A stretch of DNA of 64,000 bases, taken from contig JAKMXF010000299.1 in assembly GCA_024704765.1 (NCBI GenBank), positions 1 to 64,000 of the forward strand, given 5' to 3'. The notes under the pieces were generated by a model that searched no databases, had not been told where the DNA came from, and saw only the letters and a list, made by a program, of their open reading frames with translations. A program made the position numbers and the translations under genes. Of this stretch, positions 1 to 64,000 are shown one piece after another. Within the stretch, counting starts at the first letter, position 1, and each line of letters starts with the position of its first letter. This stretch comes from Oopsacas minuta (Eukaryota > Animalia > Porifera).

Positions 1-70
1 TACATTATCCATTATCTGTAACAATAATTCAACATTCATACACATTATCCATTATCTATTTATCTCTAAT

Positions 71-235
71 ACTAGGAAGACACTCCATAACCCAGCTTTC
101 AATCCCAAAATCCATCCTTCACTGCTATCCACAAAGTCTACTTAGATAATCATGTCAAAGTCCATAGTCTACCATCTTCTTAGCCAGTTTTTATATAATA
201 CTAGCAAGACACTCCATTACCCAGCTTTCAATCCA
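71..235. repeat. Two copies of a ~35-bp direct repeat (ACTAG[G/C]AAGACACTCCAT[A/T]ACCCAGCTTTCAATCC) at 71 and 200
   Basis: Seen directly; 2 mismatches, 129-bp spacing. A shorter ACATTATCCATTATCT duplication also occurs at 2 and 42. Confidence 0.75.
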
Positions 236-248
236 GGACCTGTTCGGC

Positions 249-458
249 TATAAGACATGCTGGTTATAGGAACATGTTATTATCTATACCATGCTGGTTA
301 TAAGATTATATTCTTATATAAGCCATGCTGGTTCTACGAACATGTTCATATAACCAGCATGTCTTATACAAGAACATGTTCTTATATAAGACATGCTGGC
401 TATAAGAACTTGTTTGTATACAAGACATGCTGGTTATAAGAACATGTTCTTGTCTAAG
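249..458. repeat. ~34-bp minisatellite (ATAAGACATGCTGGTTATAAGAACATGTTCTTAT) with an internal inversion forming a 56-bp palindrome at 349-404
   Basis: Units visible directly (e.g. AGACATGC at 389 and 423, period 34). TATAACCAGCATGTCTTAT at 349 is the reverse complement of the unit. Confidence 0.85.
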
Positions 459-756
459 AAATTCTGGTTTACGTCCATTATTTCCAGTTCTGGACGATGT
501 TCTTATAACCTGCATTGACTGTACTACTTGTTTAATCTATTTTAGGAATGTTTTGTAGTATAACTATTCCATTACCCTATGCATTATAAGTACCATAATA
601 TTTAAAATATTCAAATCATCATTCTAAGCTCTTAATAATTTCCGAATCGATTAACATACATTATAATTCTTTTTCCAATCACTTCTTTAGCATTTCTAAT
701 GTTTCCAGGTTCTGTTAGATAGGAATTTATAGTGATAAGGTCTGGGGTTATTGACC

Positions 757-1905
757 AATTGAGAGAATTCTGTTGGAAAATTGAGCAGAGGTGAGTGACG
801 AATTGACACTATTCTGTAAGAAATTTGAACAGAGGTGAGTGAAGAACTGGGAGAATTCTGTAACAAAATTGGGCAGAGGAGAGTGACGAATTGAGAGAAT
901 TCTGACAGAAAATTGAGCATGGGTGGGTGGCGAATTGACACTATTCTGTAAGAAAATTGAGCAGAGGTGAGAGAAGAATTGGGAGAATTCTCTAACAAAA
1001 TTGGGCACAAAAGAGTGATGAATTGAGAGAATTCTGACAGAAAACTGAGCATGGCTGGGTGACGAATTGAGAGAATTCTGTTAGAAAATTGGGCAGAGGT
1101 GAGTGACGAATTGAGAGAATTCTGTTAAAAAATTGGGCAGAGGTGAGTGACGAATTGAGAGAATTCTGTAAGAAAATTGGGCAGAGGTGAGTGACGAATC
1201 AAGAGAATTCTGTTAGAAAATTGGGCAGAGGTGAGTGACGAATTGAGAGAATTCTGTTAGAAAATTGGGCAGAGGTGAGTGACGAATCAAGAGAATTCTG
1301 TTGGAAAATTGGGCAGAGGTGAGTGACGAATTGAGAGAATTCTGTTAGAAAATTGGGCAGAGGTGAGTGACGAATTGAGAGAATTCTGTTAGAAAATTGG
1401 GCAGAGGTGAGTGACGAATCAAGAGAATTCTGTTAGAAAATTGGGCAGAGGTGAGTGACGAATTGAGAGAATTCTGTAAGAAAATTGGGCAGAGGTGAGT
1501 GACGAATCAAGAGAATTCTGTTAGAAAATTGGGCAGAGGTGAGTGACGAATTGAGAGAATTCTGTTAGAAAATTGGGCAGAGGTGAGTGACGAATCAAGA
1601 GAATTCTGTTAGAAAATTGGGCAGAGGTGAGTGACGAATTGAGAGAATTCTGTTAGAAAATTGGGCAGAGGTGAGTGACGAATCAAGAGAATTCTGTTGG
1701 AAAATTGGGCAGAGGTGAGTGACGAATTGAGAGAATTCTGTTAGAAAATTGGGCAGAGGTGAGTGAAGAATTGAGAGAATTCTGTAAGAAAATTGGGCAG
1801 AGGTGAGTGACGAATTGCGAGAATTCTGACAGGAAATTGAGCAGAGGTGAGTGACGAATTGACACAATTCTCTAAGAAAATTGAGCAAAGGTTAGAGACG
1901 AATTG
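757..1905. repeat. 44-bp tandem satellite, ~26 copies (AATTGAGAGAATTCTGTTAGAAAATTGGGCAGAGGTGAGTGACG)
   Basis: Exact 44-bp period from about 1021 to 1790, degenerate at both ends; no unique spacers. Confidence 0.97.
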
Positions 1906-2481
1906 TGAATAAGACTTTAGCACTATAAGAGATAGATAATAGATGACCTTCGGGAAAGAAAGTGAAGGGATTAGACATATGAGAGTGAAGTAGAATGTAT
2001 ATTCCAGTTGAAAAATATTCCTCCAATTTATACTCTTTTCACTTGTGCAGGTGTTGCAAATTTTCAAATATTTTAGTTGTTGCAGTTGGTAGCTACGGAA
2101 ATAATATAGTTTATACTAAACATGTTGTGACACCTGCAACTCACCAACAAGTATATATACGATCAGAATTGAACATAATATTTAGAACATTCTCTTCTCT
2201 TTGTTTCTTCTCCATCTACTTGGTTTGAGACTCATCGTGGGAATTCCTGCATTTGATCGCGACCTGCAACTCTCGTCACTGAGCCGAACTTTAGGAAGTG
2301 TTTCAGATGTGTTCACTCCCAGCCAAGTTACTCAGCTACAACTTGAGGAAGTACAGAATGATTCATATTTTAAGCTATTAATTGTATACAAGCTCTTGTA
2401 ACGATCAGAGAAAATTCAATGAAATATACAATTGCATGATACCTTATATTAATGGGTTAGAATCTAAGATATATGTCTAAT

Positions 2482-2690
2482 AGCATTCCTTAGAAGGACA
2501 TTTCTTATAATGATAAGAGCATTCCTTACAAGGACATTTCTTATATTATATGAGCATTCTTTACAAGGACATTTCTTATAATTATAAGAGTATTTCTTAC
2601 AAAGACATTTCTTATAATTTCTGAGCATTCATTATACAGTCATTTCTTATAATTATCAGAGCTTCCCTACAAGGCATATTTCTTAATTTA
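2482..2690. repeat. ~36-bp degenerate tandem repeat, ~6 copies (AGCATTCCTTACAAGGACATTTCTTATAATTATAAG)
   Basis: Units start at 2482, 2518, 2553, 2589 and continue with decay. Confidence 0.85.
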
Positions 2691-2899
2691 GCTTAATTAT
2701 ATACATTTAATCACAACATATCCAAACAATCTACAGAGAGTTATTCAAAAGCAATGTCCTTGCTAATAATTATTCATTAGAATAGATGGCATTCTTTACA
2801 AATCTATTATTTACCTTATAGCATATTTTGATCATCGAATTGTAAGTCTTAAATTTGTCCAATTTTTATAGCTTTCCTGATTATCACTATCTCATACGC

Positions 2900-5308
2900 A
2901 TGATGAGTGACAAGGATTATGATTTACCCAAGCCCAGCCCTTGGCCTGGAATTGATTTCAATTTTCGCAGTATCAAGGATTCTTTCTCTAGATTCATCCC
3001 TCATAAGGATGTACCTTACACGCAGGTTATTTCGGAACCTGAGGATGATGGATTCAATGTCACTATCAAGCAGCATTCTGCTACTATGGACCATGAGCAG
3101 GGTGTTCGACTATCTGAGCACGATGATCAGCCGCCATCCTTTCATTCAGTGGGGGGTATCGGGAACAAATCTGTGCCAGCTGACTCCTCTAGTATTAGAT
3201 GGGAAAGAAATCTCAACAGGTGGAAACATGTGAAAGATTTGGATGATTTCTTTACGCGCATATACTTCTTTTGGATTGAAGGCGGCTATTTTCCTCTTGT
3301 TGTTAGTCAGTTTCTTGACCTGTTTCAATTCTTATTTATCTTTTTCATGATAATCTTCCTAATTTCTTGTGTTGATTATGCTAAATTAGTACAACCCTCC
3401 AATCCTGAAAATAAATTTAACACCCTCGACTTTATCCAACTCAATAACCTTCTGAATCCTCCTTTATCTGTTATTATCCTTCTTCTATTCGGCATTCCAT
3501 TTTGGATTTGGCGTACATTCAAAGCTATCTACAAGGCTATTATTTACTTGGATATTAGGAATTTTTATAAGTCAGCCTTAGGTCTTGACCCTTCAAAGAT
3601 TCGAAACTATCCTTGGACACTAATTGTAGAACGACTTCAAACCTTCCAACAGGAGGGAGACGGCTACTCTCTCCTTATCAAAAAACGAGAAATGAGCTCT
3701 TTGGATGTCTATCATCGTATTTTGAGGTTTGAAAACTTTATTGTAGCTATGGTGAATAGGAAACTTCTCCCGATGCACTTTAGAGTTCCAATTCTCGGAA
3801 AGCAAATATTTTGTTCTCAGATGTTACTGAAGAATTATACTTGGATTCTGTTTACTGCACCAGGTTCCCTTTTTCATCCAAGGTACCGCATCCTCGATGA
3901 AGTACGCTCGCCTCTCAATAAAGACCTCGTAGTGAAGAAGCTTTCTAATCGAATTGCTTACTTTGCTTTGTTCAATTTGCTTCTCTTCCCGTTTGTTCTC
4001 ATGTACCAATTCTTTTACTCCATTTTCAGTTATGCTGATCTTGCTCGAAAGAATCCCAGTGCCATGGGGCTTCGTCTCTGGAGCCTTCCTGCAAAGCTTG
4101 AATATCAGCATTTTAACGAACTTCAACATGAACAGCAACAACGATTATCTCGTGCTTATGTACCAGCTAAGAATTATTTACAGCTCTATAGCAGCCCAGT
4201 CATCAATCTTTTAGCTAGGCATTTTGGCTTCATAGCTGGAGCACTCCTTGCTCTCTTACTCTTCTTTGGATTTCTAAATGAAAATGTTTTCTTCACCGAG
4301 TATCTGATTAAAATTGGCTCGGTTTTGGGTATCGTGGTAGCCGTGTGTAGAGTCCTTGTGCCTCCAGAAGACTTGTTGTATGAAGAGCCAAAGCTTTTGT
4401 TAGCTGAAGTGCTCAAACATGTCCACTACATGCCTGATGATTGGAAGCTACATCCAGAAGCTCAGGAAGTTATGAAACAATTCTCTCAGCTCTTTCAGTT
4501 TAGAGCTATTCTAATTTTTCACGAACTCTTATCGCCTATCCTAACTCCATTCATCCTATACTTCGCTCTACGGAAGAGATCGTCTGAAATTATTGATTTC
4601 TTCCGACAGTTCACTGTGGATGTAGAGGGCCTTGGTGATGTCTGTAGCTTCGCACAACTTGATTTACAGAGACATGGTGACGTGGAATGGGTTCAGGTTG
4701 AGGAAACGAGTCAATTACCCCGGCAGGATTCTGATATTCATATCATGGAGGCTCCTTCAAGTAGTATTGCTAAGAATGGTAAAACAGAGTTGTCCTTACT
4801 AAGTTTCTCTGTACGAAATCCCAGTTGGAAACCTCCCACGCAGTCTCATATACTTTTGAAGCATTTGAGGGATGACCTTCCTGTGTTCAACAGTGATATG
4901 ATAAGAAGCACTCTATCTGATCCGACTAACACTCTGCCCATGTTAGACCCCTCAAATTATATACAACCACCTCCCAAATCTACGAATAGCTCCACATACC
5001 AAGAGATGCAGACCAGCAGACAGATAATGGCTCTGCATCGGATGCACGAGACACAATCTTCTTTTAAACCAACCAGCAGTATGTTTTTCGGTAATTGGAA
5101 CATGCCTTTTCTCCCTCCACAATCGCCTGCCAATTCTATTGTTTCAGAGACTGAGATTGTGGATCCTTCAAATCGCCAAACGCCCCTACTTTCAACCCCT
5201 GTGCTGAACTCAGAACTATGCGACTTGACTGAGCCTCTCATAGCCTCCCTCGATAATAAAGTACTCTCTAATTCGCCTAGACACCTGTCTACCTCTAATG
5301 ACAAATAA
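2900..5308 (+). CDS. ATG9: Autophagy-related protein 9 (lipid scramblase), single exon
   Basis: Motifs 'W.HVKDLDDFFTRIY', 'LDVYHRILRFENFIVAMVN', 'HFNELQHE..QRLSRAY.PA..Y', 'VEGLGDVCSFAQLD..RHGD', 'GKTELSLLSF...NPSW'. First ATG at 2900 (ORF track starts at an upstream TTG). Confidence 0.96.
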   Translation: MMSDKDYDLPKPSPWPGIDFNFRSIKDSFSRFIPHKDVPYTQVISEPEDDGFNVTIKQHSATMDHEQGVRLSEHDDQPPSFHSVGGIGNKSVPADSSSIRWERNLNRWKHVKDLDDFFTRIYFFWIEGGYFPLVVSQFLDLFQFLFIFFMIIFLISCVDYAKLVQPSNPENKFNTLDFIQLNNLLNPPLSVIILLLFGIPFWIWRTFKAIYKAIIYLDIRNFYKSALGLDPSKIRNYPWTLIVERLQTFQQEGDGYSLLIKKREMSSLDVYHRILRFENFIVAMVNRKLLPMHFRVPILGKQIFCSQMLLKNYTWILFTAPGSLFHPRYRILDEVRSPLNKDLVVKKLSNRIAYFALFNLLLFPFVLMYQFFYSIFSYADLARKNPSAMGLRLWSLPAKLEYQHFNELQHEQQQRLSRAYVPAKNYLQLYSSPVINLLARHFGFIAGALLALLLFFGFLNENVFFTEYLIKIGSVLGIVVAVCRVLVPPEDLLYEEPKLLLAEVLKHVHYMPDDWKLHPEAQEVMKQFSQLFQFRAILIFHELLSPILTPFILYFALRKRSSEIIDFFRQFTVDVEGLGDVCSFAQLDLQRHGDVEWVQVEETSQLPRQDSDIHIMEAPSSSIAKNGKTELSLLSFSVRNPSWKPPTQSHILLKHLRDDLPVFNSDMIRSTLSDPTNTLPMLDPSNYIQPPPKSTNSSTYQEMQTSRQIMALHRMHETQSSFKPTSSMFFGNWNMPFLPPQSPANSIVSETEIVDPSNRQTPLLSTPVLNSELCDLTEPLIASLDNKVLSNSPRHLSTSNDK

Positions 5309-5522
5309 GCTTTATGTGTGTATGGCATTGGTATTCTTAATTGCTTGTAATTTGGTTGCACACAATTTATGACACATGTGTATGTATGCGGATTGTATTT
5401 GTACTTTATAATCATTTTCTTACTCATTTTACTTCAAGCAATAATATTCGTGTCGTTCGTTTGCTTATTTTATTTTAAAGTATATTTCTATGATCTGTAT
5501 TTGTATATTTTGTGTAGCATAC

Positions 5523-6998
5523 ATGGATTCTACTCAAAAACCTCTTGTCATTCCTCCTGAGTACTCAGCTTATGCGGAGAATCATTCACTATTTGCCTTT
5601 TTCCGAAGTGTCCTGGAAGAGCTCAGCATTCACAAACCTAAAGACCCACTACAAAGGATAGTTGAAATTTGTAAGCGTAAAGATCACAAAATAGTAAGAA
5701 TATTTGTATTAGGCCCTCCCTCATCTGGCAAGAAGACATTGGGCAAACAAATAGCTCGTAAGTTAAAATGCAAATTCATTGATCCAGAAATAATCTTCAA
5801 GGACACCGATAAAGGGGAACAAATCAATGAGCAAATTGAAAAAGGAATTCCTCTTACTCCACGCCAAAAGACAAACATCATTTCTCAATATCTACGCAAA
5901 TCTGACTTATTGACGAGAGGTATGGTAATGTCTGGGTTTCCTACAACTCCCGAGGAAGCTCGTCTTCTCCAGGCAGAAGGTGTTTTGGCTGATCACATTA
6001 TATTTCTTGATGGGACCAGATCAGTGCTACAAGAGAGATCAGATGGTAAACGGATAGATTCCCTAACTGAAGATATATACCACTTTCCATTGAATATGCC
6101 AGACAATCCTGACGTCACAGCTAGACTGAGAGAAGTTCCTGATGCAAGATCTGTCTTTGAAAGACAGTGGACATCCTATTACAGACATTTGGACAGTTTG
6201 CAACAGTGTTACGATTTTCGAGATAAACCTCTAAAGAATGTATACAGCGTATTTAGCATTGATCAGCCCCTCCAGTCTCTAGCCTCTCAAGTTTTTGAGT
6301 TTCTTTCACAGAATGCCTTCCGTACCTTGTCGCCTGTTGTCCCCCGTGTACTGCTGTTGGCCGCACCAGGCGCTGGTAAGAATACACAGGCTGCCATGTT
6401 ATCAGAGAAGTACAACCTTGTCAATATTGATTTTGATCTTATTCTGAAGGAGATTTACCAAGGAGGAGGAGCTCTGGCAGAAAGAATGAAGTTATTCGTC
6501 AACAGAAATTTGCCTCTACCAACTGAATTGCTTATCAAGGTTTTATTGCCAAGGTTGAGCACTCTTGATGCCGCCAAAAGGGGCTGGGTATTGCATTCAT
6601 TCCCAAATACGGGAGAAGAAGCACAATCTTTGATTTCAGAAGGTGTTCTCCCGAACAGAGTAGTTTATCTTGATGTAAGCAGAGATGTGGTAATTGAACG
6701 CTTAACTCTAAGACGAATTGACCCAATTACTGGCCGTACTTATCATACCCTATACAACCCTCCGCCTAATACACGTATTAGTTCTCGCACTCTTGTCCAT
6801 CCTCAAGATGAAGCAGATGTAGTTACTCAGAGAATTGTTCGGTTCGAGTCATATCAGTCTGAAATACAAGAAATGTATGAGATGATAAGTAAGCATATTA
6901 ATGGGGAGCAAGATCCTCATGCTGTGTTCGAGTGTGTGGAGAACTTTATCGTTAATGAGCTATCCCACCCTTACGACCAGTCAGAGATGGATATATAG
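5523..6998 (+). CDS. AK8: Adenylate kinase 8-like (N-terminal Dpy-30/RIIa-like segment plus two AK domains)
   Basis: 'IPPEYSAYAENHSLF..F...LEEL.IHKPKDPL', P-loops 'LGPPSSGKKT' and 'LAAPGAGKNTQA', lids 'RIDSLTEDIYH' and 'RRIDPITGRTYH'. Confidence 0.9.
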   Translation: MDSTQKPLVIPPEYSAYAENHSLFAFFRSVLEELSIHKPKDPLQRIVEICKRKDHKIVRIFVLGPPSSGKKTLGKQIARKLKCKFIDPEIIFKDTDKGEQINEQIEKGIPLTPRQKTNIISQYLRKSDLLTRGMVMSGFPTTPEEARLLQAEGVLADHIIFLDGTRSVLQERSDGKRIDSLTEDIYHFPLNMPDNPDVTARLREVPDARSVFERQWTSYYRHLDSLQQCYDFRDKPLKNVYSVFSIDQPLQSLASQVFEFLSQNAFRTLSPVVPRVLLLAAPGAGKNTQAAMLSEKYNLVNIDFDLILKEIYQGGGALAERMKLFVNRNLPLPTELLIKVLLPRLSTLDAAKRGWVLHSFPNTGEEAQSLISEGVLPNRVVYLDVSRDVVIERLTLRRIDPITGRTYHTLYNPPPNTRISSRTLVHPQDEADVVTQRIVRFESYQSEIQEMYEMISKHINGEQDPHAVFECVENFIVNELSHPYDQSEMDI

Positions 6999-7150
6999 AT
7001 TCCTTTTTGTGTATAACCAGTAATATCACTTACCTACTTATTCGCTCTTGTAATTGATATTATATTTAACTCTCTTATATTTAATATTTGTTTTATTGCA
7101 TTTAAAAATGAATTTACTTGTAATCTTTCACTTTTCTCAGTCTACCGAGA

Positions 7151-7786
7151 ATGTTCAATTATGAATCTCCACCACACTCTCACACCTCTATCATGGCAGT
7201 ACAATACGATAAAGGAGTTTTGGTGGGAGCTGACTCCAGGACCAGCTCTGGAATATACGTAGCTAATCGCGTATCTGACAAATTGACTCAGATTTCAGAT
7301 CGTATATTCTGTTGCCGTTCTGGTTCTGCTGCACACACACAGGCTATCGCTGACTTTGTGAAGTACGGGCTTGAGATGCATTCCACAGAGATGGGAAAGC
7401 CTCCTTTGGTCCACACTGCAGCTCACCTCTTCCGCTCTACCTGCTATGAGTACAGGGACCAATTCACAGCTGGAATTATTTGTGCTGGTTGGGATGAATT
7501 ACGTGGAGGACAGGTCTATTCAATTCCTCTGGGAGGTATGTGTGTTCGTCAGCCGCTGACAATTGGTGGTTCTGGGAGTACATATATATACGGATTCTGT
7601 GATGCGAACTACAGAGAAGATTTCACTAGAAGCGAATGTATGGAATTTGTCCAACGAGCTCTCGCTCTTGCTATTCGTAGGGACGGATCAAGCGGTGGCG
7701 TTATCAGAATTGTTTCTATTGAGGAGGGAGGAATAGAGAGGTTCCTATTCACGAGTGAAGATTGCGCTCTGTTACAGAATTTCTAA
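7151..7786 (+). CDS. PSMB6: Proteasome subunit beta type-6 (beta1)
   Basis: '[34 protein letters not shown]', 'CRSGSAA', '[11 protein letters not shown]', 'RDGSSGG'; Thr1, Asp17, Lys33, Ser129, Asp166 and Ser169 equivalents present. Confidence 0.95.
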
Positions 7787-8007
7787 GTGTTTCTATTTAG
7801 GATTAGTGAGATTATACTGGTATACCTTTGAGTTAATTCTCTTTAGTTTATATCACAGCCGTTGATTACATAAATATAAATATTAATATATGGATGCATT
7901 GAAAGTCGAGTAAGCACGCTCCCTCATTAATCAAAACCAGACGAAATTTTGTTCATTATAACTGTAGATATGTGTAACTTTAATTTTAACTCTGTTTCTC
8001 TTAAGAA

Positions 8008-9576
8008 ATGGCATTTGTACAGCATTATAGGTGTGGTGCTGTCGTTCTTCAATCCACAGTTAATCTCATTCAACAAGTGATAAAAGCAGCAGATTTTATC
8101 TCTGACACATTGTACCTCCCTCTTCCCTTATTACCTAATCCCAGCAGTGATATCGCCACCAACCACAAGGATACTTTGCTAGAGCGACAAACTTCCTATA
8201 TTGAATATTTGAGTAACTTATTTCACGATTTCAGACAGATTATTCCTAAATTAGACATCAGAGTACTCGTACCTATTCTTCCAGGAACCTGTCCCGCTCC
8301 ACTATCTAGACCTATCGAGGTTATCGTCTCTTCTTACCCAGACATCTCTCAAACTGAAGCAAGTCCTACTTATCGCATCCTTTCTGAACGGATTCTTTCT
8401 CACAAATATATATTCCTCCCAGAGACAACAATTAGCAAAACTTATTTATTTCAAGAGACTGACATTTGGCATGTTGGGTGTCATAAACATGCAGTAGTAG
8501 GTGGTACATTTGATCATCTGCATCAAGGGCACTACCTCTTACTAGCGGCTACTGCTCTCTATAGCTCCTCGTCCTGTTTGGTGGGCGTCTCTTCTGGCCC
8601 TTTACTGAAAGATAAAGTCCTAAGAGAACTTGTTGAGCCGTTAGAGCAGAGATGTATCAAGGTAAAAGAACTGTTACAAGATATGCGACCAGGTCTGAAG
8701 CTTGATATCGTATCTATTACAGATCCTTATGGACCTAGCATCACTGAGACTGAATTAGATTGCTTGATTGTATCTGAAGAAACTCTAAAGGCCGGAGAAG
8801 CTGTGAACAGGAAGAGACTAGAATCTGGAATGTCCCAACTGTATATTCACAAGATTCCAATAATCGCAGGAACTAATAATAAACTATCTTCTACTCAGCA
8901 ACGGAATAACATATTAGGAATTTATAGAGAACAACCACCAACTCAGAAGCGCAAACAGAAGTGTATGCCTTACGTCATTGGACTGACAGGTGGTACTTGT
9001 TCAGGTAAAACCTCCATAGCCACTTATCTGGGTAGTAAAGGAGCATACATTATCAATTGCGACAGACTGGGACACGAATCATATAAATCAGGCACACCAA
9101 CCTTTCATCGGTTAGTAGAGAGCTTTGGAACTAGTCTTCTGGATCATAATGGCTCTATTGACAGGAAATCTCTTGCTAATATTGTCTTTTCTGACGCAGA
9201 TAAGTTGAATTTACTTAACCAGATTGTCTGGCCAGCTATTGCTGATCTAATGCAAGAATGTATAACCGAAGCTTTGAGAGAGGGAGTGAAAGTGTGTGTG
9301 GTGGATGCAGCAGTTATGTTAGAAGCTGGGTGGGAGGATAATGTCGACGAATTGTGGGTAGCATTTGTTCCAGAGAATCATGGAATTGAGCGGTTAATGC
9401 AAAGGAATGGACTGAGTGAAGAGACAGCTAGAGATAGGATATCCTCTCAGATGAACAATGAAGAGAAAATTGCACGAGCTAATGTCGTTATATGTTCCTT
9501 ATGGGAACAGGAGATCACAAACAAGCAGGTAGATTGTGCTTGGGATTCGTTGTTTGAAAGGATTATAAAATTGTAA
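8008..9576 (+). CDS. COASY: Bifunctional coenzyme A synthase (PPAT plus dephospho-CoA kinase)
   Basis: 'VVGGTFDHLHQGH' (HxGH), 'ITDPYGPS', 'VSEET..AG..VN..R', 'KLSST..R', then 'IGLTGGTCSGKTS' and 'DAAVMLEAGW'. Confidence 0.95.
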   Translation: MAFVQHYRCGAVVLQSTVNLIQQVIKAADFISDTLYLPLPLLPNPSSDIATNHKDTLLERQTSYIEYLSNLFHDFRQIIPKLDIRVLVPILPGTCPAPLSRPIEVIVSSYPDISQTEASPTYRILSERILSHKYIFLPETTISKTYLFQETDIWHVGCHKHAVVGGTFDHLHQGHYLLLAATALYSSSSCLVGVSSGPLLKDKVLRELVEPLEQRCIKVKELLQDMRPGLKLDIVSITDPYGPSITETELDCLIVSEETLKAGEAVNRKRLESGMSQLYIHKIPIIAGTNNKLSSTQQRNNILGIYREQPPTQKRKQKCMPYVIGLTGGTCSGKTSIATYLGSKGAYIINCDRLGHESYKSGTPTFHRLVESFGTSLLDHNGSIDRKSLANIVFSDADKLNLLNQIVWPAIADLMQECITEALREGVKVCVVDAAVMLEAGWEDNVDELWVAFVPENHGIERLMQRNGLSEETARDRISSQMNNEEKIARANVVICSLWEQEITNKQVDCAWDSLFERIIKL

Positions 9577-9972
9577 CTACAAATTTATTAAATTCGTGTT
9601 AGCGACATTAGTTAACACGAATTATTTACATTATAATAAGTTTAATTCACAAGCTGCAATTTCTATGTAAATACATTAATTGCTCTACTCACGGTTTATC
9701 TATACCAATAGTATATGCGTGTATAGCTCACACATCCCTTGCTAGATTGCCCTTTAGTTTCTACTAATGGGATACGAGCATTGGGTAAATATAGCCAATT
9801 TCAGGACTGCTGAACTAGAGACATTTACATCAGTTGTTAGCTTGGCAAAATTCTTGCTAGAAATCCTATTTATACAACGATTCTGTTTAATTTTAGCACC
9901 AAATCCATCTCTTCTAAAACCAAATATTCTCCTTGATCTACTGCTTCTTTTTTATATAGCTGGAAAAGCAGA

Positions 9973-11574
9973 ATGGTTGCGTATAACAATAACTCTCTCA
10001 TAGATCTGCAGTTTAATTTGAATCGTCTATGTGACGGTGTCGTACACAGAGAAATTATTTCCATATCAGAGAGTGAATTTCAGCCAACTCTAGAATTTCT
10101 CAGACAATTGATTGCCACGAAATTTCATATTCCCTTAATCTGCCAGATCAACCTTAGTTTGTCAGGGGTCCCTATCGGCTGCCTACCTCCAGACTGTCAA
10201 CACATTTCTAGCAGACTTTGGAAAAAAGGAGAACGTCTTGTTTTTAACTTAGATTATTATACTAATAGTGTTCTTCTCACACCCATTATCAAATTGTTAG
10301 CACAATTTGATGAGATCATGAAGGATAAAAATTACCGTCTTCTTTATGTATTACTTCATTCGCTTAATCACGAGCATATTAATAAGCATGGCTGGGAATC
10401 TAATGAAGCACTGGGTACCAGACTCTACCTGTATAATTGTAATTTCCTGGATCTGTTGTTTTCCTGTATCAACTCTCTCAATGGCCAACTATTTGACCTC
10501 GAAAAGGATATTCCCTGTCAACAAAATTCAGAAACTCAACTAGAACTCTTTGGAACAGCTGATTCAATTTGTACTGCTCTGAATGCGGCAATGGAATTGT
10601 TATGGAACCTTGGTGCCAGGAGCACAGACCGAATTTTGTTGTTCAGGAAAGGATTCTTGGATCTCTCACAGCAATCAGAACGTATTGCTTGTGGATATAG
10701 AGAATCTCCTCACGAACAGTTTAGAGGTATTGGGAAAGCATTATCAGGAAGTTGTTTAGGTGCAATCCAAGGATATTCCGAGCTGAGAGCTCCTGCGCTC
10801 AAAATAGGGAATGATATCCGGTTCATGGCTACTATTCTGTATAATATTATAAATTCTGAAGAATATTCTACACAACATATGGAGGACGTTTTAAGAATTC
10901 TTATCCTCTTCAGTTGCTCCAACCAGTATAAAATTTCCCTGATCTTTATTCAACGTGATTTCTACTCGCATCTCCTCAATCACTTTGTAACTAGACCCCT
11001 AGTTCGAAACTATAGTAATTCTAACTATGAGATATTCTACATTGTATGTTTGTTGATGCTGAATTGGCTCAAAACTCCTCTTGCAGACAATCCTCCTACC
11101 GAACTAATGGTGTCTCTTGTACGTCTATTCAAATTGTTCTCCACGAGCATTGAGTTACAACATATTCTTGATTTTGAAGATCATACTGGATTCATTTGGG
11201 GAACTTTGGATCCGTTTTTATCTTTCTTTTTCATTCCTAGAACCTCTATAATCGGACGAATATATTATAACTCTTCATCCCATGTAGGTATTGCTTTAGA
11301 ATTGCTCAAATGCTATTTCAGAGTTCTTGTATTCTCTCTGGATGTGATACTCCATAGAGATCTCAGCAGACAGCAGTTGTTAGAAGAAGATCTTTTCACA
11401 TTTCTCATTATTGCTGATTGGTATGTTCCTGATGCAAAACTATTATCTCGCATTAAGCAGTGGTATCCAGAAATATCTTACTTGCCAGTTCCTTCCCTCT
11501 ACAATATCTCAGCTACTCAAGCTGTTGTTCAGGGCTATGGTGAATTTCCTGAAGTTATTCACCCGATTCTCTGA
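9973..11574 (+). CDS. Uncharacterised 533-aa leucine-rich alpha-helical (ARM-like) protein, possible C-terminal SOCS/BC-box-like motif
   Basis: Long intact ORF between confident genes; 'AAMELLWNLG' is ARM-like; C-terminal 'VPSLYNIS'. Family not recognised. Confidence 0.6.
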   Translation: MVAYNNNSLIDLQFNLNRLCDGVVHREIISISESEFQPTLEFLRQLIATKFHIPLICQINLSLSGVPIGCLPPDCQHISSRLWKKGERLVFNLDYYTNSVLLTPIIKLLAQFDEIMKDKNYRLLYVLLHSLNHEHINKHGWESNEALGTRLYLYNCNFLDLLFSCINSLNGQLFDLEKDIPCQQNSETQLELFGTADSICTALNAAMELLWNLGARSTDRILLFRKGFLDLSQQSERIACGYRESPHEQFRGIGKALSGSCLGAIQGYSELRAPALKIGNDIRFMATILYNIINSEEYSTQHMEDVLRILILFSCSNQYKISLIFIQRDFYSHLLNHFVTRPLVRNYSNSNYEIFYIVCLLMLNWLKTPLADNPPTELMVSLVRLFKLFSTSIELQHILDFEDHTGFIWGTLDPFLSFFFIPRTSIIGRIYYNSSSHVGIALELLKCYFRVLVFSLDVILHRDLSRQQLLEEDLFTFLIIADWYVPDAKLLSRIKQWYPEISYLPVPSLYNISATQAVVQGYGEFPEVIHPIL

Positions 11575-11709
11575 GAATATTTTTCTTTCTTTATTCATTG
11601 ATACATTTGTGTAATTTGGATTGTAATGTATCTTTCTTTTTATTCATTTTTAATTATAAATACATTCATTTTCCTCTTATTTTGTTAACAATAATTTGTT
11701 AGTTAGGAC

Positions 11710-12150
11710 ATGTGTGCAGAAGCTACAGGCATAGGTATTCAGATAGAATCAAGTGACAGCTCTCTTGAAGAAGGGTTATTATCTTTGCTACAACCAGCAG
11801 TAGAGACAATCAGTGACAAGATAGTACTAGTTCTGAGCAGTCAAGAAGAGCTAGGCTCTCAGGTAGCTCAGCTCTCCACGGCACTCGATCTGCTAGCACA
11901 AAAGCAAGCCATCCCCGTAGATATTGACCACTACACACGAAATCTAGCTAACTCTAAGAGACGTGTCTTGTTACTGGGCTCCTCAGTTACTTCAATCCAA
12001 GAGAGGCTCACTCGTCTTCAAAGGCAGATTACACTGGAAATAGCCAAACGTAAGAACATTCTAGACACAACACCTAGTACTCCCGTCCATACACAAGATA
12101 CTCCTGTTATCGAGCAGAAGCAGACAGAAGATACTACCACAAATAAGTGA
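11710..12150 (+). CDS. SNAPIN: Snapin (BLOC-1/BORC subunit)
   Basis: 'EGLLSLLQPAV..I...I..V..SQ.EL', 'DID.Y...L.NSKRRV.LL....SIQERLTRL' match the Snapin pattern. Confidence 0.9.
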   Translation: MCAEATGIGIQIESSDSSLEEGLLSLLQPAVETISDKIVLVLSSQEELGSQVAQLSTALDLLAQKQAIPVDIDHYTRNLANSKRRVLLLGSSVTSIQERLTRLQRQITLEIAKRKNILDTTPSTPVHTQDTPVIEQKQTEDTTTNK

Positions 12151-12351
12151 ATAATAAATTCAAAATATATAATACAGTCTGTTCATTGATAGAATCGGTG
12201 TAAATTTATTATTAATTAATATGATAGTGTAAGCTACTATTTACACTTAATAGTGTTATCATTTCATTCAATCTTAAACAGCTTATAATCCATATAATCA
12301 AATGTATTTAAGTTCAAGAATCATCTATAATTAGTACACAGATCCTGACAG

Positions 12352-13719
12352 ATGATCCTCTTCCTTCTTATAATGACAGCTCTAATAAATTCCATCTTAG
12401 TAGATGGATCACGTTATGGCACATTACGAAATAATCAAGATTCTGATCCAATCCATCCTTTATACTATTTAATCTACGGTAACATTATAGCTAAAGAGAT
12501 AAGTTCTGTAAAACAGGGATTAGAAATGAAAATTGTTGAGTTTATTCAAGATTATTTCTCACCACAACTCCTCTCATATAATTGTCAATTAGTTCAGCCA
12601 CTGTACATAATGAACCTATCCAGGACTGCTCTCTATCTTAGTACTGATGGTCAGACACCTCTCCGTGTTCGTATATCTTGGATTAATGCAAAAGGTATAC
12701 AGGTGTTCCAAAGGAGACAAATATCAAAGGGTGTTCTTATTTCTTTTCGTTTTTATTCTATTTGTGAAAAACTTGATTATCTCAATGAAGTCACTCTCCT
12801 GTATAGGGAAAGCAAGTTTCATGTTCATTACCAGAACCATTACTTTATTCAGGACAGAGATTATGTAGATAAATCTCTGAGAATATTAACCTTAAATATT
12901 TGGAACACAAATAGTCGTAATAATACTTTAGCTGATTATTTGATGCGTTTAGAGCTGATGATTGAAGAAATACAGAAATCTAAAGCAGATATTATTGGTC
13001 TACAAGAAGTTAGGTTTGACAGCCGTCAAATCGGTGTATCACCCTTTCAGATGGAACAATTATCTTTAAGACTACCACAATACAATTATATATATCAGCC
13101 AGCTAGTTTGGATATCTCTATTGACGTGACCAATAGTACATTGGAAGAGGGATTGGTAATTATGTCTCGTTTTCCCATTTCTAGCTGGAGTTATATTCTA
13201 CTTCCAAGCGATATCTTTCTTGATGTCCACCAGCGCATATGTTTGCAAGCGGAAATTGAAATTCCTGGCGGATCTAAGCTCCACGCGTTTGTAACACACC
13301 TGTCCTTAAATCACGAGTTGAGGGAGCTCTCAGTGCAAGATATTGTCCATTTCATGTCTGCTTTTGAGGGAAACAAAGTTTTGTTCGGAGATATGAACTC
13401 TGAACCTGATAGTGCAGAGATGCAATATCTCCGTGACACAGGATTGAACGATGCTTGGCTTGCTTTCTACCCAGAGCCAGAGATTAGACCGCCAAGAAGC
13501 AGTGGGAATGGAGTACAGAGGTTTTACGGCTTAACATTCGATGCTACCGACCTGCAATTAAGGAAACGTATTGACTTCATTTATCTGGATTTATCTAACT
13601 CTTTAATAGCTAATAATATAGAGTTAATCGGGTTAAACGATAAAGACATAATTTCGGATCACTTAGGAGTATTATTGTCTAATTCTATCAGTACTAGTAG
13701 ATCTAGAGAAGATCTCTGA
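12352..13719 (+). CDS. Secreted endonuclease/exonuclease/phosphatase (EEP) family protein
   Basis: Hydrophobic signal peptide; EEP motifs 'LTLNIWN', 'DIIGLQEV', 'IMSRFPI', 'VTHLS', 'FGDMN', 'RIDFIY', 'SDHLGV'. Confidence 0.85.
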   Translation: MILFLLIMTALINSILVDGSRYGTLRNNQDSDPIHPLYYLIYGNIIAKEISSVKQGLEMKIVEFIQDYFSPQLLSYNCQLVQPLYIMNLSRTALYLSTDGQTPLRVRISWINAKGIQVFQRRQISKGVLISFRFYSICEKLDYLNEVTLLYRESKFHVHYQNHYFIQDRDYVDKSLRILTLNIWNTNSRNNTLADYLMRLELMIEEIQKSKADIIGLQEVRFDSRQIGVSPFQMEQLSLRLPQYNYIYQPASLDISIDVTNSTLEEGLVIMSRFPISSWSYILLPSDIFLDVHQRICLQAEIEIPGGSKLHAFVTHLSLNHELRELSVQDIVHFMSAFEGNKVLFGDMNSEPDSAEMQYLRDTGLNDAWLAFYPEPEIRPPRSSGNGVQRFYGLTFDATDLQLRKRIDFIYLDLSNSLIANNIELIGLNDKDIISDHLGVLLSNSISTSRSREDL

Positions 13720-13776
13720 TAGCTATATTGTGTTATTTATTTATTTAAATATATTTATTAGATCTTTTAATTGATT

Positions 13777-14361
13777 ATGAAGAAAGAAGATATGAAGATA
13801 GCTGTAGTGTGCTCTAGCAATCAGAACAGAAGTATGGAGGCTCACGCATTTCTCAAAAAGAAGGACTTTGATGTTCATAGCTTTGGGTCAGGGACTCAAG
13901 TAAAGCTTCCTGGAGCTAGCATGCATCAGCCTAACATATACGACTTCAACACAACATACGAAGAGATGTACCGGGATCTTGCTAGTAAAGACCATCAACT
14001 CTACACTGGTAACGGAATTCTACGGATGCTAGACCGCAATAGGAGAATTAAGCCTAAGCCAGAACGGTTCCAAGACTCGTCCCTTCTCTTCGATATGATT
14101 GTTACTTGTGAGGAACGGGTTTATGACCAAGTACTGGAGGAGTTCGAGAACAGAACTGTACGGTTATACAAACCTGTCTATGTTGTGAATATAGATATCC
14201 TGGATAATCACGAGGCGGCTACGCTCGGAGCTATCACCATAAATGATTTCTGTCAGAAAGTAAAAGATTCTGCTGACCTAGACGGTTACATCGAGGAGGT
14301 GATTATCCGTATGGATAATTCCGATTGGACTAATTTGCTTTATGCAGTTGTGTTCTATTAA
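13777..14361 (+). CDS. SSU72: RNA polymerase II CTD phosphatase Ssu72
   Basis: 'AVVCSSNQNRSMEAH', 'VHSFGSGTQVKLPG', 'MLDRNRRIK.KPERFQ', 'NIDILDNHEAATLGA'. Confidence 0.97.
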   Translation: MKKEDMKIAVVCSSNQNRSMEAHAFLKKKDFDVHSFGSGTQVKLPGASMHQPNIYDFNTTYEEMYRDLASKDHQLYTGNGILRMLDRNRRIKPKPERFQDSSLLFDMIVTCEERVYDQVLEEFENRTVRLYKPVYVVNIDILDNHEAATLGAITINDFCQKVKDSADLDGYIEEVIIRMDNSDWTNLLYAVVFY

Positions 14362-14448
14362 ATTGTCTAGAAAGTTTTGTTACTTGCATTCATATAAATA
14401 TTATTATATCACATTTTAATATATTGGTTGATTATTTGCATAGCACTG

Positions 14449-15090
14449 ATGCTGCAAAGTTTAAAAGTGAGTCAGTCTTTAACGTGGCTAAGCAGACGAA
14501 TACTTCCCTCTTGGAATTATCACACGAATTCTCCCAACTTCGATTCTCCCCGCAACGAAGAGTTTGTCTCCTCTTCCTATGAGAAGATCGTCCGAATAGG
14601 CTGGCTAGTCTGCTTGAGGAGAGTTATTAAAAAGAGTTTGGGGTGTGACATGAATCATAAAAATGCTTGTGATGGATTGCATTATTTGCGAGTCAAATAC
14701 AATGGCAGTAATTTAACAAGAAATACTTTGGATACAACACGCCTAGAGATTGGAGACTTATTCACTCTTGATAGTCCTGTCTATGACATGTTAGATGGAA
14801 TAAGTTATAATACAAAAAAGGCTGAAGTTATTGAGATTACGAAAAGGAATAGATCTCTGGAGCCTCCGGAGATTCTCAGACGTGGAGCCAAAAGGAGAAT
14901 AAAAGGCATGCGGGCTAAATGGCGGTTTGAAGTCAGAATGAAGATTACAATAACTACAAAGCAATTTTTTCGTCGAATACAGTATTCTGATCTTCCTAAG
15001 AAAGGGATTGAGGCGTTTAATGTGATGTTACAACTTAGCAATCCCAGTGACAATGTCTATGGAGGGAAACCTGTTAGCGAAGGCCGATGA
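14449..15090 (+). CDS. Uncharacterised basic ~213-aa protein with mitochondrial-presequence-like N terminus
   Basis: Intact ORF in a tight gene run; N terminus 'MLQSLKVSQSLTWLSRRILP' is S/L/R-rich and acid-free; family not recognised. Confidence 0.55.
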   Translation: MLQSLKVSQSLTWLSRRILPSWNYHTNSPNFDSPRNEEFVSSSYEKIVRIGWLVCLRRVIKKSLGCDMNHKNACDGLHYLRVKYNGSNLTRNTLDTTRLEIGDLFTLDSPVYDMLDGISYNTKKAEVIEITKRNRSLEPPEILRRGAKRRIKGMRAKWRFEVRMKITITTKQFFRRIQYSDLPKKGIEAFNVMLQLSNPSDNVYGGKPVSEGR

Positions 15091-15199
15091 TTGATTATTC
15101 ACAATTGTATATTAATTAAATAGAAATACTCACATAATATTCTGTATAACATGAATAGAATTAACTAATTAGCATTACTACCAGCTTAGATAATTCAGC

Positions 15200-16288
15200 A
15201 TGATGAAAATATGGCCACGTTATCCCCAAGTAATGCATTCACTGAAAACTAGCAGGCCTAGTGGTATGAGAAATTTGCTTAAGTATTATTCAGTCACGAT
15301 ATCATCTCCGGGATTAAAATCTGGACACCTGGATAACATCATGCACTTGACTCGTGTATATTTGAGTCTGTCCAAATTCCGCCTCTCTCTACTAGTCGTA
15401 TCCACAGCTGTTTCAGGATTCATCATTGCTCCTTGTCCTATTGCTGCTACCGGCATTTTATGGACAGCTACAGGCACAGCCCTATGTGCAGCCTCTGCTA
15501 ATTCATTAAACCAACTCTTCGAGATATCATACGACTCTGAAATGAAAAGAACTTCCAATAGAGTGCTAGTTCGGGGAATTATCTCTCCATTCCATGCCTG
15601 TTGTTTCGCTATAACATCAGCTGTGTTAGGCAGTTCAGTTCTATTCTTCGCTTTGAATGAGTTGACTGCATTGCTCGGATTATTTAACATAGTCTTATAC
15701 TCATTTGTTTATACTCCAATGAAGAGATGGTCAATATATAACACATGGGTAGGATCAGTAGTAGGAGCTGTACCTCCTCTCATGGGCTGGGTAGCAGCTA
15801 CAGGATCTATCAACTTACAGGCTTGTGTATTGTCTGCTATTCTATTTGCCTGGCAATTCCCACACATTTCTTCTCTATCCTGGTACACAAGAAAAGATTA
15901 TTTGAATGCTAAATACACTATGATGTCACTCGTTGATCCTGAAATGAATGCAATGGTTGGGCTCAGATATTCTCTGCTAATGCTACCCCTATGTTATTGT
16001 GCTCCTCTCCTGGGTGTAACTACTTATTGGTTTGTTGTAGACTCTCTTATACCAAATGCTCTCCTAGCTTGGTTCGGTTGGAGATTCTACAGAGATAGAA
16101 ATAACGACAGCGCTAGAAAACTATTTAGAATAACTTTATTTCATCTCCCACTCATCATGATGCTCATGATTATAAACAAGTCTAAAGTCTCTGAAAACCA
16201 CGAAACCCAGACAGAAAATTCTAACAATAATACATTCTTAGAGTCTAACATACTTATACGAAAGAAACAATCACAAAATCTAATATGA
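15200..16288 (+). CDS. COX10: Protoheme IX farnesyltransferase (heme O synthase)
   Basis: 'YLSLSKFRLS.LVV', 'ASANSLNQLFE..YDSEMKRTSNR.L', 'YTPMKR.SIYNTWVGSVVGAVPPLMGW', 'WQFPH'. Confidence 0.97.
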   Translation: MMKIWPRYPQVMHSLKTSRPSGMRNLLKYYSVTISSPGLKSGHLDNIMHLTRVYLSLSKFRLSLLVVSTAVSGFIIAPCPIAATGILWTATGTALCAASANSLNQLFEISYDSEMKRTSNRVLVRGIISPFHACCFAITSAVLGSSVLFFALNELTALLGLFNIVLYSFVYTPMKRWSIYNTWVGSVVGAVPPLMGWVAATGSINLQACVLSAILFAWQFPHISSLSWYTRKDYLNAKYTMMSLVDPEMNAMVGLRYSLLMLPLCYCAPLLGVTTYWFVVDSLIPNALLAWFGWRFYRDRNNDSARKLFRITLFHLPLIMMLMIINKSKVSENHETQTENSNNNTFLESNILIRKKQSQNLI

Positions 16289-16397
16289 ATCGAATATTAT
16301 TATTGTTTATTTACTTGTAAATATTTTACTCACTTATAAATTTACTAATCGAACTAATTAGCTAACAAATCCAGTTACATATATGAAGAGTTAATCT

Positions 16398-17749
16398 TCA
16401 GGCAGGTATCTTCAGAATGTTTGGATGCACGAATGATCCCACAAAGATATAACCTTGATACTCTTCTGCATGTGATACGTAGCGAATATGTTGAGCCACT
16501 TCGTCATAGTAAAAGTCCAGTAATTCTCCTTCCTCTCCCAATCGAATAAATATACTTTCTTTAGGTGATACAGTACTTAAAATAAAATCTGTACTGAACA
16601 GTTTAAACGCCTATAAATTGTATAAATAATATTTGACAAATAACAAGTTGAGTTAATATAATAATACTCACCAATTTATTGATGATTGGGTGATTTGCTA
16701 TAAAGTCTGTGATATAAGGCCATTTTCGCATAGATCCCAAACCGACCAAATAGCCACCTCGTGGACTTTTCCTGATATTATCCGGTGAGCCAATGAGATT
16801 GTCTGCGAAAACTTCTATCTTCCTATCTCCGAGTGAATACCTCAATATTCGTGCTCGTGTTGTTTCTGTAATTAGCAGTGATACGCCGTCTGTATGTAAC
16901 TCTAAGCCATTCGCGAAGTACAGCTCGTTTGCTACTTCTGTCAGTTCATTTGTATCTAGCAAGAATTTGAACAATCTCCCTCTTGGTCTCAGCTCTGAGA
17001 ACTCGTACAAGAAATCTTTCAAATTATTCTTGTAGGAAACGTCTGTGAAAAATACAGTCTTTTTGTCAGGAAGTATAACCAGATCGTCTCCAAATTTGAT
17101 TGGTTTCTCTGTATTTGCTCTGCTGAAATCTAAGATGAGGTCTTTCGTCAGTTTAACAATATTTATCTTGAAGATACCGATAAAGGCATCAATCACCAGC
17201 AAGTGCTCCTCATCAAGTAATCTTATACCCAAAGGTCTACCGCATCTCTCTTCTGGATCTTTTCTTTTTTGGTTACAATGCTCGTCATCTAAACCAGCAT
17301 TTCCTAGAAAATAGAATATAGATTAATAATTAGTTCATACAGTGACAGTACATACCTGTCCTCAGTAGAATTTCCACTCCAGTCAGATCAAGTTTGAACC
17401 TTGCGATTCCCCCAGTCACTAGTCCTGTGTAGACATAGCCTAATGACTCGTGTACTACAAAGCACTCAGCTCCTGGCAATTCTAGAGTAGCTGGGGAGGT
17501 TATTAGCTTTGTTAATTCAGCTGGTGGTATTTCTGGAGGTACTTCTGACAATTGAAGCGGTAGAGGGTCGATAGGACAGGGAGCGAAATACAAATACACC
17601 AACAGTACAACTGTCGAAATTACAAATGCTTTACAGCATAATCCACACCATGAGCTCCCCTTACGATTAGTTTGTGTGTGTACTTTAGTTTCCTTCAGTT
17701 CTCTTTCTGGAGGAGCGTCCTTCTTTCTTTGTCTGGCTTCTTGGTTCAT
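16398..17749 (-). CDS. APMAP: Adipocyte plasma membrane-associated protein (strictosidine synthase-like), 3 exons
   Basis: Exons 17749-17356, 17303-16672, 16610-16398 with GT-AG introns of 52 and 61 bp; N-terminal TM, 'CGRPLGIR', 'FFTDVS', 'LYFANGLEL', 'LIGSPDNIR', C-terminal 'EYQGYIFVGSF'. Confidence 0.93.
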
Positions 17750-17844
17750 GTTTCTGTATACTCATGTAAAAATAGTTAAATTAGTGAAGCTTTGCTATAT
17801 AAGTAATATTTACGATGCTATATTTAGATATTTATTAGAGACGA

Positions 17845-20800
17845 ATGGATACAAACCCTCCCTATGAGGAGTTCGTAACACACTCTGAAGGGTTTGGGGG
17901 TTGCATATTTTTCTCTCTTCTCGGGAGGGACTATCTGCTCTCTTGTGGGTCGGACGGAGATATCAGATTACTGGATCTGTCAGGAGAGAAAGAGCCTATA
18001 GATTTGTATATCGGCTCCTCCCATCTTTACCAATTAGCTTGTGTTTCAGGTGACCTCATTAACACATTATTGATATCTTTAAAATTATTATAATCTTGTT
18101 CTACAGAGCCTACTGCTGGAGTCTTATTCGCTTGTGAAGACAACTCGTTATACTGGATAAATTTGAACCTCAATGACTTCTCAAAGCATACAAGGAAGAT
18201 AATCACCAGGTATCTGCGTGTATAAGAGTTGTAGCCTGGCTAATGTGCTGACTCTATGTATTCTGATAGGTTTGCCTCTGCTGTATACTGTGTGACTACA
18301 GATTCTAGTGGCCGTTGGATAGCAGCAGGAGCTGCAGACTTTACAATTAAGCTTATCCCAGCATCTGCCATTCTAACAACAAATCAATACACTTGTCATG
18401 TTCTAGACACTCATTCAGCTCCCGTACTATCTCTATCATTCAGTAGTGATGGTCTTATCCTATGCTCTACAAGTTGTGACGGACACCTCATCGTTTGGTG
18501 TACTAACAGTAGAACTGTTAAACACAAGATATCTGTTCTCAGCCCTAAAGTTTCTGATTTGTCTCTCTCCTCCTCTCGACTAGTTGCTGCCCTATCATGT
18601 ATGACAGCTGACATATGTTTCATGGCCACACCCCAGAGCTTCAGTGAAGAAGAGTGTCCCTCTGTCCCAGTATACTCCTCACTCGATTATCATCTTATTG
18701 ACAGGTACATATTTTAATATTATCTTATTATATGTTTAATTTTGTGATTGTATCAGACTAGTTTCCAACTCTACTACTGACTCCAGATCTTCTGGAACAT
18801 TCCATTGCTGCGCTTGGTCTCCAGACAGTCTCTATCTAGCTGCTGGCACTGCTTTGGGTCATATTATTATCTGGAGCTGCTCTGTAGATGATACTCGTGT
18901 TATTTTCAAAAGAGTTTCCATATTACGTCACACTTTAAGAGGAGATATAATTTCTGTTGCTTGGGGGGTGTCCAATATAACTGGCAAGTTAATGTTAGCT
19001 GCTTTCACAAAGTCTGGCTACTTAATACTATATGAGTCTCTTGAACTTACTCCTTGTACTATTCAGGCTAATGCGAATCAGTTGGATGACAGTTTGTTGG
19101 ATGGTCTCCAAGCAGCTGATCTGTTTGATTCCCAAGAATCTCACTCTAATATTCAAGTAAACGGGAGTAATATAAACATGGAAGAAAGCAGTCTTGATTC
19201 TAAACCACGTAAGTTGTAATATAAACTCTATTTGTTATTATATAATTGATTATGTTCTTATACTACATAAATATCTCAGAGACATCTCCCACAAAGACTG
19301 ACAGAAAAGCTGCCAAAAAGCGCAAGTTCGTGCCAGAATGGGAAGAAGATATAGCTATTATTGAGCCAGAGTACTCACAATCTTGTTCTGAACCTGTTAT
19401 CCAGCCAGAGCCCTCCTTATTACGTCAGGAATCTTTTCAGCCCAGTTCTTGGCCTCCTTTCTCTCAGATTACTGGATCTGAGCACGTATGTCTCTGCTAT
19501 AACTTAGTAGGAGTTGTAATCAGTCACAAAGCTCCAGGCGCGTTTGAAGCTGAGAGTGAAAATAAGCATTTTAACTTTTTGATAGAGGTAAGCTGACTTT
19601 ATACCAGTTATTGCTTATAACTATTTCACAGTAGCTGATCTATTAGGTAGAGTTTCACGACCGAGGGGTACATCACCCTCTCCAGCTTATTGATCCGCAT
19701 TGGTTCTCTGTTGGTGTTCTTACCGATGAGTTGTTGGTGCTGGGAGGCAGTGGTAATAGAAATGTTAAGAAACAGCCGAAGGATCAGTGCTTGATACAAG
19801 TACATAGATTCAATGCTTGGGATGGTTCCAAAGAATGGAACGCTCAGCTGCCAGAAGGAGAGAATGCTCTCTGCCTTGCAGCAGGCAGAGACTGGATTGC
19901 TGTAGTTTCTGATTCTCTAATTTTGCGTCTGTTTGGCACTGAAGGGACACAGTTCGATCTCCTCAAGATGCCCGGTTATCCGGTGTCAACTGCAGGCAGA
20001 GGAAGTCGACTAATTTTAGTTTATCATCAGAACTGCACTCTCAAAGACAGTCAAAACATGAGTTATTATCTCTTAGCAGTTTCTGGAATGAAACTAGTTC
20101 TGCTCGCTGAAGGAACACTGGTGATATCTCTGAATTCTGAGTTAAGATGGATTGGATTTACTTCTGCAGAATCTCCAGTAATCCTGGACTCATTGGGACA
20201 TTTAGAGGTACTCCATATTTATATATTTACTAATATCTATACTGATATTATGTGTTAGGTTGGTAGAGTTAATTCAAGAGGTGTTATATGGGCACCTATG
20301 CTAGACTTCAGCAAAACTGTACGTAAAAAGAGGAATACTCACAAGCTTGTAATTCTGGGTATCACTCCCTGTCTGGTAGAACCAACTGAAGATGAGGAAT
20401 CAGTCTGTAACGAAGAGATCAGATACATTGTACCCTCTCATGGCTCTCACTACCCTTCTCTATATCCTCGTCCCTCTGTACAGGTTGTCACTTATAATCC
20501 TCCATTCTGTTCCGTGGCTACTTCCGGAGTACTCTCTCTCGAGCAGCGGTACTTCCTCTCCACGTTCTGCTACGGCCAAGTAGCCAAACAATCTCAGGAG
20601 GAACTCATGCGACTATTCGCACTAGCTGCTCGCTCCGGGTCCTTCCAGAGAGCTCTGGAGGTAGGAGCTTTGTTGAATCAGCAATACAAACAGTTGGCTA
20701 TCACTTATTCGTCTAGACTACAGCTGTCCATGCTTGGTCAGAAAATGAACTCTCTTCTAGATGCTGGGAGAGTAGAAATAACAGATACAGCTGTAACAAT

Positions 20801-21326
20801 CGATTCAGAAGATCCATCTTTTGCTATATCTCAAGCAGAACACGAGTTGAAAGACTCCCCTCTTGTTCCTGGAGAAGAGATAGCTCCCTTCCTCTCTGCT
20901 ATCAGGACTAATTCTACAAACAGAGATAGTAACTTATTCTCTTCTGCTCCTGCTAACCCCTTCAAGAATCAGAAAGCTCCATTCTCTAGAGCTTCCAGTA
21001 TAGACAATAGCTTCATTAAATCAGTAATACAGAAATCTCTGGGAGGTAAACATACATTAAGTAATGTAACTGATAACAAGCAGCAGACCTCTGATCTCTT
21101 CTCAAAGCAATCTAAGCTAGGAGAGACAAGACATCCGGTTAAACAAACTGAAGCGAACAAGTCTTTTAATTCTGTTGAAAGCTCCAAACCCAAACCAAAT
21201 ACTTTCAAAGACTGGTTGGAACAAACAATGCCTCAATTAGAAGCTGACAACCCAACGCTAAAGAAAACAGAACTTATTCAAATTGCAACTAAGAAATGGC
21301 GTGAGGAAAAACGCGAAATTTCCTAA
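17845..21326 (+). CDS. WDHD1: WD repeat and HMG-box DNA-binding protein 1 (AND-1/Ctf4), multi-exon
   Basis: N-terminal WD40 ('LSCGSDGDIRL'); SepB-region motifs 'FQPSS', 'CYNLVGV', 'VEFHD', 'FNAWDGSKEW..QLP.GE'; C-terminal HMG-like 'NTFKDWL......L..DNP......L.......W'. Several short GT-AG introns; exact exon set not fully resolved. Confidence 0.9.
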
Positions 21327-21722
21327 CTTCTCATCCCGGTCACTTTACAAGTTTATATATCGCTTCTATCTATTTTATTGAATTAGATGTGTGGTAATTT
21401 TCTAGTCGCTTAGTCTCTGAGCAGAACTTGAAGCCATGAGGTACAGTAGCTATTGTGTTATAACCACTCTCTGTAACAATAGCTGATAGTGTTCATTACT
21501 TTCAGCACATGGAGTAAAGAGATTAGCATTAGATAGATTACATCGCTACTACATCTAAAATTATATATTGGCTATTTAGCAATTTGTGTGATTGTATTTG
21601 CGTTTTAAATTGTAAGTGAAATTTTGCTTGTTTGCTTACTATTCTGATGCTCTAAAGTGGCTAACAAACAAACTGTACTCCTATTTATACGCAGATATTC
21701 CTAAGTATATTTAATCAGTCAA

Positions 21723-24578
21723 ATGCTCTCACAAGAGAATTTGCTTTGCTTAGCTCCTTTCTCCTCGATGACTCACAAGTATAACAACGCCCTCCAGCCT
21801 AACCATCAGCAGCAACTCCAATCGCCTGCAATTGTTCCACAAACACTCACTGAGTCTCCTAAGTTACCCAGACCACCTCCAAAGCCCAAACCGCATCGAT
21901 TTGTCCTAAAATCCACCGATCCTGTTCCATCTGAACTTACACCCACTCCACTCAAGTCATACCCTCATAGGAATTCGTTTCTTGATTCTAAGGAATCAGC
22001 TTTTGGATTTGAAACCCAGATTTACACAGAAAATAAGTTTTCTAAGCCTCAAGTAAAAAATATACGCGACTTTTCAAAACATGTAGATTATCATTTAGAA
22101 GTTAGGAGTACAAAGCCTGAGCTAAATACCTGTAGTTCTCTCTCTCTTTCAATTCCTAGCCCCACGCAAGACCCTCAGTTAAACACAGCAAATCTTCCTA
22201 TCCAGGAGCTAAATGCTAGTCCTTACTCTGTTAAGAAGAAATTTAAGATTGGAAAACACAAGAGACGTTACACTCCTAATAACAGCCCTATTCTCGGTAA
22301 GGAGTCAAACGCAGAGCCCTCTCTTACTAGCTTCAATAGATCTCAAGAGGATGCACCAAATAACTTGGTTCAATCTCAGTCTATTCCCAGTATTAAGGGA
22401 AATAAGAAAGATAAAAGTATAGCTCCTGCTCCTGTATTGAAATCAATTCATTCTGTGCCCATCGATGATCTTGGTCCCCAAATTGTATCCCGTCCCTCTC
22501 TTCTCAAATCTTACTCAGATATGCCAGGAGATAGCCCTGACGGTATACCAACTGGTATGCACACCTCTCCTTCATTTGACAGCTCTGATCCCTCAGTAGC
22601 AGACATCGGATCCCTCAAACTCGTAACAAGGCTGTTCTCTCAGTTTGAATCAGTATATGATCAATCCCCCAGAAGACCTGACAATCCATCTCTGCCCCGT
22701 TTGGACTCTTTCTTACAAGATTTCATTTTGGTAGACAAACAATCAGATAATCCAAACGCCCCCAGCTCTGCTACCGAATTAGATCATCTGAAGAAGAAAC
22801 TTAAGAAAGTATACTCCACTGATGACATCACGAATGTAGGAGATGACTTCACTACCTCCAGTGCTACATCTGTATTCATAGATCCATCTAGATCTATCCC
22901 TTCTACTCCCAGTGTAGTAATGCCTAAGAGGAGAGCATGGGATCAAGTCAATAGCGCATTCTCACTGATAAAACTACGAGGCTCTGTCTCACACACAAAA
23001 CGGTCTGATCCATCTTATACCCCTTCCATTTCTGGATCCGAGGAGGATGACGACCAGGGAGGGAAGATATTACTGAGATCTAAGAGACCCGCTCATGAAA
23101 TATTCCGTGAATCTATAAGAGTTAAGAAACGAGAAAGGTTAATGATTGCTTCTATGAGTAATGACAAGACAAACACATCTCCCAGTAGTTCTGCTACCAC
23201 GCTAGAGAGTGAGAGATCTGAACAGAAAATGTTTGAGTATGTTATCGTGGTTGGTCTTTCTAAGAGTAAGACAGAGGACAAATACGAACCTACCATATCC
23301 TACAGATTCCCTCCCATGAACGACATGGGAGCCGGATCCTTCCTCTCGTCTGTTCCTCAGTTCTGTTTCCCTGATGCTAGTCTATGGAAACCAGCTGTGT
23401 TCAAACCTTCTCACAATCATCTCTCTGAGACGTACTCATTCGTACTCACAGACGAGTTAGGAGTTAAAAAGTTTGGTTACTGTAGACGTATCCTACCGAA
23501 AGGGAAAGACCTGCCAGAGGTGTATTGTATTATTTCACCACTAGGTTGCTTCTCTCTCTACTCTTCTATTCTAGACTACGTGGAAACAGAGAGGGCACGT
23601 TCTTCAGCACTTGTATATGCGTTCTTAAGAGCTGTCATTTCCAGGCCTCTGCCATTGCCAGGACAGTCAGTCTCTATAAAATCTATAGTCTCAGATTCTA
23701 GACAGGGCGTTGGAGGTCTGTCCCTATTCAGACCTCAAGAATCATCTCGCTTAGAACACGTTAACTTCTCTAAACTGATGTGTTGTCTGGGTATTAAACT
23801 TACTTTACAGTTATTTGCTGCTACGTTACTTGAGCGTAGAATTATATTTGTAGCAGAACAACTGAGTCTTCTATCTAGTTGCTGTCATGCAATAGTAGCA
23901 CTACTCTATCCTTTCTCATGGCAGCATGTGTTTGTACCAATCCTCCCTGAAGCTATGGTTCATATTTGCTGTAGCCCCTCCCCCTATATCGTAGGGCTAC
24001 TCCCTTCCTCTCTAGAAACTGTCTTGCAGTTTGGAGAGGAAATGGAAGAAGCCATAATCATCTCTCTCGATGATAGGAAATTTATTCGTAAAGCAGGAGA
24101 TGAAGATCAAATACTTCCCTCTAAGTTACAGACTGCATTACTATCCTTACTAACAGGCTGTGATAAGCCAAACACATGGAGGGAGGATCTGGAGATGAGT
24201 GACGTAGTTATTGAGGCATTTATAAGATTCTTTATTGAAATTCTTGACATTTACAAAGATTTTACTTATCCGAACTTGGATGATCCCAGCATTATAGAGT
24301 TTCAAACAAAACCTTTCCTCAAAACTATAAAGAGTAAGGCTTCTAGAAGATTTATGTCAGAGTTTTGTAAGACTCAAATGTTTTTCAATTTCCTACAAGA
24401 ACAAGGAGATAATCCAGAATTTTCCCAGTCCATAAAAACTATGTTTCAAGAAAGGTATGACGAGATAATGTCTAATCGCGTTCTCTCTGCGAAATATGGC
24501 AAACATGTTTCCTCCGGCCTGCTTAAAAAGTTTCGCTTTGGAAAGATCGCCAGCTCTGCACCTGGGAAATCGAAATAG
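21723..24578 (+). CDS. DENND2: DENN domain-containing protein 2-like Rab GEF (ST5/DENND2 family), single exon
   Basis: Low-complexity N terminus, then 'MFEYVIVVGL', 'VPQFCFPD', 'ETYSFVLTDE.G.KKFGYCRR', 'LLERRIIF', 'ALLYPFSWQHVFVPILP', 'F.KTQMF..F'. Confidence 0.9.
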   Translation: MLSQENLLCLAPFSSMTHKYNNALQPNHQQQLQSPAIVPQTLTESPKLPRPPPKPKPHRFVLKSTDPVPSELTPTPLKSYPHRNSFLDSKESAFGFETQIYTENKFSKPQVKNIRDFSKHVDYHLEVRSTKPELNTCSSLSLSIPSPTQDPQLNTANLPIQELNASPYSVKKKFKIGKHKRRYTPNNSPILGKESNAEPSLTSFNRSQEDAPNNLVQSQSIPSIKGNKKDKSIAPAPVLKSIHSVPIDDLGPQIVSRPSLLKSYSDMPGDSPDGIPTGMHTSPSFDSSDPSVADIGSLKLVTRLFSQFESVYDQSPRRPDNPSLPRLDSFLQDFILVDKQSDNPNAPSSATELDHLKKKLKKVYSTDDITNVGDDFTTSSATSVFIDPSRSIPSTPSVVMPKRRAWDQVNSAFSLIKLRGSVSHTKRSDPSYTPSISGSEEDDDQGGKILLRSKRPAHEIFRESIRVKKRERLMIASMSNDKTNTSPSSSATTLESERSEQKMFEYVIVVGLSKSKTEDKYEPTISYRFPPMNDMGAGSFLSSVPQFCFPDASLWKPAVFKPSHNHLSETYSFVLTDELGVKKFGYCRRILPKGKDLPEVYCIISPLGCFSLYSSILDYVETERARSSALVYAFLRAVISRPLPLPGQSVSIKSIVSDSRQGVGGLSLFRPQESSRLEHVNFSKLMCCLGIKLTLQLFAATLLERRIIFVAEQLSLLSSCCHAIVALLYPFSWQHVFVPILPEAMVHICCSPSPYIVGLLPSSLETVLQFGEEMEEAIIISLDDRKFIRKAGDEDQILPSKLQTALLSLLTGCDKPNTWREDLEMSDVVIEAFIRFFIEILDIYKDFTYPNLDDPSIIEFQTKPFLKTIKSKASRRFMSEFCKTQMFFNFLQEQGDNPEFSQSIKTMFQERYDEIMSNRVLSAKYGKHVSSGLLKKFRFGKIASSAPGKSK

Positions 24579-24900
24579 CAACACATGCTGTTATAAGTCC
24601 GCTGTACATTTCGCTTGTTCATATTTTAAGAATTGTGATGTGTAGATAATATACTTTTTATTCTTATACCAATCAGTCATACAGAGCTCTGTCACAAGAG
24701 TTGTTTAATTACTATCTTGTATGTTTATTCTTTTTATCAATCTACATATTCTTAGATTTTCAAATCAACAAAATCTATACAATTAAATACTTTGAATATT
24801 TCCTAACTTTCGATATATTTATGTAACGCTCCTACTCTTTTCTTAATCGTTACTTGTAGTTCTACTCAACACATTTTGATGCTAGAGATAGTATATAAAG

Positions 24901-27144
24901 ATGAATGGCCACTCTTCTAATCCATCTCCTGATTATAACACTAGGGATGATCCTCACCCCACAAGGCACCTCAGTGATAAAGCTCCTCCAAGCGAGCACT
25001 ATCGACAGAAACAAGAATATTTGCCTGTGTATAAGCCTAATGAGTCTCCTAATGGATTATCTGCTAATCAGCAGGGAGAAGGAGGTGTACAGCCTTTCAA
25101 TTTTAATGAATATAAAGTGTATTATCACTCCATATATTTGGGAAGAAAGCAATTGAAAGAAGCTCGTAGAGATTATTCAGATAATCCCACTTCCTCTTTC
25201 AGACTTTCAGTACACACACAGGAACAGTTTATAGTCATGGTATGTATGCATAGACATTTATTATTAATTACTAATTGTAATAGTATTATTCACTGTTTGT
25301 AGTTATTTGTTAAACTGCTTCAGATGCGTCGCAGTCTCTTACGTGAGAAACACAACCTTTCACAAGAAGACTTAAAATTCTGTATGGGGAATCCAACAGT
25401 CGAACACTGGCTAAAGGCAGTAGTCATTCAATCTCGAAGACTGATAGAATGCATCAAGTCCCAATTTGATTCTATAGAGAGTCTTCTGGACAGTAACAAA
25501 GATTACCTCCTGGAGCTGCTTGCACCTCACCCAATACACGAGATAGAGAGAGAACTATTCCTCTCTTCCTGGAGTATTCTCCAATCCTTTTCCTCTTCCG
25601 AGTTTCATGATTCTCTTTCTAATTACCACTTCTCATGGACTGAGTGCTGTGATAGAATGCTCTCACAAGAAATACCCTCAAGACTATACCTTAGTGATCC
25701 TATTAGTGAAAGCACAGTAAGTGACCCTCGCATACGCGCGCCGTCTCCCGACCCATGGACGCCCCCCCGCTCTCCGGATCGTGTTATTGGACCCAATAAT
25801 CACACTTTTCCACGCCCTCACAAGCCCTCTCTTAACCCAGACTCTGTAGGGACGGACCCTCAGAAGTTAGATGGACATGATACCATTCCTGGGGACGGGA
25901 CTCCTACTCCCAGGACATTCATAGGCATAAGGTTCTTGAGGCGGATCTTTCGTCCTAGAAACATATCCATACGATCATATGTACATCAGCAATGCAGAGG
26001 GTCTATGAACTCTCTGATAATGGAGTACGAGCAAGAACCCAGAGCTCCCAGATACAAAAATCACATACAAGCTTCTCCTGACAATGACTTTGGCTCTCAA
26101 TTACGTTTGCAAACTCAGATTCAAGACGAAGTATTTGATGATGATGCCATTCACTCTCCCTCCTGTCCCTCTGACACCGCCCAGACAGACGGATCCTCTT
26201 CTCCCCGTGTCTCCTCCTCTCCACAGCCCACCGACTGGGAGATCAACTTCGAAGAGATCCGTAACATTAAAGAGATCAAGAGTTGTAAGTTCAGCTCCTT
26301 AGCTACTGGCAATTGGCACGGACAGGTTATGATCAAAACCTATAAAGGATCTCTTTGCTTTGTGAGAGATCAATTCCAGCAAGAACTGAATGCTTTAAGG
26401 AATATACGTCATGATAACGTTATATTATTTCGTGGAGCATGTACTACTAGTGATCCAAACCTTACCATTGTTACCAGTGTAAAACACTCCCCTACACTAC
26501 ATCATGTTATCCGAATATCTCCCAAACATCCGCTGGAAAGAGTACTGACAATTCTTAAGGAAATATCACAGGCGATGACGTATTTACACGATAGGAAAAT
26601 TGTTCATCAAAACCTCACTACAGACTCAATCTACCTGGAGCGAGGAAATGCTAAGCCAATTCTATTCGATATTGCGGTTAACCCTCTACTGGATAATGCC
26701 GGAATAGATCCCGGTTCCTGGGAATTCCCACGGGGTTACGTGTCATGTATGGCTCCTGAGATCATTGACTCTCTATCTCCCTCAACTCATGAGTTAGACA
26801 GATACCTGCCATTCTCCGACAAGAGTGATGTATTTGCTTTTGGCTCTATTTGGTACGAGTTATACACTGGTCAGTATCCTCTGCAAGGAGACCCGATAGA
26901 AGTTGTTTTATTCAAAGTTAGCAACGGGTACAGACAGACTCTTGATCTTATCATAGGATCCCGAAGTATCAAAGAAGAGCTGTGTCGTTGTTGGAACAAG
27001 GACCCACTCAAACGACCATCTTTCCAGAGTTTGGGAATAATCATAGACAAACTACCAAACCTCCAACAACCGAGGAAAATGCCTGCTCGTAGCAGCTCCC
27101 AATCAGCAGTCATGCCTCTCAAGAGCTCAGAGGCAACTATGTGA
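24901..27144 (+). CDS. KSR: Kinase suppressor of Ras-like pseudokinase, 2 exons (24901-25239, 25324-27144)
   Basis: CC-SAM-like N terminus ('PTVEHWL.AV'), 'DWEINFEEI', 'GNWHGQV.IK', 'HDNVILFRGAC', 'MAPEII......LPFS.KSDVFAFG.IWYEL' match the KSR/RAF branch; 84-bp phase-0 GT-AG intron. Confidence 0.82.
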
Positions 27145-28082
27145 CGTCATCAGCCAGCTTGGCCGCATTACGATACCGTTATATTAAGCTCAGTTCAGCG
27201 CATCACACATTGCAATCGACGCCTCCGTGCTAAGCTAATGCCTGTAGCCACACGGATAACTTGTGTTTCCCTTTCGGCTGTAATTTTATTTCTTGATGGT
27301 TTTTATTACACATACGATAAAGTATATCTATTTCCGTACATACGTATTAACGATAATTATCTCAAGTTAATATAATGGTACCAGGCTTTCTACTGTGTAT
27401 TATCTATTCTATGATTTTCTTTACATTTCTAAGTCTCGAATAAATGCAGTACAGATTGTCTATTCATGTTTTGTTCATTCATAATATTTACAAACATACT
27501 CGCTTACTAACTTTGTTGTTTAATTACATTTTCAGAATTGAATTTATAACATATACTTGTAAACAATCGCGTAATTTCTACTATTTGCCAACTAACTGGT
27601 GGAGATGTAGCAACCTACGCTGTTACCACACTATACAATACATACATACTTCCTAGTAGGAACAGTCAGCCACTATATAAGAGCCACTCGTGATTGAAAT
27701 TATACCGAATTGCTATTCTGTTATATTTCGTAATTATCAACTCAATCTCTGAAGAACCTCAACGGATATAAGGTAATATCACCTCGTTAATGAATTCTAT
27801 TATAAAGTATTACATTCAGAATTGCGAAATATAATAAAACGCGGTTTTTAGTTGCGCCAATTAGATTAGGGACATCTGTCTTGTACAATATTTGTAACGA
27901 ATCGATCGTGAGCTTTAAATATCGAAATTTGCGCTTTATTTCCGAATTAGGTAGAATATATTCATTTCTTAATATTTTTTGGGATCTAATTATTTCCTGT
28001 TTAGGTTCGTTATTTGAGTTATTTCAATTGTGTCAATTTATCCTAATATCAATAAATGTATATAAATTATTTATTCACACAG

Positions 28083-29978
28083 ATGACTGCAACTTATCTC
28101 ACCCCTCACTCTGCTTTCCAATCCTCACTACCCCACTCCCGTCCCTTAGAAGACTCGCAAGGTAAATCATTAGATATAGCCTTAGAGATGTCTATGTTGA
28201 GCATAACCCCGGGCTATCCAGCTACAGTAACACCAACTGCTGGGGGAGAGAACTCTCCTCTGAACTCATTTTTCTTTGACATGTATGCTCACTCTCACCG
28301 ACCTTCTGACTCTAACGTTAACGCTACTGACTGTGTACAAGTGCCAAGCTCTGAGCACGTGGCAGAGATCGTAGGCAGGCAAGGTCAGTTAACGTAACAA
28401 CTTACATTATGTATATGAATTTTTAATAAAAGAATAATTATACACCACATCGTTAAATAATTCTACTAAAACACTCTTTCGTAGCCAAAACTTCTGTCCT
28501 GACTGTACATACCGATAGCGCAACCCACTCAGTCTATACGTGATCAATAATCTAATAAATTATACATAACTGAGCATAAATTAGCGACCGCTAATGTGGT
28601 TAGTTATCTAAATTTAAATAATATATTACCCCAGAGAATATCTTATAATTATTTACTCTACCTACCACCAACTCATTTCTACCATTGCATTGCATTGCAT
28701 TGCATTGCATTAACATTTTGATATGATCGTATAATGAATTAATTAAATCTATTTTTAGGCTGTAAAATCAAAGCTCTAAGAGCTCGGACTAATACGTACA
28801 TTAAGACACCCGTACGAGGAGAGAAACCAGTCTTTGTGGTGACAGGCAGGAAGGAAGACGTGAATCTAGCCAAGAGAGAGATCCTCGCTGCAGCTGACCA
28901 CTTCACTCAGATAAGAGCTCAAAGGAAGCAGGCTGCTACTGGTAATGCTCTCATTCGTGTAGGTTCTGGTACCCACTCTGTTACTGGAACAGGTCCCTAC
29001 TCACCGACTGATGAGGACAGTCTTACCATATCTGTTAAAGTTCCATACCATGTAGTGGGATTGGTCGTGGGACCTAAGGGAGCTACTATAAAGCGTATTC
29101 AGCAGAAGACAAGCACTTACATTATAACTCCTTCTAGAGACAAGGAGCCCTTCTTTCAAGTTACCGGTGCTAAAGAGAACGTAGAACAAGCTCGTAAGGA
29201 GATAGAGCATTACATAGCAGCACGTACTGGTACAATAGTATCTTCTGATGAGGTAGAGCTGTGTGAGCAACAATCTTTGTCCTATCTGTCTGATTCTGTT
29301 TCTTTTGGTAAGTCTCATCTCGTATCAGATCTGTATCTTAAGCCAGGGGTGCCTGATGATGACCTATTCCGTGGAACTAACGTCCTTAATCCCATGTGCA
29401 ACTTTCTGACGTCATCATCTGCTCCTGTCTCTCATAAATGTTCTACAATCTGGCCCCAGTCCAATTCTATTCCTACTAGTCTATTTGATCCTCAACAGCC
29501 TATGGCCAGTACTTACCACACCTTGACTGCATCTTATCCGGGTCTGCTCACCTCTCCATCCAGCACTATGTCTCCTCCTCTAACTAAAGCATCTAGTGCG
29601 CCTCTCCTATCAGGCGAGAACACAATCCTCCCTCTCGGCTCCTTCCACACAGTAACTAGTACTTCAGAAGCTTCACAACATCCCACTCATCTCTCTCCTA
29701 TCCCTCCCATCGGTAGTAAGAATCGGTGTCCCTCTCTTTACTCAGATTCTGGAGATTCTTCCTCCTTGCTTAGCTCTTCCTGCTCCGAATCGTTTCTTAC
29801 TCCAGACAGAAACGAATTAGACTCGTGCACTGCATGTAGTGCTTCCCCGTCTGCACTTAGAGTAGCCCTAGCTCCCTGTGGTCACATAACTAATTGTGAG
29901 AACTGTGCTTCCAAACTCTACTGTGTAGCCTGTCAGAGAGTAGCCGAGTCAGCTCTCCGGCTCCGTCCTGAAGCTTAG
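28083..29978 (+). CDS. MEX3: MEX3 RNA-binding E3 ligase (2 KH plus RING), 2 exons (28083-28383, 28759-29978)
   Basis: '[17 protein letters not shown]|[32 protein letters not shown]', '[22 protein letters not shown]', C-terminal RING 'C..C...APCGH...C..CA....C..C'. Confidence 0.96.
28683..28711. repeat. (CATTG)n microsatellite, ~6 units, in the MEX3 intron
   Basis: Seen directly. Confidence 0.9.
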
Positions 29979-30914
29979 TTACAACCTATCACCTGCGTTC
30001 AACTTGATCTAAAAATCCTTCAATTTATGAATATAGTAAACATAGACTCTATGAAGCAGAATGCGTGTACAGAACTGAAATAACTATCTTTCTTGTAAAC
30101 TGATTTTTCTAAATGTATATCTAATGTTTATCTATATTATTCTTAATATTATTATTGTTATTGTGTTAGCATTTATTTATTGTATTTCACTATTCGCTCT
30201 CAGAGCAACTTCTATATCCATTCATTACTCATGTTCTCAAGTATTTCCGCAAACGTTCATATAACTGTCATTATTATTATTCTACAAATCTGTAATATGT
30301 AACATCGGACAGAAATATATTATATTCTACAGCATGCCTTTTATATTATTTAATGAAACATGTAATAATTTACTTCCGCCAAGGAACTGTTAGAGGTGTT
30401 AGAAAACGTATAATACCCTCCCAAACTTCTCTCTCAGTTTAGCTAGGTTGCCTTGCTAGTAATCGCTAGGATCGTTATCCGAATCTCTTGTTAGTATTTA
30501 TGGTGATAATATCTCCATAATTTGTGTCTAGTATTACTCAATATATATTTAGAATTCAATTATACTCTGACCTTGTGTGCACATGCATGTGGTATCTTAT
30601 CGACTATTTTCTGCATAATAGCAGCTGCATTGCTTGCTTCTAATGAATATGACTTGGGTCATTCTATTTGGATATATTTATGTATATACTTACTTGCTGT
30701 ACTACTCTTAACTCAATCATTCGGTATTTTGGCTGAAACTAAAATATTCTTTGTAATAGTGGTAAGGGACTTATCTACCCATTATAGTTACATAATTAGC
30801 TCCTAAGCGCTAAGGAATCGTGGTGCGATCTTAATAATTGTTACAAACAGATATGGAAAATAACAGAATATATAGAAATATGTGCTGGTTAAGTTAAATA
30901 TAACTGTAAATATT

Positions 30915-32723
30915 TCAATATCTAATTAAACGATCCAATGACTCTTCTTTCTTTCTTTTCCTCCCTATGCCCTCAGGATCTACCATCCTAAGTTCAGGTT
31001 CATAATAGAACTCTATTGGATTACTGTATAGACTGTCTGAAAGCCTTCTGAGACGAATAAAGACTGTATGGGTCCGCTTAATGTTAATATCTGTATAAGA
31101 AGGTGTCTTAATAGAAACTGCATACTGATGGTGTACATCATTAGAAGTTATAGCTATATTCTGATACCATCCTATTTCATTATCTACACTATCTCTCTCT
31201 TCAGAGAATATAACCTCTATGTCATTCTTTTGAATCTTCTCGCATAGGATTAGTATCTCATCGCTTCCCTCTGGATTTCCCTTGCTTACATTAATTTTAC
31301 AAATGCGAGGAGAGCTTGAGTGTACTGACTGTGAGTCGAATATTGAGTGAGTAGTGAGACGGCTCAGCTCTGTGAATTCACCTCTAACTTTATGTTGTGT
31401 GTATATTATGAGTGATAGTTTGACAGCTGACAGGTTCTGTGGTGATGACGTATTCCTCTCTTGTCCTAAACTAATTTCTTTATAGTCCTCCTCTGTCAGA
31501 TGTTTTTTGATTAGTTCTTCCAAAGCTGACTCGCTTCCTGTTCCGTTAAGATTGCTACTAGCAAGGGCAGAGCGTAATGCATCTACTCCTATCTTCTCCA
31601 CAAGTCTCCTTGTTTCTAACTGCATTTCAGCACTCTGTGTAATCAATTTCTTCTTGCAGTGTTGTATGGAAATATTACCTAACAACATCTTAGGACTGGA
31701 TGACGAAACAACTCCATATCTGACCATAACTCCCCGATGCACATCTCTCCCTACCAGACTATTAGCGTGCTGACATCTCCCCTCATCTCCCACTAGATAT
31801 CCTACTACTATTACTCTGCCCTCGTAATCATTGAACAGGAGAGTGGGGTGTGTCTTTCTACCTCTCTCTGAGTACTCTCCAGGTATTCCTCCGTGTGTGT
31901 AGCCCTCACATTCATAGCGGAATCTGTATCCCTGAGATTTAGGTTGTTCTGAGATTATAACTGTCGGATGATTATCCCCATTTTCTGTTATTATCTCTAC
32001 CCGTTTAATTCCATTAACAACCTTAGGATAGTATTGCTCTAGAGCATAAGAAAAATCCTCTATAACAGTATCAGCCTTGAGATATCCTATATTAAGCATG
32101 TACCATAGTAGAGTCCTGTACTCTTTGAATATGTAGTTATCTGGTACTAGCTCTGCTTTATCACTACTCTTATTAGCGTGGGGTATTAATCGGTGTAAAC
32201 TGTGTAACTCTAAGGGATCAGCAATACGTAGCAGATGTTTTGCTTGATCTTCTTCTAACTTCCAATCTACTCTACTCTGCGAGTTTAGTTTAGAACTCGG
32301 CTCTAACTTAAGATAAGATCCTAATGCTGCAGTGCTGGAATGTATTGGTAAATAGAACTTTCTGAAATAACTGGCCCAATTCGGGAGTGTATAAGAAGAT
32401 GAGTTGTGTGTGTAAAGGTTCACTATCTTGTTACTTAGTATATTTTGTTGTAACCAAACTAGTGTACTGTTACTACCATTCATTTCTGTTGTAGAGAATG
32501 TATCAATAGATAGAGGGGTCCATACCAGTAGCAAGAACATGTCTCCTAGTCCTCTGATCTCTTCCTTATCGAAATATGCTACTTGTGTAACCTCTAGCTC
32601 TCTACAGAGCAGTTCTTTCTGTACCCACTCTAAATACTCCTCTATTTGTGTTTCTGAATCGGGTCTACTGGTGTGTGGAGACATCACCAATGCTATTACA
32701 TGTGTTTTTATTTTTACACTCAT
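30915..32723 (-). CDS. NFKB: NF-kB (p50/p52-type Rel homology domain) with a ~250-aa N-terminal extension and no ankyrin repeats
   Basis: 'EQPKSQGYRFRYECEGYTHGGIPG' (HGG is p50/p52-type), p50-like helical insert, 'ILCEKIQKNDIEV.F', 'DVHHQYAV..KTP.Y', 'RRLSD', NLS 'RKRKK', stop about 10 codons later. Confidence 0.93.
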   Translation of the reverse strand: MSVKIKTHVIALVMSPHTSRPDSETQIEEYLEWVQKELLCRELEVTQVAYFDKEEIRGLGDMFLLLVWTPLSIDTFSTTEMNGSNSTLVWLQQNILSNKIVNLYTHNSSSYTLPNWASYFRKFYLPIHSSTAALGSYLKLEPSSKLNSQSRVDWKLEEDQAKHLLRIADPLELHSLHRLIPHANKSSDKAELVPDNYIFKEYRTLLWYMLNIGYLKADTVIEDFSYALEQYYPKVVNGIKRVEIITENGDNHPTVIISEQPKSQGYRFRYECEGYTHGGIPGEYSERGRKTHPTLLFNDYEGRVIVVGYLVGDEGRCQHANSLVGRDVHRGVMVRYGVVSSSSPKMLLGNISIQHCKKKLITQSAEMQLETRRLVEKIGVDALRSALASSNLNGTGSESALEELIKKHLTEEDYKEISLGQERNTSSPQNLSAVKLSLIIYTQHKVRGEFTELSRLTTHSIFDSQSVHSSSPRICKINVSKGNPEGSDEILILCEKIQKNDIEVIFSEERDSVDNEIGWYQNIAITSNDVHHQYAVSIKTPSYTDINIKRTHTVFIRLRRLSDSLYSNPIEFYYEPELRMVDPEGIGRKRKKEESLDRLIRY

Positions 32724-32828
32724 TATGTAAATTATTATTATTTACTTTGCTATTATTGTTGTCCTTTATTTATACAAATATTATTGTAAACAAGTTACCT
32801 TCATACGAAGGGACAGATTGCAAAGCAA

Positions 32829-33199
32829 GGGATTTCTTTTTACGAACCATCCTTAATATTTCGAGAAATTTACTATACGCAATGTCCTAACTAATGACTT
32901 TTCCCCCATAAATTATTCTGTGTCTGCTAGCATAATAAATATAATCAATAGCAGGGATATTATTTAGGGAATTTCAATTTATTATCCTCTTTACATTGCT
33001 TACTTCATTTTAATTATATTATTGTTTACTGATAAGTTGTTTATTCAGGGTATATTCCTCTATATATTAGACAATTTATCCGAGTGTAAATAATGAAACG
33101 AATATACTTAGCTAATTGCTATTCTGTCCCCAGTATAAAATAATTAATTTATCCTCTTCAAATTATGCTTGTCTTCCTATCATATTACAGGAATTTCCC
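32829..33199. promoter_or_regulatory. Cluster of kB-like sites upstream of the NF-kB gene
   Basis: GGAATTTCCC at 33190-33199 (= GGGAAATTCC, exact GGGRNWYYCC match); near matches GGGAATTTCA 32967-32976, GGGTATATTCC 33048-33058, GGGATTTCTT 32829-32838. Function inferred. Confidence 0.45.
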
Positions 33200-33312
33200 T
33201 CATTGTTCCTACTCCGAATATTTAATTATTAGAAACAAATTATAACTACATAGTGCTGAATAGTGTATAGGTTTTATAATCCTCCTACATTAGCTTATAG
33301 ATTATCAGTATA

Positions 33313-33494
33313 CAGTGAAACCTTGTTAATACGAACACATCTAATACGAATTCCCGGTTAAAAGACGAACAGAATTTTACACAATTTGAGTCCGTACAAT
33401 GGTTATTCAATTGTTTTACTCCTGTTAATACGTACTCTGGATAAGGAGTACAAATCTCGTTGTCCCTTGATTACGTATTAACGAGGTTCTACTG
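33313..33494. mobile_element. 182-bp MITE of the Tc1/mariner superfamily (pogo/Tigger-like TIRs)
   Basis: TIRs CAGTGAAACCTTGTTAATACG ... CGTATTAACGAGGTTCTACTG, TA on both flanks (33311-12, 33495-96), internal TAATACG repeats, no coding capacity. Confidence 0.85.
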
Positions 33495-33508
33495 TAGATA
33501 TATTCCTA

Positions 33509-36500
33509 ATGTCAGGACACTTGTTTATTCCTCAAATCAATCCATCTAACTCTCCTGCTTCTAACGACCGTCAGCCTAGACGGAGACATACTAACCCTTC
33601 TATCCCGACTCATATACTGTCACACATTGACTCCCCTGAGACATTTGAATCTCTCCTTTCTCCCAGGTACACATAACTACATTATTATTATTATTATTAT
33701 TAATATTTATGTTACATTCCTGTTACTACTACTATATTTGTTTTAGACCTCACGAAAAGGCAAGTACTCCTAACTCTGCTGGAGGTACAGCTCCACTACT
33801 CAAAAGCACGAGTAGCTTAGAGTTCCATAACTTCTCCTCTCCTTTCCCTCCCTCCTCGGAGGTCAGTAGAATAACCGTTATTTCTGATGAATCCTCTCAC
33901 ATGAGTGCAGACTCTACAAGGCTAGAACAGCCTCCTGCTACAGCTGCTGAGATCCTAGATACGATAGAGAAGAGACTGTGTATCATGGCGGGAGGTATTG
34001 ACAAGAAGGGAAGGCTAATTCTTTGCATACCTGCTCAAGCTAAGGTTGTTATTCTCTCATAATATACGTACGTATATAGGTAATAACATTACCTGTATAG
34101 GAATTCTGTTATGATGCAGATGAGCTGAGGAGACTGATCCTTTATCTAGCAGACACACCCCCTCTTGAACTTAAGGCACTGGGGTTCATTGCCGTAGTTG
34201 ACGCCAGACACAGTCCATGGACCTCTAGCAAGCTCATCCTACATACTCTCAAAGATGCTCTCTCCTCCCACCTCCTTAAGGTATATCTCTTACAACCAGA
34301 TCAGTTCTGGAAGAAGAAACAGGCTTCTATAGGTAAGCAGCAGTGTATTACTAGCTGTATCGAAGATTTATGGTATTTATAACAGGTCATAGTAAGGAGA
34401 AAACTAAGCTCCCTTTTGAGACAATTCTTCTCTCCTCCCTCGAGAAGCTAGCCCGATATTTAGACTTGAAGCAATTGCCTGCTGAGATGGGAGGGACTCT
34501 CCCTTACGACCACTCAGAGTGGATCAAGCTCCGGCTACAGCTAGAGCATCTGATAGCTTCTCATAGCTTTATTATGGACCACTTTACTAGACTGGAGCGT
34601 CAGATTACGCATGAAGACAATCCTAGGTAGTAATAAGACTGGTTATTAGTATGTTACAATATTTAATAATTGATTCTATAGAGATATTCAGTCAGGAGAG
34701 ACTGTTCTAGAGAGACAGAGACAGCTGACTGAACAAATACACAAATCTCCTCAAGGGTTCTTACGAGAGGCTGATGACTTCTTGGAGAGAACAGAACAAT
34801 CTCAAAAGATTAGAAGTCCTACTCGCCCCCAATTCATGGTTAGCTATAACTAATATATTATTTGACAATAACTGTGGTTTATGTTTTTGTCTATTATAGC
34901 TATCTCCAGCAGTGCAAGTACCTTACAAACAGTATGCAGCTGTAATAGTCAGGAAGCTTATAGACTCTATGCAGAGAAGACAATTTCAGTTGTCAGTTAT
35001 AGCTGAGGATAAGACTGTCAGACTAGAGCACTGTATCAAGGTAACAGCTGGTATTAGCCTATAAGTTTATATGTTACGTCATGTACATAGGTTCACATAT
35101 TTGAGAATACTAGTGTAAAGCTAAAATCCTGGCTGATTGCTCACGGAGAGGAGAACCTGTCTGGTCCCTCTCACATAGGAGAGTCCTCGGAAGAGAGTTC
35201 TGAGATGATTGAAATTTTGAAAAGGTTCAAAGAGAAAGTTGTTACTATTTCCGGTGAAGTGAGGCATCTTTCGCGAGTAGCTCAGTTGATTCTCTCTTCA
35301 GATCCAACTGCTCCTTCTGACCATGCTAGCTCTCTTACAAAGCTTGTTGGTAACCGTATGGGTCTACTACATCAGCTGATGAGTCAGCTAGCTAATCGGT
35401 ATTATTAGTATATTGAATAATATTTATCTTATTTACCTGTTTATTTATTTGTTTACAGTATTCAGTCACGAGAAAAGATTCTTAATCTAGGAATTAGTTT
35501 CAATCAGCTGTGTGAAGAGCTTAAGGAAGTGATTAAGCATAAACACACCTTAGGGAATAGCTCTGAGAGAATAGTAGAGTTATCTAACCAAATTCTTCAG
35601 GTTTATATAGCAGTATTATACTTGTACATGTAGTTATGTATTTGTTATTAGGGAGGTCAGAGTCTTCTACAGGAGTTCAGACCAGAGAATTTCGCTTATT
35701 CACAACAACTACAAGGGGATTACCCGCGTACCAGTCTCCCTCCTCTCCACTATTCACCTGCTATTGAGTATACAACCAGACAACTAGAATGGAGTCATGA
35801 ACAGCTGTCTAGAGCTAATTCTAACGCTAGGAGGAGGCCTCCTGATGCTGATGGATACAGACTACAACAAGAAGAGATTACTCAAGTGAGTTAGCTGTCT
35901 TTCATATATTTCTACTTATTATTCCTGATATATGTAGGCTATTGAATGGGTAGAGAATGTGTATCATACTATGTTAGATGGTAAGATGCGAGTCTGGGGT
36001 AGTTCAGATGAGTTAGAGCAGTTACTAACAGATTTTGATAATCTTAAAGCTAACATAAATTCAACAGTAAAATACTGTCAGAACCTAATTACCCGCTGTA
36101 TCTCTTATGAGACTAATCAGCCTTCTCAGCTGATCGCTCCTCATGCACCTACTCTCCATTTCCGATTACGCTACCTAACTCAAATGAACACAACTCTAGA
36201 CAGAGCTATGCTAGAGTACGGAGATAGACTCCGTCTAGCATTAGACCTCCAGTTAGCTAGAATTAATGTAAGCAATAATCTGAATAACTATAAACTACTC
36301 ATAGCTGCTGGTAGTGTAGAAGCAGCTAAACAAAAAGAACTGGTAACTAACGACCTAGCTTGTACTACTGGTACAGCTACGTTCTTACAGCAACAGCTCT
36401 CCTTGCCTCTGGTATCTGTTCCTCCCTCTATTCTACCTCACACAGAGTACAGACTAATGCCGGAAACTGATCGTGCTATAGTGTCACTATTAACCGATCT

Positions 36501-39500
36501 GTCTAACATGCAGTCTCAATTAGAGGCTATATGTACTGATTCTAATAGAACTTTTACAGGAGAAGGGAAGGAAGATATGCTTAGAGATATTAGAGATAGA
36601 AGGAGTTGGATATCTGATATAGGATTACCTGGTATCTTGTCTCTGAGTAGGTGGGGACAGGAGCAAGAAAAGGATAATGAATCTCTTGCTAGATTCCTTC
36701 AATTTGAAAAAGAACACTTCTCTATAGAGACTTCAGTGTTAAAGCTCCTCAAGAATTCTCAATTAATAGATGAAGCTAAAATACTGAAGGAAGAATGGTC
36801 AGCGTACTCCCAGCAGTTCTCTATTGTAAAATCTCTATCCTCCAATGCTAGTACTTTTTACAGAGCAATGGAGCATGCTTATAGCACAGCAACCTCTCCA
36901 GTGGACATATCAGATACAGAGCCTAATAAACAGCTGAGAACTTATTTAAATCTACGATCTATTCTTCTCTCTTGTAAATCTGAGTGCCAGAGTTCATTAG
37001 ATAAACTTATGACTCTTACAGATGAGTTAATACTACTCATTGGTAAGACATTTGGAGTAACATTCAAGCATACAAGTATGCTACTGTCTTGTGAGAAAAT
37101 AGAGGACAGGTTAAATACGTTTGAGTTAGAATGGAGATTAGTTCTGAAGGAAATAGGTATGGAACCATTTGATACGTTAATTCGTAATTGTAACGATGTT
37201 CTTACCGCTTTTGAGAGTTATACAGACGAATTTGGAGGAACGTTAAGAGTTGGAAATAGCAAAGAAGATGTCAAACAGCTGACTTTTGAACTATCTGGCT
37301 GTGTTAAGAACCAAGAAAAACTTGCAGAAGACAAATTATCTGTAGAAGAGATGGCTAACGAACTTCTTAAAATGCACAAACTGTTACAATCTCATGAAAA
37401 ATCGCGAGTTGAGTTGCTTTTAAGTGATATATGTAGAGCTAAGGAAGAACTGAATATACTGATTACTGGTAGAGAGAGTTTTATTAAAGAATGTTCTCTC
37501 TTCCATTCCAGATACTCCGCTCTTGTTAGAGAGATTGAGAGATTAGAACAGACATTATTCAAACCTCAGTCATTAACTGTCAATCAATCAAAAGATTCTT
37601 CTTCAAAAATCCAACAAATCAGTGCTTCTTGCCAGAAAGAAGTTAACCAATTCTTGAAATTCACAGATAGTATCCATGATTTTCCATCTACTGAAACTCT
37701 ACACATTAAGAATATGCAACACAGAATAGAGTCTAGATTGTCAGAATGTCAGAAGCAGTTGAGAGAGAAAGGGGCTTATTCTAAACAGGAGAAGGAGTTG
37801 GAGGAGTTAACTCAAAAAGCAAGAGCTCTATACAACTGGTATCTCGACCATATGGGAGCTTATCTACAGAACATCAGCTCTCTGCCTTGTACTAAACATG
37901 CTCTCAATGAATATTCTTTGGAAATGACGACATTTCAACAACAGATACTATTATCAAAAGAATCAGAACACGAGACGTTACAGAACAGAGCTGCTCTATT
38001 CATTCGCTCTCTAACGGCTGAATCAGACAGATATAAGCTTGAACATGTGTCAGAAGAATTGAAAAACATTCATAAGAAACGAACTTCACATTTTAACGAT
38101 CTTCAACACTTAGCTCACCTATCTACAGATATTCTATCTTGTTGCGAAGAAGTGTCTATTCTAATTTCTGATATTGATGAGTTTTGTCAAACAGCTGATT
38201 CATCATCAATAGATGTATTTCAAGAATATCAAGCTCGTTTTGAGCTTTCTCAGAGCTGTATTACCAAACTATCATCTCTCTTCGAGCAGTTCTCCTCACA
38301 TCCAGCTGCTTCACTCTCCCCACACGAGTCAGCTGATATTCAATGCATGAAAGCTCTTGATACATTTCGTAGAGAAGTGCTGAAATTAAAGGTACACTTT
38401 AATCAGGTAGAACATGCATTTCTATCTTGTGAGCGTAGCTTCCAAACTCTACCCTCTCTTGACAACTCTTCACATAGAGAACTCGAGTTACTACGTGACG
38501 TCATATCACAAGTTGACGGAGATCTAGCTCGTATTAGTCGTGTATTTCCTCTGACACTAGCAGACACACAACAAGCTCTAAACAGTGTCACCAGCTCTCA
38601 ATCAGCACTCTCTAGCATTAATCGTGTTACTTTAGAGAAGAGCTATTCTACTTCTAAACTCAATACTCTTGCAAGCTCTCTTCTTGTTAAGTATAATACT
38701 GCTTCTGATTTCTCTCTACAGCTGTCTAATATACTCAACAATCTTCTATCCTTCTTATCTGCTACAGAGAGTTGTAGAGCTATGCTACAGAACCTGCTAA
38801 CACAAGTTAACGCTAACAAAGCTCTGCCCTCTCCTCTCCGTATTGAAAGGGTAGAGAAGAGCATTTCTAGACAGTTGACTGATAAATCTGATATAACTGA
38901 GAGTGTTAAAGAAATCCTAACTGATAAACAGCTCTCTCAAATACTGTCTAAGTTAAACAGTTCTACTGCTACAGTACAGCAACTATTCACTCAACTGAAA
39001 AGTGCTATCCGCCTCAAGACTGAATCAAACGGAGAAAAGTTATCACTAGATCAAGTGGACAGATTTGAGTTAGAAGCTTTTCAAATGATTGATTCTATCA
39101 AACTCAAGATGGATGACATTCCTGATATGGATTTGGTTGTGCAGAAAGGTTTATTAATCAATTCAGTCCGCGAGCAGCTTGACGGATTAACTCTAGAAGA
39201 AGACTTTATTAAAATGTTAATTAAATCAGTCAATCATCTGCTAATGACTGGTAACTCTATAATATCTACAGGACATCCTAAATGGCTCCGTGTAGAGAGA
39301 CTCAGTGAGCAGGTATCTGCTACTCTCAAAGAGTTCAAAGATATCGTAACCAGCAATAAACAGAGACTTAACTTGCTGATGGAACTCAGCTCTTCTCTTA
39401 CTGATATGAGAGAATGGTGTAATACTGTCAGTCAATTGACAGCTACTCCTCTACCTGTAGAACATAGCAGAGAGCTTATACCCCTCTACCACAAGACAGA

Positions 39501-42500
39501 AGCTTGTCTTAACTCTGCTCCTGCACATTTATCATTAGTGGAGACCTCTCTGTGGTTAGCTCAGCAGATAAAAGTACAACAAATAACAGAGATTGTGCTT
39601 GATATCAAAGTAGATTCTGAGTCATTATTCGAGCTTCTTAAATCAAAGAGAGATGATATTCAAGCTAAAAATCTCCTCTCAGAGTCTTCTCCCCCTCTCT
39701 CCCATACGTTCCCTCAATCAGAGACTTCTCAAGGAGATAGCTCAGCTCCTAATACTGTAATTATGAGACATACCTCCTCAACAAGTTCTCAGGAATCTAA
39801 ATCTTCAATCAACACGGTAGAACAGGACTATGCTCTTAAATTCATTAATTATGTCATTAAAGATTTGCTATTCTCTGAAGCTGCTTATGTTCAGCACTTA
39901 AAGAAATTGGTACAAGTATTTATTCCTTATTTTTCACAAACACACATAACTCCAGTTAGTTTACAAGGACAGATCTCAGCTCTATTTGCTAACATCCAAG
40001 AGCTGTACTCTCTACATTCCAATATATTATCAGAACTGGAAGCTAAAGACGTACACGCAGAAGATGTGTGTCATGCATTCGCTTCTAGAGAGAAGGAATT
40101 TTGGGCTTATTTCATTTACATGAAGAATTCATTCCAGTCCCAGAAATTGATAGAAAAACATGACGCTAAAGTCTGGCAGCACATATCTCAAGTGCTGAAC
40201 ACTGTACATCCTCTACAGTTCTATCTCTTACAGCCGTTACAGAGAATACCCAAGTATCAGATCCTGATTAAGGACTTGTTAGATTACGCCATCGCTTCTC
40301 GGTCCCCTCACGCCTCTTCTTTAGACTCTACTCTCAATCTACTACATTGGATTCCTACCTGTGCTGATAATGCATTACACTGGAGCTTTTTGGATGAATG
40401 CACACAATCCGTGAATGAGAAAGATATTCTCCTACAAGATGCGTTCTATGCTACTTTTGGCTTCAAAGAGAAGAACGCTAGAGAATACAGAATATTTATG
40501 ACATCAGAACATCTCCTATTCTGTGACGTCATTCACCAGTCTCATTCTAACAATAAATATATTTTCAAAGATGCGTTTAAACTCTCAGAATGTTTCCTAA
40601 CATTCTGTTATGTTGATGTATCTTCAAAGTTCAGAGTTTCTACATTCTCTAAACCTGTAGTGCTATCTTATTCTATTCTAGCAAAGACTCCCGAAATAAA
40701 GAACAAATGGGTAGAAGGTATGATAAAGCTGCTAGCTGAGTTCCATGGTGTGTTACTCCCAATACGAGATAACCCCTCTAAAGCTGGATCTCCCCCTCCT
40801 GGCATTTTTGAAGTAACTGCGAACTTTGAACCCACGAGTTCTGGACTGTTCCTCAAATTGGTAAGAGGACAGAAGGTCCGTGTCCTTAACAAAAGTCAAG
40901 GTGACGTATGGTTAGTATCCGTGGTTGGATCAATCTGCGAGGAGGGACTAATCCCTTCATCTCATCTCAGAGAGATCCCAGTACATAAACCCAGCTGGGC
41001 TAGTTCTTCTGTATTCTCTGAATCAGCATTCTCACAAGATCCTTCTGTCATATTGTCCAGCTGTCAGCTAGACTACTCGCATCTATACACTCTACTCTCT
41101 GATTACAGTATAGAGGATGATAATTCTATGATTGAAGAGACCTGTCCTTTCAAATCAGGAGATCGTGTCATGGTCCTGGATACTGAATCAGATGCTACTC
41201 TATGGTTAGTCGGTAAATTGGTTGGTCCATTCGAACTTGAGCCCGAAAAACATCTCCCTTACCTCTTGCTCGTAAAGGCTGTTCGTCCCTCAATTAGTAA
41301 TAGGAGCAGAGGGCTAACACACAATAGTGAATTCTCTCCCAGTCCTCAGAACAGAGTTAAGGGTAGAACAATAGACTCTAATTTATCTGAAAATGATATT
41401 ACAACTCAACCAGAGCCATGTAACAGATCCCCCGCTCCCTCAATAGATACTCTCCCAGGAGATGAACAAGACACAGAACAGGAAGTAACTGATCAGCAGT
41501 GGGAGAGATTGAAAGAACAGGCTAGCTATCTACATCTATCTACCTCCCCTGCTTACTCAGTATCAGAATTCCCTCAGCAGAAAGGCAGTAGATGCAATAG
41601 CTCTCCTCTAGAACACCAGAGTGATACAATGATGGTTAATGTACTCAAGGATTTTGAAGCAGATGAGTCTGACCTTCTAACAGTGCATCTAGGGTCTCGT
41701 CTAGAAGTGCTATACACAGAAGGTACGGGATGGGTTATGTGTAGATCTCTAGCAGGAGAGGAGGGATTAGTACCTGACTCATGTCTAGAACTATCCTCTC
41801 TGGAGGATAGCTTAGCTCCTACTATCTCTCATAAGAGCTCTCTGTCTCAGCCTGTCACTCTATCTCATAATTACGTCAAATCTTATGACAGTCAGGACAG
41901 TAGTGTGCCTTCTGACTTTCCTGTCCTTAGTCAAGTAAAGTCTTACCACACATCTCCTGATAGTGTGTGTAGTGGTGAATATTCTGCCGCCCTAAATGCC
42001 CCCAATCTAACAGCACTAGAAAAGAGCTCTCTAGTTATAGACGAGTTAGTTTCTACTGAACAAGAGTATGTACAGGATCTGACCTATTCTCTAGCGCATT
42101 ATCCTGAAGCATTTAACAGAAAAGAAGTTCCTAAACAGCTGCAGACTATTTGTACTGAACTATTCGAATTAGTTTCTAGACTACACAGTTTCCATCGTAA
42201 CATATTTCTACCAGTTCTACGTATGTGTCAGTCTCATCCTGAGAATCTCGGAGAGTGTTTCACGTCTCAAAGAGAGAGTCTTAAGCTATACATAGACTAT
42301 ATAGAGCAGAAGCACTTGGTAGAAGGGCCTATGCGTGAATACAGCAGTCAAATAGAAGAATTAGATAGGAGTATTCCTAAGAAAGCTAAACAGACATTAG
42401 CTGACTACTTAATACGTCCTGTACACAGGATCACTAAGTACCCTCTAATCTTGCAGGATATGTTAAAGTACTCTATTAGAGCTGACCAGCATCTCCCTAA

Positions 42501-45500
42501 GATAGAGGCAGCTGTAGACCTCTGTAAGGAGATTCTACGACAAGCTAACACCCGTATTCACTTCTTAATGTTAGAGTTTGAGCATAAACAATCGTTAGAA
42601 CTTCCTTGTATCTTGTCTGACTCGTTTCTAGTACAGGTGGGTAACAGACACGCCCTCAAAGAGAGACAAGTATTCTTGTTCCCTAAAACTCTATTGTTCT
42701 CCAAAAAGAAACAATTCCCTAGTGGAAAGGAGAATTATTACCTCAAAGATTTCCTCCAATGCAGTGACTATACAGAGGTTAGAGCTAGTTCAGATCATCC
42801 TAACACTATAGAGCTAACAGCTGGAGAGCGTATACTGCTCAAATGTAAGTGTACAGATTCTCATAATCTCTGGTTAGATTCGTTAACCGCTCAGTTTAAT
42901 TCCCCTCCCCTGGAAGGCCCAATATTACAGCATCTGACTATGACATGTAGGAAGGGATTATTCCGTGTGGACAGTTTTGCTAGGAGGAGAGCTTTCTCCC
43001 TCAATGATCCTCCTCGTGTACGTCACGAGCCTTCAGAGAATAGGACCTCAAAGCTCCAATCAGTTCCATTCCCTAAAACTCCCTCCTCCCAATACCAAAG
43101 TAAACCCACTACATCTCTGCTTGCCCCAAGGATAGTACAGCTGTCTTCTGAGCATGAGTTCTGGATTCTGAAGCCTCTCACCATAACATGTCGGTTTGCT
43201 AGTAACCCTCCGCCCTGCCTTGTACAATGGGCGCATGGAGATACTCAAATCATTAGTGAGAGCCAAGAGACCGTCCTTATTGTCACTTCTCATGTCAGCA
43301 GCAAGCTACGTATTGATAAGTGTGATTTTTCGCACTCAGGTTCCTATACGTGTTATGTTAAGAATGAAGTAGGAGAGATCAGTAAATCCACTCAGGTTAC
43401 TATCCGTGGGCCTCCCACACAGCCTACTTCTCCTCAAACTACTAAATCATCAACTCACTCAGTCAAGCTAAAGTGGACACCTCCCAGTTTTGACGGTAAC
43501 AGTCCGTTAATAAGCTACGTCATAGAATCACACTCTGGTGATGAGGTATGGAGTAGAGTAGCTGAGTGTCCATCTAGCAAAACCAGCACTACTATCAAGA
43601 ACTTATCTCCTAAATTGATCTATCAGTTTAGAGTAATAGCTGCTAACAAGCTGGGTAGTAGTGAACCTGGTCCTCCCTCCCTTACGGTATCTCTCTACCC
43701 TCTACACAAGGTCCTAGCTGTATCCTCTAGTCTAGGTAAGCTAGGCAGTGAAACGGAGCCCTCAGAGGATGAAGCTCTCCCCTTCAGCTCTTATACATAT
43801 TCTAAAGAGATTGGACGAGGTAGATTCGCGGTTGTTTACACCTGTTGTTTCAAAGGTGCCAAATTTGACTTAGCGGCTAAAATAGAGCGAGTAACTACTG
43901 ACGTCCGGAAACCTCTACAACACGAGGCATCCATATTGACAGGTTTGAAGCATCCTAACATTGTAGAGCTCATAGAATTTGAACAGCTATCAGATACAGG
44001 ACGTCTAATACTAGAGCTAGTGTCTGGAGAAGCTATGTTAGACCGTATTGTATCAGAAGATCTATTGACAGAAGCTGTAGTAGTCCGCTATCTACATCAA
44101 ATCCTGCTAGCAGTACTGTACCTACATGATTCCTCAATAGCTCATAACGATCTGAGACCATCTAACATACTAACTACATCCACTGAACCCCCACAAATTA
44201 AACTGGCTGATTTCGGGTCTGCTTTTAAGATTGATAACTTTTCACAAACAATAATTCCTCTTACAACAGAATTCACATCTCCAGAAGCTCTAGAAGACCT
44301 ACCATTATCCGGTCAAGTAGACCTGTGGGCACTCGGTGTTATCTGTTACATTATGTTAACAGGAGTTAGCCCGTTCTTCGCGGAATCTCATGAGTTCTCT
44401 CACACTGCTTACAACATTCTAACCTGTAACTACTCTCTACAAGAATCTGTATTTCAAGACATATCACAAGAAGCACAGGATTTTATACAGCAGCTGCTTG
44501 TCCTAGATTCACAGGTTAGATTAACAGCTAATGGATGTCTATCACACCCCTGGGTACGAGAGCTCACCCAGTCAGCTGGACACTCCCCCTGGCCCATGCC
44601 TCAGCTCTCCAAACATACTCTCAAACAGCTGGTTATTAGACTACATAAAGAAGATTCTATGAGAGCTACGAAGGATCAATTCTTAGTGTTAAGTGATGGA
44701 CACCTGGTGTCTCCATTGATCAGTGAATTAAAGCCTGCTGTGACCACTGCTGGAGATGTAACTGCTGAATTGAATAAGAGTATTAATCTCACATTCTTTG
44801 TGTCAGGAGACCCGACACCGAACTTAAGCTGGGAGTTAAACTCTGTTAAAATATCAGAAGATAATCTAAACTGTCCTATCACTTATAGAGAGGGACAAGC
44901 AGTAATATCTATAGATGAGGTAGAGCCTATACATCAGAGTGTTTATACGTGTGTAGCTAGTAATCGTTTGGGGACTGCTAGTGCTAGTGTAAGGCTGATG
45001 GTGGAGGGAGCTCCTGCTGCTCCTCTTTCCCCCCAGGCTATTCTCATTACTCAGAAAAAGGCTTTGATTTCCTGGCAAGGAAGTGTTGAAAAGTTAGAAT
45101 CTGTGAGTTATAGTTTGGAGCGGTTAGGAGCCCCTGATGGGAAATGGGAGTTATTAGCTGAGAATTTGGAGACGACTGCTTTTGTAGATTCCTCTCTAGT
45201 TGAGGGTAGTGAGTATCAATATAGAGTATATTCCTCTAGCAAGCTAGGTATCAGCTGTCCCTCTGTACCAACATCTCCTCTGTTGGTACCAGGTCTGGGT
45301 GTTAATCTGGAGGAGGAGAGCGAGCTAGTTTTCAAACAAAACTTCATATTGTGTGGAGAATTAACAGCTGGTAGATCAGCTGATATAAAACTATGTAAGG
45401 AGAAATTGACGGGACATAAGTTTGTAGCTAAGTTCATCCCGATCACTTCTCGCTCTCAGGAAGATTTCAAGAGAGAAACTGACATTCATAAAGAGTTGAT

Positions 45501-46167
45501 ACATCCCAGGGTTGTTCAGTATAATTCGCGCTTTTTTACACCTTCTAGCTACATCCTTGTACTGGAACATATGCCTGCAGGAAATCTTTTACAATACTTA
45601 TCCCTTGAAAAGACTATTTGTACAGAGTCCCAGTTAATTTCCATAATCTCCCAGCTGATAGAACTAATAGTATATCTATCTAGTGTAGGAGTAGTGCATT
45701 GTAACTTGGAGCCTGAGTGCTTGCTTGTTGGAGAGAGGGGGGATATCAAGGTAACAGATTTCTCGCTCTCCAGAAGATCAGGAAAACATGTCCCTGCTTC
45801 TAGTCTATCTCTTTCTGCTCGCGGTTTCGTAGCTCCCGAGGTGCTTAGAGGTGCTTGTGTGAGTTCTAAGAGTGACATCTGGACTCTAGGATGTCTCTGT
45901 ATACTCCTAACTACTGGTACCATCCTCTCCAACTCTCAAACTGGTCATGAACCTGTCATAAGAGAGAAATGTCAGCTCCTGTCAAGCCATTTGAGTATAT
46001 TTGGACAACAGTTTGTAGAACAAGCTCTAGTCATAAACCCCACACGCAGAATGACTGCAGAGATCGCTGCAACTCATCCATGGTTCACTAATGAGCCTGA
46101 GTCTCCTAATACCCTTCTTACTCATGAGCAAATTTACCAGATTATTACTGACAGAAACTATTTATAA
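33509..46167 (+). CDS. Giant Trio/Kalirin-like RhoGEF-kinase: SEC14, spectrin-like repeats, DH-PH, 3 SH3, DH-PH, Ig-FN3-kinase, Ig-FN3-pseudokinase
   Basis: SEC14 'DELRRLILYLAD.P...GFIAVVDAR...W', 'QLPAEMGGTLPYDHSEWI'; DH 'VIKDLLFSEAAYV..L' and 'VIDELVSTEQEYVQDL'; kinases 'EIGRGRFAVV..HNDLRPSN..DFG' and 'HCNLEPEC..DFS'. About 9 short introns in 33667-35937, then one 10.2-kb exon (35938-46167). Start codon inferred. Confidence 0.9.
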
Positions 46168-46299
46168 TCTTTATAACTTATTTATTCGTTATTATTACTG
46201 TCTATTGATACAATTTTCATATTTCGATATTTGAATACCCTTGTTATGCTTTTACGTCATAAGGTAAGCTAATACAGTGGTTATTAGCTGGTCTGTCAC

Positions 46300-47823
46300 A
46301 TGGCCTTGCTACGTCATAAAGGTGTAACCACCCTGTTGTTCCTCTCCGCTACAGGAACAGGAGCTTACCTGTGGATAAAGAAGACACAACCGGAATCTGA
46401 TCTACTTAATCCCAGTGCTTACAGTGCCATAAGATTCGGTAGAGCTGCTATAGCTGTCGGTAAGATTATAGCAGACTATAAGATAAACCTCCCTGCTTAT
46501 ACTGCTGATAATTACGAGAGTGTAAGATCTGAAATACACTGGAGAACAGCTGAGCGATTAAAAGTGCTCTGCTACCAGAATGGTGGACTATTTGTTAAGG
46601 TAGGACAACATATAGGAGCACTAGACTACGTACTACCTCATGAATATGTACAGACTATGAAAGTATTCCATGAAGATGCCCCATACTCTCCTTTATCCAG
46701 TTTATACACGGTAATCCAAGATGATCTAGGTAGACATGTTTCTGACGTATTTGAAGAGTTTGAGGATAAACCGTTGGGGGTAGCCTCTCTTGCTCAAGTG
46801 CATAAAGCTCGTCTCAAGTCTGACGGATCTCTTGTTGCTGTCAAAGTACAGCATCCACTCGTCAAGGCTCATTCTGATACAGATCTCCGTACAATTGAAT
46901 TATTCGTAGATATTATTCATAACATATTTCCGGACGTACACTTCCAATGGCTCGTTAGAGAGATAAAACGCAATCTTCCTAATGAGCTTAATTTCTTCCA
47001 AGAAGCTCGCAACTGTCATCGCTTCTCTTGCGCTTATCGACATCTTGGCACAATCCGAGCTCCTGACATCCACTGGGACCTAACTACATCCCGTGTATTG
47101 ACCATGGAGTACGTAGAGGGAGGGAGACTGGATGATAGACAGTACATGACTCAGCACGGTATAAAACCGGAATCTATTGTCACGGAGTTAGACCGGCTCT
47201 ATAGAGACATGTTCTTTAGACGTGGTTGGATACATTGTGATCCACATCCTGGTAACGTGCTTGTGGATGCTACATACAAAGATCCTCAGTTAATATTACT
47301 GGACCATGGATTGTATGTAGATGTTAACAACCAGCTTCGGATCAGCTACTGCCGTCTCTGGAAGGCTCTCATAGACGGAGACATGCCAGGAGTAGAGCAG
47401 GCTTGTAGAGACATGGGAGTACCTGATCTCCATCAGATTATGGCAGCTGTACTAACACAGAGATCATGGGAGACTATAGCAAATAAGAAACTAAATGTAC
47501 CTCGTACTGCAGAAGAGGAGTATCTCATTACTAACCGAGCTATGGGTATGTTCTCTGAGATTACACAGGTCCTACAGAATGTACCAAGAGAACTGATAAT
47601 GGTATTCAAGACTAATGATCTACTAGCTCACGTAGAGTCAGCACTAGGTGTCGAGCGCGATGAGAGTTACTACATATCTCTAGCTAAGGAGTGTGTGAGT
47701 ATATTAGGTAGATATGAAGCTGATAGAGCTACTAGCTGGATACATTATTACCTTATAGGAATACAGACACAATGGTTGCTGTTAAAGTTAAGGATATATC
47801 AATTTTATAGGATTATATTCTAG
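46300..47823 (+). CDS. ADCK1: AarF domain-containing kinase 1 (UbiB family), single exon
   Basis: 'NGGLFVKVGQHIGALDYVLP.EY', 'ASLAQVHKA', 'VAVKVQHP', 'IHCDPHPGNVL', 'LLDHGLY'. Confidence 0.95.
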   Translation: MALLRHKGVTTLLFLSATGTGAYLWIKKTQPESDLLNPSAYSAIRFGRAAIAVGKIIADYKINLPAYTADNYESVRSEIHWRTAERLKVLCYQNGGLFVKVGQHIGALDYVLPHEYVQTMKVFHEDAPYSPLSSLYTVIQDDLGRHVSDVFEEFEDKPLGVASLAQVHKARLKSDGSLVAVKVQHPLVKAHSDTDLRTIELFVDIIHNIFPDVHFQWLVREIKRNLPNELNFFQEARNCHRFSCAYRHLGTIRAPDIHWDLTTSRVLTMEYVEGGRLDDRQYMTQHGIKPESIVTELDRLYRDMFFRRGWIHCDPHPGNVLVDATYKDPQLILLDHGLYVDVNNQLRISYCRLWKALIDGDMPGVEQACRDMGVPDLHQIMAAVLTQRSWETIANKKLNVPRTAEEEYLITNRAMGMFSEITQVLQNVPRELIMVFKTNDLLAHVESALGVERDESYYISLAKECVSILGRYEADRATSWIHYYLIGIQTQWLLLKLRIYQFYRIIF

Positions 47824-47903
47824 CTATGGTTTTACTTATATATTAAACACACTATAAGCTCTTCAATTGTCACTATAACATATGCTTTTATAAATCACTA
47901 GCG

Positions 47904-50900
47904 ATGTCTTACACTGGTTTTCTGTCTCTCTGCTCCTCTCCCATACCCAACAGTCCATATCCTCGCGGTTATTCTATCTCTCCAGGAGCTAGTTCATTCC
48001 ATCAGTTACTAGAGTATGTGATAGAGACAGGAGGGGTCCTATCTCCCCCTCATATCTCCCTCACACCGACTCTACATCCCTCTGATCTAATAGAGCATTA
48101 CCAGAATCCTGATACAAATCCCAGAACTCATTTCCTGGATAAGAATACCTCTGACATGTTATCACAACTAGAAAAGATAGGAGAGAGTAATGACTTAATA
48201 ACTCATCAACAGATAGCTGTATCTCTAAGACTGAATAATCCACCAGCTCTAGAGGTAATCTGTATAAGTATATTAGCTAGTTAATTATTAGTTTATTCTA
48301 TAGGCAGTAATACAAGATAGACAGCCTAATCTAGATGAACCTATATCTGTATCTTCTCCTAAATTAGTTGATAGAGATACAGCTATACCCACACATCCTC
48401 GTCTCACTGCTCTAGGCCTATCTGTTCTATTCTCTCAGGGATCTCCTCTCTGTCTTAGAATCCTATTGAGAGCGGGAGCTTCTGTGAACTCTAGAGATGG
48501 TGAAGGACGTACGGCTTTGCATTGGGCTGTTCTAGTAAGAGACAGAGACACCCTAAGGTTATAACATTAATTTTATTGATATACAGTTGAGTAATATATT
48601 GATTTATAGATTGTTATTAAGCAAGTCAGCTGATCCTCTGATTAGAGACCAGCGAGGTGATACTCCATTACATCTGTGCTGTAGAGTAGGTGACCATAAC
48701 ATACTATCTATGCTTATTAAACAGTTATCATCCAGGTTTTTATAACGTTGTATTATACAAGATAATATTGTGTATTACTATTGTGTTATTAGAAATAATA
48801 AATCGAGTATAGATGTACACAACTCACTACAGCACTCCCCACTATTTGAAGCTAGTTCTCTGGGACATTACCCGTGTGTACGTAGACTGCTTCGTGCTGG
48901 AGCTGATCCTACTATCCATAGTCCATTGAATAGGAATTCACTACATGCAGCTTGTCTCAGTGGTAGCTACGAGACTGTACAACTACTGATACGTAGCTCT
49001 TATAGCAAATCTCTTTTATCAGCAGGAGATTGTATTGGAGCACAGTCTATACACTATGCATCAGGTAATACATTATTCTACTATAGAGTATAACTCTCTT
49101 GTTATATTGTACTAGCTCTACATAGAACAGACATGATACAGCTGTTACAAGCTAAAGGAGCTTCTCTCTACGCACAGGATGAAGAAGGACATAACATGTT
49201 ACACTACCTAGCTCTATACCCCGCTCCTACAGATCCTATAACCACTTTATTCTCACAGGACAGGAAGATCAGGCCCAGACCAGACTTCTCTCCCCTCTAC
49301 CATATCCCATCTATCTCAGGAGTAACTCCTTTACACATAGCTGCTCTCACAGGATGTATAGAGCTAGTCAGAGAGTTGTTAGCATATAAATGTATTGTTA
49401 ACTCATTTGACAAACTTATGCTATCTCCCCTATCCTATGCTGCTATAATGGGACATAATGAGGTAATTATATCAGTCTTATAATATCAATTATTGAGTTA
49501 TTATTTGCATTTACAGATTGTTAATCTCTTCTCTACTCTCTCTCCCTCTCTCCTGAACAAACCAGATCTCTATCAAAATGCTATGTTACATTACGTCACT
49601 GCTACAGGGAATGTTCAATTGACAGAATTGTTCCTCTCAAACTCTCTCTCTAACCAATTTATTAATCATCAGAACAGGGAAGGGAGAACTCCTCTTCATC
49701 TCGCGGTTATTCACGCTCATCCCTCTTGTACTGATTTGCTGTTGGGAATCTCTGATATAGATGTTAATGTACCGGATTCTAACAGCTGGTCTCCCCTCCA
49801 CTACGCTATATCATTAGGTAGCTTTAATACAGCTAAGCTACTGTTAGAGAGAGGAGCTAAATTTGATTCTAATTTCTTCAAAGCTATTTCTTCTATTGTA
49901 ATAGCTATTGAGAAGGATTACACAGGTGAGTTGATTGATTGTTATTAGACTATTATTATCCATGGTTCATCTCTATATAGAGATGTTACAACTTGTTATG
50001 GACTATGGATACTCAGCTAATACTATCTGTCCCAATGGCACTCCTCTCCTCCATTTATCTATCTATCACTCCTCTATTCATATGACACAGCTCCTACTCC
50101 TACATGGAGCTGGCATAGACACACCCTATCTCGGCCTTACCCCCTTAGATTATTCCCTACACACACAGCAACCCGTTATCACTGATATGCTTGTCTCTCT
50201 GGGAGCTAGGACCCAGGGAGGAGTACACCACAGAGCTGCTGCTCTCATACAACTCCGATATAAATTGTTATTACATAAGAAGAGACAGGGACAGAGGATA
50301 GCATACTGGACTCCTATATTACAGAATCACGTAAGATGTTATCTAGGCAAGAAGAGATTACAAAGAGTTAGACAGATTAAGTATAACACAATAGTCAGGG
50401 CAGTTATCGTTATACAGAGACATTGGAGATCATTCTGCGCAGCTAAGAAGAAGTACGAGGAGTCTTATGAAGTGCTTAGAGCTAGACTGAGAACAGAGAA
50501 GGCTGCATATGCTCTAATCCTAGAGAAGATTAAAGAGAGAGAAACTAGAGCAACTACTGTATTAAAACCAGTTAGAAATATGTCTAGACAGAAAAAGGCT
50601 AGACAGATCCCTACCTACCTGCCTCCTATACCAATGGTACACTCTGCTCCCTGTGTAGCTAAATCTACCCCTCTCCCTCAGGTTAAGCCTCCCTCCTCCA
50701 AACTAACTCTTACTCCTCCCCCTAAAATGACAGCTTGTATAGATCAGTACAAATCCCTTACTGATCAATACCAAACTCTAAGAGTACATCTAGCTACTAA
50801 TACCCCTTCCTCTCAATCTGATTCTGTATCTCTTAAAACATCTCTCAAACAAGCTCTCAATCAAGCTATTATTCTAAGATCTGACACAGACAGACTCTCT

Positions 50901-50954
50901 CTCCCTCTCCTCCCACCAGACTCTACTCGTGCTGTATACCACCTCAAATTATGA
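47904..50954 (+). CDS. Ankyrin-repeat protein with C-terminal IQ motifs (inversin-like architecture), multi-exon
   Basis: Many 'G.TPLH.A' repeats across ~7 exons; IQ-like 'AAALIQLRYK', 'ILQNHVRCYLGKK', 'VIVIQRHWRSF'. Orthology not established. Confidence 0.75.
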
Positions 50955-51039
50955 CATCACTATATTTATATAATAAAAATATATATAATCTGTGTATAAC
51001 ATAATTCTTACTAATATCTGTATTAATATATTAGCTAAG

Positions 51040-51249
51040 ATGATAATACCAGTACGGTGCTTCACGTGTGGTAAGGTGATAGGTAACAAATGGGAGGCTT
51101 ACCTCGGACTGCTACAGAACAGTTATTCAGAGGGTCAAGCTCTGGACGCATTAGGACTCAAACGCTACTGTTGTAGACGTATGCTCCTGTCTCACGTAGA
51201 TCTTATTGAGAAGCTGCTACACTACGCTCCATTAGAACTTAACAAATAA
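51040..51249 (+). CDS. POLR2L: RNA polymerases I/II/III subunit RPABC5 (RPB10)
   Basis: '[57 protein letters not shown]'. Confidence 0.99.
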
Positions 51250-51312
51250 AATTTGTATTGTGTTATGCATAATCTTATAATTGTGTGACGTAATGAATTT
51301 AGTATTATTAGC

Positions 51313-54300
51313 ATGTCAGCAACTACAGCTCCTGTTACTGTTACAGGGATGTCTACTCACACACAGCAAGTACCCACTAAGGAGACAGGTGCTACTCGTA
51401 CAAGTAGGAAGAGAGATAAGACTCATTCCGCTGCTAACGGTCATAACCTGGAGACTGAAACGAATCAGACAGAATCTTCAGAGGCTAAAAAGGCTAAGAC
51501 GGTGACACCCCCCTCCCCAATCGCTACCAAGCCTTCTATTCACGATATATTCAAGACCCTGGAGTACGGACCTGCTCCAGAGGCTTCTAATGTAGTAGAG
51601 GCTTGGTTGGATGATCACAAGAGGTAAACTGCCTGTTATATTTCGGTAAATATATTAATGTTAATCTTGTATAGATCATTTGGACACTTTATCAATGGTA
51701 AATGGTTCATGCCTGAAGGTAAGCGTAACTCCTATGAGAGTAGGAACTCTGTCAACGGCTCCCGCTTAGCTGCTACAATACAGGGCACTACAGAGGATGT
51801 TGACTTAGCAGTAGAATCTGCTAAGACTGCCTATACATCCTGGAGTATTCTCCCTCCGCACGTAAGAGCGAGGTTAGCTACACAGATTATAACTTTAATA
51901 CTAGTATTTTATCCAAATAAATGTGTGTAGACATCTGTACAGCATAGCCAGACACATGCAGAAACACGCTAGGCTCATCTCTGTACTTGAATCTATGGAT
52001 AATGGCAAGCCGATCAGAGAGAGCAGAGATAGTGACATTCCTTTGGTGATTAGACATCTCTATCATCACTCAGGCTGGGCTCAGCTGATGGATACAGAGC
52101 TCAGTGGATGGAAATCAGTAGGAGTTGTAGCCGGTATTGTACCATGGAATTTCCCTCTAATGCTGCTATCCTGGAAGGTATGTCCTGCACTTGCTATGGG
52201 TAATACAATTATTATTAAGCCAGCAACTTACACGAGACTGACTGCTCTGTTATTTGCTGAGATATGCGCAGAGGCTGGTCTACCTCCTGGTGTGTTTAAC
52301 GTAGTCACAGGTACTATTGTTATCCCTTAATCCATGGTTCTATAGCTGATAACTATTCTTGTTATTAGGTAATGGGGCATTCGGACAGGAGCTAGCCTGT
52401 CATCCTGATGTTGACAAGGTAGCATTCACTGGCTCCACAAGTGTAGGACAGATCTTGAGACAAGAAACAGCTGGTACTGGCAAGAAGCTTAGCCTGGAAT
52501 TAGGTGGGAAGAGTCCTGTCTTAGTGTTTGACACAGCTGATGTAGACAGTGCTGTAGAGGGTATAGTAGACGCTATATGGTTCAATCAGGGACAAGTTTG
52601 TAGTGCTGGATCAAGACTATTACTTCAAGAATCTGTATGTTTTGTGTACCGCTATTTATACATACTTTCATATAACCTATGATTTGTATAGATAGCCGAG
52701 AGGATGGTGCTTAAACTAAAAGACAGAATGTCTCATCTTAGACTGGGAGATTCTCTGGACAAAGGAATTGATATGGGAGCTATCGTAGACCCTGCTCAGA
52801 GGAGATCAGTAGAGACATACGTAGAAAGAGCTAGACAGGAAGGCGCTGATGTCTATCAAGCCTGTGCCTCTATTCCCAGTAAGGGTTGTTTCTATCCTCC
52901 TACACTCATAACTAACGTACAACCCGTATCCAAGGTTGTACAAGAAGAAATATTCGGACCTGTATTAACAGTACTCACATTCAGGACAACTAAGGAAGGT
53001 ATAGCTCTAGCTAATAACTCTGTATTCGGACTAGCTAGTAGTGTATGGACAGAGAATATTAGCCTTGCTATGGAAGTAGCTATCAGTCTTAAGGTAACTG
53101 TATTTAACAAACTATTAAGCAAATATTACTTTATTATTAAGTGTGTTTTAGGCAGGCACCTGTTGGATTAACTGTCACAACAAATTTGACTCTGCTGCAG
53201 GATTCGGTGGCTATAGAGAATCTGGGTTCGGAAGAGACGGGGGCAAAGAAGGTCTCTACGAGTATATACGTCCTGCCTGGCAGAATAGAATTCAGCCAGT
53301 AATTGATGAAGCTAAATACGCTTCATTTGGCACTAGTATTGCTCCTCGTCCTCTCAATCCCTCCCAGCTAACACACGGTTATCCTATCACTAGTACAATC
53401 AATACACAGGAAGTAAATAGCTGATACTTATTATATTTATCTGTATTACATTATTATTGTATTATCAACAGGTCCCATCAATTGACAGAACTTATAAAAT
53501 GTATATTGGAGGTGCTCAGAAGCGGCCCGATGCTCCCTACTCCCGTCCAGTGATTAGTGCTAAGGGTCAGGTTATAGCACAAGTAGGAGAGGGGAATCGT
53601 AAAGACATCCGAGACTCTGTAGAGGCTGCGTTCAGGGCATTCCCAGGCTGGGGGAAGAGAGCAGCTCACAACAGGGCTCAAATAGTGTACTATCTAGCTG
53701 AGAACTTAGAAGTAAGAAGAATGGAGTTTGGACAGAGAATCTCTGATATGACAGGTTGTATAGTACTCACTCTATTCTAAGAGTGCCATGTATAGTCTTA
53801 ACATATCTCAATTGTTTGAATATACCGCGAATCATTCAATACACATGCGTCTGCACTATTATGTTACGGACTGATTCCATTATTGAAATGATTTCTCTCT
53901 GTTAGGTGATTCTCTGGAAGAAGCCTTGGAGGAAGTGGATTGCTCTATCCGTAGACTATTCCATTGGGGAGCTTATGCTGACAAGTACGGGGGAGGAGTA
54001 CAGGAGACTACACTGTACGGAGCTACTGTTAAGATTCATGAACCTGTTGGAGTGATTGGTACATAATTATTAATTATATTTACCAGACACCTAGCTTATA
54101 TTATTCTGTAATTAGGTATTGCTTGTCCTACCGAGAGACCTCTCCTTGGATTTGTGTCCTTGTTTGCTCCAGCTGTAATTCGCGGAAATACTATAGTTAT
54201 CATACCAAGTGAGAGGTATCCCCTCAGTGCCAATGATCTATACCAAGTGTTTGATACCTCAGATATACCTGGGGGAGTGGTTAATATTGTTACAGGTAAG

Positions 54301-54611
54301 AGATAGTTAATAGCAGGTTATCGTTACTCTATAGTGTATGATAGTTTGATTTTATTCTAGGATCACAAGAACATCTAACTAAGTACTTAGTAGAGCATCA
54401 AAACGTAGAATCTATGTGGTATTTCGGCTCAGCAGAGGGAAGCAAATTTGTAGAATTCTCCTCTGTCAATAACGTGAAGAGGACTTGGGTAAATTACGGT
54501 GTCTCCAGAGACTGGATAAGCTCAGAGCAGGGAGAAGGGGAGGAATTCTTGATCCACTCCACTGAGGTTAAGAATATTTGGATTCCCATGGGAGATATAT
54601 TTGCAAACTGA
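51313..54611 (+). CDS. ALDH16A1: Aldehyde dehydrogenase family 16 member A1, multi-exon
   Basis: 'IFKTLEYGPAPE', 'PWNFPLMLL.WK', 'FTGST.VG', 'LELGGKSP', 'FNQGQVCSAG', 'EEIFGPV', a second ALDH-like C-terminal domain, ending 'KNIWIPMGDIFAN'. Confidence 0.94.
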
Positions 54612-56383
54612 TCAAAATTATTTGCCGTGAAAATTAGTACTGGTAACTGTCCTTATTTTAACGATTTATTTTGCTAACTTTTCAGCTAATTTGTAGTGTG
54701 CGGCTATAAAGTCGTATCGATTTATTTCTTAGTAACTCTCCCACTTCCTACTGAAATCAAATTAGCTATATTCGTCAGCTATTTTAGTTCATATTATATC
54801 TATCTTTATTTGAGTTATTTCTTAATTATATTTTCTCTCTAATCTCCTCACACTATACCTTATACGTCATTAGCATAGTACGTAGTATAGTTTTGTTTCT
54901 GTAAACTTTCATTTATTAATTCGCTGAATATTCAGGCGTTTATACCCTGGAGGTTTCATTACACAGTTGATTACAACTCTATTATTCTTGATACTTAATT
55001 CTCCATAAAATGAGGATTCTTTTTTGGCTTAAGACTGAATAGAAACAGCTGATTCCTTCCACGAGCCGAACCTTGCTTTGTACATTCTTATGTAGTGCTC
55101 TGTTCGCGATAGAACAGTCGTAAAGTTCTACAGATGCTTTTAATTGCGAAATATTTATTTGAAAAGAGGGAGGCGGAAAAGTGTCGAACTTTGCATGACT
55201 GCATTTGTCTGAATTCTTTACATGGGAGTACTTGGTGTAGTATGGCATGTCATAATTACATCCACCTACTGACTGCTGAACAAAATTAGAATGTGTGGTG
55301 AAGCTATTCTCTTTGAACAACAGATTCCGTGTCAATGCACACAAGTGCAATTTCGCCTGATTCACAACATAACTTCTGTACAGCTTGTGGCAACGTACAC
55401 TTATAGGGTTTGTATTAAGCCATGGAAGTATCTGCCTTTCAACACACACATTCTCCATTCACAATTCTCTCCTAGGCAGCGCACATTCCTCCTAGCTAAG
55501 ACAATATTATATACCTAACCTGCACTTTTGTGCTACTCTGTGTTCATTTGTTTAGTCAGGTTTCTTACATAGAAATTAGCTAACCTTTTAACTACAGATG
55601 GTATCACTGTATTACCTCGCCCTTGTTACTTATGACATCACCACTATATTCATTTTCTTCTGATCGGCTCACCCTTACTCCCTTTTGTAGCGCGAACACT
55701 TTCACTCCACGCGCCAGAATCCATAAGCTGTTGTTTGCTCTAATCCATTCCTTCGCTTGTGTATCATCACTAATTACACCCAATTTATACTGACTTGTGT
55801 TACTAACCTGGTTTGCTACGAACTCTATCTAGCTCATAGTTATGAGATTGGTTGTGATTAATAATATCCATTAATTGATCAATAATACACATTAATTGAT
55901 TAATATTACACACCTAGCCAGGAACCTAATAAAACGAACTTTTGAGTACATTAGTTTGTTTAGTTTTGTTTCTTTACTTACAATACGATAATTGCTTGTA
56001 AACAAGTAATTGGGTTGTTGTTGTCCTCGTCTCGTGTACTAGATAATATTTCAATATTGTTAATTGCATTTAAGTGACAGACTCTACCTGAAAATATTAG
56101 CTATCCTATCTCAAAGGAAAATTATAATTAATCTATTGCTTTACTGGAGGGTTGAATCCTGTTTACTTAGCTATTTTTCCATTTACTTATGCTAATTGAT
56201 TATTATTTGGGTTGTAAAGTTGGTGTAAAGTCTGTTTACTGAGCTATCCTTTGAGTAACTGTAGAATCATTATAGTCTGAACTGACCGAGTTATTAATAA
56301 TCATTCGATGATAACTCTTCTGAGATCTGAGATGTGGGGATATACGGTTAAACGGTTAAATTTAAGTGTTAATATTCTGAGAG

Positions 56384-56441
56384 TACACCCTTGATAGCTG
56401 TCTTATTTATTATAATAAATAAGACAGCTATTAAGAGTGTA
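56384..56441. repeat. 58-bp palindrome (perfect 38-bp core at 56394-56431), TA-flanked, MITE-like
   Basis: ATAGCTGTCTTATTTATTATAATAAATAAGACAGCTAT is its own reverse complement; outer arms TACACCCTTG / TAAGAGTGTA have 2 mismatches. Confidence 0.85.
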
Positions 56442-57067
56442 ATACGATATATCACTTAGAGATTTATCTTTGGGCTAATTTGCTGATAATTATAACCACA
56501 AATATAATCTATGCCATTATGATTACTGATCACATTATTCTCTTTAACTGATCCTACTTTGTCAACAATCGTCGGTAGCTTATTTCTCTTTAAGAAATAT
56601 TTGTTAAATATCTGGTAGTATGTTATGGGTTCTTAGGTCTGTAGAATATTTCCATGTCTATCTGCAGGATTCTAAGCTACATATCACTACCTAACTTATC
56701 ATTTATTCCACTGCCATATTGACGTTTCTTTGTATTGGTTTGCCGATATTCTTAATTTGATTCTAATGATCAATTCGTATCTTCCTTTCTCATATTCTAC
56801 CTACACCATTGATTTGTATTTAATTACAACAAAAGAATTATTCGTTTAATCCTTAACTTTAATAGTGTTCATTACCAAACCTGACCCACAAATTATCACT
56901 TCAAGTTTCATGTATTTAATATCATTCATTAAATAAGAAATCTTACATCCAACGAATGTGATTACTACCTATTTACAGTTATTATAACAAATAATCACTT
57001 AGCATTTTAATTACGCATGCAGATGGAGGAGGGCACCTCTTGGCATTATTCGGGCATTCGCGCTTGC

Positions 57068-58282
57068 TTATGTCATATTTGTGCAGCTGTTAAGTGTGTC
57101 TTCGGGTAGTGCATCGATGTAGCTTTGCGGAATGTAGCTCTTTACAGATCTGCCTTTTCCGCGTGCCACATTTGCAACATGTCTTCGTACATGTTTGTTT
57201 AAGTGGTCACTCCGCATGAATCTCTTATCACAGAGAGGACAAGAGAACCTCTTTTCACCTGTGTGAGTTCTGAAATGTCTAGCTAGCTCGTCGGATCGAG
57301 AGAATTTCTTGTTACAGTTAGACCAATTGCAAGCAAAAGGACGCTCTCCTGTATGTGTCCGTATATGCGCCTTAAGATGAGAGCTCTTGCCGTAAGACTT
57401 GAGACATCCAGGGTAAGGACAGGTGTGTACCTTCCTGCTCTTAGGGGGAGGAGGCTCAGTTGCACTCCCACGTCTCTGAGCGAATGAGCTTGACTTGTTT
57501 AGTATTTGAGATAATTCCTCCAATCTGTCATCAAAAGTTTTTTGTTGCTGGTTCAGATTAATGCAATCTGGGTATAGCACTGGGAGTTGGGTTTCATTTG
57601 GTTTAACAGAGCTGCCATTCCTTTGAGCCTTATAGTTGAGAGGGAATCTTATCACAGTTATCTCAGGTGTTTCAGGTCTCTCCTGTACCTCTTCACTAGC
57701 ATTCTGCTCAAATTGTGAGGTTCCGTTAAGAGAGATGAATTTCTTAGAGCTGAATCCATCTTCTATGTAGGTAGAATCTTCATTAGATTGTATCGCTATA
57801 ACTCTCGATGAGAGGAGATTATGCTCGTATACACCTTGCTGGAATGTTAGTGGTTGTAGAACACTTCTTGTTTCCTGTATTTCACACTCAGAGCTCTCTT
57901 CCTGCATAACTTCTGGTTCAGCACGGTTCGCTAGCTCTACAGGCTTACAGATAGTAACTGCCCCATTCTGTATCTCCCTTAGAGTATCAGCATTTAGCGT
58001 TATGATGAGAGAGTTCATAATATTCTCTACATTGCTAGGTTGGAAAGAGATCTGTTCGTTACAGACAGACACTGTTTGTCCCTCCAGCTGAGCAGCTGAT
58101 ACCTCCGAGAAGATGAGGGGTTTAGCATACTGTAGCTGGTCATCCATTGAAGCAGGCATCTCATTCGTATCTGTAACAGAGATCAAATATGAGTTGCTTG
58201 TCGGGGGCTTAACTATTTCTTCTGAAGCAGCATGTATGGGTATACTCTCAATAAATACATTTGCCATCTCTATTTCTGTCAT
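57068..58282 (-). CDS. KLF: Kruppel-like factor (KLF9/10/11/13-type zinc fingers), single exon
   Basis: Three C2H2 fingers '[67 protein letters not shown]'. Confidence 0.95.
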
Positions 58283-60865
58283 GGTTAAATCTCCAATTAA
58301 TTGCTTTGTAGTAGTAAGTTTGCTCGATTATGTTAGCTTTTATATCTGCACTGTAACTCCTATATTTATGCTGTTGCGTTTTCCTATTGACTTGTTAACC
58401 TAGCCGAGTGATATTATCTGAATAATCTCTGTTTCTTAATTTTCCAATTGAGAAGGGCGTGTTCAGTTGAATTCAATTCCTGGCTTAAGCATTCACAAAA
58501 AAGCCATATTTATATATCTGTAAATGCACTGTGGCTAGAAAAGGAGTTTCTATGGAATGAATAGTGCCATTCTATTCCATTATTTGTTTAATATTGCTGT
58601 GCTACATAGTATTAGGATTAGACCTGCTTTGGAATAGGCTTTGTATTGCATTGGCTGCTGGAATCTGACAGATATTGGCATCACAATGGACATGTTGTCA
58701 AATTGTCATATATAGGACATAGTTCTTCTAATAGAATGGACATTAGGTCATTGCTTAGTGTAAGGTATATATCTCACTACTACCGCGGATATTTTCTTGA
58801 ATAATCATATATTGTTCCCTTCGGTAAAAATTTCTGCTAAATATTGCAAGTTACTGCTTCTGTAATGTTATTTGCATAATTTATAGGGGAATTTGTTTCT
58901 AGTTAGTTGACCACATGTCTGGACTACATTAACCTTTCCTATCAATATGGTTATATTATTGGTTGAAATATTTCTAAATTTTGCATGTTTTCAGCTGATC
59001 CCTTAGATAATTGTAGCTATCTCCCTTGTTACTATCTTAGATTTATACATGTATAATATTTCTCTGCCGAGTAATGTCTTTTTCAGTAAGAGCAATTCTT
59101 TCATAACTTACGGTTTATCTGGTGGAATTTATTAAGTATGTAATTATGATAACGTTATGTCTGCTACTGAGTGATATGGATATATATTTGCAAACTGTTA
59201 CTCGTACAATGTAAATATTCTAAATAATTTCTTTCGATTATATACAAAGTTACGTTTCTTCAAAGAATGTTTATGTAAATACATTGGTTTAACCTAATAT
59301 TGTACTTTGACCTATTGTTGTATTCGTAAACAGTTTCCTACAGCAACCATATGAAATATTAATATTTTCACCTGTTTTGCACTCATATGTTTAATAAGTA
59401 AAGATTTGGTATGTTGATGACTTAATCATTAGCCTCGTCAGAAATTCGGCACTCCCACCTACATGTAATACCGCAAGTATGTTGCAGTTTTTCAACGACC
59501 TTTTCGTAACCTATTAGGCCCAGCTGATTTAAAATGAACACAGAATTGCTATGTACTTTTCATAACCTCAATTAACATTAATTCAACCTTACGATAACTA
59601 ATTTTGTCTCGTTGGTATATGTTAATTTAATTTACCATAGGATAATGAGAATAAATGATCTCTCTTCTCCCTGTTCCCCTCATAATAGTTCTGCTGATAA
59701 TTCCTTAGATGTCTTGTCATAAACACAGAAGGTTAATTATTGTTCAGTACTTCGTTAATCCGGTTGATTGCATTGCAGATTCTAGAAAGCCTACGACTTC
59801 TATTTACTAATCAATCTGCTGATTATTGTCTATTGCGATATTATGTCAGCTGGCAAGGGTGTGTTGGATAAATTCTTGCTGTGTGCAATCATTTCGCCTC
59901 TCTGAACAGAGTAATTATATTTAATTATTTAGTATTTGTGGTGATTAACTCTATTGTAAATGAGTTCTCATTAATTGATATTCGATGGACTTTGCATTAG
60001 TGCTGAATACTGTCTTTGAATTACCGACGATTCCATCCATGATTATCAGCTGAATATATGTAAATCTGTCGGTTATATTCTTATTGTTGCTTTCAACTCA
60101 GCTAATTCATCCATTTCGAAGAGCTTTATTCGATTTTGGTTTCAGCTGAAGTATACATAACCAATTTTATATTGATTTTTTCTTCATATATCGCTATCAG
60201 CATATTTTCTATAATCTAAAATATCTAATTAGCTAAATCAACGTACTAATATTAGTAACAAATTTTGCGTAATTCTCTTCCAAATTTAGTCCCTCTTTGC
60301 GGCTAATTTGCAATGAACCAACAGACATAATAGATTACCTCTCTCTCCACCAATTTATGGTGGTTTAATCGCCACATAGTTGTATTTCCTTCTTCTTACA
60401 TTCTTCCTAATTCTTTTCATTAGGATTGATCACATGATTCTCAACAGTTTGCTCAGCATTCTTTCCATTCTGTGGTCATTTCCAAACGCCCAAACTCTCC
60501 AAATTAATCAATAAGTAGAACTTATTTCTCACCACCATTTGTTTCACAGCTGATTTAATAACTACTAATCAATATTCACATTTATTTTTGAAGTATTCTT
60601 TTACATATCATACATACACGGAATGTGATATTCTCCATATATTATACAAACCAGTACCAAATTTATCTAAACCTTTTGGTTCCAACCTAATGCGAGTTCC
60701 TTCGGATTATTTGTCCAATCGCAATCGTATCCACCACATGAATGGTAACTAACCATGCAATGATTATTCAACTTCTCTAATGACCTTATTTTTAGTATCT
60801 ATTAGCTGTATACGATAGCTAACTGAATTAAGCAACTTCATAGCTTTCTGCATAGCTGAGACAGT

Positions 60866-63800
60866 ATGGCAGCTTTTAAACAGAAAATTTCCGATTTTAT
60901 TTGGAAATCTCGGAAGCATTTAGGCCTTGAGAATCTTAAGTACATTTACCAATTACTTTTGAAGAATAAAGTTGTTACAGAGAGTAACAAAGTAACTCTA
61001 GTCGAGGCTCTACGATCTGTCTCTTATACACATGGCAGAGATTTTAATTTGGGGAGATCAGAATGATTCCAGCGTATTCGACTATTTCCTTGAGAAAAAC
61101 ATGCAATCATTCTTTTTGGATATTCTCAATCAAGGGGAAGGAGCTAGTTTATCTGTTCAGATACTACAAACATTAAATATTCTATTTGAGAACACACATA
61201 AAGAGACATCGATATACTATCTTATGTCAAATGATCATATAACCTCAATCATTTCGTACCCTTTTAATTTCGAGAATGAAGAGAACCTAGCTTACTACAT
61301 TTCTTTCCTTAAAACACTCAGCATGAAGCTGAATATACACACTATACATTTGTTCTTTAATGAGGTTAAGCATCTTAGTCACTTTCCCTTATACACAGAG
61401 GCAATTAAATTCTTTGATCATCCTGAATCCATGGTCCGTATTGCAGTACGTACTCTGACCCTGAATGTATTTCGTGTTGAGAATAAGGATATGTTGAGTT
61501 TTATATGCAATAAAACTGCCACGAGTTATTTCTCAAATCTTGTATATTTTATTGGCAATCACGCCCTACAGTTCGACAGGTTCTTACAGAAAGATGCCAG
61601 TCATCTGACCCTCTCTAAACTAGAGTCTCTTACAGAAGGTCATTTGGATGAGATTCTGTATATTCAAGATATAATATTCCTGAGAGTAGTTCGTCTCTCA
61701 GAAATACTTAGAAGTTTTATCCTCAACAATCTTACTATCCCTTTATACCTACGCTCCCTCACACCCTTAACAGATTCTGTTACGTCACATCCCTCTGATC
61801 TACTCTCTGTCCACACAGCTCTGTTCTTGCTCACACAAATACTCCTCAACATGGAGGATGAGAAAATACTCAATACATTGGTTAGTTGTCTTATTAACAA
61901 GACCCCTAAGACACTATCAAACTTTTATTACTGTCCTTCCGACGAGTTGAACTCTCCCGAGAGAAGGACAAGATCTTCGGCTCAGTTTATGAAGCCCAAC
62001 TTGTCTGTGGTACAAACCCTCTCTTCTCTATCCCTTCAAGCCAAATTCCAGTGCTACGTTCCATCTGTAGAGCGACAATCTGGCTCTCCTCACTCCAACC
62101 TCATAAACTCAGTATATGATGATTTTATGCCCCAACTTAATTTGGAGAGTTCTCATAACACTTCTATGTTACCTACTAAATGTCAGTCATCAGACCTTTC
62201 ATTGAGACGAGCACACTCCTCCAAAACCTCCAATGAAACTATGCCATTCTTGCTATCACAACAGATGATTGGTCTACCATTTGAAAAGCTGTCACTCATC
62301 GATCCTGTCAATCAGACGTCCAATAACATACTACCTACTCCATCTTCTGAGGCAGTAGAGACTACTGGAGAGCTCATACACCCCCTAGGCAGTACTGAGC
62401 AATCTCTTCTCCGTCCTATACCCCAATATCCTGTGTTAGACCAGAATACAGATGGTGATGCTTTAGAATTGGATGATATATTTTTAACGAATATTTCTAA
62501 TGATGAAGTTCCTATAACTTCTCCTCCAAAGCTAGAAACCGTCGTGAGAGATCTAATAACCACATCCCCAGATCTTCCTTCCTCCTCTCCATCTCCTCCC
62601 CCAGACTTACTTCTCTCAATCATTCAATCAGAGCTAGAGTCTCTCCCTCATGATTCCACCCCTCAGACAGATAGACCCTTCATATCCTTGTCTCTCCATC
62701 TACTTACCTCCATGCCTGACGATAGAAACGTGTTATTATCATGTGGTCTACTACTCGCTCTCTTTTCTAACAAAGCCATTGACCCTAACAGACTCGCATC
62801 TCTGGTACCTACCCCAGGAGATCTCAGTCTCTCATTCCCTCTGATTGATATTATCCTCAATGCTATAGAAAACATATTCCACTCAGATAACTGTAGTCGT
62901 CTCTTAACACTTGAGCTTCTAATACACCTGTATTCTCAGTTACGCACTAAGTACACTTTCAATCTCAGTGATCATCAAATAGCTAGACTGGAGTCCATCA
63001 AGGAGGCCAGCATTTCACAGCTAAGACTCTGCTACTCAGGTCCTCATGACGTCATGTTTGCTGATACACTAGATCTAGAGTTCACAGACGTGCTAGCTAA
63101 CAAGATTCGAATAATGCGAGTTCTCAATGACCCCAGTATACTCCTCCCTCCTTGTCCCACCCCTCTATCTGGTGTTGAGCTTAGCAAACGTCTGCCATGT
63201 GGTGAGAATGAAATGTGTCGTAGTAAGATACGTACCTTCTGTCTAATCAGGAGGTTGTACAGCTCCTCTCTCAATATAGAGGAGGACATGCTCCCCTTGA
63301 TACCTACATCTACCTCCGTCTCTGAGAAAGAGACCATAAACTTATCCAATTGTGAACTAGTATACTGCTTACTACCAACTAAATCAGGACAAATGCTTAA
63401 ACGATTCATTGGTATTCACAACGATGAGTTCGTATTAGTAGAAGCTAAACAGGAGCAGATAAGCAAGGGTGTAGTACACTACATAGCCTGTGTAAAACAC
63501 GTTACTCTAACATACGATAAAGAGGACAAGCTGCGTCTCGATCTACGCATTCACAAGCCTGGCAGAGCTACATCATACTTATCAACCTCTCTTGTGTTTC
63601 AAGATAGTATTAGATGTATGGCAGCTATGCAAGCTTTACATAGAGCTACTCAGAAGTTTAAATACGAATGTTCTGTATCTATATCTACACTTTTGAGCCT
63701 TCCTCCCCCCCCTCCCCAGGCTGATGCTTCCTCTCTCTCTGTTACACAGTCTATTATGCGGAATTTCAAGTCTCAAACAGTACCTCTGCTCGCTTCATCC

Positions 63801-64000
63801 TATCAAAGTAACAGGACCACAGTACAGAATACTCAATCACCTATACCAGCAGATGATGACTTTGTTCATGTGGACAGTTCTCAATTTATCTGCCCCCAAT
63901 CTCCCAGGTCTTCTAGCACAAGTGCCTTCCTACAGCCCGAGCAGATATTCGCACCATCTTCTTACCCCTCAAGTCAGACTTCTCCCAAGAAAAACCCAAA
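60866..64000 (+). CDS. CLEC16A: CLEC16A/GOP-1/Ema (FPL domain), 3'-truncated by the window end, with an apparent artefactual frameshift at ~61019-61031
   Basis: 'LENLKYIY..L.KN..VTE.N...LVEALRS' in one frame, then from 61032 'AEILIWGDQNDSSVFDYFLEKNM', 'VQILQTLNILFEN', 'YYISFLKTLS.KLN', 'FPLYTEAIKFF.HPESMVRIAVRTLTLNV'; the stretches I translated were open and the last codons at 64000 have no stop. Confidence 0.93.
61017..61033 (+). other. 17-nt exact match to the Tn5 mosaic end / Nextera adapter (CTGTCTCTTATACACAT)
   Basis: Matches the first 17 of 19 nt of CTGTCTCTTATACACATCT; removing 61019-61031 restores the CLEC16A frame. Confidence 0.9.

Follow-up and report, generated by a model that had tools for sequence, protein, structure and literature searches.

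The window, the 64,000-nucleotide stretch of Oopsacas minuta contig JAKMXF010000299.1 analysed here, contains on its reverse strand a complete single-exon open reading frame (ORF) at 30915–32723, which encodes an NF-kB orthologue of 602 amino acids followed by a stop codon. The Pfam profile RHD_DNA_bind recognised a Rel homology DNA-binding domain with a p50-type insert (aa 256–463; 31335–31958, reverse strand; E = 2.4e-26, 93.2 bits; cut-off 27), and RHD_dimer recognised the dimerisation (IPT/TIG) domain of the Rel homology domain (RHD) (aa 473–577; 30993–31307, reverse strand; E = 5e-27, 94.4 bits; cut-off 28.3); both domains were also matched by PDB sequences. In aa 1–250 there was no credible Pfam match.

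The top relative among PDB sequences was mouse/human p105/p50 (E = 7e-45), aligned as a single stretch over aa 253–592 that includes the p50-type helical insert. p65 (5e-38) and c-Rel (8e-33) ranked below p50, each with its alignment broken in two, and RelB was also lower, its alignment split in the same way. The RFRYxCEG recognition loop, the His that follows the loop, the RRxS site and the RKRKK nuclear signal were all in alignment with p50; RFRYECEGYTHGG and RKRKK match the p50 residues and are invariant in eight orthologues. Judged by its sequence, the protein belongs to the NF-kB subfamily (p50/p52 type) and is closer to it than to p65, c-Rel or RelB.

The protein ends 10 residues past its nuclear localisation signal (RKRKK, aa 588–592), and the signal and the tail EESLDxLIR together occupy 30918–30962 of the reverse strand. 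It has neither a glycine-rich region nor ankyrin repeats, the two features that characterise the C-terminal half of the NF-kB precursor type (p100/p105/Relish), and the 7 kb downstream contain no ankyrin-like or Gly-rich ORF on the same strand. The first-pass annotation had described a single ORF without the ankyrin half, and this description held, with an intact p50-type RHD and a conserved stop codon. The tail itself (aa 593–602; 30918–30947) is kept in eight species and is absent from the divergent orthologue P0010; it is a possible export or masking signal.

Transcript, neighbouring genes and orthologues

A contig of 2447 nt from run X4 (record 19) covers 30782–33205 of the reverse strand in an unspliced, RNA-like form. 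It contains, without gaps, 133 nt past the stop codon, the entire ORF and, 5' of the ATG, at least another 482 nt. We infer the RNA nature of X4 from its behaviour, no run being recorded as RNA: the depth falls to zero in the intergenic interval 30373–30766, adjacent genes differ 500-fold in depth, the next gene shows GT..AG joints of 53–56 nt, and an Illumina adapter trace is present at a loose end. Because this one gapless contig spans both parts, the N-terminal extension and the RHD lie on one unspliced RNA, as the first-pass annotation had supposed. Its alternative that splicing might add ankyrin exons downstream found no support, since the RNA-like contig stops shortly after the stop codon and the downstream 7 kb are free of ankyrin-like ORFs. 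The true transcript ends cannot be fixed from contigs.

A convergent gene at 28836–29978 (forward strand) encodes a MEX3-like protein with a KH domain and a C-terminal RING; its depth in X4 is 20,000–37,000, as against 76 for the NF-kB gene. On the other side, a divergent Trio/Kalirin-like gene starts within 33496–34500 (forward strand), with GT..AG introns of 56 nt (34043–34098) and 53 nt (34331–34383) that are confirmed by an X4 contig. Between them, roughly 600 nt before the start of NF-kB, lies a short dispersed repeat (33310–33496), and the X4 NF-kB contig ends just beside it. Depth at the repeat climbs into the thousands in each of the four runs, and with its numerous variant contigs and internal deletions it looks MITE-like. 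Run X5 (organism B) carries the locus at approximately 95–96% DNA identity (48 of 1291 ORF nucleotides differ) and represents a very close sister species or population in public data.

The architecture is kept in eight further species, seven at 60–74% identity and one at 33%. Seven orthologues of 599–615 aa, with 46–65% identity in the extension, were obtained in a search with aa 1–250 in full-length context. The eighth, P0010 (572 aa), was found through an RHD search; its RHD is 41% identical, it aligns from aa 12 to the C-terminus, and its gene lies on a 2.2-kb contig (L002) that holds little else. All eight orthologues (572–615 aa) have the same start and end right past the nuclear signal. 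The ORF was uninterrupted in all five genomic loci fetched (L001, L003–L006), each of which has the Trio/Kalirin-like gene upstream, and in L003 and L004 a convergent KH gene was called in the corresponding downstream place.

In the two species pairs with unsaturated dS, dN/dS was 0.10 and 0.15 for the first predicted domain of the extension, 0.12 and 0.15 for the second, 0.11–0.15 for the extension as a whole, and 0.08 and 0.075 for the RHD. These sequence comparisons indicate that the extension is under purifying selection across nine species, and the conserved two-domain extension is very probably real.

It could be argued that two neighbouring genes were fused, or an upstream non-coding ORF was added, by chance or misassembly and that the real NF-kB start lies near aa 250. 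Gene callers do put the start of the window protein at M14 (P0001, 589 aa), and the RNA status of the reads has no formal record. However, nine species share this continuous frame, P0010 on its 2.2-kb contig among them, the window sequence is borne out by three independent DNA runs, one RNA-like contig spans the whole, the extension evolves under the constraint described above, and there is no Met between aa 209 and aa 334. At the other end of the extension, an in-frame stop codon lies 1–30 codons before the first Met, with no further ATG between, in the window and in the six orthologous loci compared (7/7). We consider such an artefact to be effectively refuted and extremely improbable.

Predicted folds of the N-terminal extension

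The extension is set apart from known families in sequence. A phmmer search with aa 1–250 against 1.84 billion representatives matched only the orthologue cluster and P0009, a 4,736-aa FN3-repeat protein (E = 3e-21). P0009 was rejected because its score is the sum of approximately 47 repeat matches of about 5 bits each across an FN3–FN3 boundary, that is, repetition noise; kinship with it would also be at odds with the predicted fold of the extension, which is alpha/beta and not Ig-like. The case shows how an E-value computed over a whole sequence can mislead when the match is a giant repeat protein. A word-index search with the N-terminus of P0010 matched only itself, a scan of metagenome contigs with the extension alignment yielded no relatives, and ESM Atlas feature searches with the whole extension and with both halves gave no usable match. 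With a profile of the nine sequences, not one PDB chain was matched up to E = 10, and scans of each member against Pfam, PADLOC and NCBIfam (E up to 10) gave nothing consistent for the extension; weak Rbx_binding and ALO matches were below threshold and inconsistent among members, and were discarded. Since no sequence profile recognises the extension, the fold assignments given below are supported at the fold level only. The structure models were built from alignments of only 8–9 sequences, and the quality of prediction is limited by this shallow depth; the two-domain model has a mean pLDDT of 52, with 65–79 over aa 160–235.

Domain 1 (aa 5–145; 32289–32711, reverse strand) is predicted to form a (beta-alpha)5 flavodoxin-like sandwich that is closest to TIR/SEFIR domains. 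A model to which P0010 was added has a mean pLDDT of 60, a pTM of 0.55 and the complete (beta-alpha)5 layout, with strands at 7–13, 43–50, 63–68, 100–106 and 123–126 and helices alphaA to alphaE between them, within aa 7–139. At this level of confidence (mean pLDDT 60), the model has the five-stranded parallel sheet, the flanking helices and the approximate size (135–150 residues) of the STIR fold. Structure searches ranked the candidates differently. With Foldseek, the top matches were CheY-like receivers (E = 2e-3), ahead of TIRs (1.4e-2); receivers, together with B12-binding domains, also came out of the Atlas shape search, at TM 0.5–0.6. In a second look at the full PDB with aa 5–145, TIR/SEFIR chains were the six best neighbours. 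The signatures of a receiver are missing when the sequence is set against the strand positions of the model: no acidic pair follows beta1 (..LVMSP) and no phospho-acceptor Asp follows beta3 (..LLVWTP).

TIR, TIR_2 and SEFIR profiles gave no match in searches of Pfam, PDB, PADLOC and NCBIfam with an E-value limit of 10, and neither the BB-loop nor the TIR box 1/2/3 motifs were found in the extension alignment. The first-pass annotation had seen a TIR-like fold in residues ~7–125. This proposal is partly supported: at the fold level the six TIR/SEFIR neighbours agree with it, in models with a pLDDT of 52–60, and at the sequence level no profile or box motif speaks for it. These models suggest that the fold class of domain 1 is likely flavodoxin-like (beta-alpha)5; within that class, TIR/SEFIR is the best, not a decisive, assignment, and we give it an even chance.

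Domain 2 (aa 157–243; 31995–32255, reverse strand) is predicted to be a death-fold-like helical bundle with death effector domains (DEDs) as the best matches. In an exhaustive structure search, every one of the 18 rows that cover this domain was a death-fold member; DEDs were on top, and five PYDs and two CARDs were among the others. The model is a compact six-helix bundle of the size expected of a death fold (about 80–90 residues), and its nearest structures are death folds. Other results are less favourable. With the model that the ESM Atlas itself provides for the helical part, no death-fold neighbour was obtained, Foldseek on the two-domain model and its second look gave nothing informative for this part, DED, Death, CARD and PYD profiles did not match the extension at E up to 10, and P0010, the most divergent orthologue, does not have the segment modelled as the last helix. 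A DED proper is recognised by its sequence profile and by the RxDL charge-triad motif; on sequence, domain 2 would not qualify, as RxDL is absent from aa 157–250 of the window protein, just as the first-pass annotation had noted. Its further suggestion of a DED-like death fold at residues ~158–240 is upheld in part: the neighbours and the helical pLDDT of 65–79 agree with it at the fold level, and no profile match accompanies them. We consider a death fold somewhat probable for domain 2 on the basis of the models.

The likeness of the two domains to TIR/SEFIR and DED could also be due to convergence or to bias in the models, the extension being a lineage-specific regulatory module. Such a module would act within the protein or in the nucleus, in transactivation, co-factor binding or additional oligomerisation, and would not dock on immune adaptors. 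In favour of this explanation, the extension has no sequence kinship to any family and its helical part finds no death-fold neighbours in the ESM Atlas model; furthermore, an RHD-only protein has no annotated transactivation domain, and the extension could supply one. On the other hand, domain 1 lacks every receiver signature when its sequence is read against the strand positions of the model, six TIR/SEFIR chains came first in the full-PDB second look, and a generic bundle would hardly give death-fold matches in 18 of 18 rows. A lineage-specific module of this kind is a sizeable minority possibility.

Linkers and candidate regulatory sites

Two segments of very different conservation connect the domains. 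The interdomain segment at aa 137–156 (32256–32315, reverse strand), of the YLKLEPSSKLNSQSRVDW type, reads LKLEPSSKLNSQSRVDW in the window protein and is nearly invariant in eight species. Its Ser-rich part (aa 139–154) ranks with the best-conserved parts of the extension, K139 and P142 are retained even in the 33%-identical P0010, and aa 146–156 of the window protein are 100% identical to those of L003, as against 62–66% for the flanking domains. Both models treat the segment as disordered (pLDDT below 50). Because it is highly conserved yet modelled as disordered, we regard it as a candidate linear motif, which may serve as a phosphorylation or docking motif.

The variable acidic linker between the extension and the RHD (aa 244–252; 31968–31994, reverse strand) is, in contrast, the least conserved stretch, with 11–78% identity between species. 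It has no conserved Asp, and two species have no Asp there at all. The first-pass annotation had proposed release of the transcription factor by caspase cleavage in the linker at 240–252; because no Asp is conserved, this proposal is unsupported. The conserved Ser-rich interdomain segment is the better candidate for a regulated site.

These segments also bear on whether the extension might be an intramolecular inhibitor in place of the ankyrin half, folding onto the RHD, nuclear signal or tail and keeping the factor inactive until it is lifted by proteolysis or by phosphorylation of the Ser-rich interdomain segment. The usual ankyrin-repeat inhibitor is missing, the tail past the nuclear signal and the Ser-rich segment are both conserved, and the activation of Relish and p100/p105 by cleavage or processing provides a precedent (PMC13042239). 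Against proteolytic control of this type, the 244–252 linker has neither a conserved Asp nor another obvious cleavage site. Our estimate is that intramolecular inhibition is quite unlikely.

Known architectures and a possible docking role

Control of NF-kB by ankyrin/IkB masking is regarded as ancient. In Drosophila, Relish couples NF-kB activation directly to the death-fold/caspase machinery (Dredd, FADD). Relish is cleaved at a defined Asp and has ankyrin repeats, whereas the sponge NF-kB has no ankyrin repeats and no conserved linker Asp.

The first-pass annotation had taken it as established that known NF-kB precursors carry C-terminal ankyrin repeats and that TIR and death-fold domains sit in separate upstream proteins. 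This background was overstated, as exceptions of three kinds are already known. First, a 2026 review of holozoan NF-kBs distinguishes four configurations and lists RHD-only NF-kBs in hydrozoans, scyphozoans, some soft corals and the choanoflagellate Acanthoeca spectabilis (PMC13042239). Second, Leger et al. report a C-terminal death domain in p100 and p105, and in no non-metazoan Rel/NF-kB (PMC8763368). Third, BCAP contains a TIR domain and an NF-kB-type TIG domain in one chain, and dimerisation through the Ig domain makes the TIR functional (PMC7128310).

The sponge protein resembles each of these in part. With the RHD-only NF-kBs it shares an NF-kB-type RHD, a nuclear signal, the absence of ankyrin repeats and an end soon past the RHD; they differ in consisting of the RHD alone or with a glycine-rich region, and none has been reported with a conserved, folded 250-aa N-terminal module. 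The described sponge NF-kBs (Amphimedon, Sycon and Corticium) all have ankyrin repeats (PMC13042239). Because RHD-only NF-kBs have already been reported (PMC13042239), losing the ankyrin repeats is a type of variation seen before, and it is new for sponges. The p50-type RHD with its insert, the RFRYxCEG loop, RRxS and the nuclear signal are common to p105/p100 and to the Amphimedon and Sycon NF-kBs. The death domain of p100 and p105 lies at the C-terminus, past the glycine-rich region and the ankyrin repeats, whereas the death-fold-like domain of the sponge protein is N-terminal and is preceded by the TIR/SEFIR-like domain.

The BCAP/BANK1/Dof proteins (TIR – DBB/TIG – ankyrin; PDB 5FOR) resemble the sponge protein, as far as its predicted fold goes, in having an N-terminal TIR-type domain and a dimerising Ig domain of the NF-kB/NFAT/EBF type in one chain. 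MyD88 and the SEFIR/TIR–death-fold adaptors likewise combine a STIR-type and a death-fold domain in one cytoplasmic protein that feeds NF-kB, but have no transcription-factor part. In MyD88 the death domain comes before the TIR; the order in the sponge NF-kB is reversed, and the likeness is at the level of predicted folds.

We found no description of a glass-sponge NF-kB in the literature searched: the 2026 review of holozoan NF-kBs does not mention glass sponges (PMC13042239), and the genome papers on Oopsacas and Aphrocallistes do not mention NF-kB, Toll or MyD88. The same literature contained no description of an RHD joined to a TIR, a SEFIR or an N-terminal death-fold domain, which agrees with the view of the first-pass annotation that no equivalent has been described. 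The N-terminal module thus appears to be undescribed.

The order of the parts is a TIR/SEFIR-like domain, the conserved linker, a death-fold-like domain, the variable linker, the p50-type RHD, the nuclear signal and the tail, as far as the predicted folds go. The two N-terminal domains could be homotypic interaction modules like those of immune and cell-death adaptors. Dimerisation of the RHD would then bring them together in pairs, just as the TIG domain pairs the TIR in BCAP. By way of the extension, NF-kB would be held at, or recruited to, cytoplasmic assemblies of STIR and death-fold proteins; this tethering would take over the control exerted elsewhere by ankyrin repeats or IkB, and a signal would free the factor to enter the nucleus. 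By analogy with these systems, a docking or tethering role of the extension is conceivable, and we hold it to be doubtful. The locus is best explained as the genuine, expressed NF-kB gene of a glass-sponge lineage; the docking explanation, taken as a whole, falls slightly short of an even chance.

A stronger version, in which true TIR/SEFIR and death-fold domains on NF-kB allow it to join signalosomes directly, as a one-protein shortcut that replaces the adaptor–kinase–IkB relay, is rather unlikely in our judgement. If it is true, such a shortcut would perhaps suit the syncytial tissue of glass sponges, and it might give a clue to the origin of TIR–TIG adaptors, BCAP among them, from Rel-type proteins. 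Should the folds be confirmed, the protein would be the first NF-kB-family transcription factor with receptor-proximal interaction domains. A conserved NF-kB without the inhibitor half and with adaptor-like domains adds to the NF-kB architectures known so far, and the locus offers a concrete, cloneable test case for the shuffling of signalling domains and transcription factors in early animals.
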